This document shows, in pieces, positions 1 through 64,000 of a DNA stretch of 64,000 nucleotides (within the stretch, counting starts at the first letter, position 1; each line of letters starts with the position of its first letter). The stretch comes from Myxococcales bacterium. GTDB lineage: Bacteria > Myxococcota_A > UBA9042. Location of the stretch: assembly GCA_037441385.1 (NCBI GenBank), contig JBBISH010000002.1, positions 96,001 through 160,000 on the forward strand, given 5' to 3'. A program made the translations under genes and the position numbers. Below the pieces are notes generated by a model, which was not told the origin of the DNA, searched no databases, and saw only the letters and a program-made list of their open reading frames with translations.

Positions 1-227
1 ATGAACACGCGCCGGCCTCCGCTCTTGCCATGGCCGCGTTGGTCCCAATCCATCACCGAGATGCCCGCCGGCAGCAGCGCGTGCACCAAATGACCATAGC
101 GGGCGCCATGTTCGGCAAAGCCGTGGATCACCAGCACAGAGGCGCGCGGTTGCTGTGCGGCGTGGATGCGGTACTGCAGGACGACGCCGTCACTGGCCGA
201 AAACTGTCCTGTCTCGCTGATGGTCAT
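1..227 (-). CDS. Alpha/beta hydrolase, lysophospholipase (PldB/MAG lipase-like); runs off the window edge
   Basis: Not in the ORF track. Manual translation from the ATG at 227 gives MTISETGQFSASDGVVLQYRIHAAQQPRASVLVIHGFAEHGARYGHLVHALLPAGISVMDWDQRGHGKSGGRRVF, with HGxxEH and DxRGHGxS motifs. Confidence 0.85.
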   Translation of the reverse strand, partial: MTISETGQFSASDGVVLQYRIHAAQQPRASVLVIHGFAEHGARYGHLVHALLPAGISVMDWDQRGHGKSGGRRVF

Positions 228-344
228 GAGGTCCTCGCGTCGGCCGGGCCCGTAGCCCGCCGCGTTGGCTGCCGGAAGCGCTGCCGCCCCTGTCCACGAA
301 TGCGACAGGACTGCATAGCCAGTGCGCCCAAAGCAGCCGTGGAA

Positions 345-1544
345 CTACTTGGCAGCACCCGCGGGGGCGGCCGGCGGTGCGCTCGGCACCTTCTCGCCCT
401 TCCAAGTGCCCTTGAACGCCGTGGTACCAGCGCGCTGCGCGGTCCACGTGCCTTCTAGCCGGTCGCCGCTCAACTTGCCTTCCAGGCGCACCCAATCCAT
501 GCCAACCTGGCCAAACAGGGCCACTTTGTCGGTGGCGATGCTGCCGCTGACCGGGATGGCTTGGGTCTCGGCCGCGCCGTCGGCGTAGCGCACGGTGGCG
601 CCAAGCCATTGCACCGCGCCGTTGACCGAACCGGTCGTCCCGCTCAGGTGCAACGAAGCGTTGCGGTCGCCCTTGAGTTCGCCGTTCCATTCGCCCGTGC
701 TGGCCTTGGCTTGTTCGGCGAGGCGCGGATCGGGGCAACTCTTGGCCTTGGCGGCATGCAACTTAGCCTGAATCTTAGGGAATCGCCCAAGAACCATGCC
801 GATGCGCGAGAAATCGGCCGCCGAGAAGCCAGCCTTGGCAAACACCGCCGCCGCCGCCTGAGCGTGCGCCAACGCGTCGATCTGACCGCCCTCGTTGGTC
901 ATGGTGCGCTGCAGGCAGGCAATCTCGACAAAGGCCTGCGCGTAGCGATCGACAAAATCGGCCTGAATCAAGCCCAACTCTGGGGCATAGGTGCACTCGC
1001 TGACTTCCGCTTGCACGGCCGCCTGGGTAGCGGTGTGGGCGTCGGCCAGCGCGTGGGCCGTGCGGTACTTCTGGCGCGTTGCCAGCTCTTCGGCAGTATC
1101 GGGCGTGAGCGGCGCGGCCTTGGCCTCGGGCTTGGCGGCACCTTTGCCGGCCGCCTTGGCGTCGGACTTCGGCGGGTCAAAAACGTGCTCCAAGTGCACG
1201 GCAAACGCCTGCCCCAGCAGCAGATGCACGGCGTGCGTCTCAGCTTGGATCGGGTCCTCGTAGTAGGCCAGCGCACATTTTTCGAGCACGCGGGCCTTGA
1301 CATAGTCGTCGTAGGGCAAGCCGAAATCAGGCTTTGCGGCCGGCGCCGCCACGGGCGAGGCGGCGTCTGCCAGCGGCTCGGCCTTGACGGGTGCGGTGGC
1401 TGCAGGTTCGCCTGGCTTGGCAGGGGGATTGGCCTCGCCGGTGGGCGCCTTCTTGCCACAAGCACTGGCAAGCAGCGCTGCGGCAGTCAGCACGGCCAAG
1501 AGAGGCCGGATGTGAGGGCTTGGCAAGGGCAAGGCAGCGTTCAT
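345..1544 (-). CDS. Hypothetical lipoprotein
   Basis: Likely start MNAALP; signal peptide with lipobox LLASAC; Pro/Ala linker; C-terminal beta-rich domain (WNGELKG...GTWTA...GTWKG). Confidence 0.75.
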   Translation of the reverse strand: MNAALPLPSPHIRPLLAVLTAAALLASACGKKAPTGEANPPAKPGEPAATAPVKAEPLADAASPVAAPAAKPDFGLPYDDYVKARVLEKCALAYYEDPIQAETHAVHLLLGQAFAVHLEHVFDPPKSDAKAAGKGAAKPEAKAAPLTPDTAEELATRQKYRTAHALADAHTATQAAVQAEVSECTYAPELGLIQADFVDRYAQAFVEIACLQRTMTNEGGQIDALAHAQAAAAVFAKAGFSAADFSRIGMVLGRFPKIQAKLHAAKAKSCPDPRLAEQAKASTGEWNGELKGDRNASLHLSGTTGSVNGAVQWLGATVRYADGAAETQAIPVSGSIATDKVALFGQVGMDWVRLEGKLSGDRLEGTWTAQRAGTTAFKGTWKGEKVPSAPPAAPAGAAK

Positions 1545-1866
1545 GGGCAATGGGTCCTCTGGCCTACGGCCTGGGCTGAACCAGTCTAGGGGAGCCGGGG
1601 CGACAAGTCGATCCCTGCAACGCACCCCACCTGATTCGCGCGTGTGCGGCTTTGCTAACCCGTTGTGCAACTGGCGAGAATCAGACCGGGACCTCGGTTC
1701 GGGCTCGGAGAATTGCCAGAATTTTCGGTCCAAATCGGACGGAATCGGTATGGGTCGCTACAATAGCAAGTTCGCTCCTGACCTTGGCCTCGCCCTCGCC
1801 GCGGAGGCGACAGGTGCGCTATAGTGCGGGGCCGTGGCGCCCGCTGGGGCTGGCTTGGACGCGCCG

Positions 1867-2628
1867 ATGTGGTGGATATGCAAGGCGATGGCCAGCTGCG
1901 GGCTGGCGGTGGCGCTGTTGGCGGCGGCCCCGGGTCACGCGGCCGAGCTGCCGACCGCCTCTGTGCGGATTGCCTGGCTCAAGACGAGCACGATCGACCC
2001 CAGTTCGGCGATCGAGTCGTGGGTGCAAGAAGTTCGGCTGCGCACCAGCATCCAGGCCGAGCCGCGCGCGGCCACGGTTCGCCCAGAAGACTCAACGCTT
2101 TTTCACTTTCCGCTTTTGTACTGGGCGGGGGACCGCGCCCCACCGCGCCTGAGCGACGCCGCCGTGGTGAACCTGCGTCAGCACCTATCCACGGGCGGCA
2201 CCTTGATCATCGACAATGCGGGGCGCGCCGAGGCATCGGCCGCCTTTGACACGGCGGTTCGCCGGGAGCTGCAGCGCATCTTTCCGCAGCCCTTGCAGAA
2301 AGTTCCGCCGGGTCACGTCATCTTCCGGAGCTTCTACCGCTTGGAGCAGGCGCTGGGGCGCCGCGCCGACAGCCGCGACTTGGAGGGGCTGCGTGTGGGT
2401 GGCCACTTTGCGGTGCTGTACACGCGCAACGATCTGCAAGGCGCGCTGGCCCGCCAGAGCATCGGCGGGTTTGCCATGGCGGTGGTGCCGGGCGGCGAGA
2501 CCCAGCGCGAGTCCGCGATCCGGCTGGCGGTCAACCTGCTGATGTACGCGCTGTGCATCGACTACAAAGACGACCATACGCACGTGCTCTACTTGCTAAG
2601 GCACCGGCGCGGCGAGGAAAGCCCGTGA
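1867..2628 (+). CDS. DUF4159 domain protein
   Basis: Signal peptide; FHFPLLYWAG, LRQHLSTGGTLIIDN, HVIFRSFY and RLAVNLLMYALCIDYKDD segments match DUF4159. Confidence 0.85.
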   Translation: MWWICKAMASCGLAVALLAAAPGHAAELPTASVRIAWLKTSTIDPSSAIESWVQEVRLRTSIQAEPRAATVRPEDSTLFHFPLLYWAGDRAPPRLSDAAVVNLRQHLSTGGTLIIDNAGRAEASAAFDTAVRRELQRIFPQPLQKVPPGHVIFRSFYRLEQALGRRADSRDLEGLRVGGHFAVLYTRNDLQGALARQSIGGFAMAVVPGGETQRESAIRLAVNLLMYALCIDYKDDHTHVLYLLRHRRGEESP

Positions 2629-4919
2629 CCGAGGTCTGGCGCGATCACATCGAATGGGCGCTGTCGTGGCCCTGGAGCGCGCGGATCGCCGTGCTGCTGC
2701 TGGCGCTGGCCATTGTGGGCTTGACCTGGTTGAACATCCGCCAGATTGCGTCGCTGCGGCGCCGTGCGGTGCTGCTGGGCCTGCGTGCCACCACGATTGG
2801 ACTGCTGTTGCTGGTCTTGGCGCAGCCGAGTTGGGTCAGCGTGTCGCAGCACCTGGCGTCGGCCCGCACCGCGGTGGTGATCGATCGATCGGCGTCGATG
2901 GCCCTGGGCAAGGGCGACGCGCGCCGCTGGGATCGAGCCCTGCAGGCGGCCAAGGCCTTGGCCGGCGACGGCGCCGCGGACTGGTACAGCTTTGGCGAAG
3001 TGTTGGAACCGGCTGGCAGCTGGCAGGAATTGGCCGAGCGGCGCCCCGATGGCGAGCGGTCGAACCTGGGCGCGGTGCTGCGTGGGCTGGCGGCGCAGCG
3101 GCGGACAGCGCCGTGGAAGGCCGTGGCGCTGATCAGCGACGGCCTGGACAACGCGACGGTGCGCGCGCGCAATCCAGTGGGCACCGCCAGCTTGGACTCA
3201 GAAACCCTGTCCGAATTGAGGCAGTTGCAGGCTCCGCTGCACGCCATCTACATCGACGATCCAGTGCCGGTGCGCGACGTCGCCGTGGCCGGGGTACGCG
3301 TAAGTTCGTTTGGATATACAAGAACGTATGTACCCGTGTCGGTCGACATCGAAGTATCGGGCCTGGGCGACGCCAGCGGGAGCCTGACGCTGCAACTGTC
3401 CGACAACGGCAAGGCGATGGTCACGCAACAGGTGCCGATTGCTGGACCGGCGCGGCGGACGGTGGAGCTCGAGTTCCAGCCCCTGCACGTGGGCACGCAC
3501 ATTTTGGAGGCGGCGGTCGTGCCCCTGCCCGACGAAGTGACGGTGGCCAACAACCGCGCCCACGTGGGCATGCGTGTGGTTCGGGATCGCACCCGCGTGC
3601 TGCATCTGGCGGGCCATCCCAGTTGGGACACGCGCTTCTTGCGCAGTCACCTCAAGGGCAACACCGCGGTGGACCTGGTGTCGTTCTACGTCATGGTTGG
3701 CCAGGGCGCCGGCGGCATGGTCTCGGCCGAAGACACCACGCTGATGCCCTTCCCGGCCAAAGAGATCTTCGAGGACTCGCTCTCTGGCTTTGACCTAGTT
3801 ATTTTGCAGGATTTTCCCTTTGGCCCCTTCAACCTGGAGCAGTACCTGCCGCAGCTCGCGCAGTACCTGCAGGCCGGCGGCGCGATGCTGGTGCTGGGCG
3901 GGCCGCAGAGCCTGGGCGCGGGTGGCTATGCCGGCACAGCGCTTGCAGATTTGCTGCCCGTGGAAGTGGCGCGATCGCCCAGTGACGGCGGTTGGGTCAG
4001 CGGGCCGCAAAAACTGACAGTGACCCCCGTGGGCGCCGCCCATCCGGCGAGCTTGTTGGGGCGCGACGCACAAGAGAGCACGGCGATTTGGCAAATGCAC
4101 CGCCTGGTTGGGCGCAACAGTGCCCTGAGGCCACGCCAGGGTAGCCACCTGCTGGTCACGGACCCGGCCGGCGAGCCCGTGCTGGCGGTGGGCGAGGTGG
4201 GCGAGGGGCGCACGGCCCTGCTGGCCAGCGACTCGCTGTGGATGTGGGCCTTTGGCGCCGATGTCGAGGCCGATGGCGACAGCAACCGCGAAGTGCAGCG
4301 CGGCCACTACCATCGTCTTTTCGATCAGTTGTCGGCCTGGCTGCTGCGCGACCCGGACCTGGAGCTGCTGCGCATCGAGGCGCCGGGCGAGCCCGTGCCC
4401 GAAGGCAAGCCGCTGGCCATCGAAGTGCAACTCCGCGACGGCGCAGGGCAACCCAAGGTTGCCGTCCCGCTGCGCTATGCCTTGGTGCCGCTGGCCGAGC
4501 TCAAGGGCGACCCGGCCGCCGACCGCAGCGGGCCCACGACCAACGCCAGCGGCCAAGCCACCTTGCGCGCCGATGGGCTGGCGGCCGGTGCCTATCTCGC
4601 GGTGGTCGAGGCCGAAGTCGATGGCCGCAAACAGCGCGCATCCGCGGCGGTAATCGTCGCAAGCAGCCACATCGAGGCGTCGCAGGTGCAGCCATCGGAC
4701 CGCTTGCTGCAACTGCTGGCGCGCGCCAGTCTTGGCACGGTGTATGCAGGCAGAGCGCCCGCAGGAGGCCTGCCGCTGCCGCCCGTCGACCGCCGCGATG
4801 CTGCCGCGCTGGCCGACAAACAACACACGGATCTTTGGAGCCGGCCTGAAGTTCTGGCCTTGCTGGTTGCGCTGTTGTGCGGGGAGTGGTTCCTGCGCCG
4901 GCGCTGGGGCCTTGCCTAG
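2625..4919 (+). CDS. Membrane protein with vWA-like and glutamine amidotransferase-like (DUF1355/GATase1-like) domains
   Basis: N-terminal TM helices, MIDAS-like DRSASM, LISDG, NN-containing Ig segment, GGAMLVLGG, GEGR, and C-terminal EWFLRRRWGL. The GTG start overlaps the upstream stop. Confidence 0.8.
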   Translation: MTEVWRDHIEWALSWPWSARIAVLLLALAIVGLTWLNIRQIASLRRRAVLLGLRATTIGLLLLVLAQPSWVSVSQHLASARTAVVIDRSASMALGKGDARRWDRALQAAKALAGDGAADWYSFGEVLEPAGSWQELAERRPDGERSNLGAVLRGLAAQRRTAPWKAVALISDGLDNATVRARNPVGTASLDSETLSELRQLQAPLHAIYIDDPVPVRDVAVAGVRVSSFGYTRTYVPVSVDIEVSGLGDASGSLTLQLSDNGKAMVTQQVPIAGPARRTVELEFQPLHVGTHILEAAVVPLPDEVTVANNRAHVGMRVVRDRTRVLHLAGHPSWDTRFLRSHLKGNTAVDLVSFYVMVGQGAGGMVSAEDTTLMPFPAKEIFEDSLSGFDLVILQDFPFGPFNLEQYLPQLAQYLQAGGAMLVLGGPQSLGAGGYAGTALADLLPVEVARSPSDGGWVSGPQKLTVTPVGAAHPASLLGRDAQESTAIWQMHRLVGRNSALRPRQGSHLLVTDPAGEPVLAVGEVGEGRTALLASDSLWMWAFGADVEADGDSNREVQRGHYHRLFDQLSAWLLRDPDLELLRIEAPGEPVPEGKPLAIEVQLRDGAGQPKVAVPLRYALVPLAELKGDPAADRSGPTTNASGQATLRADGLAAGAYLAVVEAEVDGRKQRASAAVIVASSHIEASQVQPSDRLLQLLARASLGTVYAGRAPAGGLPLPPVDRRDAAALADKQHTDLWSRPEVLALLVALLCGEWFLRRRWGLA

Positions 4920-4987
4920 TCGGCAGCCGGCCCGTAGCCTTTGGCCGCCGCACATTCCGTGAGCCGCCCACCCAGGAGTACCGCACG

Positions 4988-7564
4988 ATGTCGACACGAG
5001 AGCACGGGTTTTGGGGCATTTCCGCCGTGGAGCAAGCGGGCCTGTATGGGCTGCGCGCCCCCAAGGAGTTTTCGCGCGCCGATACGCCTGAACAGTTCTG
5101 CCCCGATATCCCCGTGGACTGGGAGGAATTGACGCTGGCGGTGGAAGTCGACGTCCTGGGCAAGCGAGTTCGGGGCACGGCCACGTGGAGCGGCACGGTG
5201 CGGCGCGCCGCCTTGAGCCGCGTCCGCTTCGACGCCGATGGCTTTGCCGTGCTGCGCGCGTTTGGCGGCGATGGCCACAAGCTGGCGTTGGAGCACGATG
5301 GCCGCGCGTTGTGGCTGGACCTGGGCGGCGGCTGCCACCGCGGCGATTCCGTGCGCGTCGCGATCGACTTCGAAACGGTCGATCCTCGGGCGGGTTTTTA
5401 CTTCATCGTGCCCGACGCCGATCACCCGGACCGGCCGGCCCATGCCTGGACCCAGGGCCAAGACGAAGACAGCAAGTACTGGTTCCCGTGCCACGATAGC
5501 CCCAATCACAAAGTGCGCTTGAACCTCATCGCCACAGTGCCAGAGGGGATGGCCGCCCTGTCCAACGGCGTGTTGCGCAACATCTACCGCGCGGCAGATG
5601 CCCACCAGCGCATCTACGACTGGCAGATGGCCCGGCCTCTGCCGATCTATCTGCTGACGCTGGTGGTCGGCCCGTTCGTCGAAGTCAAACAACAGCAAGA
5701 GCCTGTGCCTGTCAGCTACTTTGTGCTGCCGGGTCGCGAGGCCGACGGCGAGCGCAGCTTTGGCCGCACGCCCGAGATGATCGCCGACTTTGAGCGGCGG
5801 ACCGGTGTGCGCTATCCGTTCGAGAAGTATGCGCAAGTGGCGGTCAGCGAGTTCGTGTTCGGCGGCATGGAAAATGCGTCGATGACCACGCAGACCGACC
5901 TGACCCTGCACGACGAGCGCGCGCACTTGGACTTTTCGTCCGAGCCGCTGGTCAGCCACGAGCTGGCGCACCAATGGTTTGGCGATCTGGTGACCTGCCG
6001 GCAGTGGGCCCACGGATGGCTCAACGAGGGCTTTGCGACCTACTTTGAGCAGCTGTGGGAAGAAACCGCGCGCGGCAACGACGAATTCGACTACTACCGC
6101 CAGCTGGCCATGCGGCGCTACATGGCCGAAGACGGCGGGCGCTACCGCCGCACCATCGTCACGCATCGCTACGACGAGCCGATCGACGTTTTTGACGCCC
6201 ACCTGTACGAAAAGGGCGGCGCGGTCCTGCACATGCTGCGCCGCGAACTGGGCGACACGACTTTCTTTGGCGCAGTGGGGGCTTACCTGCAGGCCTTTGC
6301 CGACCAAGTGGTCGAGACCCCCGACCTGCGCCGCGCCATCGAGAACTACGCGGGCCGCGATCTGGGCCAGTTCTTCTCGCAGTGGGTCGAAAACGGCAAG
6401 GGCCACCCCGAGTTCAAGCTGAGCGGCAGCTGGGACGGCGACGAAAGGCAGTTCAAGCTGACCGTGGAGCAGACCCAAGACCTTGACCATGCGCCGGTTT
6501 TCTCGGTGCAGTTGCCCGTGCGCTTCGAGTTCGACGGCGGCGATCCGTTGGAGCTGACGCTCAAAGTAAGCAAGAAGCAACAGAGTTTCCACCTGAGTCT
6601 GCCCGCGGCGCCCAAGCTGGCGCTGGTCGATCCGCGCGGCGACGTGCTGGGCACCTGGGAGCTGAGCCTGAGCGAACCGCTGCTGCGGGCGGCCCTGGCC
6701 AGCGCGCCCTTCGCGATGGCCCGCGTGCAAGCCGCCGTGGCGCTGGGCAAGAAGCCGAACCGGCAGAATGTAGAGGCGCTGTCGGCAGTTCTGGGCAGCG
6801 ACGCGCCATGGATGGTGCAAGACGAAGCGGCGCGCGCCCTGGCCAAGATCGGCTCGCAGGCCGCGTTCGACAGCCTGGCCGCAGCCGCGAACATCGCCCA
6901 CCCCAAAGCCAGGCGGGCGGTTCGCGAAGGTCTGGGCCGGTTTGCTACCCATGCGTCGGCCGAGCTGTTGGCCAGGCTGCTGGCGGCCGGCGACGCTTCC
7001 GTGCTGGTCGAAGCCGAGACCGCGCGTTCGTTGGGAGCGACCCGCGACCCGCTGGCCTTCGACGCGCTGGTAGCGGCGCTGAGCCGCGACAGTTGGAATG
7101 AGACCGTGCGCATCGGCGTGCTCGATGGGCTGGCAGCGCTGGCCGACGTGCGCGGCATCGCCGTGGCCGCGAGCTACTTGCCCAAACATTTCCCAACCTT
7201 GCTTCGCTGTGGCGCCATCCGTTGCCTGAGCAGCTTTGTGTCCGAGCCCGGCAAGGCCACCGACGCACTGCGCCCCTGGACCAGCGACACGTCCTTCCGT
7301 TTTGCCTTCAATCTGGCCGCTTCGCTGGGCGGTTTGGGCGACGGCCGCGCCCTGGCTCTGCTGCAGGCGGTGGCGGATCGCGCCATCGACGGCCGGGTCA
7401 AGAAGCGCGCCAACGAGTCGATCGCCAGTATTCGCGCAGGGTTGGGCGCAGGTCGGCAAGTCGATGCCCTGCGTGGGGACGTGGAAGGACTGCGCAACCA
7501 GCTGCGCGATCTGAGCGAAAACGTCGACCGCGAGACGCAGCTGCGCAAGGTTGCTCGCTCTTGA
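4988..7564 (+). CDS. pepN: M1 family aminopeptidase with C-terminal HEAT repeats and coiled coil
   Basis: GGMEN exopeptidase motif, HELAHQWFG...WLNEG zinc motif, YEKGG, and a HEAT-like C-terminal region. Confidence 0.92.
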   Translation: MSTREHGFWGISAVEQAGLYGLRAPKEFSRADTPEQFCPDIPVDWEELTLAVEVDVLGKRVRGTATWSGTVRRAALSRVRFDADGFAVLRAFGGDGHKLALEHDGRALWLDLGGGCHRGDSVRVAIDFETVDPRAGFYFIVPDADHPDRPAHAWTQGQDEDSKYWFPCHDSPNHKVRLNLIATVPEGMAALSNGVLRNIYRAADAHQRIYDWQMARPLPIYLLTLVVGPFVEVKQQQEPVPVSYFVLPGREADGERSFGRTPEMIADFERRTGVRYPFEKYAQVAVSEFVFGGMENASMTTQTDLTLHDERAHLDFSSEPLVSHELAHQWFGDLVTCRQWAHGWLNEGFATYFEQLWEETARGNDEFDYYRQLAMRRYMAEDGGRYRRTIVTHRYDEPIDVFDAHLYEKGGAVLHMLRRELGDTTFFGAVGAYLQAFADQVVETPDLRRAIENYAGRDLGQFFSQWVENGKGHPEFKLSGSWDGDERQFKLTVEQTQDLDHAPVFSVQLPVRFEFDGGDPLELTLKVSKKQQSFHLSLPAAPKLALVDPRGDVLGTWELSLSEPLLRAALASAPFAMARVQAAVALGKKPNRQNVEALSAVLGSDAPWMVQDEAARALAKIGSQAAFDSLAAAANIAHPKARRAVREGLGRFATHASAELLARLLAAGDASVLVEAETARSLGATRDPLAFDALVAALSRDSWNETVRIGVLDGLAALADVRGIAVAASYLPKHFPTLLRCGAIRCLSSFVSEPGKATDALRPWTSDTSFRFAFNLAASLGGLGDGRALALLQAVADRAIDGRVKKRANESIASIRAGLGAGRQVDALRGDVEGLRNQLRDLSENVDRETQLRKVARS

Positions 7565-8739
7565 CCGGCTTTGATCAGGCCAGCCGCGCTGTTCGCGACG
7601 CCGTGGCAGCGGGCATGGGTTCGGCCGCGGCCCTGGCCGCAGTGGGCAGCGACGGGCCGTGGTCCGCCATGGCCGTGGGGCGAACCAGCCGCGTCGCAAC
7701 CGAGCCAAATGCGCGCGGCGGCGCGGCGATCCCCTGGCCAGGGACGCCGGTGGACCTGGACACGCCGTTCGATTTGGCGTCGCTCACCAAGCCGATGGCC
7801 ACCAGCACGCTGCTCGCCCTGGCCGTGGCGCGCGGCCACTTGAGTTTGGACGATCCACTCAGTCGCTGGCTGGCCGACGCCAGGGGCACGGCCTTGGCGG
7901 GTTTGCCTCTGCGGCAGTTCCTGGGCCACGCCTCTGGACTACCGGCATGGCATGACTTTTTTGCGGACACCGTCGACGCGGCAACCCCCAAAGCCCGGGG
8001 CGAGCGCGTCCGCCGCGCCGTGCTCGCAACCCCGTTGGACGCGCCGCCCGGCAGTCGCGCGGTGTACAGCGATTTGGGGTTTCTGCTGTTGGGGTGGGTG
8101 CTCGAGGCCCAAGCTGGAGCGCCGCTGGACCAGCTGTTCGCCAACCAGGTGGCGCGGCCGCTGGGTCTGAGCGCGCACTTTGTCCGGCCCGGCCAGCGCT
8201 GGTCGACGCCAGTGGTACGCACTGAGGTCTGGGCGCCGCGATGCCGCGACGGGCGCCCCCTGGCGGGCGTGGTCCACGACGACAACTGCGCGGCGCTGTC
8301 TGGAGTTGCGGGCCACGCCGGCCTGTTTGGCTCGCTGCGCGATGTGGCTACTTGGGCCCGGGTGTGGCTGCGCGCGGCGCGCGGCCAAGCGAACGACCTG
8401 GATCTGCCGCCGGAACAGGTGCGCGAGTGGGTGACCACCGCGGTGGCGCCCGACACGACTTGGCGTCTCGGCTTCGACACGCCCAGTCGTCCCGCGTCCA
8501 GTGCCGGGCAGTGCGCGCCCGACGACGCTTTTGGCCACCTTGGCTTTACCGGCACCAGCGTGTGGATGTCGGCGCAGGCGAATCTGGCCATCGTCCTGCT
8601 GAGCAACCGCGTGCACCCCAGCCGCGACGCAGTGGCGGCTATCCGTGCGCTGCGCCCCACCGTTGGCGACGCGCTGTGGCCCAGGCTCGACGCGGCCGGC
8701 TTGCCCGTCCACGCAGGCACTGCCCACGGACCGGCCTGA
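7561..8739 (+). CDS. Serine hydrolase, beta-lactamase class C-like family
   Basis: FDLASLTK (SxxK), YSD, VHDDN, GHAGLF and GHLGFTGTS motifs. The TTG start overlaps the pepN stop. Confidence 0.88.
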   Translation: MTGFDQASRAVRDAVAAGMGSAAALAAVGSDGPWSAMAVGRTSRVATEPNARGGAAIPWPGTPVDLDTPFDLASLTKPMATSTLLALAVARGHLSLDDPLSRWLADARGTALAGLPLRQFLGHASGLPAWHDFFADTVDAATPKARGERVRRAVLATPLDAPPGSRAVYSDLGFLLLGWVLEAQAGAPLDQLFANQVARPLGLSAHFVRPGQRWSTPVVRTEVWAPRCRDGRPLAGVVHDDNCAALSGVAGHAGLFGSLRDVATWARVWLRAARGQANDLDLPPEQVREWVTTAVAPDTTWRLGFDTPSRPASSAGQCAPDDAFGHLGFTGTSVWMSAQANLAIVLLSNRVHPSRDAVAAIRALRPTVGDALWPRLDAAGLPVHAGTAHGPA

Positions 8740-8784
8740 CGGCGGCAGGTCGCTGCAACAAGTGGCTCTGACGCGTCAGGGTCG

Positions 8785-8814
8785 TTGACCGGACCCCACT
8801 TGCGCTGCTATCTT
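8785..8814 (+). promoter_or_regulatory. Putative sigma70-type promoter
   Basis: TTGACC-N18-TATCTT upstream of the 9078 ORF. Confidence 0.45.
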
Positions 8815-9077
8815 GGCAGTCGCCTTGTTGGCGGTGTGCCTTGGTGCACCAAGACCGAGGCGAATGCGAACCGCGCGACACGCTTGGTGAGTCGCAGGCA
8901 AGGTTGGCCGAAGCAGACATGCACGAAGAATGCGTGCGCTGTTTGGCGACGACGCGAGCGGGAGGCAGGGCGACGACGCGGGTGTGTCGCGCCGACGCAA
9001 GGGCCGCTGCAGAGCGGGGCTAGCGCGCAAGCGCCGGTGAGACGAACTCGACGACAAGTCGGCTCCGCACCGACCGG

Positions 9078-10262
9078 ATGCGGCAGCCCGACCCACGTTG
9101 GGAGGATGCAAGGGTGTCCGACGCACGTCCGATTACCAACGTTACCGACTTCGTTTGCGGCACCTGCTGGAATTCCTTCAGCCGCAAAGATCCTGGCGTC
9201 GAGCAAGCCGGCCGGCTGATTTGCCCGCACTGTGGCCACGCCCTGGCCGCCGAATTGGCGGCGGACCCCTTGGCCGCCGTGCGCAACGCACCGACGGCGA
9301 GCGACAGCGACCTGTTTGGCCATGCCCACGCCAGCGACGACGAGGATCTGCCGATTGGCGCCAACAAGCCGCTGGGCTGGGCCTCGCACGAAAACGTCGC
9401 GCGCTCGGCCGAACCCGCGGGCTTCGTAGTTGGCGCTCCAGACAACGATTTCGAGGATTTCGATTTCAACGAAGCGACTTTGCGCCCCGATGTGAGCCAC
9501 GACAGCTTGCTCGCCGCTGTCCGCGCCACGGCGGAAATGCGCGACCCAGGTCACCCGGCGGCACCCAAGCTCAACATGGCCGCAGCGGCCATCAGCGCCG
9601 GCCACGTGGTCGGAATCGAAGAAGAAGAATTCAGCGGCGACACGTCCGAGCCGACTCCGTCGGATTTTGCCGAGGCGGAAGCCACAGTCGCCGAGGATGC
9701 CGAAGCCCGCGATTGGAAGCTCAAAGCCATCGGCCTGACGTACAACTTCCATGGCCTGGATGCGCTGATCGGCTGGGCCAGCAACAAGGCCGGCCAGTCG
9801 ATGCAAATCTCGATGGACGGCCAAAATTGGAAGGATTTTGACTCCTTCTTTACTGCCTACCGGGCCGGAGTGCCTGCCGCCAAAGCGTTTGGGGATGCTC
9901 TCGAGCCAGGAGCGACCAAGGCTGCGGGTACGCCAGCGGCCGCGGTCGGTGCGGCGCGCGGAACCACGGCCAAGTCCTTGGACGCGGCCGTTCCCAACAA
10001 GACCAGCGTCAAGCCCGAGCCCGGACGCGCCCAGCGCAACAGCGCCCAGCTCGCCAAACCCGACGCCGGGGCCTTGGGGGCCAAAGGCAACGTCAGCGCG
10101 GCCAAGAATCTGGCGCCGAATCGCGGCGGTTCGCGGCGCGTGCCGGTCGCGGCCGCCCAGAACGCGAGCCAGGGCAACTCCAAGACCACGCGCGTCATCG
10201 CAATTGCGGTCGCGGCGGTGGTGGTGGTCGGCGTGGTGGCCTGGAAGCTGCTCGCCAAGTAG
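9078..10262 (+). CDS. Zinc-ribbon protein with acidic linker, GYF-like domain and C-terminal membrane anchor
   Basis: CGTC...CPHC; D/E-rich linker; WKLKAIGLTYNF...LIGW...QISMDGQNWK; C-terminal hydrophobic helix. Confidence 0.7.
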   Translation: MRQPDPRWEDARVSDARPITNVTDFVCGTCWNSFSRKDPGVEQAGRLICPHCGHALAAELAADPLAAVRNAPTASDSDLFGHAHASDDEDLPIGANKPLGWASHENVARSAEPAGFVVGAPDNDFEDFDFNEATLRPDVSHDSLLAAVRATAEMRDPGHPAAPKLNMAAAAISAGHVVGIEEEEFSGDTSEPTPSDFAEAEATVAEDAEARDWKLKAIGLTYNFHGLDALIGWASNKAGQSMQISMDGQNWKDFDSFFTAYRAGVPAAKAFGDALEPGATKAAGTPAAAVGAARGTTAKSLDAAVPNKTSVKPEPGRAQRNSAQLAKPDAGALGAKGNVSAAKNLAPNRGGSRRVPVAAAQNASQGNSKTTRVIAIAVAAVVVVGVVAWKLLAK

Positions 10263-10306
10263 CCAAATCGCCCCAACATCAGCAACGACTTTGGATTGCG
10301 CCTGCT

Positions 10307-11497
10307 TCAGGGCCGTCGCGCATTTGCGAGCGCCAGCACCCAGTGGTCCAGCTGCGCAAAGCCGTGCGGCAACAAGCGCACGTGATTTTGGGTCAATTCT
10401 AGCGGCGCACGCCCCGCGAGCGCCAAGGCGCGCTGGCGAAAACGCTCGGTCGCCGGCGCCCCCACATCGCGGGCCAGACGCTCCAGGTCCACCCCTTGCG
10501 CCAAGCGCAGCTCCGTCAAGATGCGCTCGGTCAGCATCGTGTCCAGGTCCAGATCTTCGCGAAGAACCTCGGGCAGTTGCCCGTGCTCGACGGCGCTGAA
10601 CCAGGCGCGGTGATCGCGGTGATTGCCGTAGCGAAGGTCGCCCTTCGGCCCCGGCAGGTGCCCGTGCGCGCCCACCCCCGCCGCCAGCCAGTGATCGCCG
10701 TGCCAGTAGGCCAAGTTGTGACGGCTCTGGTGGTCCGGGCGCGCATAATTCGACACTTCGTAGCGTTCCAGGCCCCGCTCCGCCAGCCACAACGGGACCT
10801 GCTCCAGCATGTCGGCCTGCAGGTCCTCGTCCGGCGGGCTCTGCAGTCCGCGCGCGACACGCTTGGCCAACGGCGTGTCGGGCTCCACCGTCAGCGAGTA
10901 CAGCGATAGGTGGGGAAGATCATAGGCGAGCACGCCGTCCAAGTCGGCGCGCAGCTCGGCCATCCCTTGGCCCGGGGCGCCAAACAGCAGATCGGCACTG
11001 GCACTGTGCAGCCGGCCGGTGGCCAGCAAGCGCTGCAGCTCGGCCAAGCTGGCGCGGGCAGTGGCGGCGTCGTGCAGGCGGTCCAGCCGCTGCAGGCGGC
11101 GGTCGTCCAGGGCCTGAATGCCCACCGAGATGCGGTTGACGCCGACGGCGGCGTAGTCGGCCAGCGGGGCGTGCTCCAGGGCGCCGGGATTGGCTTCAAT
11201 CGTGAATTCGCCGCCTTTCTGCAGACCTCCCCACTGGTCTAGCCACTGCAGCACCTGACCGATGGGCTGGGCACCCCACAGCGACGGAGTGCCGCCGCCA
11301 AAAAAGACCGTGGCGATCGGCCGCGGCGCCAGTTCGGCTGTGCGCAGGACGAGCTCGGCCAGCACCGCCCTCAAGTAGAGTTCACGTGGGATCTCGGCCG
11401 CCACGGTTGTGGCAAAATCGCAGTAGGCGCAGCGCTTCAGGCACCACGGAAAGTGGATGTAGACGCTCCAGGTGCCTTGCTTGGGTGCGCGGCTCAC
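10307..11497 (-). CDS. hemW: Radical SAM heme chaperone HemW
   Basis: YIHFPWCLKRCAYCDF, FFGGGTPS, EANP, YEVSNYA and HNLAYW motifs. Confidence 0.93.
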   Translation of the reverse strand: MSRAPKQGTWSVYIHFPWCLKRCAYCDFATTVAAEIPRELYLRAVLAELVLRTAELAPRPIATVFFGGGTPSLWGAQPIGQVLQWLDQWGGLQKGGEFTIEANPGALEHAPLADYAAVGVNRISVGIQALDDRRLQRLDRLHDAATARASLAELQRLLATGRLHSASADLLFGAPGQGMAELRADLDGVLAYDLPHLSLYSLTVEPDTPLAKRVARGLQSPPDEDLQADMLEQVPLWLAERGLERYEVSNYARPDHQSRHNLAYWHGDHWLAAGVGAHGHLPGPKGDLRYGNHRDHRAWFSAVEHGQLPEVLREDLDLDTMLTERILTELRLAQGVDLERLARDVGAPATERFRQRALALAGRAPLELTQNHVRLLPHGFAQLDHWVLALANARRP

Positions 11498-12858
11498 CGG
11501 CGAACCTTGCCCACTTCCGGCGGCAAGTCGGCAGCGCTGGCGGCGCGGTCGAAATCCGGCCCCAGCAGGTGCAAGGCCCGCACGCGCCGATGTTCGCCCA
11601 GTTCGACCAGGGTGATGCTGGCCGGCTGGCAGGCATCATGGCCGAGCAAGCGCGGGCAACCGCTCACCTCGGCGCGGCCCACTCCCACCACGGCCAGGCC
11701 GCCGAACCGCCCGTCGTAGAAGACTTCAGAAGCCAATGAAACAACGGCGTTCGTCGCCTGGCGGAGCGCGTATTCGTACAGGCGATAGGCGCGGTCGGCG
11801 ATCAGCTCGCCGTCGCGCAACAGGGTCAAAGGCCGCACGGAGACGAGCAGAACCGCCGAATAGGCCGACGCCGCTTGCAGTGCCGCCCGCACGCGCTTGA
11901 GTTCCCCTTCGTCGATGGTCTGACCGCGCGTGTCCACCGCCACCAGGGCCACGTCGCGGACCGCCAGCACGCCAGCCGGTCGTTCGCCAACCAAAACGTC
12001 GATCACAGAGCCGCCAGGATCGCGCAAGACGTGCAGCACCGGCGCGGGGCCGGCATCGCTCGACCAGGCCAGCACGGCAGCCTGTGGTGCCTCGTTGGCC
12101 AACTGCGCGTCCAGGCTGGCGGTATCGCTGACGTCGCCGGCGATCACCACCGCGTCAGCCTCGAGTTGCGAAGCGGCTTGCGCCACCGCGGCCTGCACCG
12201 CCGCGTCGCTGGCGCCGGCCACCCACAAAATCCGCGTACCCGAGCGGGCGGGAATCCCACCTTGGGCCGCCTCGCCGCCATCCAGCGGGGCCAACGCCAA
12301 ACGCTCGACTGCAAGCCGGTGGGTGGCCATCAGCGGCGCCAGCCCTGGGCGCATTGCCTCTACGGTCACGTGGCGGTCGCGCACCGACTCGGCAAACACG
12401 TGTTCCACTTCGGTGCCCGCCACGGGGTCCGAGCCATCTTCGAAGTGCCATACGAACTTGCTGAAGGCGGCATCGCCGACCACCTCCACGCGCAGCCGCA
12501 CGGGCGTATTCGACCACACACGTAGCTGATCGGGCTCGGCGACGATGCGCAGCGGACCGCTGTCGCTGGCGGGCGCTGCCTCGGCCTGAGCGGGCGACGG
12601 GTCTTCGGCCACGGCGGCGGTGGGCTCCTGGGCAGGCGCCTGCGCCGGTGTGGGCTCGGCGGGGGCCGCGGCAGCTGAATCGGCCGGCTCGCTCGTGCGT
12701 CGATCCTTGGGAACATCAGGTGGCGTCGCCGTGCGCGAAGCCAGCAAGGCCGCAACGCAAATCGCTACCAGCGCCAGTGCCAGCGCCACAAAGCGGCGGT
12801 CGTGCGGCCCTTGCGGGCTCGGCGGCGGCGGACTGGGCGGTGGGTTAGCTTGCGTCAT
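11494..12858 (-). CDS. Membrane-anchored PKD-domain protein with degenerate metallophosphoesterase-like C-terminal domain
   Basis: Start MTQANPP; TM helix; PKD signature FVWHFEDGS...VEHVF; C-terminal VVIAGDV. Confidence 0.65.
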   Translation of the reverse strand: MTQANPPPSPPPPSPQGPHDRRFVALALALVAICVAALLASRTATPPDVPKDRRTSEPADSAAAAPAEPTPAQAPAQEPTAAVAEDPSPAQAEAAPASDSGPLRIVAEPDQLRVWSNTPVRLRVEVVGDAAFSKFVWHFEDGSDPVAGTEVEHVFAESVRDRHVTVEAMRPGLAPLMATHRLAVERLALAPLDGGEAAQGGIPARSGTRILWVAGASDAAVQAAVAQAASQLEADAVVIAGDVSDTASLDAQLANEAPQAAVLAWSSDAGPAPVLHVLRDPGGSVIDVLVGERPAGVLAVRDVALVAVDTRGQTIDEGELKRVRAALQAASAYSAVLLVSVRPLTLLRDGELIADRAYRLYEYALRQATNAVVSLASEVFYDGRFGGLAVVGVGRAEVSGCPRLLGHDACQPASITLVELGEHRRVRALHLLGPDFDRAASAADLPPEVGKVRR

Positions 12859-12959
12859 GCGGTCAAGGACTTGGCGAGGCGCGGCGCACGACCTCGAACA
12901 GGTTTGCGCCGGATTCGTCTTGGGATTGTGTCTGAGTTTCCAATCGTTGCTGGGCCGAT

Positions 12960-12989
12960 TTGACCCCCGGCCTTTGCCAACCGTAGTAT
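12960..12989 (+). promoter_or_regulatory. Putative sigma70-type promoter
   Basis: TTGACC-N18-TAGTAT about 60 bp upstream of the ATG at 13049, which has an AGGAG RBS. Confidence 0.5.
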
Positions 12990-13048
12990 CGACGACTCGC
13001 CGGTGCGCCGCAACACACGAGCGCGGCCCACCGCGGCAGGAGAAGCCC

Positions 13049-14317
13049 ATGTTCGATTTTGCAAGTACTTGCCTGCGCGCGAGCTGGATGGCCGGCTCGC
13101 TGGCTGCCGCCGTCGTCCTGGCCAGTCCGGTCTTGGCTGCCCCGTCGGCGTGGAAAGTGACCGAGGCGGCATGCCTCACGTCGTTTGGCGCACCCGAAAA
13201 GGCCGAGGAATCCAAGCTATTGGGCTGTGCCGACGACTTTGCTGGCGACGCGGTCATCGAGCAACTGACCGCCAAAGATCGCGCCACCATCGAAAAGGGC
13301 TTGCGGTATCTGTACGAACATGGTTCGGACAAGGGCGCCAAAGTCGCCCGCGTCGCACTGCAGCGCTTGGGCGTCAACTTGCCGGTGCGCGCGCCCAAAG
13401 CTGCCGCGGGTCCGGCCGAACCGGCCCGTATCAAGTACGATCCACCCGAGGCCAAGGCCGACGACAAGAAAGCCGCTGAAAAGTTTTACAAAGACGGCGT
13501 CGCGCTGCTCAAGAAGAAGAAGTGGAAAGACGGCGTCGGCGTGTTGAACAAGGGGCTGGAGAAAGATCCTCGGAGCGAGAAGATCCTGTACAACATGGCC
13601 TGCGGCGAAGCGAATTTCGACGACAAGAAGCCGTGTTTCGTCCACCTGCAAAACCTGGCCGATCTAGGCACCGACTACTCGGCCGAGTTGCTGATCAAGG
13701 CCCGCGGCGACGCCGACATGGAAGCCGTGCGCGAAGACTCCGATTTCAAGCGCATCACCGGCTACATGCGTGCCCAGGTGATCAACACGGTGGGCGATCC
13801 GGGCGACCCAGGTGTCGAGAATATCATGAAGTTGTTCGACAAGCTCAGCCTGAAGAAGCCGGACAAGAAGGAAGACGAGTCGACGCCGCAGCCCCACCCC
13901 ACCGTGATGTTCAAGGCGCACAGCAAGGCGCAAGTGGCCGTCATTGCAGAGCTGCTTGGTGATCCCGAGACCAAGTTGGAGCCCATGGCCGGCGACTCGA
14001 AGTACGACGTGGTGATTCGCTGGGGCACGACGCTGGACGAAAAGGGCAAGCCAACCAACTTGGGTCCCGAGACCGCAGACGAAGCCATCGCCAATGCCCG
14101 CAAGAAGCAAAACAAGGCGTTGGCCCAACCTGAGCAAGCCATCGGCAAGGTGAACAAGGTGCTCGACTCGCCGAACCGCGCCATCAGCGAAGCCGGCAAG
14201 ATGAAGGACCGCGTACTGGGCGTGGGCGACAAGGCCAAGGGCGCGGTCGACAAGGCCAAGGATCTGGAGAAGATTGGCGACAAGGCCAAAGATGCGATGA
14301 AGATCAAGGGGCTATAG
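13049..14317 (+). CDS. Secreted TPR protein with probable LytR_C-like domain
   Basis: Signal peptide; TPR-like helices (AEKFYKDG...ILYNMAC); VINTVG...TVMF...DVVIRWG segment; Lys-rich helical tail. Confidence 0.65.
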   Translation: MFDFASTCLRASWMAGSLAAAVVLASPVLAAPSAWKVTEAACLTSFGAPEKAEESKLLGCADDFAGDAVIEQLTAKDRATIEKGLRYLYEHGSDKGAKVARVALQRLGVNLPVRAPKAAAGPAEPARIKYDPPEAKADDKKAAEKFYKDGVALLKKKKWKDGVGVLNKGLEKDPRSEKILYNMACGEANFDDKKPCFVHLQNLADLGTDYSAELLIKARGDADMEAVREDSDFKRITGYMRAQVINTVGDPGDPGVENIMKLFDKLSLKKPDKKEDESTPQPHPTVMFKAHSKAQVAVIAELLGDPETKLEPMAGDSKYDVVIRWGTTLDEKGKPTNLGPETADEAIANARKKQNKALAQPEQAIGKVNKVLDSPNRAISEAGKMKDRVLGVGDKAKGAVDKAKDLEKIGDKAKDAMKIKGL

Positions 14318-14341
14318 GTCCAATCGCGGGGGTGGCAGCAC

Positions 14342-14623
14342 ATGTCGGTTTGGGAAGCCATCGCGAATCTCTCTGCCCTCGACTGGTTCGTGGTGGCGCT
14401 GACCGTGGTGGTGTCGCTGCTGGGTATGTTGCTCCCCAAGCTGGGCAATTTGCTCGGCCGGTTGTTCCTGGGCGAAGACCCGCTGATCGAGCGCTGGAAG
14501 CACGCCCGCGCCGATCGAAAGGCGGCTGCCATTGCCCGCAAGCAGGCGCTCCGCAACGAGAAAGCCGCCAAGGCTGCCGCGCGTGTCGCCGCGAAGGCGG
14601 CCAGCGACCCTCCCGCCCCGTAA
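14342..14623 (+). CDS. Small membrane protein, TatA/E-like architecture
   Basis: One TM helix followed by amphipathic LPKLGNLLGR and a charged tail. Confidence 0.55.
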   Translation: MSVWEAIANLSALDWFVVALTVVVSLLGMLLPKLGNLLGRLFLGEDPLIERWKHARADRKAAAIARKQALRNEKAAKAAARVAAKAASDPPAP

Positions 14624-14704
14624 CCAGCGCGAGGCGAGGCGTCCAAGCCAGCGTTCCCACTAGACAAAGCGACCGTTCCGACCAAGAAGCGCGAGAAGGA
14701 AGCG

Positions 14705-15388
14705 ATGCCCACACCGATTGCCCTGGCCTCCAGCTCGCCGCGCCGCAAAGAACTGTTGGAGCGGCTGGGCTTCCAAGTCCGCGTGCTACAAAGCAACATC
14801 GACGAATCACAGGTCGGCGGCGAGTTGCCCGAGGACTATGCCAAGCGCGTGGCGCGCGCCAAAGTCCTGGCCGCCGTGCGGCGGATCCAAGCGACGCTTT
14901 ACACCAGCGAAGTCGAGGCGCGGCGCCAATTTGCCGCGGGTGCGACCCCGGCCGCGGTGCGGGGCGACGAAGGCCTGCGGTGGGTGCTGGGCGCCGATAC
15001 GGTGGTGGTCGTCGACGACGTGATCTTTGGCAAGCCGGCCGACGTCCAAGAAGCGCGCGAGATGCTGTCGCGCCTGTCCGGCCGTGAACATCTTGTTATC
15101 ACCGCATTTTGCCTATACGACCTGCGCCGCAGTCGCGAGGGCATCGAAGCCGTGCGGACAGTGGTGCGCTTCAAAGAGCTAACTCGCAGCGAGATTGATG
15201 CCTATGTGTCGGCGGGCGAAAGCATGGACAAAGCGGGCGCTTACGCGGTGCAAGGGGTCGGATCCTACCTAGTCGAGCACCTGCAGGGCAGCTACACCAA
15301 CGTGGTGGGACTGCCGCTTTGCCAAGTGGTTGAAATGATGGAAGCCATGGGGGCGCGCGACGTCCTCCCCTGGGGGGCCAAGGAGTAG
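14705..15388 (+). CDS. maf: Maf family nucleotide pyrophosphatase
   Basis: LASSSPRR, GADTVV, GKP, DKAGAY and NVVGLP motifs. Confidence 0.95.
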   Translation: MPTPIALASSSPRRKELLERLGFQVRVLQSNIDESQVGGELPEDYAKRVARAKVLAAVRRIQATLYTSEVEARRQFAAGATPAAVRGDEGLRWVLGADTVVVVDDVIFGKPADVQEAREMLSRLSGREHLVITAFCLYDLRRSREGIEAVRTVVRFKELTRSEIDAYVSAGESMDKAGAYAVQGVGSYLVEHLQGSYTNVVGLPLCQVVEMMEAMGARDVLPWGAKE

Positions 15389-15393
15389 CGGCC

Positions 15394-16110
15394 ATGACGC
15401 AAGCCACCATTGCGCAGAATCTGCACGACGTTCGCCAGCGCATCGCCCAGGCCGCCCGGCAAAGGGGCCGCGATCCCAACGCGATCACGCTGGTGGCGGT
15501 CAGCAAGGGGCAGCCCGCAGAGGCGATCCGCGCCGCCTATGCCGCTGGTCAGCGCGATTTTGGCGAGAACTACGTGCAGGAATGGCAAGAAAAGGCCCAG
15601 CAGCTAACCGACTTGACCGACTTGCGCTGGCACTTCTTGGGGCACTTGCAGCGCAACAAGTGCAAGTTCGTGCTGGGCAAAGTGCACCTGTTGCACAGCC
15701 TGGACGACATGCAGGGCTTGGACGAGATGGCGCGCCAGGCCTGGCAGAACAAGCTGAAGCAAGACGTGCTGTTGCAAGTCAACCTGGCCGACGAACAGAG
15801 CAAGCGCGGCTGCGGCGTGGCCGATGCCGAACTCTTTGTGGAAGTGCTGCAGCGGTCGCCGGGATTGCGGCTGCGCGGGCTGATGCTGCTGCCGCCCTAC
15901 GACGCCGATGCCGAGCAGGTGCGGCCGTGGTTCCAGCAACTGGCGCAGTTGGCGGGCGACCTGGGCCGCAGTTTTGGCCAGCACCCCAGCCTGCCGGCGC
16001 CGGGTCAGTGGGTACTGTCGATGGGCATGAGCGGCGACTTTGAGGTGGCCATCGCCGAGGGCGCCACCCATGTGCGCGTTGGCACTGCGATTTTTGGCGC
16101 GCGCAGCTAG
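15394..16110 (+). CDS. yggS: PLP homeostasis protein YggS
   Basis: LVAVSK, FGENYVQE, WHFLGHLQRNK, LSMGMSGDF and VRVGTAIFG motifs. Confidence 0.96.
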   Translation: MTQATIAQNLHDVRQRIAQAARQRGRDPNAITLVAVSKGQPAEAIRAAYAAGQRDFGENYVQEWQEKAQQLTDLTDLRWHFLGHLQRNKCKFVLGKVHLLHSLDDMQGLDEMARQAWQNKLKQDVLLQVNLADEQSKRGCGVADAELFVEVLQRSPGLRLRGLMLLPPYDADAEQVRPWFQQLAQLAGDLGRSFGQHPSLPAPGQWVLSMGMSGDFEVAIAEGATHVRVGTAIFGARS

Positions 16111-17039
16111 CTTTTTTGCCGCACCAGGCGGCCGTTGTGCAGCACAAAGCGGTCGATGCTGGGTCCCGCCCCGCTCAGATCGGCCACGCCGGTCATGGCC
16201 CGCAGGGCATCGCCGTGCTGGGCAACGAATTCCTGGGCATCTTGGACCAGTGGGTCCCACGGCAAGGCGATCGTCCATTGCGGCGTCGCGGCATGGAAGT
16301 GGCTGGGCATGAGGCGCGGCCCCACGCCCTCCGCGCGCAGCTGAGCCAGCACGTGGTCTGGCCGCTGGTCGTGCAGTTCCGCAAGGATCGCCAGCCTTTC
16401 GATGGTGTGAATGGTCGGCGGCGGCAGCAACGTGGCGCCCCCGGCGGTGTGCTCACGGAGGGCCTGCCGCGCCTCGATGAAGAACAGCTCGGTGGTTTCG
16501 TGATGGTCCAACGCGGGTTGCTGGCCCGCGGGCAGCTCGGCGGCAAAGAAGTAGGTGTCGAAGCGCTTGGGTTCGTAGAGCGGCGTGAGCCAGTGGGCAA
16601 AAGCCGCCAGCGGGCGCAAGTCCAAACGCCAACTGCGCGCCCTCAGCGCGGCATGCCAGGCCGCCGCGGCCAAGTGGCGACCGTTGCGCAACGCTTCGAT
16701 CTCGCAGTCAAACTCGGCCACTGCGGCGGGCGTCAGGGCTTCGCCACGCACGTCCACGGCCAGCAAGACGTGCGCCTCTTCGTGCAGTTCGCGCAAGGCC
16801 GCCACGGCAAAGGCGCGGGCCGTCTCGCGATCGCGGCCGGGCAGGTCCGGAATCTTGCCCAGGACCGGCACATCGCCGTCGGCCGCATCGACCTTGCCAC
16901 CGGGAAAGACCGTGGCGCCGGGCATGAAACCGCTTTGGCCGTGGCGGCGGATCAGCAGCACCTCCAGGCCGTCGGACCCGGACCGCAGCAGCACGACCGT
17001 GGCTGCCTGCAACGGCACAGCAGGCACAGGCGCCGCCAT
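16107..17039 (-). CDS. NUDIX hydrolase (Nudt19-like)
   Basis: VFPGGKVD...ALRELHEE Nudix box with insertion; WLTP...KRFDTYFF. Confidence 0.88.
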   Translation of the reverse strand: MAAPVPAVPLQAATVVLLRSGSDGLEVLLIRRHGQSGFMPGATVFPGGKVDAADGDVPVLGKIPDLPGRDRETARAFAVAALRELHEEAHVLLAVDVRGEALTPAAVAEFDCEIEALRNGRHLAAAAWHAALRARSWRLDLRPLAAFAHWLTPLYEPKRFDTYFFAAELPAGQQPALDHHETTELFFIEARQALREHTAGGATLLPPPTIHTIERLAILAELHDQRPDHVLAQLRAEGVGPRLMPSHFHAATPQWTIALPWDPLVQDAQEFVAQHGDALRAMTGVADLSGAGPSIDRFVLHNGRLVRQKS

Positions 17040-18265
17040 CAGTGGCACTTGGGCGCGCCGGTCGTGTCGAGCATGCGCGCCAAATAGCCGCCCAGGACCT
17101 GGGTGAACAGCGCATCCGGCGTGATCTGCACCAACTTGGTGCCGGCAAAGGGCGCGGGGGCCATGCCGTTGCCGTAGGCGCCGTGCAGCCAGCAGCCGTC
17201 GTCGGGCACGGTCTTGCAGTCGGCGTCGCTGAAGGGCGCGCTGCAAGGCGGCATGTTGTTCAGTTGGAAGTACGGCGACTTGCTGCTCACCACCGCTTCG
17301 ATGGCCTTGCGGCTAGACCAGTAGCTGGGCTGGCTGTGATCGTGCTGGAACTGGATGCGCTGATAGCGATAGAAGGCGTCCTTCAGGTAGGTGTAGGGCT
17401 CGCGCTCAATCCACCAGGCGTTGTCGGTGCAGTCTTTGGCGGTCTTGCTGATTGGCCAGGCACCGAGCGAGCAGACGATGCTGGCGGGCAAGCCGTCGTG
17501 CGCGGGCGGGTACATGGCCGAGTGCGGTGACGAATCTGTGATGTGGCAAGTCGAGGGAGTGGCGCCCGGACCGTCGTCGGGGCCGATCTGTAGGTCGGGG
17601 TCGGCCGGGGCTTGACTATAGGCGCAGCGGTCGATCGGGCCCTCTACGTCCACCAAGAACAGAATCGACTTGAGTGCATCGTAGGTCTTGATGGCCTTGA
17701 CAGTGGGCGACAAGCCGTTGCCGATGGTGACAAAACCAAGCTTGGCCGGATCAACCCAATCGGCTTTTGACTTCAAATTCAATACGTTCTTGACCGCCGC
17801 CTGGTGCAGCGGGCCGCCGATGTCGTTGTGGCTCTTCTCGCCCGCGATGTACTGGGCCTCGCCGGTGCCGGGCAGGTTGAAGATGACGATACCGGCGCCG
17901 AGTGCGCCAGCCAACTGACTGGCACCATTGACGTATTTGGGATAGAGCGGCGTATTGACGTCGCCGACCACGACCACTAGCGGGCACTTCTTGGCCGCGG
18001 TGCAAGCGTCGGGATGCAGAACCACGCCAAGTGCAAACGAGTTTACGCCCAGCGCACTGACTTGCACGTTGAGCGGCTCCGACGTCACGTTGGCGGCCGG
18101 GGTGGTGGTGGTGTCCTGGCCGCCGCCACTGGTGCTGGCGTCGCTGCCCGAGCTGGTCGCCGTCGTGCCACCGGCGTCGCTCGAACCGCACGCAACGCAC
18201 GTGGCGATAACTGCAAACGAAATTCCAGCACTGAACAGCAGACGACGGGCGGCAGTGGCGAGCAT
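17039..18265 (-). CDS. Cys-rich lipoprotein with alpha/beta hydrolase-like fold
   Basis: Start MLATAARR; lipobox CVAC; Ser/Thr/Gly linker; FNLPGTG and WVDPAKLG segments. Confidence 0.65.
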   Translation of the reverse strand: MLATAARRLLFSAGISFAVIATCVACGSSDAGGTTATSSGSDASTSGGGQDTTTTPAANVTSEPLNVQVSALGVNSFALGVVLHPDACTAAKKCPLVVVVGDVNTPLYPKYVNGASQLAGALGAGIVIFNLPGTGEAQYIAGEKSHNDIGGPLHQAAVKNVLNLKSKADWVDPAKLGFVTIGNGLSPTVKAIKTYDALKSILFLVDVEGPIDRCAYSQAPADPDLQIGPDDGPGATPSTCHITDSSPHSAMYPPAHDGLPASIVCSLGAWPISKTAKDCTDNAWWIEREPYTYLKDAFYRYQRIQFQHDHSQPSYWSSRKAIEAVVSSKSPYFQLNNMPPCSAPFSDADCKTVPDDGCWLHGAYGNGMAPAPFAGTKLVQITPDALFTQVLGGYLARMLDTTGAPKCH

Positions 18266-18610
18266 GGTGACGGGATTTCCTGGGGCCGGCGCGGAGTGTG
18301 CGCCGCTGGCCAGTGTACCCGCGGCGGGCGGCGGCGTACAGACACCCGTTCGCGACCACTTTGATCGCGTTTGTCGAAAAAATTGCTGGAATAACGGCGT
18401 GGTGTACGCTCGGCCATTGCGGCTCGGCTCAGGTCGATCGCTGGGGTGAAGAGCGGCTTGGGCGCCGGAAAAACGATCGGCGCCGCGACCCGCCCTGGTG
18501 GATCGCACCACTGCTCGCGATCCTGTGTGACTTGGGCGGCTTGGCGCGCGCGGGGCGGTCGCAGGCGGCGCGGATTCAAGCCGTTGGCACAGCCGAACGC
18601 AGGCTCACGA

Positions 18611-18640
18611 TTGACAGTTTGCCGGTTTCGTCCTTATCCT
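18611..18640 (+). promoter_or_regulatory. sigma70-type promoter of the dcw operon
   Basis: TTGACA-N18-TATCCT upstream of mraZ. Confidence 0.7.
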
Positions 18641-18646
18641 CGCCAC

Positions 18647-18690
18647 GTGGGAGGAAGTGGATCGCAGCGGATCAAAGTGGCCTGCAGCGG
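18647..18690 (+). promoter_or_regulatory. Putative MraZ operator (10-bp-phased G(T/C)GG boxes)
   Basis: GTGG/GTGG/GCGG/GTGG/GCGG at 18647, 18657, 18667, 18677 and 18687, just downstream of the -10 element. Confidence 0.7.
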
Positions 18691-18869
18691 ACTATCCACC
18701 CCTTCCCAAAGGCATTCCTGACCAGCAGCGCGCAGCGCCCGGCGGCGGACGACGGCTTTGGCCACGACCGCGGCGGGCGGGGTCTTGTCGCAAGATCCCG
18801 AGTCGCCTGCACAAGCACGGCCCAACGGGCCACGGTTGGGGATCAGCGGTGCGGTAGGCGAGGCTGGCA

Positions 18870-19331
18870 ATGGCCATCCGATTTCGCGGCGAATACGAAC
18901 TGCGCGTCGACGACAAGGCGCGGTTGGCGATTCCGGCGAGCTATCGGCAAGCCCTTGATCAGGCTGGCGATCGCCGGTTGATCCTGGTCAAGTCAACCTC
19001 GGCCAAGTGCCTGCAGGCCTGGCCGCAGAGCGACTGGGAAGCCTACGAAGACAGGATTCTTGCCCTGGCAGCCAGCGAGCCGACTGCGCTCAAGCTGCTG
19101 CGATTCCAGGTGGCCGGCAACGCGCAAGTTGAGCCGGATTCGCATGGACGGGTGGTGCTGCCGCCAACGCTGCGCGCGTATGCCGGCATCGACCCGAGTG
19201 GCGAGGTGGTAGTGGCGAGCCTTATCAACCGCTTTGAGATTTGGGCCCGCTCGCGCTGGCAAGCCGAGCAGAACCAGATCGAGGGCGACCTGCCGAATTG
19301 GAGCGCCGACTTGGCGCGCCTGGGCTTGTAA
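18870..19331 (+). CDS. mraZ: Transcriptional regulator MraZ
   Basis: FRGEY..VDDKARLAIPA and DSHGRVVLP repeats, FEIW; first gene of the dcw cluster. Confidence 0.95.
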   Translation: MAIRFRGEYELRVDDKARLAIPASYRQALDQAGDRRLILVKSTSAKCLQAWPQSDWEAYEDRILALAASEPTALKLLRFQVAGNAQVEPDSHGRVVLPPTLRAYAGIDPSGEVVVASLINRFEIWARSRWQAEQNQIEGDLPNWSADLARLGL

Positions 19332-19332
19332 G

Positions 19333-20430
19333 GTGGGCAAGAAGCGCCCCTTCCGCCCCGCCAATTCCGGTCGCCGCGAGCGCGGACCGGCCTTGACAAT
19401 TCAGCTTGACGGGTCAACTGAGCCCGCCGGAACCGCCCAAGCTGGCCCAGAGGGTGCGAGCCCAGGTCCGAGCAACGAAGGCACGTCGTTTCAGCATATT
19501 ACCGTGCTAAGGAACGAGGTGGTCGCGGCGGTCCAGCGCGCCGCCAGCCTGAGCACCGACGAGCCCCAGTGGGTGGTGGACTGCACGTTGGGCGGCGGTG
19601 GCCACAGCGAGGCGATCTTGCAGGCCTTGCCGCAGGTTCGCCTGCTGGGCCTGGACCGGGATCCGGCGGCGCTGCAGGCTGCGACCGCGCGCCTGGTCAA
19701 CTTCGGCGATCGATTCGTGTGCGAGCACGCCGAGTTCGCCGAGCTGCAGCAGGTCTGGGCACGCCGACAACTGCCGCCGCTCTTGGCGGTGGTGGCGGAC
19801 CTGGGGGTGTCGTCGCACCAGTTCGACCGGCCCGAGCGCGGCTTCTCGCTGCGGCTCGACGGTCCGCTGGACATGCGCATGGACCCCAGCCGCGGCCCTA
19901 CCGCCCTGGAACTGCTTGCGGACGTGCGCCTGGAAGATCTGGCCGACGTGCTCTACGAGTACGGCGATATCCAGCGCTCGATCGGCACTGCGCGGATCCT
20001 GCTGGAGGAAGTCCAGGCCGGCGCGACCACCACGGCCCGGCTGGCCGATCGATTGGCGGCGCGACTTGGGCGTTCGCGCTCGATTCACCCGGCGACGCAG
20101 GTCTTTCAGGCCCTGCGAGTATGGGTGAACGGCGAGTATCGCCAGGTGCGAGCGCTGTTGGCGCAGGCACCTGGGCTGCTTGCTCCCGGCGGGGCGCTGG
20201 CGGTCATCAGCTTCCACTCGGGCGAGGATCGCCCCGTCAAGCAGACCATGGCCGAATTGGGTAAGCGCGGTGGGGAGTTCTGGCTCCCGCAGCGCAAGCC
20301 GGTCCTGCCCAGCGAGCAGGAGCAACAGCAGAACTCAAGGTCGCGCAGCGCCAAGCTACGAGTTCTGCACAAGAAGTCGCACCAGGATCCCGAACCGGAT
20401 TTGCCGGACGACGACCCCGACGACGCGTAA
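19333..20430 (+). CDS. rsmH: 16S rRNA m4C1402 methyltransferase RsmH (start uncertain)
   Basis: HITVL, DCTLGGGGHS, DLGVSSHQ, GPLDMRMD, HPATQVFQALR, ISFHSGED and SRSAKLR motifs. Confidence 0.96.
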   Translation: MGKKRPFRPANSGRRERGPALTIQLDGSTEPAGTAQAGPEGASPGPSNEGTSFQHITVLRNEVVAAVQRAASLSTDEPQWVVDCTLGGGGHSEAILQALPQVRLLGLDRDPAALQAATARLVNFGDRFVCEHAEFAELQQVWARRQLPPLLAVVADLGVSSHQFDRPERGFSLRLDGPLDMRMDPSRGPTALELLADVRLEDLADVLYEYGDIQRSIGTARILLEEVQAGATTTARLADRLAARLGRSRSIHPATQVFQALRVWVNGEYRQVRALLAQAPGLLAPGGALAVISFHSGEDRPVKQTMAELGKRGGEFWLPQRKPVLPSEQEQQQNSRSRSAKLRVLHKKSHQDPEPDLPDDDPDDA

Positions 20431-20618
20431 GAAAGACGATTACTGTCAACCATTTGGAGCAAACTCGCGATTTTCTTGACCGGATCCTGCAACGACCGAT
20501 AAAGATTGGTGCGGTGACCTGGCCGCAGACAAGTGCGCAGCGACACGAACGATCTGCTGCATAAACTGGGTGCACACAGCGAGTGCGCCAGCCTGGACCG
20601 AACCCTGGGGAGCCCGCC

Positions 20619-21095
20619 GTGACCAGTCCCGACAACGACCGCCTCAGCCCCTTGGACGACGACGCGCAAGACGACGCGGCCGGCGAGTCCGGGTACGACG
20701 ACGGTGTGGCGATGGCCGAAAACAGCGGGGATACGCCAGCTAAGGTCTCGACTTTGCAGCGTGTCTGGCAGTTCCTGCACCGCCCGTCGCCGACCCAGAC
20801 CGAGCGTGCGCGCCGCTCGGAGCAGCACTTCTGGCTGCGCGTGGTCGTGCTGCTGACGTTCTTTGGCGGGGTAGCGGCCCTGGGCATTCTGCGCGTCAAG
20901 CAGACCACCAAGGGAGTGCGCACGGCCTACGAATTGGTCAAGACGACCGATGAGTTGCGCGTGCAGATCGAGGAGAACCGCCGGCTAGAGGCCCAACTGA
21001 CCGGCCTGAAGAACCCGAACGAGCTGCGCAAAGAGGCGGCGGAACGCTTCGACATGCGCGCCCCGGCCGCGACCGACCAAGAGGAGATCGATTGA
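20619..21095 (+). CDS. ftsL: Cell division protein FtsL
   Basis: Follows rsmH; single TM then coiled coil ending A.ERFDMRAP; acidic N-terminal extension. Confidence 0.8.
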   Translation: MTSPDNDRLSPLDDDAQDDAAGESGYDDGVAMAENSGDTPAKVSTLQRVWQFLHRPSPTQTERARRSEQHFWLRVVVLLTFFGGVAALGILRVKQTTKGVRTAYELVKTTDELRVQIEENRRLEAQLTGLKNPNELRKEAAERFDMRAPAATDQEEID

Positions 21096-21898
21096 TGCCT
21101 GACCACAACCCCATATTCCGCCTGCGTTTTGCTGGCGTCGTCTTGGCCGCACTGGCCATGGCGTCGGGGTTGCTTGGTGGGTGCTCGTCGGCCGAGGTCG
21201 AGAAGCAGCAGCGCCTGGAGCAGGCTGACTTCCATTATCGCTTGGCAAACGGCTACTTCCATGCCGGCAGCGTCGATCTGGCCATCCGCGAGCTGATCTC
21301 GGCGCTGGAAATCGAGCAGAGCCACGCGGACAGCCGCTACCTCTACGGTTTCATCCTGTTTGGCCGCAAGCGCTACGAGGAAGCCGCGGAGCATTTCCGC
21401 AAGGCCCTGCAAAGCAAGCCGGACTTCTACGCCGCCCGCAACATCTTGGGCGCGACCTACATCGAGCTGGAGCGCTACTACGACGCCGTCGCGACTCTGG
21501 AGCCGCTGACGCGCGAGCCGCGCTACACCACGCCGTTCCATGCCTACAACAACTTGGGTTTGGCCTACTTCCGTCAGGGCGACCTGCGTCAGGCCGAAAA
21601 GAACTTCCGCATGGCGGTGTTCCACAACCCCAAATTCTGTCAGGGATACCGTAACTTGGGCCTGGTCCACGTGGCCCAGCGCGACTACGCCGCGGCGGTG
21701 GAGCAACTAACCGAGGCCGTGACACGTTGCCCGCGTTATGCCGAGCTCCACCTGCAGCGCGGCGAAGCCCTGGAGGCCGACCGCCGTTTTGACGAGGCCG
21801 ACAAAAGTTTCCAGAAGTGCGCCGATCTGGCCGGGGACACCCCCATTGGTCGGCGCTGCAAGGCCAGGCTGCGCGGGGCGGCCGGTGGGGGCGGCTAG
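21095..21898 (+). CDS. TPR lipoprotein, Tgl/PilF (type IV pilus pilotin)-like
   Basis: Lipobox LLGGC; about six TPRs (ARNILGATY, YTTP..AYNNLG, NPKFCQGYRNLG); paired C-terminal Cys; TGATG coupling to ftsL. Confidence 0.8.
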   Translation: MPDHNPIFRLRFAGVVLAALAMASGLLGGCSSAEVEKQQRLEQADFHYRLANGYFHAGSVDLAIRELISALEIEQSHADSRYLYGFILFGRKRYEEAAEHFRKALQSKPDFYAARNILGATYIELERYYDAVATLEPLTREPRYTTPFHAYNNLGLAYFRQGDLRQAEKNFRMAVFHNPKFCQGYRNLGLVHVAQRDYAAAVEQLTEAVTRCPRYAELHLQRGEALEADRRFDEADKSFQKCADLAGDTPIGRRCKARLRGAAGGGG

Positions 21899-21901
21899 AC
21901 C

Positions 21902-24403
21902 ATGCAACGCTCGATCCGAAATCTGGTACGCGGGGTCTTCCACCTGATCGACCGGGCCGGCAACAGCCCGTCGGCGCGGGCCGATCGCGCCAACCGCCGG
22001 CTCAAGTCGGTGGCGATCCTGATGGGCGCCTACATCATCGCGGCCTACTGCGCGGCGGTGGTGATGGTCATCAACGTAGACGGGGTGCGCAAGTACGCGG
22101 AAGGCAATGTGATGCTCCGCACGCGCGTCGAGACCCGCCGCGGGGATCTGGTCGACCGCAATGGCGTGACACTGGCGACCTCGCTGCGGGCCGACTCCGT
22201 GTCCGTCAACCCGCGCTGGCTGTTGCCGGGCGGCAAAAAGCCCAAGGACGACTGGGCCTTCAACTCCGCCAACGCCAAGGCCTACCGCGAGAAGGTGGCC
22301 GCGACGCTGGGCGAGTTGCTCAATCGGCCTGTCGAAGACCTGCTCGAGCGCGTCAACCGCGACACCGGCTTTGTCTATCTGGCCAAGAACATCAGCTACG
22401 TCCAGGCCGAGGCGGTGCGCATCGCCCTGAACGAGGGGCGGCTGCCCAAGGGCGTGACGCTCGAGCGCGAGTTTCAGCGCTTCTACCCCAACAATATGCT
22501 GGCGGGACCGCTGGTTGGGCGCCCGAGCCAGACCGGCAGCATCGAGGCCAGTTTCGACGGCTTGTTGCAGGGTCAGCAGGTCGAAATGCGGACGTACAAG
22601 GACTCAGCGGCCACGCCGATGTACCTGGACGGCGCGCCCGAGCCCAGCATCTACGGCGGCAAGTCGCTGGTGCTGACCATCGACGAGAAAATCCAAGCAG
22701 TGGCCGAGCATCACTTGGACGGGTCGGTGCAAGAATTCGGCGCAGCTTTTGGCATCGCTGCGGTGCTGGATGTCGAGACGAGTGAAATCCTGGCCCTGGC
22801 CACCTCGCCGTCGCTGAACCCCAACGACAGCAAGAACCCGCCCAAATACGGTTGGCACAATCCGGCGCTCGAGAATCAATACGAGCCGGGCTCTACCTTC
22901 AAGATCTTCAATCTGGCGATCGGCCTGGAAGAGAAGAAGGTCACGTTGGACGAGATCATCCCGGCCGGTGCCGGTTTTGCCCTGCCCGGCAAGATCATCA
23001 AAGACGACCACCCGCACGGCCAAGTGACCGGCAAGCAGTCGCTGCAGGTGTCCAGCAACATCGCCAACTGCAAGATCGCCATGCGCGTCAACCGCGAGCA
23101 CTACTACAACTACTTGACAGGCCTTGGCTTTGGCCGGCGCGTCGATCTGGGCATCATCGGCGAGAGCAATGGCCAACTGGCCAAGCCCGAAAAGTGGTCG
23201 CTCGTGCAGTTCTGCAACATCGGCTTTGGTCAGGGCGTGGCGACTACGCCGATGCAAATGGTGTCCGCGGTGGCAACGGTGGCCAACGGTGGCGTGTACC
23301 GGCGGCCGCGGTTGATCAAGCAAGAAGTGCGCGCCGACGGCAAGATCGACCGCGAGATCGGCCAGGATCCGGGGCGGCGGGTGTTTTCAGAGAACACGGC
23401 CAAGCAGGTCCTTGAGGCCATGGCCGCGGTGACCCAGCCGCGCGACCCCAAGGACCCGCACAGCCTGTCGGGCACGGCCACCAAGGCGCGCCTGCCCAAC
23501 TACTCGATCGGTGGCAAGACCGGCACGGCTCAACAGGCTGAGAATGGTCACTATTCGGACACGCACTGGGTGGGCTCGTTCATCGGGGTTGCGCCGATCG
23601 AGAAGCCGCGCCTGGTCATCTTCGTCGCCATCGACACGCCGACCAAGTACGACGAGCGCCTGGGCAAGATCGCCCGCTATGGCGGCATCGTGGCGGCGCC
23701 GGTCGCCCGCGAAATCGCCCGCTTTGCCTTGCCTTACCTGGGTGTGCCGGCCAGCCCCGGGGCCCCGTACCTGGACCGCGACGACCCTGAGAAGGCCCGC
23801 GCGCTCGACGCGGCCCACGCCGGCCAGGCCAAGAAGGCGGCCGAAAAGTTGGTGGCGGTGGCCGGGGGACCGGCGGTGCCGCCGGCGTTGGCGATGGATC
23901 TGCAGATGGCGCCTTCCGCAACGGCCGCCGCCGATCTGCCCGAGGACCAGGCGCGGGTGCCCGACGTGCGGACCCTGCCGATGCGCGTGGCGCGTCTGCG
24001 GATGGCGGCGGCGGGGCTGCACTTGGTGCCCCACGGCAGTGGTCTGGCGGTCAAGCAGGATCCGGCGCCTGGCCAGCAGGTCGCGAAGGGCAGCGCCGTC
24101 AAGGCCGATTTTGCCCGCCTGAGCGACGCTATCGAGGCCGAAGCGGCGCCCGCCAGCGCGGAGCCCGGTGGGCCTTCGGCAGGGGCGGCACCGCCCAAGG
24201 CGCCCGAGCCGGCCAAACCGGCGGCTCCCAGCGGCGATGCGGCCAAGCCCGCAGCCGCCAAGCCTGCGGCAGCAAAGCCCGGACCCGCTCAGCCCAATCC
24301 GGCCAAACCGGCCAAACCGGCTGCGGTCAAACCCGCAGCCCCAGCCAAGCCTGCAGCGCCTGTCAAACCCGCCGCCCAGCCGGCCGCCAACAAGAAGCTC
24401 TAG
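21902..24403 (+). CDS. ftsI: Class B penicillin-binding protein FtsI with PASTA domain and Pro/Ala/Lys-rich tail
   Basis: RRGDLVDRNG, RFYP, EPGSTFK (SxxK), SSN, KTGTAQ, and VPDVR...VKQDPAPG PASTA segment. Confidence 0.93.
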   Translation: MQRSIRNLVRGVFHLIDRAGNSPSARADRANRRLKSVAILMGAYIIAAYCAAVVMVINVDGVRKYAEGNVMLRTRVETRRGDLVDRNGVTLATSLRADSVSVNPRWLLPGGKKPKDDWAFNSANAKAYREKVAATLGELLNRPVEDLLERVNRDTGFVYLAKNISYVQAEAVRIALNEGRLPKGVTLEREFQRFYPNNMLAGPLVGRPSQTGSIEASFDGLLQGQQVEMRTYKDSAATPMYLDGAPEPSIYGGKSLVLTIDEKIQAVAEHHLDGSVQEFGAAFGIAAVLDVETSEILALATSPSLNPNDSKNPPKYGWHNPALENQYEPGSTFKIFNLAIGLEEKKVTLDEIIPAGAGFALPGKIIKDDHPHGQVTGKQSLQVSSNIANCKIAMRVNREHYYNYLTGLGFGRRVDLGIIGESNGQLAKPEKWSLVQFCNIGFGQGVATTPMQMVSAVATVANGGVYRRPRLIKQEVRADGKIDREIGQDPGRRVFSENTAKQVLEAMAAVTQPRDPKDPHSLSGTATKARLPNYSIGGKTGTAQQAENGHYSDTHWVGSFIGVAPIEKPRLVIFVAIDTPTKYDERLGKIARYGGIVAAPVAREIARFALPYLGVPASPGAPYLDRDDPEKARALDAAHAGQAKKAAEKLVAVAGGPAVPPALAMDLQMAPSATAAADLPEDQARVPDVRTLPMRVARLRMAAAGLHLVPHGSGLAVKQDPAPGQQVAKGSAVKADFARLSDAIEAEAAPASAEPGGPSAGAAPPKAPEPAKPAAPSGDAAKPAAAKPAAAKPGPAQPNPAKPAKPAAVKPAAPAKPAAPVKPAAQPAANKKL
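24150..24390 (+). repeat. Low-complexity coding repeats (PAKP/AAKP) in the FtsI tail
   Basis: Repeated GCCAAGCC/GCCAAACC units encoding AKP. Confidence 0.7.
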
Positions 24404-24410
24404 GATCATC

Positions 24411-27400
24411 ATGGACCTGCGCACGCTCATCGCCGCCGCCGAACTGCTGCCCGAAATGGCCGCCGGGGCCGATCTATCGGTCGCGGTGACGGGTGTGACG
24501 GCGGACTCGCGGCGCGTGCAGCCGGGCTCGGTATTCGTGGCCGTGTCGGGCGCGCGCCATCGCGGCATCGACTTCGTGCCGGCGGCGCTCCAGGCGGGCG
24601 CGGTGGCCGTGGTGGTGGATTCGGCACCGACTGCCGAGCAGCGCCGCATCTGGAACATCCCCATCCTGTTGGTAAACGACGCGCGCGCCGCCGTTGGGCC
24701 GCTGTGCAGTGCCTGGCATGGTCATCCCAGCCGGAGTATGCAAGTTATTGGAATTACGGGAACCAACGGCAAGACCACCACGACCGTGCTGATTGCCCAA
24801 CTTCTGACGGCGGCTGGGCACAAGGCGGCGGCCCTGGGCACCATCGGCCTGTGGACGCCAGACGGCGAGCGCCCCAGCAAGCTGACCACGCCCGATGCCG
24901 AGGACCTGCAAAAGACCTTGGCCGGCTTGCGCGACGAGGGCTTCAGCCACGTCGCCATCGAGGTCAGCAGCCACGCCCTGGACCAGCACCGGGTGGCCGG
25001 GGTGGCGTTTGCCGCCGCTGCGTGGACCAACCTGTCGCGCGATCACCTGGACTACCACGGCACCGAGGATCACTACGCGGCCGCCAAGGCAAAGCTCTTC
25101 AGCGACTACCGAATCTTGCCCGAGCGCGCCTTTGTCAATGGCGACGATCCGCGCGCCATGCAGCCCAGCGAGCGCGCCCAGGCCCAGGCTTGGAGCTTGG
25201 GTGGCAACCCGGCGGCGGAGCACCAGGTCGAAGGGCTGCGCTGCGACGCGACGGGCCTACAACTGGTCCTGCGCAGCTACGGCCACCGCGATCTGCCGCT
25301 CCAAGCCCCGCTGATCGGCCGGCACAATGCCGAAAACCTGGCGGCGGCAGTGTTGGTGGTGCGCGCGCTGGGTGTGGCCGACGCCGACATTCAAGCCGCG
25401 GCGCGGGCACTAGCGGCCCCTCGCGGCCGGCTGCAGCCGGTGGCCAATCAGCGCGACGCGCTGATCGTGGTCGACTACGCCCACACGCCCGACGCCTTGG
25501 TCCAGGTCCTGAAGGCGCTGCGGCCACTGGTGGGTCCTGGGCGGCGGCTGCTGGTGACCTTTGGTTGCGGCGGCGATCGCGACGCTGGCAAGCGCCCGCA
25601 GATGGGGCAAGTGGCCGCTGAGCTTGCCGATTTCACAATCGCCTCCTCAGACAATCCGCGCTCAGAGGCGCCGGAAGCGATCTTGGACGCCATCGTCGCG
25701 GGTCTGCGGCAGGCCGGTGCGGTGGCCGTGGGTGAACCGAACCTCACGATGGTCGACCAGTTGGGCAGCCACCACGGCTACTGGCCCTGCGTCGACCGCG
25801 CCGAAGCGATCCGCCGGGCGGTGGCACTGACCCGAGCCGGCGATGTGCTGTGCATCGCGGGCAAAGGTCACGAAACGACTCAAACGATCGGTGCAGTCGT
25901 GCGGCACTTCGACGACGTGCAAGAAGCGGCGCGCTGGCTGCAGCCGACCCACCGCGTACCCGCCAAGGTCCCCTTGGGTTTCGCCTTTGACAGCAGCACC
26001 GCCCGCGCCGTAGCGGACGGCACAGTGATCTGCGGCAGCGAGCGCTGGACCAACGCGCTGTGCACCGACAGCCGCACCGTCGCCGCCGGCAACCTGTTCG
26101 TCGCCCTGCCCGGCGAGTCGTTCGACGGCGGCCTGTACGTCGGCGATGCCCTGTCCAAGGGCGCGGTGGGCGTCGTCTGTGCGCGTGGACGCGGCGAGCC
26201 GCACGCGACGCTGGCTGCAGAGCGCGGCGCCTGGCTGCTGGAAGTGGACGACCCGCTGCGCGCCTTGGCGGATCTGGCCGCGGCCTATCGCAATCGCTTT
26301 GAACTCCCGGTGGTTGGCATCACCGGCAGCAATGGCAAGACGACCACCAAAGAGCTGACGTCGTTGGCCCTTTCGCCCCTGGCGGGCGAGGGGCAGGCCG
26401 TGCTGGCGACCCAGGGCAACCACAACAACCGCATCGGCGTCCCGCTGACGCTGGCACGCCTGACGCCGCAGCACGCGGCCGCCGTCGTCGAGATGGGGAT
26501 GAGCATTCCCGGCGAGATCGCCGAGTTGGCCCGGGCGGCGCGGCCGCAGTTGGCCCTCATCACCTCTGTGGCCGAAGCGCACCTGCTGGGCATGGGTACG
26601 GTGCAGGCGATCGCCGACGAGAAGTTCGACGCCGTTCGCGCGTTGCCGCCGTCGGGTGTGGCGATTCTGCCGAGCGAAGAGCCCCTGCTGCGGGCGCTGG
26701 CGGGCGAACTGCGCTGCAAGATCGTGTACTTCGGTCGGCGCAGCGGCGACGTTCACCTGGCCAGCGAGGTGGCGGTGGGCGGACTGGACAGCGATGCGCC
26801 CTGGCAGCGCTTTGACGTGCGGGTCGGCCAGCAGATCATGAGCGTGAAGCTGCCGGGGCTGGGCGTGCATCTGGCGGACCTGACGCTGGCGGCACTGGCG
26901 GCGGCGTGGCAGCTGGGCGTGGATTTGCCCAGTGCGGCCAAGGCGTTGTCGGCCTACCGCCCGGTGGGTCAGCGGATGCTGCCCGAGCGAATCGGTGGCT
27001 GGCTCGTCCTGCAGGATTGCTACAACGCCAACCCGCGCTCGACCGAAACGGCCATCGACACGCTGACTTGTCTGCCCGGTCCCCGAGCGGCGGTGTTGGG
27101 CTCTATGCTCGAGCTGGGTCCGCGCGAGGCCGAGTTGCACGCGCAGGTGGGACGCCATGCGGCGCGCCGCGGCGTGGATCTGCTCATCGCCGTGGGACCG
27201 ATGGCGCCGGCCTACCAGCAGGGCGCGCAAGGCCAAGGGACCACACGCGTCTTGACCTGCGCCAGCCACGCGGAGGCGGCCGAGCTGCTCGCACGCCACC
27301 ACAGCGGCGGAACGGTGCTGATCAAGGGTTCGCGCGGGGCGCGGATGGAGAACGTGGTCAACGCGCTGCGCCAGCACGCGGGCCAGGCCAGCCACGCCGC

Positions 27401-27416
27401 CCAAGGGGGGTGCTAG
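24411..27416 (+). CDS. murE-murF: Fused MurE-MurF ligase
   Basis: MurE half: GITGTNGKTT, TTPD, EVSSH, NLSRDHLDYH, VDYAHTPD, FGCGGDRD, DNPR, AGKGHE. MurF half, same frame: TDSR, GITGSNGKTTTKE, NNRIGVP, VEMG, DCYNANP, LIKGSRG. Confidence 0.95.
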   Translation: MDLRTLIAAAELLPEMAAGADLSVAVTGVTADSRRVQPGSVFVAVSGARHRGIDFVPAALQAGAVAVVVDSAPTAEQRRIWNIPILLVNDARAAVGPLCSAWHGHPSRSMQVIGITGTNGKTTTTVLIAQLLTAAGHKAAALGTIGLWTPDGERPSKLTTPDAEDLQKTLAGLRDEGFSHVAIEVSSHALDQHRVAGVAFAAAAWTNLSRDHLDYHGTEDHYAAAKAKLFSDYRILPERAFVNGDDPRAMQPSERAQAQAWSLGGNPAAEHQVEGLRCDATGLQLVLRSYGHRDLPLQAPLIGRHNAENLAAAVLVVRALGVADADIQAAARALAAPRGRLQPVANQRDALIVVDYAHTPDALVQVLKALRPLVGPGRRLLVTFGCGGDRDAGKRPQMGQVAAELADFTIASSDNPRSEAPEAILDAIVAGLRQAGAVAVGEPNLTMVDQLGSHHGYWPCVDRAEAIRRAVALTRAGDVLCIAGKGHETTQTIGAVVRHFDDVQEAARWLQPTHRVPAKVPLGFAFDSSTARAVADGTVICGSERWTNALCTDSRTVAAGNLFVALPGESFDGGLYVGDALSKGAVGVVCARGRGEPHATLAAERGAWLLEVDDPLRALADLAAAYRNRFELPVVGITGSNGKTTTKELTSLALSPLAGEGQAVLATQGNHNNRIGVPLTLARLTPQHAAAVVEMGMSIPGEIAELARAARPQLALITSVAEAHLLGMGTVQAIADEKFDAVRALPPSGVAILPSEEPLLRALAGELRCKIVYFGRRSGDVHLASEVAVGGLDSDAPWQRFDVRVGQQIMSVKLPGLGVHLADLTLAALAAAWQLGVDLPSAAKALSAYRPVGQRMLPERIGGWLVLQDCYNANPRSTETAIDTLTCLPGPRAAVLGSMLELGPREAELHAQVGRHAARRGVDLLIAVGPMAPAYQQGAQGQGTTRVLTCASHAEAAELLARHHSGGTVLIKGSRGARMENVVNALRQHAGQASHAAQGGC

Positions 27417-28526
27417 ATGTTCCTTTGGCTGTCGAACACCTTCCGCGGCGAATTCGGGGCGCTCAATGTGTTCCGCTACGTCACCTTCCGCAGCATCGGC
27501 GCGGCGGTGACGGCGCTGGTGATTGCGCTGGTCCTGTACCCGCGCTTCATCAAGCTGCTGCAGGTCAAGCAGATCGGTCAGGTGGTCCGCGATGACGGGC
27601 CCGAGGCGCATCTGAGCAAGCGCGGCACCCCCACCATGGGCGGTGTGCTGTTGCTGTTGGCGATGCTGCTGGCGGTCGGCTTGTGGACGGACTTGAGCAA
27701 CATCTTCGTCTGGCTGACCTGCGCCATCACGGCGCTGTACGGCGTGGTGGGCTTCATCGACGACTGGCTGAAGATCCGCGACAAGAACAGCAAGGGTGTG
27801 ACCGAGCGCCAGAAGCTGGCGACCCAGTTCGGCGGCGCGCTGCTGGTGTTTGGCGCGATGTACTTCGGTGTATTCGGCAAGGAGTTGGCCGATACGCACC
27901 TGTACCTGCCGTTTGCCAGTACCCACCACTTCTCGATTGATATCGGGCCGTTCCTCTACGTGCCGTTCGCCGCGCTGGTGGTGTTCGCCACCTCGACGAC
28001 CGTGAATTTCACAGACGGTCAAGACGGCCTGGTCAGCGTGCCCGCGGCGGTGTCGGCGACGACCTTCGGCGTCCTTTGCTACCTGACCGGCGCCAAGTTC
28101 GGCAACTTCGAAGTGGCCAAATACCTCCTGATTCCCGAGGTCAAGGGCGTGCAAGAGCTAGCGGTGGTCTGCTCGGCGCTGGTCGGCGCGACCCTGGCCT
28201 TCCTGTGGTACAACGCCTACCCGGCGCTGGTTTTCATGGGCGATGTCGGGGCCTTGGCCCTGGGCGGCGCGCTGGGCATGGTGGCCGTGCTCTCCAAGAA
28301 CGAGCTGCTGAGCTTGGTGGTCAACGGCGTCTTCGTCGCCGAAGGCGCTTCCGTCGTGCTGCAGCGCTACTACTACCGCCGCACCAAGAAGCGGCTGTTC
28401 CGCATGGCGCCGCTGCACCACCACTACCAGAAGGCCAACATGCCAGAAAGTAGAATCACGGTGCGGTTTTGGCTGGTCTCCGTCATGTTGTCGCTGGTCG
28501 CGCTGGCCAGCTTGAAGTTGAGGTGA
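27417..28526 (+). CDS. mraY: Phospho-N-acetylmuramoyl-pentapeptide transferase
   Basis: KRGTPTMGG, GFIDD, NFTDGQDG, FMGDVG and MAPLHHH motifs. Confidence 0.97.
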   Translation: MFLWLSNTFRGEFGALNVFRYVTFRSIGAAVTALVIALVLYPRFIKLLQVKQIGQVVRDDGPEAHLSKRGTPTMGGVLLLLAMLLAVGLWTDLSNIFVWLTCAITALYGVVGFIDDWLKIRDKNSKGVTERQKLATQFGGALLVFGAMYFGVFGKELADTHLYLPFASTHHFSIDIGPFLYVPFAALVVFATSTTVNFTDGQDGLVSVPAAVSATTFGVLCYLTGAKFGNFEVAKYLLIPEVKGVQELAVVCSALVGATLAFLWYNAYPALVFMGDVGALALGGALGMVAVLSKNELLSLVVNGVFVAEGASVVLQRYYYRRTKKRLFRMAPLHHHYQKANMPESRITVRFWLVSVMLSLVALASLKLR

Positions 28527-28529
28527 GCC

Positions 28530-29885
28530 GTGGCCGATGCAAGCACGCTCGACTCCATGCAAGATCCCGCGATGGCTGACGATCTCAGCGATCTGCAGGC
28601 CGCCCACGGCCCCACCCTGGTGACCCAGGGCATCCGGGCGCCGCGCTCGGAGAAGGCGCTGATTCCCGTGCCCGTCGGCATGGATTGGCCGCTGTTTGCG
28701 GTCATCCTGGCGCTGCTGACCACGGGCGTGATCATGGCGTACTCGGCCAGCGTGTACGCGGCCCTGCGCTTGACGCACACGGACGACCAGCTGTTCTTGA
28801 ACAAGCACCTGGTGCACGCCAGCATCGCCCTGCTGATGGTGCTGGTCGGCGCACACATTCCCTACCAGGCGTGGCGGAAGGTCGCGTATTTTGGTCTCTT
28901 TACCTCGGTAGCGCTGCTGGTCGCCACACTGGCCTTTGGCGTGGTGGTCAACAAGGCCCGCCGTTGGCTGGCGTTGCCGGGGTTCATGTTCCAGCCGTCC
29001 GAGCTGGCCAAGCTGTGCTTTGCGATCTACCTGGCCCACTCGCTGACCAAGAAGATCTCCAGCGAGCGCGTGCACAAGTTCTCGGTGGGCTTCTTGCCGC
29101 ACGCGCTGGCGTGGCTGGTCGTCTTCGGCTTGTGCATGAAGCAGCCCGACTTGGGCACCGGCATCGTGCTCGCGGTGCTGCTGTTCAGCATGACCTACAT
29201 CGCCGGCACCAACATGGCCTACGTGGTGTTTGCGGGCGGCTTTGGCGTGCTGGCCCTGGTGTCGTTCATCCTAAAGAACCCCATGCGTTTCAAGCGGGTG
29301 TTGGCCTTCTTGGATCCGTTCAAGTACTTCGACACCACCGGCTTCCAGCTGGGCAACAGCAAGATCGCCGTGGCCACCGGCGGCATCTTTGGCAACGGCC
29401 TGGGGCTGTCGCGGCAGAAGCTGGGCTTCGTGCCCGAGTGCCACACCGACTTCATCCTGTCGATCATCGCCGAAGAGCTGGGCCTGCTGGGCGTGGCGCT
29501 GGTCGGTTTGGCCTTTGTGTTTCTGATTTTGCGCGGTCTCCGTATCGCCCTGCGGGCGCGCGACGAGTTCGGCCGCCTGCTGGCCGCGGGTGTGACGGTG
29601 CTGCTGGGCACCCAAGCTGCGGTTAATTTTGGCGTGGTGATGGGCACTTTGCCCACCAAGGGCCTGACCCTGCCCTTCGTCAGCCACGGCGGCTCGTCGA
29701 TGATCGTGCTGGGCCTGGCGGCGGGCATCCTGCTCAACGTGGGCCGTGGCGGCAACCCGGACTTCGCCTGGCCCGAGCTCCCCGCCTTCCTCCAGCGTCG
29801 CCGCCAGGCCGGTGCGCCGCGCAACCAGCGTTCGGACAGCCACCGCGCCGTGGTCGCCGAGCGGACCGTGCGGGGTGAGTCATGA
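28530..29885 (+). CDS. ftsW: SEDS peptidoglycan polymerase FtsW
   Basis: ARRW, FQPSELAK, QPDLGT, PECHTDFI and LPFVSHGGSS motifs. Confidence 0.96.
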   Translation: MADASTLDSMQDPAMADDLSDLQAAHGPTLVTQGIRAPRSEKALIPVPVGMDWPLFAVILALLTTGVIMAYSASVYAALRLTHTDDQLFLNKHLVHASIALLMVLVGAHIPYQAWRKVAYFGLFTSVALLVATLAFGVVVNKARRWLALPGFMFQPSELAKLCFAIYLAHSLTKKISSERVHKFSVGFLPHALAWLVVFGLCMKQPDLGTGIVLAVLLFSMTYIAGTNMAYVVFAGGFGVLALVSFILKNPMRFKRVLAFLDPFKYFDTTGFQLGNSKIAVATGGIFGNGLGLSRQKLGFVPECHTDFILSIIAEELGLLGVALVGLAFVFLILRGLRIALRARDEFGRLLAAGVTVLLGTQAAVNFGVVMGTLPTKGLTLPFVSHGGSSMIVLGLAAGILLNVGRGGNPDFAWPELPAFLQRRRQAGAPRNQRSDSHRAVVAERTVRGES

Positions 29886-30997
29886 CTGGGGCGGCGCCGA
29901 TGGTCGTGCTGGCCGGCGGCGGCACGGGCGGGCATGTCGTGCCGGCACTGGCCTTGGCCGACGCCTTCAAAGCCGCGGGCTCGCCTGTGGTTTTTGTGGG
30001 CACGGCCCATGGCTACGAAACCCGCATGGTGCCCAAGCGCGGCTACACACTGCACACGGTGCAAGGCTCGCGGCTAGTGGGCGGCGGCATCCTGGCCAAG
30101 CTGCGCGGTATGCGGGCCCTGTGGCGGGGCGTGCGCGAGGCGCGCAAGCTGTTCCGCGAGCTGCAGCCCAAGCTGGTGGTCGGCGTCGGCGGCTACGCCT
30201 CGGGCGCGGCGCTGTTGGCCGCCCGCAGCATGGGGATCGCCTGCGCGATTCACGAGAGCAATGCGGTGCCCGGACTGACCAACAAGGTGCTGGGCCGCAT
30301 CGTCCATCGGGTGTACTTGGGCTTTGCCGCGGCGCGCAGCGCATTTTCGGCGAGCAAGTCGGTGCTGTCGGGCAATCCGGTGCGCGCCGAGATCGCCGCC
30401 GTGGGCGCCTCGCGGACCTATCGCGGCGATCGCCCGGCCCGCGTGCTGGTGGTGGGCGGATCGCAAGGCTCCGAGTTCTTGAACCAACACGTGCCCAAGA
30501 TGCTGAACAAGGTACGGCAGGCCGGTATGGCGCTGGAAGTGCGGCATCAAGTCGGCAAGCTCGCGCCGGCTCCCGTTCAAGCGGCCTACGCCGAATCCGG
30601 ACTGCAAGCGAGCGTGGAAGGTTTCATCGACGACATGGCGGGCGCCTACGCCTGGGCCGACTTCGCCGTGACGCGCGCGGGTTCCGGGACTGTGGCCGAA
30701 CTGGCGGCGGCGGCTTTGCCAGCCCTGCTCGTGCCCTTCCCCTATGCCGCCGGTGACCACCAAGCCGCCAACGCTCAGGCCTACTGCAAGCCGGGCAGCG
30801 GGGCGTGGGTGCGCCAAACGGTGTGGCGTTCGGACGAAGTGGCGCACATGGCCACCACGCTGTTTGGCACCGAACTGGCATGGAACAAGTGCGTGGCCGC
30901 CGCCAAGTCGATGGCTCTGGCCGATGCAGCCGGCACGGTGGTGCGCGACTGCGGCAACTGGGTCGACGTTGCGGCCTGGCGCGAGGTGAAGGCATGA
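29882..30997 (+). CDS. murG: Lipid II GlcNAc transferase MurG
   Basis: GGGTGGH, GGYAS, HESNAVPG, GNPVR, GGSQG and DHQAANA motifs. Confidence 0.96.
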   Translation: MTGAAPMVVLAGGGTGGHVVPALALADAFKAAGSPVVFVGTAHGYETRMVPKRGYTLHTVQGSRLVGGGILAKLRGMRALWRGVREARKLFRELQPKLVVGVGGYASGAALLAARSMGIACAIHESNAVPGLTNKVLGRIVHRVYLGFAAARSAFSASKSVLSGNPVRAEIAAVGASRTYRGDRPARVLVVGGSQGSEFLNQHVPKMLNKVRQAGMALEVRHQVGKLAPAPVQAAYAESGLQASVEGFIDDMAGAYAWADFAVTRAGSGTVAELAAAALPALLVPFPYAAGDHQAANAQAYCKPGSGAWVRQTVWRSDEVAHMATTLFGTELAWNKCVAAAKSMALADAAGTVVRDCGNWVDVAAWREVKA

Positions 30998-32085
30998 TCG
31001 GCTCCCGCAAGAAGCAACCGGTCAACCAGCGCCGCGCCCAGCGCGTGCCCCTGCGCGATCGCCTGGGCGCGCTCCGCGAGCGGGGCCGCACGTGGTGGCA
31101 GGGCTTGGGCAAAGAGCGCCCGGCCGAGGCCGACAGCGATGAAATCGAGATCGAGGTCGAGGCCGACGAAACCGTAGACGGCGGCTGGTGGTCTTGGCTG
31201 ATCTGGGGCACGGCCGCGCTCTGCTTGGGCATCGTGGGCCTAGCCATGCTCAACCTGCGCGACTTCCAGACCCGCATCGAGACGGGCGTGGCGAGCAAGT
31301 TCGAGGTGAAAGGTTGGAAACGGGTCACGCAGCAGCAAGTGCTGGGGGCATCCGGAGTTCGTTGGGGTACCCCGCTCACGGCTATCGACCGCGACACGGT
31401 CAGCCGCGCCATCGAGACGCTACCGTGGGTGCGTCAGGCCGAGGTCGAAGCTGAGCTGCCCAACAAAGTCAGCTTCCGTGTCACCGAGTACGTGCCGTAT
31501 GCGTTGCTGCTGGGCCGCGACCGCTTGATGATCGTTGACAAAGACGGCTTCGTGTTCAAAGAGGCAGAGTTGGGCGAGGCCGGCGATCTTCCCGTGATTA
31601 CAGGATTTTCCCCCACGGTCAGCCGCGACGCCCACGCCCGCGGTCCGCAAGTCGAGCCGACCACGGACCAAACGGCCGAGCGCCGCCGCTTGCGCACCGT
31701 GCTGCGGCTGATCGAGGCCCACGGCCAAAGCAACCTGGTCGAGCGGTTCCCACTGTCCGAAGTGCACTGGGATCCGGTCCTGGGCATCACGCTGGTTTCG
31801 GCCCGCGATGGCGCCGAACTGCGGCTGGGCCTGACGCTCGGCAACGACCCCAACCGCGCGCTGGCCGTGGCGGGCCGGGTTCTAGCCCAGGCCGACAAGT
31901 CGGGCGAGTGGCTGCGCTATGCGCTGCTCGACGACGAACTGCGGCCCGACCGCGTAGTTGTCCGCACCCAGGCGCCGAGTTCGCTGGCGGGCGGTGCGGC
32001 CGCGGCCGCCGTGCCCAAAGCACCCGCAGCCGACAAGAAAGACGGCGATCCGGCCGCCGAGGACGGCGACGCGCAACCCGACTAG
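30994..32085 (+). CDS. ftsQ: Cell division protein FtsQ/DivIB
   Basis: TM helix then POTRA domain (VKGWKRV...LPWVRQAEV...LPNKV...VTE); directly precedes ftsA. Confidence 0.88.
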   Translation: MIGSRKKQPVNQRRAQRVPLRDRLGALRERGRTWWQGLGKERPAEADSDEIEIEVEADETVDGGWWSWLIWGTAALCLGIVGLAMLNLRDFQTRIETGVASKFEVKGWKRVTQQQVLGASGVRWGTPLTAIDRDTVSRAIETLPWVRQAEVEAELPNKVSFRVTEYVPYALLLGRDRLMIVDKDGFVFKEAELGEAGDLPVITGFSPTVSRDAHARGPQVEPTTDQTAERRRLRTVLRLIEAHGQSNLVERFPLSEVHWDPVLGITLVSARDGAELRLGLTLGNDPNRALAVAGRVLAQADKSGEWLRYALLDDELRPDRVVVRTQAPSSLAGGAAAAAVPKAPAADKKDGDPAAEDGDAQPD

Positions 32086-32111
32086 TCGCTCAGGCGACCG
32101 AACTTCGCAGA

Positions 32112-32140
32112 ACCAGTACGAGCACCACCAGTACGAGCAC
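32112..32140 (+). repeat. 14-bp direct repeat (period 15) upstream of ftsA
   Basis: ACCAGTACGAGCAC at 32112 and 32127. Confidence 0.85.
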
Positions 32141-32156
32141 AGAGGGGGAGGAATCC

Positions 32157-33404
32157 ATGCCACGCAACGACAAAATCATCGCCGGACTCGACGTCGGAAC
32201 CCACAAGGTCGTCGCCGTCGTCGGCGAGGTCAAGGGCGACGGCTCGCTCGACATCATCGGGGTCGGCACCGCGGCGTCGAACGGCATCAAGAAGGGCGTG
32301 GTCGTCAACGTCACCGAGACCATGGAGGCGATCCAGCGCGCCATTCACGAGGCCGAGACGATGGCCGGTTGCACGGTGGCGGCGGTCTACGTGACCGTAT
32401 CGGGCGCGCACCTGCGCTCGTTCAACAACCGCGGCGTGGTGGCGGTGCAGAGCCGCGAGGTGACCGAGGCGGACGTGGACCGCGTGCTCGACAACGCCAA
32501 GGCCGTGCAGATCCCGGCCGACCGCCAGATCATCCACACTGTCCCGCAGGAATTCGTGGTCGACGACAACGACGGCATCGTCCACCCCATCGGCATCAGC
32601 GGCCAGCGCCTGCAGGTCAACGTGCACATCCTGACCGCGCTCAACGCGAGCGTGCAGAACGTGGTGCAGTGCGCGGAGCGGGCGGGCCTGCACGTGCTCA
32701 AGACGTCTGCGGAACCCTTGGCTTCGGCGCGCGCGGTGCTGGAAGACGACGACAAGGAACTGGGCGTGGTGCTCGCCGACATTGGCGCAGGAACGACTGA
32801 TATCGCGATTTATCACAATGGGTTTATCGTCCACTCGGCCGTGCTGCCGGTGGGCGGCGACCACATCACCAACGACATCGCCGTGGGCCTGCGCACGCCC
32901 AAGGCCGAGGCCGAGCGCATCAAGCTGCTGCACGGTTGCGCGCAGTCGACCATGGTCGGCGACGACGAAACCATCGAAGTGGCCTGCGTGGGCGCCCGCG
33001 AAGGCGTGGTGCGCAAGCGCCAGTTGCTGTGCGACATCATCGAACCCCGCATGGAAGAAGTGTTCCGCCTGATCGAGCGCGAAATCCAGGCCAGCAACTT
33101 CCAAGACGTCATCGGCTCGGGCTTGGTCCTGAGCGGCGGTAGCGCGCTGATGCCCGGCGTGGCCGAGCTGGGCGAAGAGCTGCTGGGCATGCCGGTGCGC
33201 ATCGGCTACCCCAAGAAAGTGGGCGGCTTGCGCGAGATGGTGCACTCGCCCGTGTTCTCGGCCGCGCTGGGCCTGGTCATGCAGGGTGCGGCCGAAGAGG
33301 CCGAGCTCGCGCGCAAGGCCGACGGCAAGCTGCTGCGGCGCGGCCAAGGCGGCAAGGGCGGCTGGTTCGACCGCCTGGTCGGCTGGGTGCGCGACGTGGT
33401 GTGA
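32157..33404 (+). CDS. ftsA: Cell division protein FtsA
   Basis: GLDVGTHK, GIKKGVVVN, DIGAGTTDI, GGDHITNDIA and AERIK motifs; C-terminal amphipathic helix; GGAGG RBS. Confidence 0.97.
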   Translation: MPRNDKIIAGLDVGTHKVVAVVGEVKGDGSLDIIGVGTAASNGIKKGVVVNVTETMEAIQRAIHEAETMAGCTVAAVYVTVSGAHLRSFNNRGVVAVQSREVTEADVDRVLDNAKAVQIPADRQIIHTVPQEFVVDDNDGIVHPIGISGQRLQVNVHILTALNASVQNVVQCAERAGLHVLKTSAEPLASARAVLEDDDKELGVVLADIGAGTTDIAIYHNGFIVHSAVLPVGGDHITNDIAVGLRTPKAEAERIKLLHGCAQSTMVGDDETIEVACVGAREGVVRKRQLLCDIIEPRMEEVFRLIEREIQASNFQDVIGSGLVLSGGSALMPGVAELGEELLGMPVRIGYPKKVGGLREMVHSPVFSAALGLVMQGAAEEAELARKADGKLLRRGQGGKGGWFDRLVGWVRDVV

Positions 33405-33499
33405 GCCACAGAATCTTTGCAACGGAACCGGGGTTTCAGCCCCAGAACATAGACTTGAACTCGATTGACCCAATCCCAGTACCCTCGTAGGAGCTCCCC

Positions 33500-34912
33500 A
33501 TGTTCGAATCGATCAGCTTTGACCGGCCGCAGGCTGCCGGTGCTCGTATCAAGGTGGTCGGCGTCGGTGGCTGTGGCGGCAACGCCGTCAACAACCTCAT
33601 CGGCTCGGATCTGCCGCATATCCACTTCCTGGCCGCGAACACCGACCAGCAGGCGCTCGACGCCAACCTGGCCGGCGTCAAGCTGCAAATCGGCGCAGGC
33701 CTGACCAACGGTCTGGGCGCGGGCGGCGATCCGGAAGTCGGCCATCGCGCCGCGTTGGAGGATATCGACGCCCTTCGCCAGCACTTCTTGGACGCCGACA
33801 TGGTGTTCATCACCGCCGGCATGGGCGGCGGCACGGGTACTGGCGCGGCGCCCGTGGTGGCCCAGACCGCCCGCGACGCGGGCGCTTTGACGGTGGCGGT
33901 GGTGACCAAGCCGTTCTCGTTCGAAGGCCGCCAGCGCATCCGCCAGGCCGAAGAGGGCCTTCGCGAGCTGGCCCAGGCCGTCGACACGCTGATCGTCATT
34001 CCCAACGACCGCATCTTCCAGATCGCCAACCCGCGCATGCCGATCAAAGAGGCCTTCCGCATGGTCGATTCGGTAGTGGTCGAGGCGGTGCGCGGCATCA
34101 GCGACATGATCGCCATCCCCGGCCTCATCAACGTCGACTTCGCCGACGTCAAGGCCATCATGAAGGGCAAGGGCATGGCGCTGATGGGTACGGGCCGCGG
34201 CGCCGGCGAAGAGCGCGCGATCCTTGCCGCCAAGCAGGCCATCTCCAGCCCGCTGCTGGAAGACGCCCGCATCGAGGGCGCGACCGGCCTGCTGGTGACC
34301 ATCTCGGGCAGCTCGGACATGTCGATCGCCGACCTGAACGACGCCATGATGCTGATCCAAGACGCCACCGGCGCCGACACCAACACCATTTTTGGCACCA
34401 CAGTGGACGAGAGCCTGGGCGAAGAGATCAAGGTGACGGTCGTGGCCACGGGCTTCGATCGCGCCGCCGTGGTGCGGGCCCAGGATCACCAGCAGACGCG
34501 GATCTACGGTTCGCAGCGCGCCGCCACCGAGCGGCCGGCCCTGCAGGTGGTGCCGCCGCCGCCGCCGCTGCAGCGCGCCCACAGCGACGAAGCCCCCGTC
34601 TATGCAGTGGCTTTGGCCGCTCACGAGCGCGCGGCGATGGCCCAGCACGCGCAGAGCGCCGCCACCTTGGCGGTCCACACCGCCACCACCCGCCCGCTGC
34701 CCACGCAGATTGCGCAACCGGCTATGGAAGCTCCGCCGCTGCCGCGCCACGAGCACGAACTGGATGAGCCGGCCTTTATGCGCAAGAACACGCCGGGTTA
34801 CGGCCTACCGGCCGTGGGCTCGCTGCTGGGAGCCAAGCGCGAACCGGTGGTGCACAACCCCTTCACCAACAACATCGAAGAGGTCGATCGCCCGGCGTTC
34901 CGCCGCAAGTAG
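33500..34912 (+). CDS. ftsZ: Cell division protein FtsZ
   Basis: GVGGCGGNA, NTD, GGGTGTG and NVDFAD motifs. Confidence 0.98.
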   Translation: MFESISFDRPQAAGARIKVVGVGGCGGNAVNNLIGSDLPHIHFLAANTDQQALDANLAGVKLQIGAGLTNGLGAGGDPEVGHRAALEDIDALRQHFLDADMVFITAGMGGGTGTGAAPVVAQTARDAGALTVAVVTKPFSFEGRQRIRQAEEGLRELAQAVDTLIVIPNDRIFQIANPRMPIKEAFRMVDSVVVEAVRGISDMIAIPGLINVDFADVKAIMKGKGMALMGTGRGAGEERAILAAKQAISSPLLEDARIEGATGLLVTISGSSDMSIADLNDAMMLIQDATGADTNTIFGTTVDESLGEEIKVTVVATGFDRAAVVRAQDHQQTRIYGSQRAATERPALQVVPPPPPLQRAHSDEAPVYAVALAAHERAAMAQHAQSAATLAVHTATTRPLPTQIAQPAMEAPPLPRHEHELDEPAFMRKNTPGYGLPAVGSLLGAKREPVVHNPFTNNIEEVDRPAFRRK

Positions 34913-34931
34913 TCCCCAAACCCAACGTTGG

Positions 34932-34988
34932 CCAAAAAACGCACCGGGCGGCGCCACTGGCAGGTGGGCCGCCCGGTTTCGTTTTGGG
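34932..34988. terminator. Probable bidirectional intrinsic terminator after ftsZ
   Basis: ACCGGGCGGC...GCCGCCCGGT stem, flanked by AAAAAA and TTTCGTTTT, between convergent genes. Confidence 0.7.
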
Positions 34989-35006
34989 CGGTGGATGCGA
35001 GGTAGG

Positions 35007-37334
35007 CTACGGCATCGCGTCGATAAAGGCAGTGCGCGTCACCTGGCGGACCAGGTCGGTCAGGCCGCCCGGCGCCATCAAGGCCTGCAGATCCATGGCC
35101 TTGATGAACTCAAAGCCGGCCACATAGGCGCGCTTGGCTTTGGCGGTGGTCATTTCGGCGCCGTAGCTGGTCAGATCGGGCAACGTCAGCGGCTTGCCGG
35201 CCTGGTCCTGGGGCACCACCACCAACCACTTCAGGCCGTTTTCACCCTGCAGGTTCAGGCGATAGGCCTGCGCCGCCGCCACGGCGTTGATCGTCAGCGT
35301 GCCAGTCGCGGGGTTGAAGGTCGAGCCAATCGGCATGTCCAAGAAGTCCACGGGCTTGAAGGCGGCCGGCACCGGACCGGGCGCGCTGATCGAGATCGAG
35401 CCGCCCTCTTTCTTGCCCTTGCCGCCGAGCACGATCGCCGCTGTCACCATCACGTGGTTGTCGGCGCCGTAGCGCAGACCGCTGTGCAGCGGGCCCACGG
35501 CGAGCGGCAGCGGCTGCTGCCCTGGGGTCTTTTGGTCCGCGTCCACGATGCCGTCGGCCGGATCTTCGGCCAGCGTCGAGTCCGAGCCCGCGGTCAGGCC
35601 CAGCGGCACGATCTCGCCCAGCGGCAGCAGGGCGCCGCCGATGACGAACGCCACGTCTGCCCAGCCATTGGCGGTCTTGGGCATTGGCGGAACGGTCACC
35701 TGCGTCTTGTGCAGCAGCGGGAAGTCCGGCTCGATCTTGGGCAAATCCTTGATCGGGCTGGCCATCGTCTCGCCCAGCGCCACGTCGAACTGAACGTGCG
35801 AGCGGAAGCCGGCCAGGTACGGCAGCAGCACCGACACCACGCGCCCGATATTCACTCCGTCTTCCACCGCCGACAGCAACTTGCCCATTTCGGCAATCAC
35901 GGTGGTCAGTTGCAGCCGCCCAGCCAGCGTCCACTGGGTGTGCATGCCGGGGGGCCCGGCCATGATGTACTGGGTCACCACGGGCTTGCCCAGCACGAAC
36001 GTCACGCCGCCAGGAATCTCTTGCGGCTTACCCGGTTGCGGATTGACGTACGACGGGGCCTGCGGATCGAAGGGGCGCCGCACGTTGGGGCCCAGGATCG
36101 AATCGACCGAGAAGTTGAGCAGCTGCGAGTCAAAGGCGAGCGCCGTCAAGCCCAGCGCCGCTTCGCCGGTACCGGGGTAGTTCACCGTGCCGCGCACCGC
36201 GTCGCCGTGAATCACCTTGGTCTCGGCGGGTACGACCTTGCCATCGGCGTCAAAGGTCAGCTCGGCGTAGTGGTGCAGCGGCGTGGGCAGCAGCAGGTCG
36301 GCGGCCTTACCCGCTGGGTCATAGCGCAGCACCGACACGGCGGCGTGGTCCGTGGCCACCACGTGGACATCGGCGGGGAACTTCACGTTGGCAAACGCGG
36401 CCTGGCCGTCAGTCAGATCGACCACTTGCGCAGCCTCTGGGGTCGCAGCGTCGGCCAGCCCGATGACCACCACCTTGCCCTTGACCGGCTGCCACGAGTA
36501 CTCGTCGATCGCCGTCACGCGCAGGTTCTTGCCGTCGGGCACCGCGCCCAGGTTCCACAGCGTCGCCGGCTTGGAGGGGCCCGTGCTCGACCCTTTGACC
36601 TTGGCGGTGATGGTGGTGGTGCCGCCCTTGCTACCCGCGGTGAGGGTCTGGTCCTTCAAGCTGAACGACTCCGAGGCCGCGAGCGTCCACTCAAACGCCG
36701 CGTCCACCTTGACGTTGCCAACGGAGTCGACCGCCTGGGCGCCCAAGCCGCTCGGCGCGTCCAAAGTGGCGCCGGGGGCGGTGATCCAAACCGGGCGGAG
36801 CAAGCGGGCGCTGAGGCTCGCGTCGGCCAGCGCGGCGATGCAGCCACCTTGCGAACAAACTTGACCCTTTTCGCACTGGCTGTCAGCCGCGCACATGGTC
36901 TGGATGCACTGGCCCGAGTCCTGGTCGCAGCCGCAGGTAAAGGCCTTGTCGGGGCAGCCGGCGGCGATGCCGTTCTTGGCGGCGCAGTCCTTGTCGGTGT
37001 CGCAGACGAACTTGACCGCGCAGCAGCCGGCGACGCACTCGTAGTTGCTGACGGGCTTGGGGCACAGGCTCAGGTCGTCTTGGCCCTGGGCGTTCAGGCA
37101 AGAGGGCAACGCGCCGCAGGCGTTGGCCGTTTCACCGCCGGCGGTGTCCGCGGGCGCCGCGTCGCTGGTGGCGGCGTCGGCCAGCGGCACATCGCTGCTG
37201 ATGTCTTTGGCGGTGGCCGTGTCGGCAGTGGTCTTGGTCCCGCTGTCGCTGCCGCACGCCGAAAGCGTGAGCAGGGCAGCCAACAGCGCGGCGACCGTCG
37301 CCTTGGCACCCCTGAACTGGACAACTGTGCGCAT
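35007..37334 (-). CDS. Large lipoprotein with Cys-rich N-terminal module and Ig-like/beta-rich body
   Basis: Start MRTVVQF; lipobox LSAC; Cys-dense segment (CGALPSC...CSQGGC). Confidence 0.8.
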   Translation of the reverse strand: MRTVVQFRGAKATVAALLAALLTLSACGSDSGTKTTADTATAKDISSDVPLADAATSDAAPADTAGGETANACGALPSCLNAQGQDDLSLCPKPVSNYECVAGCCAVKFVCDTDKDCAAKNGIAAGCPDKAFTCGCDQDSGQCIQTMCAADSQCEKGQVCSQGGCIAALADASLSARLLRPVWITAPGATLDAPSGLGAQAVDSVGNVKVDAAFEWTLAASESFSLKDQTLTAGSKGGTTTITAKVKGSSTGPSKPATLWNLGAVPDGKNLRVTAIDEYSWQPVKGKVVVIGLADAATPEAAQVVDLTDGQAAFANVKFPADVHVVATDHAAVSVLRYDPAGKAADLLLPTPLHHYAELTFDADGKVVPAETKVIHGDAVRGTVNYPGTGEAALGLTALAFDSQLLNFSVDSILGPNVRRPFDPQAPSYVNPQPGKPQEIPGGVTFVLGKPVVTQYIMAGPPGMHTQWTLAGRLQLTTVIAEMGKLLSAVEDGVNIGRVVSVLLPYLAGFRSHVQFDVALGETMASPIKDLPKIEPDFPLLHKTQVTVPPMPKTANGWADVAFVIGGALLPLGEIVPLGLTAGSDSTLAEDPADGIVDADQKTPGQQPLPLAVGPLHSGLRYGADNHVMVTAAIVLGGKGKKEGGSISISAPGPVPAAFKPVDFLDMPIGSTFNPATGTLTINAVAAAQAYRLNLQGENGLKWLVVVPQDQAGKPLTLPDLTSYGAEMTTAKAKRAYVAGFEFIKAMDLQALMAPGGLTDLVRQVTRTAFIDAMP

Positions 37335-37437
37335 CCTTTTCTCCTGCGGGCGGGCCTGGGCGCCCGCACCATGAAACCTATGGGCCTGCAGCATAGCGGC
37401 GTGCGGCGATCGCCACAAGAACAAGCCCGGCACGGAA

Positions 37438-38013
37438 TCAACTGAATTTGGTGCGGCCAGCCTTGCGCAGCAGCTCCAGGTCCAGCCGGTCGGCGTCGCC
37501 CTCAGGCTGCTTCACCGTCGCCACGGAAGTCGGCGAATTTTGCTGAGTTCGCTGCTCGAACCAACCCAGGCGCTCGTCGGTCAGGGCCATTCGGGCGCGG
37601 AAGTGCCGCTGCACACTTTGCGCCAGCTTGTCGGTCTGCCGCGACGAGGGCGGCACCATCACCCGATCGGGCAACGGCTCGGCGATGCGGAAGTCGCCAA
37701 TGCGTCGCGCCCCCTTGCCGCGGTCGTCGCCGACCTGGCGGAGCAGCGCTCCGGTTTGCGCCAGCAGCGCGGTGATCTGTGCGGGATCCGGTCCGGCCGC
37801 GGCAGGCGCCGTTTCCTCAGCCGTCGGCGGGGCTTCTGGGGCCGCCGGTTCATCGCTCTCTGGCGGAAAGAGCGCCGTGTGCACCTGCCACAGAACCGTG
37901 CGAATTTCCTGGCGCACAGCCTTGTCCACGCCGGGATTGCGGGCGTACTCCGCCAACTTGGCGGCGTCGGCGTGCAAGGCCGCCACACGATCATCGGACG
38001 GTGGCGCCGTCAC
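37438..38013 (-). CDS. Hypothetical protein
   Basis: GTG start overlaps the DUF192 stop; globular-looking sequence in a minus-strand operon. Confidence 0.6.
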   Translation of the reverse strand: MTAPPSDDRVAALHADAAKLAEYARNPGVDKAVRQEIRTVLWQVHTALFPPESDEPAAPEAPPTAEETAPAAAGPDPAQITALLAQTGALLRQVGDDRGKGARRIGDFRIAEPLPDRVMVPPSSRQTDKLAQSVQRHFRARMALTDERLGWFEQRTQQNSPTSVATVKQPEGDADRLDLELLRKAGRTKFS

Positions 38014-38708
38014 GGGTGCCCCACTGCGTCCGCCAGCTCGCGAAATTCCAACACCGAGCCGCGATCGATGTGAAGCGCCTCTGCCTGACCCGCGGCCAAC
38101 TCCAGCACGTAGCGCGACGGAGCCGCTACGCCGCGGCTGGTCTCGGTCAGCGGTGCCGCTCGCGCGACCACCCCAGCCACGCGCCAGTCTTCGTCGATGA
38201 AGATCATATCCAGCGCAATCAGGGTGTTCCGCATCCAAAACTGCCACGGCCGCCGATCCGGCATGAAGAACAGCATCCCGCTGTCGTCGGCCAAACTGCG
38301 CCGATACATCAGCCCTTGCTCGCGTTCCAAGGGCGATCGCGCCAGCTCGACCTTGAGCACGGGCCCGGCAGACCGACCGGCGATCCGCACCTCGCCGCGG
38401 CCGACAAAGAGCGCCGGATCGGCCCTGGGCTCCTGCGCAGGGGCCGCGCCCACGCGTTCTGGGGCGGGCGTGGCGTCCTCGGCCTGGGCAGGCGGTCGCG
38501 TGCACGCTGACGTGGCGACGGCAAGGGCGGCGAGGGAGAGCGCCCCAAGCCGTGCCCCAACCGCGGCGAAGCCCAGCCTGGTCCCGCGCCCCTGACCTTT
38601 GCTGCTGATTTCGGGCCGTTGCACACCGCCTCCGCCTGGATGTCCCGCAGAACCACCGCTCGATTGTCGGCGTCGCAACGGCCCGCCGCAACCGCCAACT
38701 GCCCTCAA
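38010..38708 (-). CDS. DUF192 family (lipo)protein (start uncertain)
   Basis: VELA...REQGLMYR..L....GMLF, FWMRNTLIALDMIFI and YVLELAAG motifs. Confidence 0.9.
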   Translation of the reverse strand: MRAVGGCGGPLRRRQSSGGSAGHPGGGGVQRPEISSKGQGRGTRLGFAAVGARLGALSLAALAVATSACTRPPAQAEDATPAPERVGAAPAQEPRADPALFVGRGEVRIAGRSAGPVLKVELARSPLEREQGLMYRRSLADDSGMLFFMPDRRPWQFWMRNTLIALDMIFIDEDWRVAGVVARAAPLTETSRGVAAPSRYVLELAAGQAEALHIDRGSVLEFRELADAVGHP

Positions 38709-39331
38709 CCTTCGCTGTCCGGGCGTTTTCGACCCAGCGAGAGGCTGCCCAGCGGCCGGCGAGCAGCGACGGGCACGGGCAGCGGCGCAGGCTCCTCGTC
38801 GGCGCCTTCCTCCGCCTCGCGGGCGTCCAGCCAGCTCTCTAGCGCCTGCTCAAAGCGGGGATCGTCAACGAAGTAGCTCTGCGACAGGCAGAATTCCACC
38901 AGACGCTCGGCACTCTGCTGGTTCTGCAGATCGTTCCAGCGCCTCTGCAGGCCGGGGTGAACCGCCAGCACCGTGCGGAACGACCGAAACGGCTTGCTCC
39001 CCTGCAGCGCCGCGGTCAGCTGCGTCTTGGCCTTGCCGGCGCGCAGGTCGTCCACGAATTGCTGTGCCGCGGCAAAGGCTTCGTCGCTCTCTTGGTAAGG
39101 GATCTCGATCCAATTCGCGTCGCGCCACAGGCGTTCTTCAAATCGCTGCACCGTGGCGGCCCGCTGCTTGCCGCGCGGCGCCTCGAACAGCTCGCCGGTC
39201 GCCGGGTTCCAGTGGCTCATGCTGACCGGGCTGGCGCGGGCGAACAGGCGCACCAAATCGGGCCACTGACCGCGCACGGGGCGCAGCTCGTTGCCTGGAT
39301 CTTCGGCCAAATGGTTGCCTTTGCCCGTCAT
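38705..39331 (-). CDS. UPF0158 family protein
   Basis: HWNPATGE, IEIP..ESDEAF...FV, LQGSKPFRSFRTVL and RWN segments. Confidence 0.75.
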   Translation of the reverse strand: MTGKGNHLAEDPGNELRPVRGQWPDLVRLFARASPVSMSHWNPATGELFEAPRGKQRAATVQRFEERLWRDANWIEIPYQESDEAFAAAQQFVDDLRAGKAKTQLTAALQGSKPFRSFRTVLAVHPGLQRRWNDLQNQQSAERLVEFCLSQSYFVDDPRFEQALESWLDAREAEEGADEEPAPLPVPVAARRPLGSLSLGRKRPDSEG

Positions 39332-39442
39332 CTTCCCCGCATCCGCTCCGTGCACCACAAGCTGGCGCGCCGGCCGCGGCGACCTCGCCCGTACCCGACG
39401 CGGTGACAGTCTTGCCGGCCCGCGCCCGGGGCGCAAGCATCT

Positions 39443-40552
39443 GTGCGGCATCTGGCGTTCAGCGCGCATCTGCGCCATCCTGGTCGGCGGGAGGACACGA
39501 CCTTGCTGTCGCAGTACCAACTCGGTCAACTCTACGCCGGCCTCCGCCGGGCCGTGCGATCGCGGCGGTGGCCCGAGGCCAGCCACCTGCTCGCCCAGGC
39601 GCTGGGGATGGAGTTGCCTGGCCAGCCCACCGAGGCCGAGATCGCCGCCGCTGCGGGCAGCCACCTGGTCCGCCAGCTCAGCTACCGCGGCTTCAAGCCC
39701 GCCGAATTGACCATGGTGGTCGCCGACTTGAAGCCGGTCGTCAAGCTCGAAGACATCCCGATCGAACAGGCGCGGCGGTTTGCCGCTCGCACGTCGGCTG
39801 GCCGCAAGGTGTTGATTGGCGAGGCCTATCGCAAAGACTACCTGCTCTTGCGCTCGGACCCGTGCTCGCCCGACGACCCGAACGCGCTGGTGTGTGTTTT
39901 CGTGAGCGCTGGCGACCAGGCCGCCGAATTGGCCAAGCTCGAAAACACCGCGCGCGAGGATGCGCAGGCCGCTGGCCAGCTTTTGGGTTTCCCCAAGTGT
40001 TGCGTAGACGCATTTTGCGCCGATTTCGAGCGGTCGCGCGTCGATCAAGACACGATCAACGACGACGCCGTGCGCCGCATGCTCGCCGAGGCCGCCCCGC
40101 CAACGTTTGCACCGTGGAAGTTAAATCCGTTGGCCGACGGCGAACTTCTGGGCTTCTTCCCCTGCCGCGCCAACTGCCCAGAGGCGCTACAGCGCGCCGA
40201 CCGCGTGATCGCCGCCATGGAGGGACTGCGCCCCGACGAGCTCGAGCGCATTCATCGCCGCCTGAATCGTCCGGCCCTGTTTTGGCGCCTGCCCTTCTTT
40301 GCGGTAGCGCGCGGGGTGTGGCGCGGGCCGGTGTTGTACCTGCGGGAGTTGCGGGTAAATGCCTTTGCTGATCGCGAGGTTCGCGCGGCACAGGCGCTAC
40401 TGGCGGCCCACCTGACCTCTTGGCTGCAGCCCGGCTGCGGCATCTCGGTCGAAGATGGCCAACTGGTTCGCTGGCGCGGCGATCGGCGCGACGGGCGGTT
40501 GGCGGCCAACCCCGGTTCGGCCCCCCTGCTCTGCGGCTGGCGCGACGAGTAG
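39443..40552 (+). CDS. DUF483-like Cys-motif protein
   Basis: GFKP, GQLLGFPKCCVDAF and FFPCRANC motifs. Confidence 0.65.
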   Translation: MRHLAFSAHLRHPGRREDTTLLSQYQLGQLYAGLRRAVRSRRWPEASHLLAQALGMELPGQPTEAEIAAAAGSHLVRQLSYRGFKPAELTMVVADLKPVVKLEDIPIEQARRFAARTSAGRKVLIGEAYRKDYLLLRSDPCSPDDPNALVCVFVSAGDQAAELAKLENTAREDAQAAGQLLGFPKCCVDAFCADFERSRVDQDTINDDAVRRMLAEAAPPTFAPWKLNPLADGELLGFFPCRANCPEALQRADRVIAAMEGLRPDELERIHRRLNRPALFWRLPFFAVARGVWRGPVLYLRELRVNAFADREVRAAQALLAAHLTSWLQPGCGISVEDGQLVRWRGDRRDGRLAANPGSAPLLCGWRDE

Positions 40553-40889
40553 ACCCCAATCATCTGGCAGGTCTTGCGCCGACGGCCTGGGCGGCAAAGG
40601 CCGCCGAATGGTCTGGCAATGGGTACCGTCCGCCCCGGCAGGCTCGCCTGTACGCGGTTGGAAATGCGCGGTTGTGTGCGTGCGCTTTTCGGCGATGACG
40701 AAATGAACCTTGCCAGCACCGCCGGCAACCAACGGGTGAACTGCACAACTGGGTGCAGCGATGGATCGGATCGGGTCATGGCCGTCGCCCCAATCAGACC
40801 AGAACGCGGCTTGGCGGGTTCTGCACGCTATTTCGACGCATTGGGCGCAAAGTGGCGGCTGGCTGCCGGCGAGCAGAGGGCTGGTTAGG

Positions 40890-40918
40890 TTGACACTGAG
40901 GGCCGAGCCTTCTAAAGT
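40890..40918 (+). promoter_or_regulatory. Putative sigma70-type promoter of the polysaccharide export operon
   Basis: TTGACA-N17-TAAAGT. Confidence 0.6.
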
Positions 40919-41035
40919 AGGGTCGCTTAGGCGTATGTCGCGATGCATGCGCGTGCGGCCGAATTAGGGTTGGCGGTGGCGCCGGACAGAATGACCGGTG
41001 CAAGAAAGCGACGAAGGCAGATTCGATTCGGCACC

Positions 41036-41071
41036 TGAAATTGCACGCGATCATGAAATTGCACGCGATCA
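41036..41071 (+). repeat. Perfect 18-bp tandem duplication
   Basis: TGAAATTGCACGCGATCA x2. Confidence 0.9.
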
Positions 41072-41184
41072 ATGCTGTGCGCGACGACGACGAGGGATGG
41101 AAATGCAGAGGACCAATACCCACCGCGCCGATCAACGCTTCGAAATGCCGTCGGTCGGCGCTGCGCTGTCGACGGGCATGGTAC

Positions 41185-41217
41185 GGGCGTCGGATCTGGG
41201 CAGGGCGTCGGATCTGG
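41185..41217 (+). repeat. 15-bp direct repeat (period 18)
   Basis: GGGCGTCGGATCTGG at 41185 and 41203. Confidence 0.85.
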
Positions 41218-41291
41218 ACTCGGACGTGGGCGGCGCCTGGTTCGGCGATGTGGCCGGTAAGCTGAATGTGATCGGCAAGCTGAAGGGAATC

Positions 41292-41858
41292 ATGCGATTG
41301 GATATGTCTTTGCGCATTCTCGCCGCGGCGGTGATCGGTACGTTGTGCCTGGGCGCGGCGCTCTGGGTGGGCGCAGAAGAGGCCAGCAAGTCCGATCCCA
41401 GCCAGATCGAGCGGCAGGTCGAGCAGGCCCACAACTACGTCGAACGCATCCGCGCCATGGTGCAGACCGGCTTCAACGAGCGCGAAGAAGCCCGCAATTC
41501 TCAGAATGTGTCGCGCGTCAACTGCGTCAGCGAAGCCTTGGCGACCTTGAAGGGCATGCTCAAGATCGCAGAGAGCATGTACGTGGCGATGCAGGAGTGT
41601 GCCTCGCGCAAAGACGCTGGTTGCACGGAAAGCGAATACGTCAAGATCTCCATTACTTTCAACAAGTGCGAAGAACTCGAAGGTCAGCTGAAAGGCTGCG
41701 GCGGACCGTCCATCGACGGCGCCATCGACGGCCGGCCGGTCATCGAGAAAGTGGTGGAAGATCTTCCCGATATCAAACCGACCCAGGGGCTGACCGACAT
41801 CTCGCCTCTGTTGGAGAACCCGCCGTCGGCGAGCGTCTTCTTCAAGATGGGCGGCTAA
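41292..41858 (+). CDS. Secreted helical Cys-containing hypothetical protein
   Basis: Signal peptide from MRLDMSLR; helical body with VNC, ECASRKDAGC, KC and GC; GAAGGG RBS. Confidence 0.75.
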   Translation: MRLDMSLRILAAAVIGTLCLGAALWVGAEEASKSDPSQIERQVEQAHNYVERIRAMVQTGFNEREEARNSQNVSRVNCVSEALATLKGMLKIAESMYVAMQECASRKDAGCTESEYVKISITFNKCEELEGQLKGCGGPSIDGAIDGRPVIEKVVEDLPDIKPTQGLTDISPLLENPPSASVFFKMGG

Positions 41859-41981
41859 CGTACGCAGTTCGCTCTGCAGCAAAGTCGCACTCGATCGAGG
41901 CGGCTGCGGCGGAGTGAGCGCCTGGACGAATCGAACTCGGTCCGATCGCGATCGGCCCGGGAACTCGGTCAGCGAGGACTG

Positions 41982-43424
41982 ATGGACGCAACATCCCTGC
42001 ACGACGAACGACTGCGACCGCAGCGTCCGAACCGGACGGGCCACGCCGCGAGCGTGCTGGTCGGGCGGAGCTTCCGAGTGGCGCGGAGTTTGGGCACGGC
42101 CCTGGCGGCGTTGGTGGCGGTGGCCAGCGGTAGCGTAGTGCTGTTGAGCAGCCAAGATGCGCTGGCGCAAAGCGCGGAAATGAGCCTGCCGCCGATCGCG
42201 CAAGATCGCGGTCTGCGAACGGGCGAATTCACGTTGTATCCGTCGATGGGCCTGATGACCCACTACGACACGAACTTGTTCAACGGCAGCGACAAAGAGA
42301 ACAACGCGCCGATCGGCGCCACTTCGCTGCGCTTCATGCCGCGCCTGTCGCTGATCAACGACGGCAACGGCAACGTCAACTTTGCGTTCAACGGCTTGGG
42401 CGACGCGCGCCTGTACCTGTCGGACAACAACATCGTCTCGGAGCAGAAGGCCGTGGGTGGCAATCTGAACCTGGACGTGACGTTTGGCCAAAAGCGCTCG
42501 ATGTCGCTGACGGTGTACAACTACTTCAATCGCGCGCTGCGCACCAACAACTGGGCCACGCTCGAAACGTTGAACCGCGTCGCCAACGACGTCGGCGCAC
42601 GCGTCGAGTTCCACCCGGGCGACATCCCCGAGCGCCGGCCATTCAACATCTCGATCGGCGGCTCGTACGCGGTGGACGCCTTCGACAACTTCACGGCCGG
42701 CGACACCAGCACGATTCGCACCAAGCTGACCGGGTCGTGGCGCTTCCTGCCCAAGACGGCGGCGGTGCTCGACGCGGGCTGGGATTTCCGCAAGTACGAG
42801 ACCGCATCACTGAAGCAAGCCGGTCTGGCGGCCGACTCCAAGCCGTTCCGGGCCCGCGCTGGCTTGACCGGCGCCTTGACCAAGCGCATCAGCGCCCAGG
42901 CGTTGGCCGGTTGGGGCATGTCCACGCACGCCACCGGCAGCTCGTACAGCGGCTTCTTGGGCAGCGTGGGCGTGGGCTTGCGCGCCTCGGAGAGCACCCG
43001 CCTGTACTTGACCTACGATCACGACTTCGTGGACTCGTTCTTTGGTAACTACGTGGCCTTCCACCGCTTTGGCGCGTCGCTCAAGCAGCGCTTTGGCAAT
43101 GTGCTCGATGTGACGGGCAGCTTTGGCACCCGCCTGATGAGCTTTGGCGTGATCGAGCCCAAGGGCGTGCTGGCCAGCGGCCTGTCGTCCAGTTGCGACG
43201 GCGCGGTGGCGGGCAAGAGCGGCTGCCGCAACGACACCGGCGTGGACGCCTCGCTGGTAGCCGCGTTCGAGCTGCACCGCCTGGTGGGCATGAACATCGG
43301 TTGGACGATGCGCAAGGTCATCACCAGCTTCAAGGTGCTGAGCGCCTCCAACACCAATCTGGTGCTCGACGTGGGCGAGTACACGGCCCACGAAATCTAC
43401 GCTACGGTGGTTCTGCGGTACTAA
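41982..43424 (+). CDS. Outer-membrane beta-barrel of polysaccharide export (EpsX/ExoB/Wzp-like)
   Basis: Signal peptide, YDTNLF, alternating beta-strand pattern, WRFLPKTA, C-terminal aromatic residue (LRY); adjacent to OPX. Confidence 0.8.
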   Translation: MDATSLHDERLRPQRPNRTGHAASVLVGRSFRVARSLGTALAALVAVASGSVVLLSSQDALAQSAEMSLPPIAQDRGLRTGEFTLYPSMGLMTHYDTNLFNGSDKENNAPIGATSLRFMPRLSLINDGNGNVNFAFNGLGDARLYLSDNNIVSEQKAVGGNLNLDVTFGQKRSMSLTVYNYFNRALRTNNWATLETLNRVANDVGARVEFHPGDIPERRPFNISIGGSYAVDAFDNFTAGDTSTIRTKLTGSWRFLPKTAAVLDAGWDFRKYETASLKQAGLAADSKPFRARAGLTGALTKRISAQALAGWGMSTHATGSSYSGFLGSVGVGLRASESTRLYLTYDHDFVDSFFGNYVAFHRFGASLKQRFGNVLDVTGSFGTRLMSFGVIEPKGVLASGLSSSCDGAVAGKSGCRNDTGVDASLVAAFELHRLVGMNIGWTMRKVITSFKVLSASNTNLVLDVGEYTAHEIYATVVLRY

Positions 43425-43614
43425 GCTGCGCGCCGCGAATGCGCGCGGTGCGGGTGCGGCTGCCGGCCGGCCCATGCACACCGGGTCCGCGCCGGGCGTG
43501 AGCCGCGAACCCAAACTGGCCACCACTCAAGGCCAAGCGTTCGCGCCGCCCAGAGCCGTGGCCAAGCGGCCCGCCCCTCTCCGCCCTCTACTGGGAACCA
43601 AGGCTGCCCGCCGC

Positions 43615-44271
43615 ATGATGGCGATGTTCACCAACCGAGTCCTTTGGCCAAATCCTGTGCGCGGGCAGGTGCGGTGGGTCGCTGTGGCGGCCTGGTTCGC
43701 GGCCTTGGCGCTGGTGGGCTGCTCGACCACAGCCTCGTCGACCTACAACAATGTGCCCGTCGACAGCCGTCTGGCGGTGCAGGCGGCCTCGTTGGGGCCG
43801 GGCGATGAGTTCGAAGTCCGCGTCTACGAAGAGCCAGGCCTGTCAGGCAGTTTCGTGGTCTCGCCCACCGGGCAGGTCGACTACCCGCTGCTGGGCTCGC
43901 TGACCGTGGAAGGCCTGACGCCGCAGCAGGTGTCTGGCCTGATTCGCACGCGCCTGGCGGCCAAGTACATCCGTCAGCCGTACGTGGTGGTGCAGGTCAA
44001 GACCCTGAACTCCAAGAAGATCATCGTACTGGGCGAGGTGAAGGCGCCGGGTCGCTTCAACTACGGCGATCGAATGACCATCGTCGAGGCGATCACCTTG
44101 GCGGGCGGTTTCACGACTCTCGCCGAGCGCAACTACACGATCGTCACGCGCGGCGAGGCGGCCGGGACGCGCCGGGTGGCCGTGCCCGTCGAGAAGATCA
44201 TGCAGGGGCTGGCGGCAAACTTCTTGCTGCAGCCGGGGGACATCGTGTTCGTCCCGGAGACGATTCTGTAG
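43615..44271 (+). CDS. wza: Short OPX polysaccharide export lipoprotein (Poly_export + SLBB)
   Basis: Lipobox LVGC, LGPGD, GQVDYPLLG, LGEVKAPG, AGG, LQPGDIVFVPE; ends without an outer-membrane helix. Confidence 0.9.
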   Translation: MMAMFTNRVLWPNPVRGQVRWVAVAAWFAALALVGCSTTASSTYNNVPVDSRLAVQAASLGPGDEFEVRVYEEPGLSGSFVVSPTGQVDYPLLGSLTVEGLTPQQVSGLIRTRLAAKYIRQPYVVVQVKTLNSKKIIVLGEVKAPGRFNYGDRMTIVEAITLAGGFTTLAERNYTIVTRGEAAGTRRVAVPVEKIMQGLAANFLLQPGDIVFVPETIL

Positions 44272-44274
44272 CCC

Positions 44275-46527
44275 ATGGCTGATCTTCCCCTCACCCTGCC
44301 GAGCAATGGCTCGTCGTTCGGGTCGCCCGAGGCGCCGTTCAATCGCGTCGTGCGCGTCGTGCGCGAGCGGCTGTGGTGGTTCCTGCTGACCGCAACGCTG
44401 ACCGTGGTGGTGGTCTTTGTGGTGGTGAAGCGGCAGACGCCGATCTACCGCGCGACGGCCATCGTCATGGTCGACACCAACGCGCCGCGCGTGCTCAGCC
44501 CCGATCTAGAGGTCGCGCCCCTGGGCAGCAACGGCTATGGCCAGCAACGCGGCTTCTACGCGGCGCAGCGGCAGATTCTGCAATCGCGCGACCTGGCGGC
44601 GATCGTGGTGAACCGCCTGGGTCTGTCGCGCGACGAGCGCTTCTTGGCCCTGAACCGCCCTGGCAAGCAACTGACCCGAGCGCAAAAGGACGCGATCATG
44701 GCCACCGCCGACGTGGTAGATCGGAAGAGCAGCCGTGTGGTGGTCGAGTCGAGCGATGATTCGGGCGTGTTGCGCGTCTCGGTCGAGGACTCGGACGCCG
44801 ACATGGCCCGCGACCTGGTCAACGCCGTGGTGAAGGCCTACCGCGATCGCAACATCGACGTGAAGAAGCGGGTGGTCAAAGAGGCCAGCTCGGACCTGAA
44901 TGCCATTTTCAAGCGGCTAGAGGGCGAGAAGGACAACAGCCTGATGGCGCTATACAATTTCGAGAAGGACCACGACTTTTCGGACACGCGCCGCAACATG
45001 GTCAACGAGCAGATCCTGGCGCTGTCGCGCTCGCTGCGCGACGTGCACGTCATCCGTCTGCGCGCCCAGCAGGAGATGACGCAACTTCGTAAGTTTAAAG
45101 GAAATCGCGACATCTTCCTGGCTTCGGCGCCCGGCTTGATGCGCGACGGTCTGGTGGGCGAGCTCAAGCGCCGCTACCTGGAGCTCAGCGTCAAGCGCAA
45201 GGAACTGGCCGCCGCGTACCTGCCCGACCACCCGCGCCTGCAGTCCGTCGACCAACAGATGGACCAGCTGTTGACCCTGGCCATTCGCCACGCCTCTGCC
45301 CTGGCCGATGCGGCGGCCACCCAGTACCAGAACGCCTCGGCCGAAGAGGCCGACCTGGAACGCCAGCTCGTCGCGGCCCGCGCCCAAGATGCGGAGATCC
45401 GTTTGGCCAAGATCGAGCACGACAAGCTGCAAGTGCGCCTGGACGAAGACAAGTTGTTCTACGACAAGGTCGCCAAGCGCATCACCGAGGCGGACATCAC
45501 CCGCGACATCGGCGTGAACAACGTCAACGTGTTGGACCTGGCCGTCACGCCCAAGGCGCCTGTGCGCCCCAATGTGCAGACGGGCCTGGCGCTGGGCGGC
45601 CTGTTGGCCCTCTTGCTGGGCTTGGGCACGGCGTTCCTGGTCGATCTGCTCGACAACCGCATTCGCAGCCGCGAAGACATTGAACAGTTGCTGGGCGTGC
45701 CCTACTTGGGGGCCATTCCCACGTTCGAGCCCGGCGACCCCGACGAAGGCATCCCTGTCCCCGAAGATCGCTTGGACTTGTACGTCCACTTCCGGCCCAA
45801 TTCGCGCGCGGCCGAAGCGGCCCGGTCGGTGCGCACCAACTTGCTGTTCATGCGGCCGGACAAGCCCATTCGTAGCCTGCTGGTGACCAGCTCGTCGGCG
45901 CGCGAAGGCAAGTCGTCGACATCGACGACGCTGGCGGTGACGCTGGCCGCGACTTCGGGCAACGTCATCCTGATCGACACCGACCTGCGCAAGCCGCGTC
46001 TGCACCGCTTGTTTGGCCTGCCGGGCGGCGAGGGCGGTCTGACCAGCTACTTGGTGAGCCACCGGCCGATCGAGGACTTTGTCGTCAAGACCGAGGTTCC
46101 CGGCCTGGACTTCCTGCCTTGCGGCCCGGTGCCGCCCAATCCGTCCGAGCTTTTGCACGCGCAGCGGTTCAAGACCCTGGTCGAGGAAGTGCAGGCCAAG
46201 TACGAGTTCGTCGTGTTCGACTCGTCGCCTGGCACCTTGGTTACCGACCCGCTGGTGCTGGCGTCGATGGTCGACGGGGTGGTGGTCGTGGCCCACAGCC
46301 AGGGCGCGCGCCGCGCTCAACTCAAGCAGTTCTTGGCGGGTCTGCGGGCCGTGAACGCGTCGGTCCTGGGCGTGGTGCAGTCGCGCGTGACGCAAGGCAC
46401 TGGCACGTATGGCTATTACTACGCCAAGGGCTACCGGCGCGGCGCCTATCGCTACCAGTACCGCTACCAGCGCGACCCGAACAAAGAGACCGACGTGGGC
46501 GACGAGCCGCCCGCCGACGCCGGCTGA
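44275..46527 (+). CDS. wzc: Polysaccharide co-polymerase / BY-kinase Wzc
   Basis: Two TMs with TPIYRATA, periplasmic coiled coil with YLPDHP, Walker A SSSAREGKS, DTDLRKP, FDSSP, and C-terminal Tyr cluster. Confidence 0.93.
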   Translation: MADLPLTLPSNGSSFGSPEAPFNRVVRVVRERLWWFLLTATLTVVVVFVVVKRQTPIYRATAIVMVDTNAPRVLSPDLEVAPLGSNGYGQQRGFYAAQRQILQSRDLAAIVVNRLGLSRDERFLALNRPGKQLTRAQKDAIMATADVVDRKSSRVVVESSDDSGVLRVSVEDSDADMARDLVNAVVKAYRDRNIDVKKRVVKEASSDLNAIFKRLEGEKDNSLMALYNFEKDHDFSDTRRNMVNEQILALSRSLRDVHVIRLRAQQEMTQLRKFKGNRDIFLASAPGLMRDGLVGELKRRYLELSVKRKELAAAYLPDHPRLQSVDQQMDQLLTLAIRHASALADAAATQYQNASAEEADLERQLVAARAQDAEIRLAKIEHDKLQVRLDEDKLFYDKVAKRITEADITRDIGVNNVNVLDLAVTPKAPVRPNVQTGLALGGLLALLLGLGTAFLVDLLDNRIRSREDIEQLLGVPYLGAIPTFEPGDPDEGIPVPEDRLDLYVHFRPNSRAAEAARSVRTNLLFMRPDKPIRSLLVTSSSAREGKSSTSTTLAVTLAATSGNVILIDTDLRKPRLHRLFGLPGGEGGLTSYLVSHRPIEDFVVKTEVPGLDFLPCGPVPPNPSELLHAQRFKTLVEEVQAKYEFVVFDSSPGTLVTDPLVLASMVDGVVVVAHSQGARRAQLKQFLAGLRAVNASVLGVVQSRVTQGTGTYGYYYAKGYRRGAYRYQYRYQRDPNKETDVGDEPPADAG

Positions 46528-46758
46528 TCGATCGCGCCGCGGAGCCTGCCAAGCCCCCTCGTCCGCGCAACTCGCCCGCACCACCCGCGCGACGCATTCG
46601 GTTGATTGCCCTGAAGTTGCGTAGTTCGCGCCTGTCCCGCTTCGCAGGTCCACTCTGCAACCGGCAAGAATCTGGCGGGGACCCCGGCTCGAGCCCGGAG
46701 AATTGCCGGAGATTTCGAGCCAATCCAGACGGATTGCCTGGGATAGAGGCGCCCGGAA

Positions 46759-49611
46759 TCAGGGCTGCTGGCTAGGGTCCACCGACGGGGCCCGCTGGTG
46801 CACGTCGACGGGCGCGGTATCGGTGCCCAGCGTCGGGTCGCCTTCGTGGCCAAGTCCTGGATCGGCGGGCTCCTCGCTGCCGTCTGGCGCGCCGCCAAAG
46901 ACGACGCTGCAGTCGCCCAGGCGCGCGCGTTCTTCCGCCGTGATCTTCTCGCGTTTCAGCATCACGTCGGCCACCCAGCACAACATGGCGCGGTGGTTGT
47001 CGCTGGCTTTGCCGGCCAGGAACTCGCCGTAATGGCCGGGCGGGCTGGGGATGATCGAGCCCAGCCACAGCGCCTGCAGCAGCGTCAGATCGGCCGGCGC
47101 GCGGTTGAAGTAGTGCCACGATGCGGCGCCAATGCCATAGATTTCACCGGGTCCCAGCTCGATGATGTTCAGGTACAGCTCCATCATCTGCTGCTTGGTC
47201 AGCGTGCGCTCGATCTGCCAAGTGATGACGGCCTCTTGGATCTTGCGCGAGATGGTCTTTTCGCGCTCCATGAAGAACAGATTCTTGACCAGTTGCTGCG
47301 TGATCGTCGATGCGCCGCGCACGAAGCGCCCCTTCTTCAGGTTGGCGATGGCGGCAGACTTGATGGCGTCGACCAAGAAGCCGCGGTGGCCAAAGAAGCC
47401 GCCGTCCTCGGTCGTGGTGATGACTTTGATGAAGTTGGGCGTGACCAACTCGAGCGGCACCCAGTTGGAGCTGCCGGGGCCGGTCTCGAAGCGAATGACG
47501 TCGAACTTGGGCTCCCCCGGCGCGGGATGGCGGCGGTAGCGCACGGCCTCGTGCACAAAGGGCGCGGCGAACTTGCCAAAGTCGACCTTGTCGCCCAGCG
47601 TGACGATCTTCACTTCGCCCAGCAGCGGCCGGAAATCGAACTCCAGGCTGTTCATGTCGGCCGTGTCCAGCGAGCCGCGCACCTCGTACGACAGACGGCC
47701 TTCGCAGCGCATCCCGGCCAGCGTGTCGGCAAAGCCCGCAGGCACCGACTGCACGACGTCCTGGCAAGCCACCGTCGGCACCGCCACGTGCACTTTGAAC
47801 AGCGGCGCCGTGCGGAACCGGTCGATCGATCCGGCCAGTTCCACGCCGACCTTGCCGATCTCCAGGTGTCCCTGCTGCAGTTCGATGCGCTGGCTGTTCA
47901 GGTCCACGTCCAACTTGCCGCGGGCGGTGGCGGTGACGTGCTGGACCGTCAGCTTGGACAGGCGCGGCGACTCGATATCCACGTCGGCCAGCGTGCCCAC
48001 GCCCTCCAGTGTCATCTTGCCCGCCGGCGCGTTGACCAGCAGCGACAGGTTCAGGCCGCGCAGCGCCGACGGCGGCCCAGCGAGCAGCGCCCGCGGCAAC
48101 AGCGCGGCGTAAGGCTGCAGGGGCAGGTCGTCCAGCTGGACCTTGACCTCGCCCTCGCCGGTGCGCACATCGAAGCGACCCGAAGCATGATTGGTGGCCT
48201 GACGACCCGCGACGTTGAACGACATTTGCAGCGCGACCACGCCATCGCCGGGCTTGCGCTCGATGGTGGCCGAGAAGTCCGAGACTTCGCGCGCCGCACC
48301 GCGGTTTTGATCGTCGTAGCGGGCCGAACCGTGCTCGATGACCACGGCCGGCACCGGCACGCTGCCCAGGCCCGTGCGCAGGCGCGCCACTTCGCCCTGC
48401 AGGCGGTCGGCCGTCTTGCTGAACAGGCCGGTCAGGAAGGTGCGCACCACTTCGCCGTCGGGCTGGTCGGGCTTTTTGGGGTCGGGCGGCGGCAGCGGCT
48501 TGCCCTTCTGCTTCTTGCCGGCGGCTACGGGCTTCTCGGGCACGGGTTCCACTTTGGCGACCGGCGCGTCGTCGTCGTCGTCGCCGTCCGTGTTCAGCTG
48601 CGCGGGGCGCGGCCGCTGCACCACGATGACGGGCTCGCGCACCACCACCTGCTTGACGTGCAACAGGGCCTGACGAGCCGCGGCCGGCAGCTTGGCGGTC
48701 AACTGCTCGGGCAAGTCCAGGGGCGGGCCGGGTTCTTTGCTAAAGGTCGCGGCTACTTCGCGCACGTCCAGGCCATAACGGCTGCCGCTGCCGCCCTTGA
48801 CCACCCGCACGTGGCCCAGGGCCAACTCGCCGCTGCTGCGCGCGGTCAATTCGCCCAGCTGGACGCTCAGGTCCCCCACGGTCAGCGACACATCGCCGGG
48901 CAGCCGTACGCTCAGTTCGCCCTGCTTTTCGGGCCAATCCAGCTGGGCATCCAGCCGCAACGGCTGAGCAAGTCCCTGCACACGCAGCGACGATTGGAGC
49001 TTGAGCTTGACTTTCTCTTGCACCGGCGAGCGGTTGTCCACATCGGCCGCACCGGCGTGGAGCCGCAAGTGGCGAGCGTCCAGGCCCGCCAGTTGCAGGG
49101 GGCCACCGCTCTCGTCGTCGATCGCGACGGTCAGACCGCGCACCTGGGTGGCCGGGACCGCGCGGCTCAGGTACTTGCGCCAGCCGCTGACCTCGCCGCT
49201 GTCCTTCTTTTCCTTGGTCAGTTGGGCGATGACGGCCTGTAGGTTGTGCTGCCCGGCGGCGTTGCGGCGCACCTGCAGCGCCGGCCGCACCACCAAGATA
49301 TTCTGCAAGTACAGACGGGGGTTGAATAACCCGTCGATCTCGTAGTCCACGTCGATGCGCTCGACGCGGGCCAGCGGCGGCTCGGGCAGCCCGGCGTCGC
49401 GAACAACCACGTCGCGCAACACAACTCGTTGAGTAGGATCCACGTAGACGGCGCCAAGCTCGAGCTGCAGTCCACGTTTCTTGGCCGTTTCGACCAGCTT
49501 GCTGCGCACCGCGTCGGCCATCCAGCGGGGGGCCGCGGTGTAGGCTAGGCCAGCCAGGAACGCCAGCACCCCGACTGCCAGAGGCAGCACTATGCGAAGT
49601 GCGCGCGCCAT
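46759..49611 (-). CDS. Large monofunctional peptidoglycan transglycosylase (GT51) with AsmA-like N-terminal region
   Basis: EDGGFFGHRG, GASTITQQLVKN, RKIQE and YLNIIELG near the C-terminus; no transpeptidase domain follows. Confidence 0.88.
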   Translation of the reverse strand: MARALRIVLPLAVGVLAFLAGLAYTAAPRWMADAVRSKLVETAKKRGLQLELGAVYVDPTQRVVLRDVVVRDAGLPEPPLARVERIDVDYEIDGLFNPRLYLQNILVVRPALQVRRNAAGQHNLQAVIAQLTKEKKDSGEVSGWRKYLSRAVPATQVRGLTVAIDDESGGPLQLAGLDARHLRLHAGAADVDNRSPVQEKVKLKLQSSLRVQGLAQPLRLDAQLDWPEKQGELSVRLPGDVSLTVGDLSVQLGELTARSSGELALGHVRVVKGGSGSRYGLDVREVAATFSKEPGPPLDLPEQLTAKLPAAARQALLHVKQVVVREPVIVVQRPRPAQLNTDGDDDDDAPVAKVEPVPEKPVAAGKKQKGKPLPPPDPKKPDQPDGEVVRTFLTGLFSKTADRLQGEVARLRTGLGSVPVPAVVIEHGSARYDDQNRGAAREVSDFSATIERKPGDGVVALQMSFNVAGRQATNHASGRFDVRTGEGEVKVQLDDLPLQPYAALLPRALLAGPPSALRGLNLSLLVNAPAGKMTLEGVGTLADVDIESPRLSKLTVQHVTATARGKLDVDLNSQRIELQQGHLEIGKVGVELAGSIDRFRTAPLFKVHVAVPTVACQDVVQSVPAGFADTLAGMRCEGRLSYEVRGSLDTADMNSLEFDFRPLLGEVKIVTLGDKVDFGKFAAPFVHEAVRYRRHPAPGEPKFDVIRFETGPGSSNWVPLELVTPNFIKVITTTEDGGFFGHRGFLVDAIKSAAIANLKKGRFVRGASTITQQLVKNLFFMEREKTISRKIQEAVITWQIERTLTKQQMMELYLNIIELGPGEIYGIGAASWHYFNRAPADLTLLQALWLGSIIPSPPGHYGEFLAGKASDNHRAMLCWVADVMLKREKITAEERARLGDCSVVFGGAPDGSEEPADPGLGHEGDPTLGTDTAPVDVHQRAPSVDPSQQP

Positions 49612-49625
49612 CTAGAGAAAATCGC

Positions 49626-50138
49626 TCACTTGCCGCCGAACGACTTGGAGCCGGCGCTGGCCGAGATGGCGTAGATGAAGCCACCGGCCACCGCCACGCC
49701 CGCGGCGATGAGCGTGACGGTCTTGCCGGTCGAGAGGAGGTCGACTTCGTACGCCTTGATGTTGGCCAGCGGCAGCAGTGTGTCGCGGTCCGACGCCACC
49801 AACTGGCTGGAATACATCGAGAAGTTGAACGGCGTCAGCTGGTAGCGCCGGCCGCCGTCGCTGGCGACGTACAGGCGCGTGTCGCGGCCCACCGCCACCT
49901 TGTCGTTCTTGACGCTCTGCACCACCACGGCGTCGTTTTCGCCGCGGTTCATCAGCTTGGTCAGATCGTCGGGGTTGTCTTTGTACTGCTCTTGCAGCTT
50001 GCCGTCGTTCTCGAGTGCGGCCACCGACTGCAGGCGGCGGAATTCGTCTTGCGGCACCTGGTAGGTGTTGTAGCAGCCGGTCATCGCCAGGCCCGTGGCG
50101 CAGAGCGTGACGATGGCAGGAAGGCGAAGGTTCTTCAT
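49626..50138 (-). CDS. Hypothetical lipoprotein with C-terminal hydrophobic helix
   Basis: MKNLRLP start with GAGG RBS; lipobox MTGC. Confidence 0.8.
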   Translation of the reverse strand: MKNLRLPAIVTLCATGLAMTGCYNTYQVPQDEFRRLQSVAALENDGKLQEQYKDNPDDLTKLMNRGENDAVVVQSVKNDKVAVGRDTRLYVASDGGRRYQLTPFNFSMYSSQLVASDRDTLLPLANIKAYEVDLLSTGKTVTLIAAGVAVAGGFIYAISASAGSKSFGGK

Positions 50139-50181
50139 GGGTTCCTCGTTGGAGCGAGCGGCGTGGGCGATCACGGGAAGA

Positions 50182-50925
50182 TCAGGCGCGCTTGGCACCC
50201 ATGTGCTGCCAAATCGCGTTCAGGTCGGTCTGCAGCAGATAGAACGTGAGCAGGCCGCCCGTGCACAGCTGGCCAACCAAGTAGATCACGGCGCGGTCGG
50301 GCACGTTGGCACCCACGGCCTGGGCCATTTCGCTCACGTTCTTGAAGAACTTCCACATCACGATGATGCCCCAGACCGGGATGAGCAAGTGCCACCAGGT
50401 AAAGCGCTTCTCGCCCCAGAAGTTGTTGGCCTCGTCGTAGGTCTTGATCAGCCACAGGATGGCAAACACAAAGCAGATCACGTTCTTGAGCGTGGTCATG
50501 GTTGGGTCTTCAATCTTGCCAGCGGTGCGGCTGGGGCCGCGCGACGACGAAGCGCCGCGCGCCATCGGCGCCTCTTGACGCGGCTCGGGCATGCGGGGAG
50601 CTGGCTCCGAGACCCGTTGCGCCGGCCGGGCAGCGGGCTGGACGGGCGCGGGCTCGGGCTTGGGAGCCGCCGCCGCACCGCCACCTTGATTGCCGTCGAA
50701 CATCGCCAGCATCTCGGGCGTCAGGTCCATCGCCACCGTGGCTTCGTTCTCGCCGATGTTCCAGGCGTCCTTCATCTCGGCGATCTGCGCGGCGCCCACC
50801 CACTGTTTGATGCGCTCGTCGTAGACGTACTCGTCCTGGGCCAAATCACCCTTCTTGGCCATGTCACGCAACTTGGCCAGATCGCAGGGGATGTACTGAC
50901 CATTCTTATGAAGCTGAAAAGACAT
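50182..50925 (-). CDS. GYF_2-like domain plus DUF4234-like membrane domain protein
   Basis: NGQYIP..LAKLRDMAKKGDL...YVYDERIKQW; Pro-rich linker; three TMs ending LQTDLNAIW. Confidence 0.7.
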   Translation of the reverse strand: MSFQLHKNGQYIPCDLAKLRDMAKKGDLAQDEYVYDERIKQWVGAAQIAEMKDAWNIGENEATVAMDLTPEMLAMFDGNQGGGAAAAPKPEPAPVQPAARPAQRVSEPAPRMPEPRQEAPMARGASSSRGPSRTAGKIEDPTMTTLKNVICFVFAILWLIKTYDEANNFWGEKRFTWWHLLIPVWGIIVMWKFFKNVSEMAQAVGANVPDRAVIYLVGQLCTGGLLTFYLLQTDLNAIWQHMGAKRA

Positions 50926-50947
50926 CGTCGGCTCCAGTTGTTTCACC

Positions 50948-51010
50948 TATCGGTGCAGATTGGGTATCGGTGCGAATAGGGTGTCGGTGCGAATAGGGTG
51001 TCGGTGCAAG
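50948..51010. repeat. 17-bp tandem repeat, about 3.6 copies
   Basis: TATCGGTGCAGATTGGG / TATCGGTGCGAATAGGG / TGTCGGTGCGAATAGGG / TGTCGGTGCAAG. Confidence 0.9.
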
Positions 51011-51160
51011 TCGAGGATCGCTGCGAAAAGGGGGCTCTTCCAAAGGCGTTTCGTGGGTGTGGCCGGCATCGGCGGCCGGCCTGTCTCCCGACCGGCGATT
51101 GTCCAAGGACGACCGGGAGTCGTCAAGGCAGAGTCGACCGGTGGCGGGCACGCCCGCGAC

Positions 51161-51682
51161 CTAGCCGTCCAGGCCTTTGAGGCGCTTCAGGTCGGCCATC
51201 ACCTTCTGGTACTCGATGTCGTACCCCTGAGTGCCCTCTTGCATGTTCTTGATGCGCTTGCGGACTTCCTGGTCCAGATCGTCGTCGACGTGGGTGTGGC
51301 GGTTGAGCACGTCGCGCAGGGTCTTGCGCAGGGTGTGGTCTTCCGCGAACACCTCTTCCACGTGGCGGCTGTGGAACAGGGCTTCGATGATCTGCTTGGT
51401 CAAGTAGTCGACCGCGCGGTCGCCGACGCCGAAATTGCGCTCTTCGGCGATTTTCTGCTTGATCTTATTGAGTTGAATGAACTCGATGCCGTCACGCGAG
51501 ATGCGCTCGCGGGCTTTGTCGGTGATTTCGCGATCCGCGCGAATGTACTCGCGCAGCACGCTTTCGATGTCGAGAACGACTTCGCCAACGAGCTCAGCGT
51601 CGACTTCGATGTCTTGGTTGGCAACGAGCACCGCGACCATGTCTTGTGCGATGTTCGAAACCTTGCCTGGATACAACCTCAT
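51161..51682 (-). CDS. DUF507 family protein
   Basis: MRLYPGKV, LDIESVLREY, VEEVFAED, LDQEVRKRIKN and EYQKV segments. Confidence 0.85.
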   Translation of the reverse strand: MRLYPGKVSNIAQDMVAVLVANQDIEVDAELVGEVVLDIESVLREYIRADREITDKARERISRDGIEFIQLNKIKQKIAEERNFGVGDRAVDYLTKQIIEALFHSRHVEEVFAEDHTLRKTLRDVLNRHTHVDDDLDQEVRKRIKNMQEGTQGYDIEYQKVMADLKRLKGLDG

Positions 51683-51864
51683 GAGGGCCTCTTGGCGTGC
51701 CGCAGGAGCGGGAATTCGCGTGCGGACCGGGCGCGCGCGATCCCGGCCGCTCGACGCCAGGCCCGTAGTAGACGCGAGGGTTTAGCACATCTGGGCCATC
51801 GGCCACAAGCGCAGCGTGCGGTTTTTTCGGTCGAGCGGGGCAATTGGTGCTGCGGCACGGGTGA

Positions 51865-54714
51865 CTACAGCTGGTCAACGGTCCAGGGCGCCTCCAGCTC
51901 GTGCAACTGCGCGGAGAACGAGGCAAATTTGGCATCCACTTCGGAATTGTGGATCGCCGCCAGCACCTTGATGCGCTTCTTGCCGTGGTTCTCGCTGCGC
52001 GCCACGACAAACCCTTGCTCGCGGAAAATCTGCAGCGCGTTGGTCAAGTTGACCTTGCTGATGGCCTCGTAGCACTCGACGTGCCCCAGGTCGAAGGCCT
52101 TCTGCGCGTCGATCTGCACGCGGTCCAAGAAGGCTGTCTCGGGCAGTGGCCCGCCCTCTAGGTGGCGGAGCGAGCGCGCCATCAGCGCGTACGACTCGAT
52201 AAAGCTTTGCAGTAGGCGCGCATACAGTCGCAGGGCACCGCGCACCAGGCTCGCCACCACCAGGTTGCCGTCGCCGCGGCGGATCAGCCAACCGGCGGCC
52301 ACAAAGTCGTCCAAGGTCCGCGTGTACAGGTCTTCAAAGCTTTGACCCGGCTCGTAGACGAATTCGAATTTCAGCAGGCGCGACAAGAACTTGGTCAGCG
52401 ACGCCAGCATGTCCGGCGGAATCTCGTTGCCGCCTTGCAGCTTGGCCACCGTGGCGCAGGCCAGCAAGGCTTCGGGCACCAGGAGGTGCAACATGTTGTT
52501 CTTGTAGTAGTCCAGGTGCATGCGCCCTTCGGAGCGGACGATGTACACGGCCTCGCCGCCAAAGTCGCGGCGCAAGATCCAGCGCGCCCCCTCGAACAAA
52601 TCCAAGGCCTTGCCCACAATGGGCGCCACGGCCGCACCCAGCACACGCGCGCGCTCGCTCTGGACGCCAAAGGGATCAGGGGCGCCCTCGGCCTCTAGGT
52701 AGCGGGCCTGATCGCGGGTCTCGGCCTCCAAGATCGCCTGGCGCCGGACCTGCACGGCGGTCACCAAGGGCTCGGACAAGACGGCGCCGCGACGCATGGC
52801 CAGGTCGAGTAAGTAGCCAACCCGCAACAACAAATCTTGGTGCAGGATGCCTTTGTGGGCCTTGGTCAGCAGCACCGCGGCGGTCAGCGCGGTCGGAGTC
52901 AACACCGCGGCCTGGTTGATGCGGCCCAGGATGCGGTAGCCGCACACTTTCAGAGCGCGTTCAAAGGCCTTGGGATCGCGCTCGTCCGCTGGCGCCAGCG
53001 CGCCGTGCTCGTCCAGCAGGTCGCGGACCGACATCGGTTCGCCAAACTGGATGCGGATGCGCCCGTACTTGTGGACCAGCACGCTGGTGGCCTTGAGCAC
53101 CTCGACCGGAGATTCAGCCTTTTTTTCGCCGCCTTCTAGCTCCTTGCGGTAGGACTTCTCTTCGATCAGGCGCTCGTAGCCAAAATTGGTGGGGACCAGC
53201 ACGACGTCGTCGCGCAGCCCATCGGCCACCGTCTCGAGCACGTGCTTGATGAGCCCGAACTTGGGCGGCAGCAGCTTGCCGGTGCGCGAGCGCCCGCCTT
53301 CGGGGAAGAACTCGATCCAGTGGCCGTCGGCGAGCAGCTTGCGAAAATAGTGTCGAAATACGGCGCCATAGATCGGCTGCCCCTGAAACGACCGCCGCAG
53401 GAAGAAGGCACCGGCATGGCGAAACAACGGCCCCAGCGGAAAGAACGACAGGTTGGCACCGGCGGCAATGTGCGGTGGGATCAGGCCGTGGCGATAAAAG
53501 ACATACGAAATCACGAGATAGTCGATGTGCGACTTGTGGCTCGGCACCATCACCACCGGCGCCGTGCGGCCGGCTTGGCGGACCCGCTCCAGCCCCTCTT
53601 CGTCGACTTCCAGGCCTTCGTAGATGCGCGCCCACAAAAAGGTCAGCATGAACGAGAAGGCCGCGACCATGCCCATGCGATAGCGGGCGGCGATCTCGTT
53701 CAGGTTTTGGTCGGCCTCGCGCAAGACGCTCTCTAGCGGTCGCCCCAGTTCGGTGGCGATGCGCTGCAGATCTTCGCGCACCGCTGGGTCGGCCAAGATC
53801 TCGGCGCGCAACTCGTCGGGCTGCTTGATGGGCGCCCCACGGACCACGCGGTCTTCTTGCTGCAGGGCCGCGACGATGCACAGCCGGAGTTGCTCGCTCA
53901 GCACCGTGTCGTCGCTGACTTCGGCGTGTTCATCCATAAAAGCGCGCAGGTTGATGGCATCCGCCATGCGCACGTGCGCGCGGCGGTGATTCAGAACAAA
54001 GCTCACCAACTTGCGAATTCGGCCCGGCGCGGTGAAGTCGCCAAAGAACTCGTCCAGGATCGACGACTTGGCCCGATCCGGATCGCGTTCCCACACCAGC
54101 ACCTGCGGCACGATCAGCAGCGGGTAGTCCAGCTCACGTTGGGTGGCGATCAACTCGCGCAAATAGGGCAATTGCGGCCGCGGCGTCAGCAAGTCCAGCA
54201 GCGAAAAGCCGCGCCGCAAGAACAACGTCACTGGCTCGCGCCGCCGGAGTAGACCGCGCAGCAGTTGATCCTCGGGCAGCTGCGGTTGGCGCAGCACGCG
54301 CCGGCGGAACCAACCCACCAGGGCCCGTCGCCATGGCTGCGTCCAGGTCAGCGACACACCGTTGGCAAACCGGGAGAGCGGAAGTTTCTCGCGCAAATAG
54401 AGCCAGTTGAAGTACAGATAGTCGAGCAGGCTGATGGTGCCCATCACCACCACCAGCGCTCCTTCGCGCGACAAGGCCTGCCAGTCGCTGCTGTAGCGCG
54501 CAGGTACCCGCACAGGCGCAAAAAACACGCGGGCAAACCAACGGGCCAGCCAACCCAGTTGTGGCTGCATCGCCGATGGGTGCACAAGATCGCGGGGTTG
54601 CAGCTGGTCAGCCGCGGGCTGGATCGGCACGCCCACGGGCGTCATGGCGGCGCGCGGGCCGGGAGCGGGCACGGCAACCGGATCCTGGGGTTGGTGGGGC
54701 GGCACGTCGGACAT
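51865..54714 (-). CDS. plsB: Glycerol-3-phosphate acyltransferase PlsB-like
   Basis: PSHKSHIDY (HxxxxD), IAAGANL, GAFFLRRSF and FFPEGGRSRTGK motifs; start MSDVPP. Confidence 0.9.
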   Translation of the reverse strand: MSDVPPHQPQDPVAVPAPGPRAAMTPVGVPIQPAADQLQPRDLVHPSAMQPQLGWLARWFARVFFAPVRVPARYSSDWQALSREGALVVVMGTISLLDYLYFNWLYLREKLPLSRFANGVSLTWTQPWRRALVGWFRRRVLRQPQLPEDQLLRGLLRRREPVTLFLRRGFSLLDLLTPRPQLPYLRELIATQRELDYPLLIVPQVLVWERDPDRAKSSILDEFFGDFTAPGRIRKLVSFVLNHRRAHVRMADAINLRAFMDEHAEVSDDTVLSEQLRLCIVAALQQEDRVVRGAPIKQPDELRAEILADPAVREDLQRIATELGRPLESVLREADQNLNEIAARYRMGMVAAFSFMLTFLWARIYEGLEVDEEGLERVRQAGRTAPVVMVPSHKSHIDYLVISYVFYRHGLIPPHIAAGANLSFFPLGPLFRHAGAFFLRRSFQGQPIYGAVFRHYFRKLLADGHWIEFFPEGGRSRTGKLLPPKFGLIKHVLETVADGLRDDVVLVPTNFGYERLIEEKSYRKELEGGEKKAESPVEVLKATSVLVHKYGRIRIQFGEPMSVRDLLDEHGALAPADERDPKAFERALKVCGYRILGRINQAAVLTPTALTAAVLLTKAHKGILHQDLLLRVGYLLDLAMRRGAVLSEPLVTAVQVRRQAILEAETRDQARYLEAEGAPDPFGVQSERARVLGAAVAPIVGKALDLFEGARWILRRDFGGEAVYIVRSEGRMHLDYYKNNMLHLLVPEALLACATVAKLQGGNEIPPDMLASLTKFLSRLLKFEFVYEPGQSFEDLYTRTLDDFVAAGWLIRRGDGNLVVASLVRGALRLYARLLQSFIESYALMARSLRHLEGGPLPETAFLDRVQIDAQKAFDLGHVECYEAISKVNLTNALQIFREQGFVVARSENHGKKRIKVLAAIHNSEVDAKFASFSAQLHELEAPWTVDQL

Positions 54715-54813
54715 GGCCCGATCTTGAGCCGAACGCACTGCCCGTGCAAGCGCGTGCAATTTCCCCTGCCCCTGCGCTACAACACGCTCCGGCAACCGCC
54801 GCGGCGGGGAGCG

Positions 54814-55695
54814 ATGCTGCGGGCGAGCGATCACTACCAAGAACTGCGCATGGGTCGCCGCGGGTTGTGGCTGGCGGGCATCTCGCTGGACGGCGACGTG
54901 CGCCGCGGCGTGGGCGTGGCGTGCGACGAGCGGCGCGCGCTGCGTTCGCATAGCAACCTTCTGTGTAGCCAAGAGCTTGCGCTATGTCTGGGTTTGCGTC
55001 GCGGCCTTTTCGTGCCGTGGCAGCAGACGCTGATCTTGGGCAAGCTCGCGGTGGCGCTCAGTCCGGCGGGCGCGGGTCCGGGATCGGCACTCGCTCGACT
55101 GCACGCGGGCGGCACGGATTGGCTCGACGCTAGGGCCGTATGTCTGGATGACTTCTTGGGGTTTGCGCCGGCCGCCGTGCCCGAAGCCGCGGTGGTGGTC
55201 CTGGATGGTCGGCGGGCTGGCGAGGCGTGGGCCAGCGCGGCGCAGCTGCACCAGTGGGTCGCCGGGTTGCCGGACGGGGCACGTCTGGCGCTGGACGACG
55301 CACTTTTGGCTTGGGCGGCGGCCAATGCTCTGCAAGCGGCGGGCCGAGCCTGGCGGACCACTCCCACGTTGCGGCGCGCTTGGCGCGGACGGTTGGGCGC
55401 GCGGGCGGCCCTGCCCAGCCACCGCCAGGCAACGCTGACCCTGGGCCTTGCCCACGAAGCCAGGATGGATCCAGACTATTTTGCCGGCGACCCCCTCGAT
55501 GCGCCGGCCGGCGTGCGGCACACGCTGGCGGTGACTCGGCGGCTGCACGGCGACCAGGCCCGCGCGGTGGTTCAAGCGAGCGGCGCACGCGTAGTGGTGG
55601 CCGTGGGCGGCAACGGCGAGGCACTGGCCCAGCAACTACCTGAACAGCAAGTGATTGTTCTGCGCCCGCTGGCCCAGCCGCTGCTTGTCGACTAG
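54814..55695 (+). CDS. Degenerate MBL-fold/beta-CASP exonuclease-like protein
   Basis: LSPAGAGPGSA resembles PAGHxLGSA; C-terminal VQASGARVVVAVGGNGEALA; metal-binding His residues absent. Confidence 0.55.
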   Translation: MLRASDHYQELRMGRRGLWLAGISLDGDVRRGVGVACDERRALRSHSNLLCSQELALCLGLRRGLFVPWQQTLILGKLAVALSPAGAGPGSALARLHAGGTDWLDARAVCLDDFLGFAPAAVPEAAVVVLDGRRAGEAWASAAQLHQWVAGLPDGARLALDDALLAWAAANALQAAGRAWRTTPTLRRAWRGRLGARAALPSHRQATLTLGLAHEARMDPDYFAGDPLDAPAGVRHTLAVTRRLHGDQARAVVQASGARVVVAVGGNGEALAQQLPEQQVIVLRPLAQPLLVD

Positions 55696-55722
55696 CGGCG
55701 GCCCCGCACCAAGGAGAAAGCG

Positions 55723-56763
55723 ATGACGAGTCCGATGATCGGCGTGGTGACCAACCCCAACTCGCGCAAGAATCGCCTGAACCCGGGTCGCTACGAGCAA
55801 ATGCGCGAGACGGTGGGGCCGCTGGGGCTGGTGCGCCGCACCCAAGACGTCACGTCGATCGCCGAGGTTGTCCGCGAGTTCCTGGACGTGGGCGTGCGCT
55901 ACTTTGTGGCCGATGGCGGCGACGGCGCCTTCCACTGGTTGATGAATGTCGTCAGGGAGGTCCTCGCCGAGCGACCGGGCACAACCTGGCCGGCGATTCT
56001 GCCGACCAACGCCGGTACCATTGACTTCATCGGTCGCAAGGCCGGCGTGGTGGGCCATTGCGACACCCTGTTGCCGGCGTTGGTGCGGCGCATCCGCCAG
56101 GGCGACCTGCCCAGTACCGTGGATCTGACCACCTGTCACCTGCGCGGCGTGTACGGCCCCGACGCGGATCGACCCGGTAAACCGTTTGAGAAGCTGGGGT
56201 TTGCTTGCGCCCTGGCCGGAGTGGCACAGCGGTTTTTCGACAAGTTCTACGCTGGCGATCAGCAGGACGCCGCCGGCATCGCCATGTTGGTGGGCAAGAT
56301 CATCCTGTCGCAGGCGACCCGGGCGGTGCCCCTGAAATGGCTGCCCATTCCTGTGGAATTTCGCTATTTTGCCGAGCCCGTCTTCGATCCGCTACCCGCA
56401 AAGGTGTGGCTCGACGGCGAGTTGTTGCCAATTCCGCTGTATCGGGACCTGGACGTGGGCTCGATCGACATCAACTTGGCCAACGTTTTCCGCTGTTTCC
56501 CCTACGCGGCTGAGGGCCGGTTGCTCCACGTCCAATGTGGCGACATCAGCGCCCCCGAGATCGTGCGCAACTTGCCGCGGGTGTTTGCCGGCAAGACCAT
56601 GGAAGTCGAAGGGTTCGTGCAGCAGCGCGCCCAGTCGCTCAAGGTCGTGCCGCTGCAGGGCCGCGCGCTGGACCCGGTGATCGACGGCGAACTGTTCTGG
56701 GGCCTGACCGAGCTGGAAGTCACCGTTGGGCCACAGGTTCCCGTGGTGCAGCTGGTCGCCTGA
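55723..56763 (+). CDS. Diacylglycerol kinase family protein
   Basis: VTNPNS, GGDG, PTNAGT and IDGEL motifs; AAGGAG RBS. Confidence 0.85.
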   Translation: MTSPMIGVVTNPNSRKNRLNPGRYEQMRETVGPLGLVRRTQDVTSIAEVVREFLDVGVRYFVADGGDGAFHWLMNVVREVLAERPGTTWPAILPTNAGTIDFIGRKAGVVGHCDTLLPALVRRIRQGDLPSTVDLTTCHLRGVYGPDADRPGKPFEKLGFACALAGVAQRFFDKFYAGDQQDAAGIAMLVGKIILSQATRAVPLKWLPIPVEFRYFAEPVFDPLPAKVWLDGELLPIPLYRDLDVGSIDINLANVFRCFPYAAEGRLLHVQCGDISAPEIVRNLPRVFAGKTMEVEGFVQQRAQSLKVVPLQGRALDPVIDGELFWGLTELEVTVGPQVPVVQLVA

Positions 56764-58188
56764 TCAATCGAGCGGCAGCAGCGACGCCGTAAAGCCGCGC
56801 AGGACGTCGCGCTGCTCGACGATGCGATAGCCCTTGAGTTGATCACGGTTGGCCCACACGGCACCCACCACTTCGATCAGGTAGTCCATGTGGCTCTGGG
56901 TATAGGTGCGGCGCGGGAAGGTCAGGCGCACCAGCTCCAAGTTGGCCGTGAAGTCGTGGTGCCCGTCCGGATCGGGCCGGCCGAACATCAGCGTGCCCAC
57001 CTCGACACCGCGCACACCGCCCTCGACATACATCGCGTTGACCAGCGAAACGCCTGGGTATTGCCAGCCCGGGATGTGCGGCGCAAAGGCCGCGGCGTCG
57101 ATGTAGACCGCGTGGCCGCCCGGTGGCCGCATCATCGGCACGCCCATCTGGTCAAGCCGATCAAAGACGTAGCGCACCGACGCGTGGCGATAGGCCAAAT
57201 AGTCTTCGTCCAGCACTTCTTGCAGACCCTGGGCCAACGCCTCTAGGTCGCGGCCCGCCAGCCCGCCGTAGGTGGGAAAGCCTTCGGTCAAGATGAGGCG
57301 GGTACGACAGCGCTCGGCCAGTTCGGGGTCGTTCAGACCGAGCAGCCCGCCGATGTTGACCAGGCCGTCCTTCTTGGCCGACATGGTGAAGCCGTCGCAC
57401 AAGCTGAAGCACTCGCGGGCGATGTCGGCGGCGCTGCGATCGCCCTGCCCTGGCTCGCGCATCTTGATCAGCCAGGCATTTTCGGCAAAGCGCGCAGCAT
57501 CCAAGAACAGCGGCACGCCGAACTCGTCGCACAACGCCCGCACCGCCCGCAGATTGCCCAGGCTGACCGGCTGGCCGCCGCCGCGGTTGTTGGTGATGGT
57601 GACGAGCACCAGCGGCACGTCCGCACCGCGATCCGCCAGCAAACGCCCCAACTTGCGTACGTCGAGATCGCCCTTGAACGGCATATCGGTGCGCGGATCG
57701 CTGGCGCCGTCGTAGAGCAGATCGACCGCCTGGGCGCCCACGAACTCCACGTTGGCGCGGGTGGTGTCAAAATGCGAGTTCGAGGGCACGACCTGGCCCT
57801 CTTTGCACAGCGTGGTGAACAGGATGTGCTCAGCTGCGCGGCCCTGGTGGGTGGGGATGACGTACTGCACGCCGGTCAAATCGCGGACCACCTTTTCGAG
57901 CTTGTAGAATGAGCGCGCACAGGCATAGGTCTCGTCGCCGATCATCATGGCCGCCCACTGCGCCGCACTCATCGCGCCGGTGCCCGAGTCGGTGAGCAGA
58001 TCGATGAGCACGCTCTCTGCATGGAGCTTGAACACGTTCCAGTTGGCGTCTTCGATGGCGGCCTGGCGCTGGCTGCGGGTGGTCATCCCCAGGGGCTCGA
58101 CCGACTTGATGCGAAAGGGTTCGATGATGGTGTTGAAACGGTGCTCCACGGCAACCTCGGCACGCTGGCGATAGGTGGCATCCTGCAC
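56764..58188 (-). CDS. tnaA: Tryptophanase (beta-eliminating lyase)
   Basis: EPFRIKSVEP, IDLLTDSGT, HQGRAAE, HFDTT (Asp as in tryptophanase), MSAKKD PLP lysine, EGFPTYGG; lacks the ERG arginine of tyrosine phenol-lyase. Confidence 0.88.
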   Translation of the reverse strand: MQDATYRQRAEVAVEHRFNTIIEPFRIKSVEPLGMTTRSQRQAAIEDANWNVFKLHAESVLIDLLTDSGTGAMSAAQWAAMMIGDETYACARSFYKLEKVVRDLTGVQYVIPTHQGRAAEHILFTTLCKEGQVVPSNSHFDTTRANVEFVGAQAVDLLYDGASDPRTDMPFKGDLDVRKLGRLLADRGADVPLVLVTITNNRGGGQPVSLGNLRAVRALCDEFGVPLFLDAARFAENAWLIKMREPGQGDRSAADIARECFSLCDGFTMSAKKDGLVNIGGLLGLNDPELAERCRTRLILTEGFPTYGGLAGRDLEALAQGLQEVLDEDYLAYRHASVRYVFDRLDQMGVPMMRPPGGHAVYIDAAAFAPHIPGWQYPGVSLVNAMYVEGGVRGVEVGTLMFGRPDPDGHHDFTANLELVRLTFPRRTYTQSHMDYLIEVVGAVWANRDQLKGYRIVEQRDVLRGFTASLLPLD

Positions 58189-58398
58189 GAGCTACGGTGT
58201 CGGTGCGGGTAGGCCGAATCATCGACCGCACTGGCCAAGGGCGGAAGGGGGCAGAACGCCCCATCGTCACCGACTTGTCGCACGATCTGCCTGGCAAATC
58301 CGTGTGACCAAGGGGGTGCCGCAGCCCATGACTGGACCCCGACACCTGCGACCCGCTACCCTGGCGGCCGGCCGCCACACCGCAGCCGCGGAAGTCCT

Positions 58399-60957
58399 GT
58401 GTCGCAGTCCCAGCCCAAGTTCCCCGAGCTGCTCGCGCCGGCGGGCGACGCTGATGCCCTGGCGGCGGCCCTGCAAGCCGGCGCCGACGCGGTCTATTTT
58501 GGCCTGGACGACGGTCTGAATGCCCGCGCCCGTGCCGCCAACTTTGCCCTGGCCGAGCTGCCCCATACCTGCGCGCGCATCCACCGCGCCGGTGCCCTGG
58601 CCTACCTGACCTTGAACACTGTGGTCTTCGAGAACGAATTGCCGTTCTTGGAGTCGGTGTTGCGGCAAGTGGCGGCGGCCGGGGTGGACGCCGTGATCGT
58701 TCAGGATCCCGCGGTCGCGCTGCTGTGCCGGGCGCTTGCGCCGACGCTGCATGTGCACGCGTCGACCCAAATGACGGTGTCCAGCCCTGAAGCGAGCCAA
58801 TTCGCTGCGCAATTGGGCGTGATGCGCGTGGTGGTGCCGCGCGAGCTGAGCCTGCCCGAGATCGCCCAGATGGCGCAGAAGACGCCGCTGGAGCTCGAAG
58901 TCTTCGTACATGGCGCACTGTGCGTGTCCTGGTCGGGGCAGTGCCTGACCAGCGAGGCGTGGGGCGGTCGCTCGGCCAATCGCGGCCAGTGCGCGCAGTC
59001 GTGCCGAATGCCTTACGAACTGCTGGTCGATGGCGAGCGGCGCGACCTGGGCGACCTGCGCTACCTGCTCTCGCCCCTAGACCTCAGCGGCCTAGCGCAT
59101 GTTCCCGAGTTGGCGCGGCTGGGTGTGGCCGGGCTCAAGATCGAAGGGCGGCAGAAAGCGGCGCACTACGTGCAGACCGCTGTGGCGGCCTACCGGCGCC
59201 AACTCGATCACCTGGCCAAGGGCCATAGCGTGCCGGCGGGCCTGGTTCACGCCGATCAGACGACCATGGCGCTGTCGTATAGCCGCGGACTTTCGCATGG
59301 CTTTCTGACAGGACCGCAACACCAGCGCACGGTCGAGGGGCGGTTCCCCAAACACCGCGGCGTGTTGTTGGGTCAGGTTGCCGAAGTGCGCGGCGCGGCG
59401 TTGAAGATCGTGCGCGCAGTTCGCGAGGGTGACCAGGCGCAAATACCGCAAGTGCGCGCGGGCATGGGCATCGGTATCGATTTGGGCCGGCCCGAAAGCG
59501 ATGAACCCGGCGGGCCGCTTTTCGGCGTGGAAGGCACCGCGGACGGCTGGTGGCTGCGGCTGGGGCAAGGCGCGCAAGCGGTGGACGTGCGGCAAGTGCA
59601 GCCGGGTCATCGGGTTTGGCTCACGCAGGATCCGACCATCGCGCGCGAAACCGACAAACTGGTGGCGGCACCGGCGCCCGAGGGCCGTATTCCACTGGCC
59701 GTGGTGGTCAGCGGCCAAGTGGGTCAGGCGCTGCAGGTGCGCTGGACGGCCAAGGGCCCAGTGGGGCGCGACGTGGCGGTGCAGGCGCAGAGCGCGATGG
59801 ACCTGCAGCCGGCCGCGGCAGCGGGCCTGGACGCGGCGATGCTGCAAGACAAATTGCTGTCCTTGGGCGGCACGCCTTTCCGTTGCCGCGACTTGCAGAT
59901 CGACGGGTTGGCGGGGGGCCTGCACCTGCCCGTATCCGAGCTCAAGCGCTTGCGCCGCGAGTTGGCGTCCGCCCTGGAGCAGAACATCCACGCGGCCCAC
60001 CGCCACGCCACCCACCCAGAACCCATCGCAGAGCAGGTCCGGCAGCAGGCCGCGGCCCTGCACGCCCGCCGACCGTGGCCCAAGCACGACCAGGCCCAAC
60101 TCCTGCCGCTTGTGCGCAGCGAGGCCCAGCTCGAGGCCGTGATCGAGGCCGGACTGCCCAAAGTCGCGCTGGATTGGATGGAGCTGGTGGGGCTGACCCG
60201 CGCCGTCGATCGCGCCCGTGCAGCGGGATTGCAGGTGGTCCTGGCCACGCCGCGGATCCAAAAGCCCGGGGAAGAGGGCTTTGACCGGCGCTTGGCGCGT
60301 CTGCAGCCCGATGGCGTGCTGGTTCGCCATTGGGGCGGATTGATGCATTTTGCCACACTGGCACAACCTCCGCAGATTCACGGCGATTTCAGCCTAAATG
60401 TTACGAATTCTGTCACCGCCCACCACTTGTGGTCCCTGGGCGCCGACACCTTGTGTGCGGCCCACGATCTGGATGTGGCGCAGTTGCACCACCTGCTCGA
60501 TCACGTGCCGGCCGAGCGGATCGAGGTGGTGATCCACCACCACATCGCCACGTTCCACACCGAGCACTGCGTCTATGCCCATGTGTTGAGCGAGGGCCAG
60601 GACTATCGCAGCTGCGGCCGGCCGTGCGAACAGCACACCCTGAGCCTGCAGGACCACCAGGGCCGCGCCCATCCGGTCATCGTCGACGTGGGTTGCCGCA
60701 ACACGGTGTTCAACGCCCAGGCGCAATCGGCCGCTGGCGCGGTCGCCGGCCTGCGCAGGCGCGGTGTGCAGCACTTCCGCGTGGAATTCGTGCGCGAAGA
60801 CCACGCCACGACCCTGGCTGTGCTGCGTGCCTACCAGGCCCTGCTCGCCGGTTCACTGTCGGCCAAGGCGCTCCTTGGCCAAATCGGCGTACACGAGCAA
60901 TTTGGCGTCACTTCGGGGACCATGCGCGCCATGGAGAGCCGCGATGGCAAGCTCTGA
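58399..60957 (+). CDS. U32 family Fe-S hydroxylase, long RlhA-like (DUF3656) form
   Basis: PELLAPAG, GADAVY, HASTQ, HGALCVSWSGQC, SANRGQCAQSCR, LKIEGR, LGGTPF and PVSELK motifs, plus a second C-terminal U32-like half. Confidence 0.9.
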   Translation: MSQSQPKFPELLAPAGDADALAAALQAGADAVYFGLDDGLNARARAANFALAELPHTCARIHRAGALAYLTLNTVVFENELPFLESVLRQVAAAGVDAVIVQDPAVALLCRALAPTLHVHASTQMTVSSPEASQFAAQLGVMRVVVPRELSLPEIAQMAQKTPLELEVFVHGALCVSWSGQCLTSEAWGGRSANRGQCAQSCRMPYELLVDGERRDLGDLRYLLSPLDLSGLAHVPELARLGVAGLKIEGRQKAAHYVQTAVAAYRRQLDHLAKGHSVPAGLVHADQTTMALSYSRGLSHGFLTGPQHQRTVEGRFPKHRGVLLGQVAEVRGAALKIVRAVREGDQAQIPQVRAGMGIGIDLGRPESDEPGGPLFGVEGTADGWWLRLGQGAQAVDVRQVQPGHRVWLTQDPTIARETDKLVAAPAPEGRIPLAVVVSGQVGQALQVRWTAKGPVGRDVAVQAQSAMDLQPAAAAGLDAAMLQDKLLSLGGTPFRCRDLQIDGLAGGLHLPVSELKRLRRELASALEQNIHAAHRHATHPEPIAEQVRQQAAALHARRPWPKHDQAQLLPLVRSEAQLEAVIEAGLPKVALDWMELVGLTRAVDRARAAGLQVVLATPRIQKPGEEGFDRRLARLQPDGVLVRHWGGLMHFATLAQPPQIHGDFSLNVTNSVTAHHLWSLGADTLCAAHDLDVAQLHHLLDHVPAERIEVVIHHHIATFHTEHCVYAHVLSEGQDYRSCGRPCEQHTLSLQDHQGRAHPVIVDVGCRNTVFNAQAQSAAGAVAGLRRRGVQHFRVEFVREDHATTLAVLRAYQALLAGSLSAKALLGQIGVHEQFGVTSGTMRAMESRDGKL

Positions 60958-61252
60958 CCCGCCACAAGCTACTGCAACTGCACGCGATTCACGGCGCCGC
61001 ATTGATGCCATCGACGCTCGGCTCGTAGCCCTTTTGGCCGAGCGGGCGGCGGTCGTGCGCGCGATTTGGGACGAGAAAGAACGCCGCGGGGCGCCTCTGC
61101 GCGATCCGCAGCGCGAAGCGGCGATCCAGGCCGACTTGGTGGAGCTGGCGCGGCAGCACGGCTTGGACCCCACGGCTGTCGCGACGATCTTTGCCCACAT
61201 TGTCGGCGTGGACCTGCACACCGGCCGGCGCGCGGATCAGCCCGCCACGTAG
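60944..61252 (+). CDS. Stand-alone chorismate mutase (AroQ/type II)
   Basis: RRRIDAIDARLVALLAER....K.....RDPQRE motif; GGAG RBS; start overlaps the U32 stop. Confidence 0.85.
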   Translation: MASSDPPQATATARDSRRRIDAIDARLVALLAERAAVVRAIWDEKERRGAPLRDPQREAAIQADLVELARQHGLDPTAVATIFAHIVGVDLHTGRRADQPAT

Positions 61253-62211
61253 CGACCAGCCAACCGCCCGACCACGTTGCGTACGTCGAGAAAGCGCCAG
61301 TTCGACGGCAGTTCCCACGCTTCGGGCGCCGCCAGGCGCAGGGTTTCGGCCACAGCAGCCGGTAGTGCGTCGCTGTCGCCGCTGTGCACCTTGACGGCCA
61401 AACCCAGGTCGCGTGCGGGCAACGCCATGCAAAATACCCCTTGGGCGCCGATTTTGGCGGCCAGCGGTTCGCGCGCGTGGCGCACCACCGAGGCGTCAAA
61501 GCGATCCGTACCCGAAGTGAGCAGCGGGTGCTCGGCCATGGCCCGACCAATTGCGCCCAGCCGCGTGGGATCGTCCTCGGCCGCCATCGCCCGCGCCACC
61601 CGCCACCAGCCGTGGGCGATCGCGGTCAGTGGAAGGCAAAATGTGGGAACGCCACAGCCGTCCAGCGCCAGCTTGGGGTTCACGGTCGTCCACTCGGCCA
61701 CGCGCTCGGCCACATACCGCTGCAGGGGATGCTCGGGGGGCCGATAGTCGCTGCTCCAGCCCTGCCGAGCCGCCGCCGCCAGCATGAATGCGTGCTTGCC
61801 CGAGCAGTTGTTGTGAATGGCCGAGAACTCTTTGTTTTGGCGCAGGATCTTCTCCGCGCTGGCCGTGTGCACGGGCGGGTGGGTGCCGCACAGCAAGCCG
61901 TGCTCGGCCACGTCGAAGCGCGCCAGTACCTCGCGAACCCAGTGCACATGCTCGGGCTCGCCCGAGTGCGACGCGGCACCGATGGCCAATTCTTCTGGCC
62001 GCACCTTGGGATAGCCCAGCAGGTCCAGCGAGCATGCCAACTGGAACGGCTTGGCCGCCGACCGCCATGTGGTCCAGACATCGTCGCCGGCCTGCCACTC
62101 GATCCGGCCCGCGCGCACGGCCACGGCCGACCACGGGTGACGGGTCTCGATGCAGGTGTCCAGATCGTCCGCTCCGGCCAAACCGCCGCGCATCTGCAGG
62201 ATTTCGGGCAT
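61237..62211 (-). CDS. L-asparaginase II (Rhizobium-type) family
   Basis: RSAAKP, SHSGE, NNCSGKH, DGCG and KIGAQG motifs. Confidence 0.9.
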   Translation of the reverse strand: MPEILQMRGGLAGADDLDTCIETRHPWSAVAVRAGRIEWQAGDDVWTTWRSAAKPFQLACSLDLLGYPKVRPEELAIGAASHSGEPEHVHWVREVLARFDVAEHGLLCGTHPPVHTASAEKILRQNKEFSAIHNNCSGKHAFMLAAAARQGWSSDYRPPEHPLQRYVAERVAEWTTVNPKLALDGCGVPTFCLPLTAIAHGWWRVARAMAAEDDPTRLGAIGRAMAEHPLLTSGTDRFDASVVRHAREPLAAKIGAQGVFCMALPARDLGLAVKVHSGDSDALPAAVAETLRLAAPEAWELPSNWRFLDVRNVVGRLAGRYVAG

Positions 62212-62401
62212 GATGGCTGTCTGCCGTGGCGTGGGTGCCAGGCCCAAGCTATGCGGCTTGCGGCGCGAGCGCAAGACCGCGACCAGGCAAGGGGCGCCCC
62301 GTCCTGGGTGCCGCGAGTGATCCTGCGGCCGTACGAAAAAGTTGACGATAGTCGGCGTTGCGCGACCCTTGCGCTGCGCCCGTTGGCGCCCGAGCAAGCT
62401 C

Positions 62402-63310
62402 ATGGCCGTCGTGCACGATTTGGGTCAACGTCTTCGCCAGGTTGTGGGGGGTATGGTGCCCAACCCGACCCAGGCTTGGAATCCGAGCCCGGCCTCCGTG
62501 CCGTTTGCCCAAACCAGCCCGATGCGGGCGCAAGTCATCGCCGTTGCTGCGCAAAAGGGCGGTGTGGGCAAGACCACCACCGCCGTGCACTTGGCGGCGG
62601 GCCTGGCCGAAATCCACGGACTCTCGGTGTTGCTGGTCGACTTGGACGCCCAGGGCCATGTCGCGTCGTCGCTGCGCGCGCATGTCCGCGCCACTTCTGA
62701 GCAAAGCCTGACCCAGACGCTCCTGAGCTTGGACCCAGACCTGTTGCCGGCCACTTTGCCGACCACCATCCCCGGCCTGCACGTTACGGGCGCCGACAAG
62801 CAATTAGCCAGCGCAGAGGCGCAGTTAGCTGCTCGAATGGGCCGCGAGATGATCTTGGCACGGGCGTTGCGCGGTGCACGCGGCGGCTACGACGTCATCG
62901 TGCTCGACTGTCCGCCGAACCTGGGCCTGTTGACCTTGAACGCGCTGTTCGCCGCCGACCACCTGCTGGTGCCGTGCGACCTGTCGGTCCTGGCGCTGGA
63001 GGGCGTCGACGACGTGATGCGCACCCTGCAGAACCTGCAGCTGATGTTCGGCCGCGCCCCGGCGCTGCTCGGCCTGCTGCACACCCGCGTCGACCGCCGC
63101 AACCCCAAGCAAAACGCCGCGATTCGCCGCGCGCTGCAGCAGTCCTACCACGGGCTGTCGCTGCAGACCGAGATTGCCACCAACACTGCGCTGCCGGGCG
63201 CCCAGCTGGCGGGCCAGACGGTGTTCGCAGCCTCGCCCGAGTCCACGGGCGCGCGCGACTACGCAGCCTTGGCCAGCGAAGTGTACGAACGCGTGATCAA
63301 GGGCCGCTGA
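62402..63310 (+). CDS. ParA/Soj family ATPase (start uncertain)
   Basis: QKGGVGKTT, DLDAQG and DCPPNLG motifs. Confidence 0.92.
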   Translation: MAVVHDLGQRLRQVVGGMVPNPTQAWNPSPASVPFAQTSPMRAQVIAVAAQKGGVGKTTTAVHLAAGLAEIHGLSVLLVDLDAQGHVASSLRAHVRATSEQSLTQTLLSLDPDLLPATLPTTIPGLHVTGADKQLASAEAQLAARMGREMILARALRGARGGYDVIVLDCPPNLGLLTLNALFAADHLLVPCDLSVLALEGVDDVMRTLQNLQLMFGRAPALLGLLHTRVDRRNPKQNAAIRRALQQSYHGLSLQTEIATNTALPGAQLAGQTVFAASPESTGARDYAALASEVYERVIKGR

Positions 63311-63327
63311 GCCGCTTGGACAGTAAG

Positions 63328-63351
63328 AGATCGGAAGAGCGCCGATTTTTT
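63328..63351 (+). terminator. Possible intrinsic terminator between parA and carD
   Basis: ATCGG-N7-CCGAT followed by a T run. Confidence 0.45.
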
Positions 63352-63359
63352 GGGGGAAC

Positions 63360-63866
63360 CTACGCCGCCGCGCCGGGCTTGGTCTCAGCAAAGATCGCGT
63401 CGAGCTCCACAGCCACGTCGTCCTCTTCCTGCGCGCGCGCCACGCTCAACTCTTTGATCAGCAAAGTCCGCGCCTGGTCAAGCATCTTGCGCTCGCCGAA
63501 CGACAGGGCCTTGGTGTACTTCAGCACCGAAAGGTCGCGCATGACCTCGGCCACGTCGAAGATCGAACCCGTATTGATTTTCTCGACATAGCCGCGGTAG
63601 CGCCGGTTCCAGGTCACGTTGCCGCCGCCCGCGGTGCGCTCTTTCAGCACGCGGTAGATGCGCTCGACCTCGGCATTGCCGATCACCTTGCGCAGGCCGA
63701 CCGAGCCGACCTTGCTGACGGGGATCATGATTTTGCGGTTGGTGTTCACCACGCGCAGCATGTACAGGATCTCAGTATTTCCAGCGATTTCCTTGGATTC
63801 GATGGCGGTGATTTCGGCGACCCCTTGGCCCGGGTAGACAGCTCGATCTCCGATCTTGAACAGCAT
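63360..63866 (-). CDS. carD: CarD/CdnL family RNA polymerase-binding regulator
   Basis: FKIGDRAVYPGQGV, IMIP, WNRRYR and LSFGERKMLDQA motifs; AGGAG RBS; no AT-hook tail, so CdnL-like. Confidence 0.93.
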   Translation of the reverse strand: MLFKIGDRAVYPGQGVAEITAIESKEIAGNTEILYMLRVVNTNRKIMIPVSKVGSVGLRKVIGNAEVERIYRVLKERTAGGGNVTWNRRYRGYVEKINTGSIFDVAEVMRDLSVLKYTKALSFGERKMLDQARTLLIKELSVARAQEEDDVAVELDAIFAETKPGAAA

Positions 63867-64000
63867 GGTGATCTCCTGACTGGCCTGAACTCTGCGAAAC
63901 CCTATCTCTATGCTCAACTTCCTGCCTGGGCGGCTCAAGGCTTTGTGCGGTGACTCGACCACCGAACTGCTGGCGCGAAGGGCCGCAGGGGCGGAACGTC

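Follow-up and report, generated by a model that had tools for sequence, protein, structure and literature searches.

The window, a stretch of 64,000 nucleotides from a Myxococcales bacterium, contains two overlapping genes, one for a long RlhA-type U32 protein and one for a small AroQ-class chorismate mutase (CM). Judged from sequence and gene context, we consider it likely (a probability of roughly 75%) that the two genes make up a module, the CM providing the prephenate used by the RlhA-type hydroxylase, so that the mutase would act as a co-substrate supplier instead of an amino acid enzyme. Such a dedicated role had been proposed in the initial annotation, and it is supported by the conservation of the unit, by the CM being the sole CM_2 match in the genome, and by the distribution of prephenate dehydratase (PDT) and of CM genes among related genomes, as described below.

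The overlapping gene pair and the long RlhA-type protein

The relevant features of the window are the following.

56764..58188, minus strand: beta-eliminating lyase of the tryptophanase / tyrosine phenol-lyase family, divergent upstream neighbour of the U32 gene
58399..60957, plus strand: U32 open reading frame (long RlhA-type), GTG start, TGA stop at 60955-60957, 852 aa
58648..59319, plus strand: N-terminal U32 domain (RlhA1-type), residues 84-307, 6.9e-75 (G000:C2:154648-155319)
58921..59004, plus strand: cysteine cluster C175-x6-C182-x15-C198-x3-C202 with E167 before it, likely a 4Fe-4S site
59614..59988, plus strand: DUF3656 domain, residues 406-530, the beta-rich middle part (G000:C2:155614-155988)
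60289..60864, plus strand: second, C-terminal U32 domain (RlhA2-type), 5.8e-14 (G000:C2:156289-156864)
60568..60696, plus strand: second cysteine cluster C724, C739, C743 and C766, invariant in 78 orthologs
60933..60938, plus strand: GGAGAG, Shine-Dalgarno-like hexamer for the CM within the U32 gene, 5 nt 5' of the ATG
60944..60957, plus strand: overlap of CM start and U32 end, 14 nt
60944..61252, plus strand: AroQ-class CM open reading frame, ATG at 60944, TAG at 61250-61252, 102 aa

The coordinates agree with the initial annotation, which had placed the ATG of the CM 14 bp inside the end of the U32 gene, and the AroQ mutase of about 100 residues described there is indeed a 102-aa protein, matching CM_2 (PF01817) at 2.6e-19. 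The two genes would constitute an operon and are most likely expressed from one mRNA, and the overlap of 14 nt, together with the Shine-Dalgarno-like hexamer inside the U32 gene, makes it probable that translation of the CM is coupled to the U32 gene's end. A scan of positions 58000-61700 gave no promoter-like sites, and three terminator-like sites versus 2.2 expected. The earlier remark that other aromatic amino acid genes are absent nearby holds for biosynthesis but not for catabolism, given the divergent lyase gene upstream. This TnaA-like gene and the asparaginase II-like gene, which flank the pair, were rejected as parts of the module since they are common only to the closest relatives.

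Pfam assigned two stretches of the 852-aa protein to Peptidase_U32 (PF01136, 1.1e-89) and its middle part to DUF3656 (PF12392, 2.7e-18). E. coli RlhA (YdcP) is required for 5-hydroxycytidine at C2501 of 23S rRNA, and its subfamily is described as the only one in which Peptidase_U32 and DUF3656 co-occur, with cysteines clustered C-terminally; roughly one homolog in two has a further U32 motif at the C-terminus (RlhA2a/b; Kimura et al. 2017, PMC5727448). The window's protein shares the domain combination and the clustered C-terminal cysteines with E. coli RlhA, and the second U32 motif with the long RlhA2a/b forms. E167, C175, C182, C198 and C202 are all invariant across the 78 orthologs, and the first three have the same E-x7-C-x6-C spacing as E161, C169 and C176 of E. 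coli RlhA, a correspondence mapped by spacing alone; the E. coli residues are reported to be essential (PMC6599085). Based on this architecture and these conserved residues, the protein is classified as a long-form RlhA, with two U32 barrels, DUF3656 between them, and a conserved four-cysteine cluster in each barrel. An AlphaFold2 model (pLDDT 88.7, pTM 0.91) placed the second alpha/beta barrel at residues 567-830, and pLDDT fell to 53 around the first cysteine cluster, as one would expect of a loop whose Fe-S cluster is not part of the model. A PDB sequence search with the protein gave no matches, and a fold search with the model ranked the sole U32 structure, 5D88 (Mk0906), fourth with a TM-score of 0.57 on the target, the remaining matches being generic TIM barrels.

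Other U32 hydroxylases resemble the protein less. Its best NCBIfam match, found with the N-terminal domain, was the paralog TrhP, at 206 bits against a cut-off of 534 bits, while the scores for UbiU and UbiV were far under cut-off. UbiU-UbiV is a heterodimer, whereas the two U32 units of the window's protein are domains of one chain. What the two systems have in common is the U32 family, 4Fe-4S clusters, cooperation of two U32 units and, presumably, prephenate as co-substrate; unlike UbiU-UbiV, the window's system contains DUF3656 and has no UbiT, and its substrate is presumably RNA and not a quinone precursor. UbiU-UbiV is described as hydroxylating ubiquinone precursors independently of O2 with prephenate as the oxygen donor (PMC10990095), and TrhP (YegQ), which has neither DUF3656 nor a second U32 domain, as a prephenate-dependent tRNA U34 hydroxylase (PMC6599085).

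A chorismate mutase with a shortened third helix

The CM_2 match of the 102-aa protein (69.6 bits against a cut-off of 27) covers profile positions 2-72 of 80, and all its NCBIfam CM equivalog scores were under their cut-offs. The best match among solved structures was 1ECM (8.5e-06), which is the AroQ-alpha domain of E. coli PheA (EcCM). The charged active-site residues of EcCM are R11', R28, K39, D48, R51 and E52, and all of them have equivalents in the window's CM. According to the 1ECM alignment, R17, R34, K45, R57 and E58 correspond to R11, R28, K39, R51 and E52, and these five are invariant in 15 operon-linked CMs with 35-87% identity, in which D54 is at least 90% conserved.

The protein departs from EcCM in being a stand-alone chain with a short helix 3, in which the Ser84 and Gln88 (or Glu) typical of AroQ mutases are replaced by D90 and G94. 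The initial annotation had suspected the loss of the Ser/Gln pair from the motif IFAHIVGVD (residues 82-90), and the alignment bears this out as a trait of the subfamily; in 137 homologs the two columns contain mostly S (51) and Q (63). Helix 3 stops early at a conserved Gly, the final 8 CM_2 profile positions are missing, and an invariant Trp (W42) is located three residues N-terminal of the catalytic Lys (K45). The combination of W42 and G88 is conserved in 36 of the 137 closest short homologs. By sequence, the CM belongs to this "W42 / truncated helix 3" AroQ subfamily, which has kept the Arg/Arg/Lys/Arg/Glu core. A tree of the CMs, based on 102 columns, left the deep forks unresolved and recovered eight Planctomycetota CMs as a supported clade (99/94). 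Gln88 is described as important for CM activity (PMC7762937), and the window's CM, with no equivalents of Ser84 and Gln88, could be a poor enzyme. The demand would be about one prephenate per ribosome, so that even a weakened CM may suffice.

The pairing in related genomes and an apparently missing phenylalanine/tyrosine branch

In the genome to which the window belongs (6.63 Mb, 90.9% complete), the U32-adjacent CM is the only CM_2 match, and profile searches for CM_1 (AroH), PDT, PDH_N and CmoA gave no matches. Chorismate synthase is present in this genome and in the family, and no second U32 gene was found in the genome. Myxobacterial CM-PDT and PDH-CM proteins, used as tblastn queries against the genome, matched the CM domain alone, and weakly. 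The organism thus appears to have neither prephenate dehydratase nor prephenate dehydrogenase (PDH), an absence based on Pfam models and on draft genomes and metagenome-assembled genomes (MAGs); in other bacteria, diverged forms of both enzymes are reported to escape standard models (PMC13759103). The initial annotation had regarded a sole housekeeping mutase as an argument against its proposal. A single CM_2 gene was found, yet with both downstream enzymes apparently missing it counts in favour of dedicated supply.

The pairing is conserved in the window's family (f1, 25 genomes), where the CM is located directly downstream of the U32 gene in 14 of the 16 genomes that have the ortholog, and is the sole CM_2 match in those genomes. 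PDT was found in none of the 25 genomes, and PDH_N was above cut-off in none of the 16. Adjacency is not seen in G013, with the same CM type on another contig, nor in G034, with the ortholog and no CM_2 match. Nine genomes of the family have no U32 ortholog; six of these are without any CM_2, two have a CM beside PDH, and in G019 a stand-alone CM was detected and no U32 ortholog.

To this we added a phylum sample of 201 genomes, tallied by hand, in which related genomes are not independent samples. DUF3656 was found in 45 of these, 44 of which contain CM_2. PDT is missing from 112 of the sample genomes; all 36 of these with DUF3656 also have CM_2, against 32 of the 76 lacking DUF3656, and in 14 of the 36 the CM is located away from the U32 gene. 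An adjacent CM was found in 22 sample genomes (f1, 12/13; f41, 8/9; f32, 1; f48, 1, divergent), none of which carries PDT, and the f41 exception, G138, carries a CM-PDT fusion. The operon partners in f41 and f32 are canonical CMs, those of f41 having Ser/Cys84 and Gln88. In nine genomes labelled Planctomycetota the CM lies divergently upstream of the ortholog and is the one CM_2 match of each genome, and neither PDT (0/9) nor PDH_N (0/9) was detected. Across Myxococcota and genomes labelled Planctomycetota, the pairing thus shows three gene orders, and PDT was found in none of the 35 checked genomes with a U32-adjacent CM. The adjacency, which the initial annotation had wanted to see conserved in relatives, is also present in further families and a second phylum, and exceeds chance.

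The CM was absent from the fetched flanks at 61 of 80 ortholog loci, and 13 of those 61 had less than 300 nt downstream. Orthologs with no CM beside them also occur in Pirellulales and Gemmatales. In Pyxidicoccus and Corallococcus (4/4) the ortholog has no CM within 2.5 kb, and CM-PDT fusions (PheA-type) are present. The fusion of the two genes, which the proposed neighbourhood survey was also to look for, was not seen among the best homologs, as PF01817 did not match any of the 120 best U32 homologs, and the 150 best CM representatives did not include a protein near 950 aa in length. The long open frames that contain the CM in G133 and G143 are different from the U32 frame. Our literature search retrieved no paper describing the U32-CM pairing.

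Proposed prephenate supply to the hydroxylase and alternative roles of the mutase

RlhA, TrhP and UbiU-V are reported to require prephenate (PMC5727448, PMC6599085, PMC10990095). As PDT and PDH are apparently missing, prephenate has no other known use in this bacterium, which would turn the mutase into a supplier of an RNA modification co-substrate that most likely serves the hydroxylase alone. In the proposed scheme, the cell still makes chorismate, the small AroQ protein would convert this to prephenate, and the 852-aa protein would use prephenate as oxygen donor in an O2-independent hydroxylation. The analogy to E. coli RlhA makes C2501, in the 23S rRNA of a 50S precursor, the probable target. 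E. coli differs in that its prephenate comes from the housekeeping enzymes PheA and TyrA, whereas here the operon includes a CM gene of its own and the phenylalanine/tyrosine branch is apparently missing. The tallies above (44/45, and 36/36 without PDT) provide genomic support for prephenate dependence of the 852-aa protein. According to the published accounts, no U32 protein has so far been directly demonstrated to act as a hydroxylase in vitro, and the evidence for a role of prephenate comes from E. coli genetics and isotope labelling (PMC6599085, PMC10990095). Lineages that seemingly lack the phenylalanine/tyrosine branch and have kept one CM at an RlhA-type gene would offer an independent evolutionary test of this chemistry. 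Retention of the CM implies that the modification is worth maintaining an enzyme for, and chorismate, CM and hydroxylase would make a natural minimal system for reconstitution.

It seems unlikely, in our estimate, that the CM is a partner-dependent "junior" enzyme, weak by itself and active, or passing on prephenate directly, only when docked on the U32 protein. AroQ-delta mutases such as MtCM of M. tuberculosis, which is activated by DAHP synthase, are described as having less than 1% of normal activity alone and gaining more than 100-fold upon partner binding (PMC7762937). Like MtCM, the window's CM is small and stand-alone with a short C-terminus without a Gln88 equivalent, it could bind the product of its neighbouring gene (here a U32 hydroxylase), overlapping genes would yield co-production, and the W42 and G88 signature is conserved. 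However, the catalytic Lys is retained as the invariant K45, where AroQ-delta has Arg, and the H1-H2 loop contains Pro and Asp (P51, D54), which have been tied to autonomous activity (PMC7762937). Moreover, the canonical CMs in the orthologous f41 operons indicate that the pairing needs no crippled mutase, and a fused protein was not seen among the best homologs. A complex prediction with the U32 protein and one CM copy, which scored 0.00, weighs neither for nor against docking, as it was run without controls and with the CM as a monomer, AroQ mutases being dimers. It is equally doubtful that the "W42 / truncated helix 3" CMs form a new partner-dependent AroQ subclass, docked and activated on long RlhA so that prephenate is made at the active site, an arrangement in which this unstable and otherwise useless compound would never build up in cells without phenylalanine and tyrosine synthesis.

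That the small protein is a former mutase, serving as a hydroxylase subunit or sensor that binds chorismate or prephenate, while prephenate arises by spontaneous rearrangement of chorismate, would agree with the loss of the Ser84/Gln88 equivalents and of the last profile positions, and CM-like regulatory domains are described on DAHP synthases (PMC5526877). We regard this as very improbable, as the five charged active-site residues are invariant in the 15 sequences, the f41 and f32 partners are canonical CMs, and the presence of a CM in all 36 sampled PDT-less genomes with an RlhA-type gene fits a need for enzymatic supply.

Dedicated supply also has to be weighed against a housekeeping function, in which the CM would feed phenylalanine and tyrosine synthesis, the later steps being catalysed by enzymes that go unrecognised, and its location beside the U32 gene would be functionally meaningless. 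It is the sole CM in the genome, and diverged PDT and PDH are known elsewhere (PMC13759103), but the pairing recurs in two phyla with three different gene orders, and PDT was found in none of the 35 checked genomes that have it, which makes such a function extremely improbable; a hidden pathway would not predict that six of the nine f1 genomes without the U32 ortholog are CM-less as well. For annotation, a lone CM should not be taken as evidence of phenylalanine/tyrosine prototrophy. A phenylalanine requirement of Myxococcus was not borne out, since branched-chain auxotrophy alone is listed for M. xanthus in the source consulted (PMC13759103), and PheA is present in Corallococcus and Pyxidicoccus.

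The two-gene locus and the long U32 protein

The initial annotation had placed the ATG of a roughly 100-aa AroQ chorismate mutase (CM) at 60944, 14 bp within the end of the U32 gene. The window sequence confirms a 14-nt overlap of the two frames, with a GGAGAG site 5 nt ahead of the CM ATG, and the mutase, at 102 aa, scores 69.6 bits (cut-off 27) against the AroQ Pfam model CM_2, covering only profile positions 2-72 of 80.

Genes at the locus (window positions)
51865-54972, minus: PlsB-like glycerol-3-phosphate acyltransferase, 1035-aa frame
55723-56763, plus: DAGK_cat-like protein, weak match
56764-58188, minus: beta-eliminating lyase of the tryptophanase / tyrosine phenol-lyase family, upstream of and divergent from the U32 gene
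58399-60957, plus: U32 ORF, 852 aa (ORF call)
60944-61252, plus: CM ORF, 102 aa (ORF call), ATG at 60944, TAG at 61250-61252
61237-62403, minus: asparaginase II-like gene (Pfam 5.7e-77), downstream of and convergent with CM
62342-63310, plus: ParA/MinD-type ATPase
63360-63962, minus: CarD/CdnL-like ORF, judged from its sequence without a family search

Since the upstream gene is divergent and the downstream gene convergent, the U32-CM pair stands alone as a two-gene unit. The asparaginase II-like gene, which has no NCBIfam match, overlaps the CM 3' end by 16 nt. Recurrence of this gene and of the lyase is limited to the closest relatives, and no lyase homolog was found in the fetched flanks of other genomes (flanks of no more than about 1.5 kb for the closest relatives). 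The earlier statement that no other aromatic amino acid genes lie nearby holds for biosynthesis, to which none of the PlsB-like, DAGK_cat-like, ParA/MinD-type and CarD/CdnL-like neighbours belongs, but not for catabolism, given the divergent lyase. Against the NCBIfam 'tryptophanase' subfamily the latter reaches 649 bits, but it stays under the equivalog cut-offs of TnaA and tyrosine phenol-lyase. It is a predicted enzyme of aromatic amino acid catabolism, with unclear specificity, in an organism that appears to be auxotrophic for Phe and Tyr.

The 852-aa protein hits the Pfam profile Peptidase_U32 twice along its length (1.1e-89) and also DUF3656 (2.7e-18), which is exactly the long RlhA architecture of Kimura et al. 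2017 (PMC5727448), and it scores far under the NCBIfam cut-offs for TrhP, UbiU and UbiV. In an alignment of 78 orthologs, E167, C175, C182, C198 and C202 are invariant; the second domain adds C724, C739, C743 and C766. The spacing of E167/C175/C182 equals that of E161/C169/C176, three essential residues of E. coli RlhA (PMC6599085). In a confident AlphaFold2 model (pLDDT 88.7, pTM 0.91), a beta-rich middle part is flanked by two alpha/beta barrels, at about residues 10-310 and 567-830; 5D88, the only solved U32 structure, came at rank 4 in the fold search, the other matches being generic TIM barrels. Judged by family membership only, the target would be C2501 of 23S rRNA.

Residues of the mutase

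HMMER aligned CM residues 17-88 onto residues 11-82 of the E. coli PheA mutase domain (EcCM, 1ECM), whereby R17, R34, K45, D54, R57 and E58 correspond to EcCM R11, R28, K39, D48, R51 and E52, which we take to be its catalytic residues. Among 15 operon-linked CMs (35-87% identity), R17, R34, K45, R57, E58 and W42 are invariant and G88 is at least 90% conserved. The suspicion that the C-terminal helix lacks the usual Ser/Gln proved right: the EcCM Ser84 and Gln88 columns hold D90 and G94 here, and mostly S (51) and Q (63) in 137 short homologs, 36 of which combine W42 with G88. Judging from these alignments, the missing Ser/Gln is a trait of a CM subfamily. The CM partners in families f41 and f32 (see below) are canonical, with Ser/Cys84 and Gln88 present and W42 absent.

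Distribution of the pairing and of the Phe/Tyr branch

The window's genome (6.63 Mb, 221 contigs, 90.9% complete) carries chorismate synthase, one U32 gene and one CM_2 match, the U32-adjacent CM. No AroH-type CM_1, prephenate dehydratase (PDT), prephenate dehydrogenase (PDH_N) or CmoA was found in this draft; in tblastn searches, CM-PDT and PDH-CM proteins of Corallococcus/Pyxidicoccus matched only the CM, weakly, and their PDT and PDH parts gave no match with E <0.5. The initial annotation would have taken it as a refutation if this were the genome's only housekeeping mutase; it is the sole mutase, and no pathway was found for it to serve in housekeeping.

Conservation in relatives, named beforehand as a test, was borne out. 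We searched 41 genomes, 25 of them from the window's own family (f1, its genome included), and found a U32 ortholog (>55% identity) in 16/25; in 14 of these, CM follows it immediately in the same orientation (match-to-match gaps <=73 nt). One exception, G007, is cut at contig ends; in the other, G013, a CM of the same type sits on a different contig. This W42-type CM (L018, C29:179378-179629), unlinked from U32 at C31:5669-8218, shows one TAG stop in the protein-search match and none in the narrower CM_2 match span. Each of the 16 genomes has exactly one CM_2 match and none has PDH_N above cut-off; profile searches found PDT in 0/25. CM_2 is absent from six of the nine f1 genomes without the ortholog (completeness 61-100%), and in two (G015, G017) CM lies beside PDH_N. 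The remaining one, G019, has a stand-alone CM (L026, C679:10864-11097) with Trp ahead of the catalytic Lys; the ortholog was not found in this 89% complete genome, whose CM contig is short, making it a possible exception to CM-U32 co-occurrence.

In 201 Myxococcota genomes, tallied by hand from match listings, DUF3656 occurred in 45, CM_2 in 154 (including 44 of the 45) and PDT in 89. Among the 112 PDT-less genomes, CM_2 was present in 36/36 with DUF3656 versus 32/76 without. In 22 genomes, none of which has PDT, CM and the RlhA-type gene are neighbours (f1 12/13, f41 8/9, G117 of f32, and G146 of f48 in divergent orientation; 15 checked on fetched loci). PDH_N is absent from the eight f41 genomes, under cut-off in G117 and at cut-off in G146 (26.6 vs 26.5 bits). 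G138, the one f41 member lacking adjacency, carries a CM-PDT fusion.

The proposed neighbourhood survey showed that the pairing recurs beyond f1 and in a second phylum, in three gene orders overall. Scanning species genomes with the ortholog alignment returned 80 loci, 19 with CM within the fetched flanks. At 10, all Myxococcota MAGs (Archangium- and Myxococcaceae-labelled ones and three duplicates of genomes already counted included), CM is downstream on the same strand; at nine, seven of them Planctomycetota-labelled, it lies upstream of U32 on the other strand, no more than about 400 nt from the U32 start in 7/9 and 1.2-1.7 kb away in 2/9. The other 61 had no CM in the fetched flanks, 13 of these having <300 nt of downstream sequence. 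In all nine divergent-arrangement genomes the CM beside U32 is the only CM_2 match, with PDT and PDH_N both 0/9. Conversely, Pyxidicoccus fallax and three Corallococcus genomes carry the ortholog without a nearby CM, and each has a CM-PDT fusion; the two tested for PDH both carry it beside a second CM. Overall, PDT was found in 0/35 checked genomes with the pairing (16 + 8 + 2 + 9), which, because related genomes are not independent, we count as three or four lineages.

In the CM tree, eight Planctomycetota rows form a separate clade (support 99/94); the tree does not tell single from multiple origins of the pairing. Sequence comparison gives a hint that the pair may have passed between Myxococcota and a single planctomycete lineage. 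U32 proteins of six Planctomycetota-labelled MAGs (L057, L058, L068, L073, L080, L081) are 51-56% identical to the window's; orthologs from Pirellulales, Gemmatales and Isosphaerales, at 38-45%, have no adjacent CM.

Possible roles of the mutase

In our best reading (probability about 0.75), CM would convert chorismate to prephenate, which the long RlhA would take as oxygen donor, a role demonstrated with UbiU-V and put forward for the whole U32 family (PMC10990095). Prephenate would have no other known consumer in this organism, and since demand should roughly match the number of ribosomes, even a weakened mutase could suffice, from which the Gln88 loss in the window CM and the variability of this position in Planctomycetota partners would follow. 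The same loss could mean that CM is activated by, or channels to, its partner, which we consider unlikely. The precedent is MtCM, an AroQ-delta mutase with a short C-terminus and without a Gln88 equivalent, which has <1% of the activity of typical mutases and is activated >100-fold by DAHP synthase; AroQ-delta enzymes have Arg for Lys and an H1-H2 loop without Pro and Asp (PMC7762937). The window CM shares the missing Gln88 equivalent but keeps K45, P51 and D54 and is therefore, by its residues, a partial analogue of MtCM and not an AroQ-delta member.

That CM is a non-catalytic binding subunit, a role that the lost Ser/Gln would permit, seems improbable beside the invariant R17, R34, K45, R57 and E58. 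Least probable of all is that CM serves housekeeping through downstream enzymes that escaped recognition, entertained because PMC13759103 lists diverged PDT and PDH enzymes; the profile and tblastn searches of the window's genome found neither. In the accessible text, supplements aside, of literature naming both RlhA and chorismate mutase, the mutase is mentioned only as the PheA domain, and no passage describes an operon, neighbourhood or fusion of the two.

Within the window's genus (G001-G010, L007-L016), operon-linked CMs are 35-64% identical (87% in G007) and their U32 partners 63-83%; the CM evolves much faster, a divergence that would fit looser constraints on the efficiency of a small protein.
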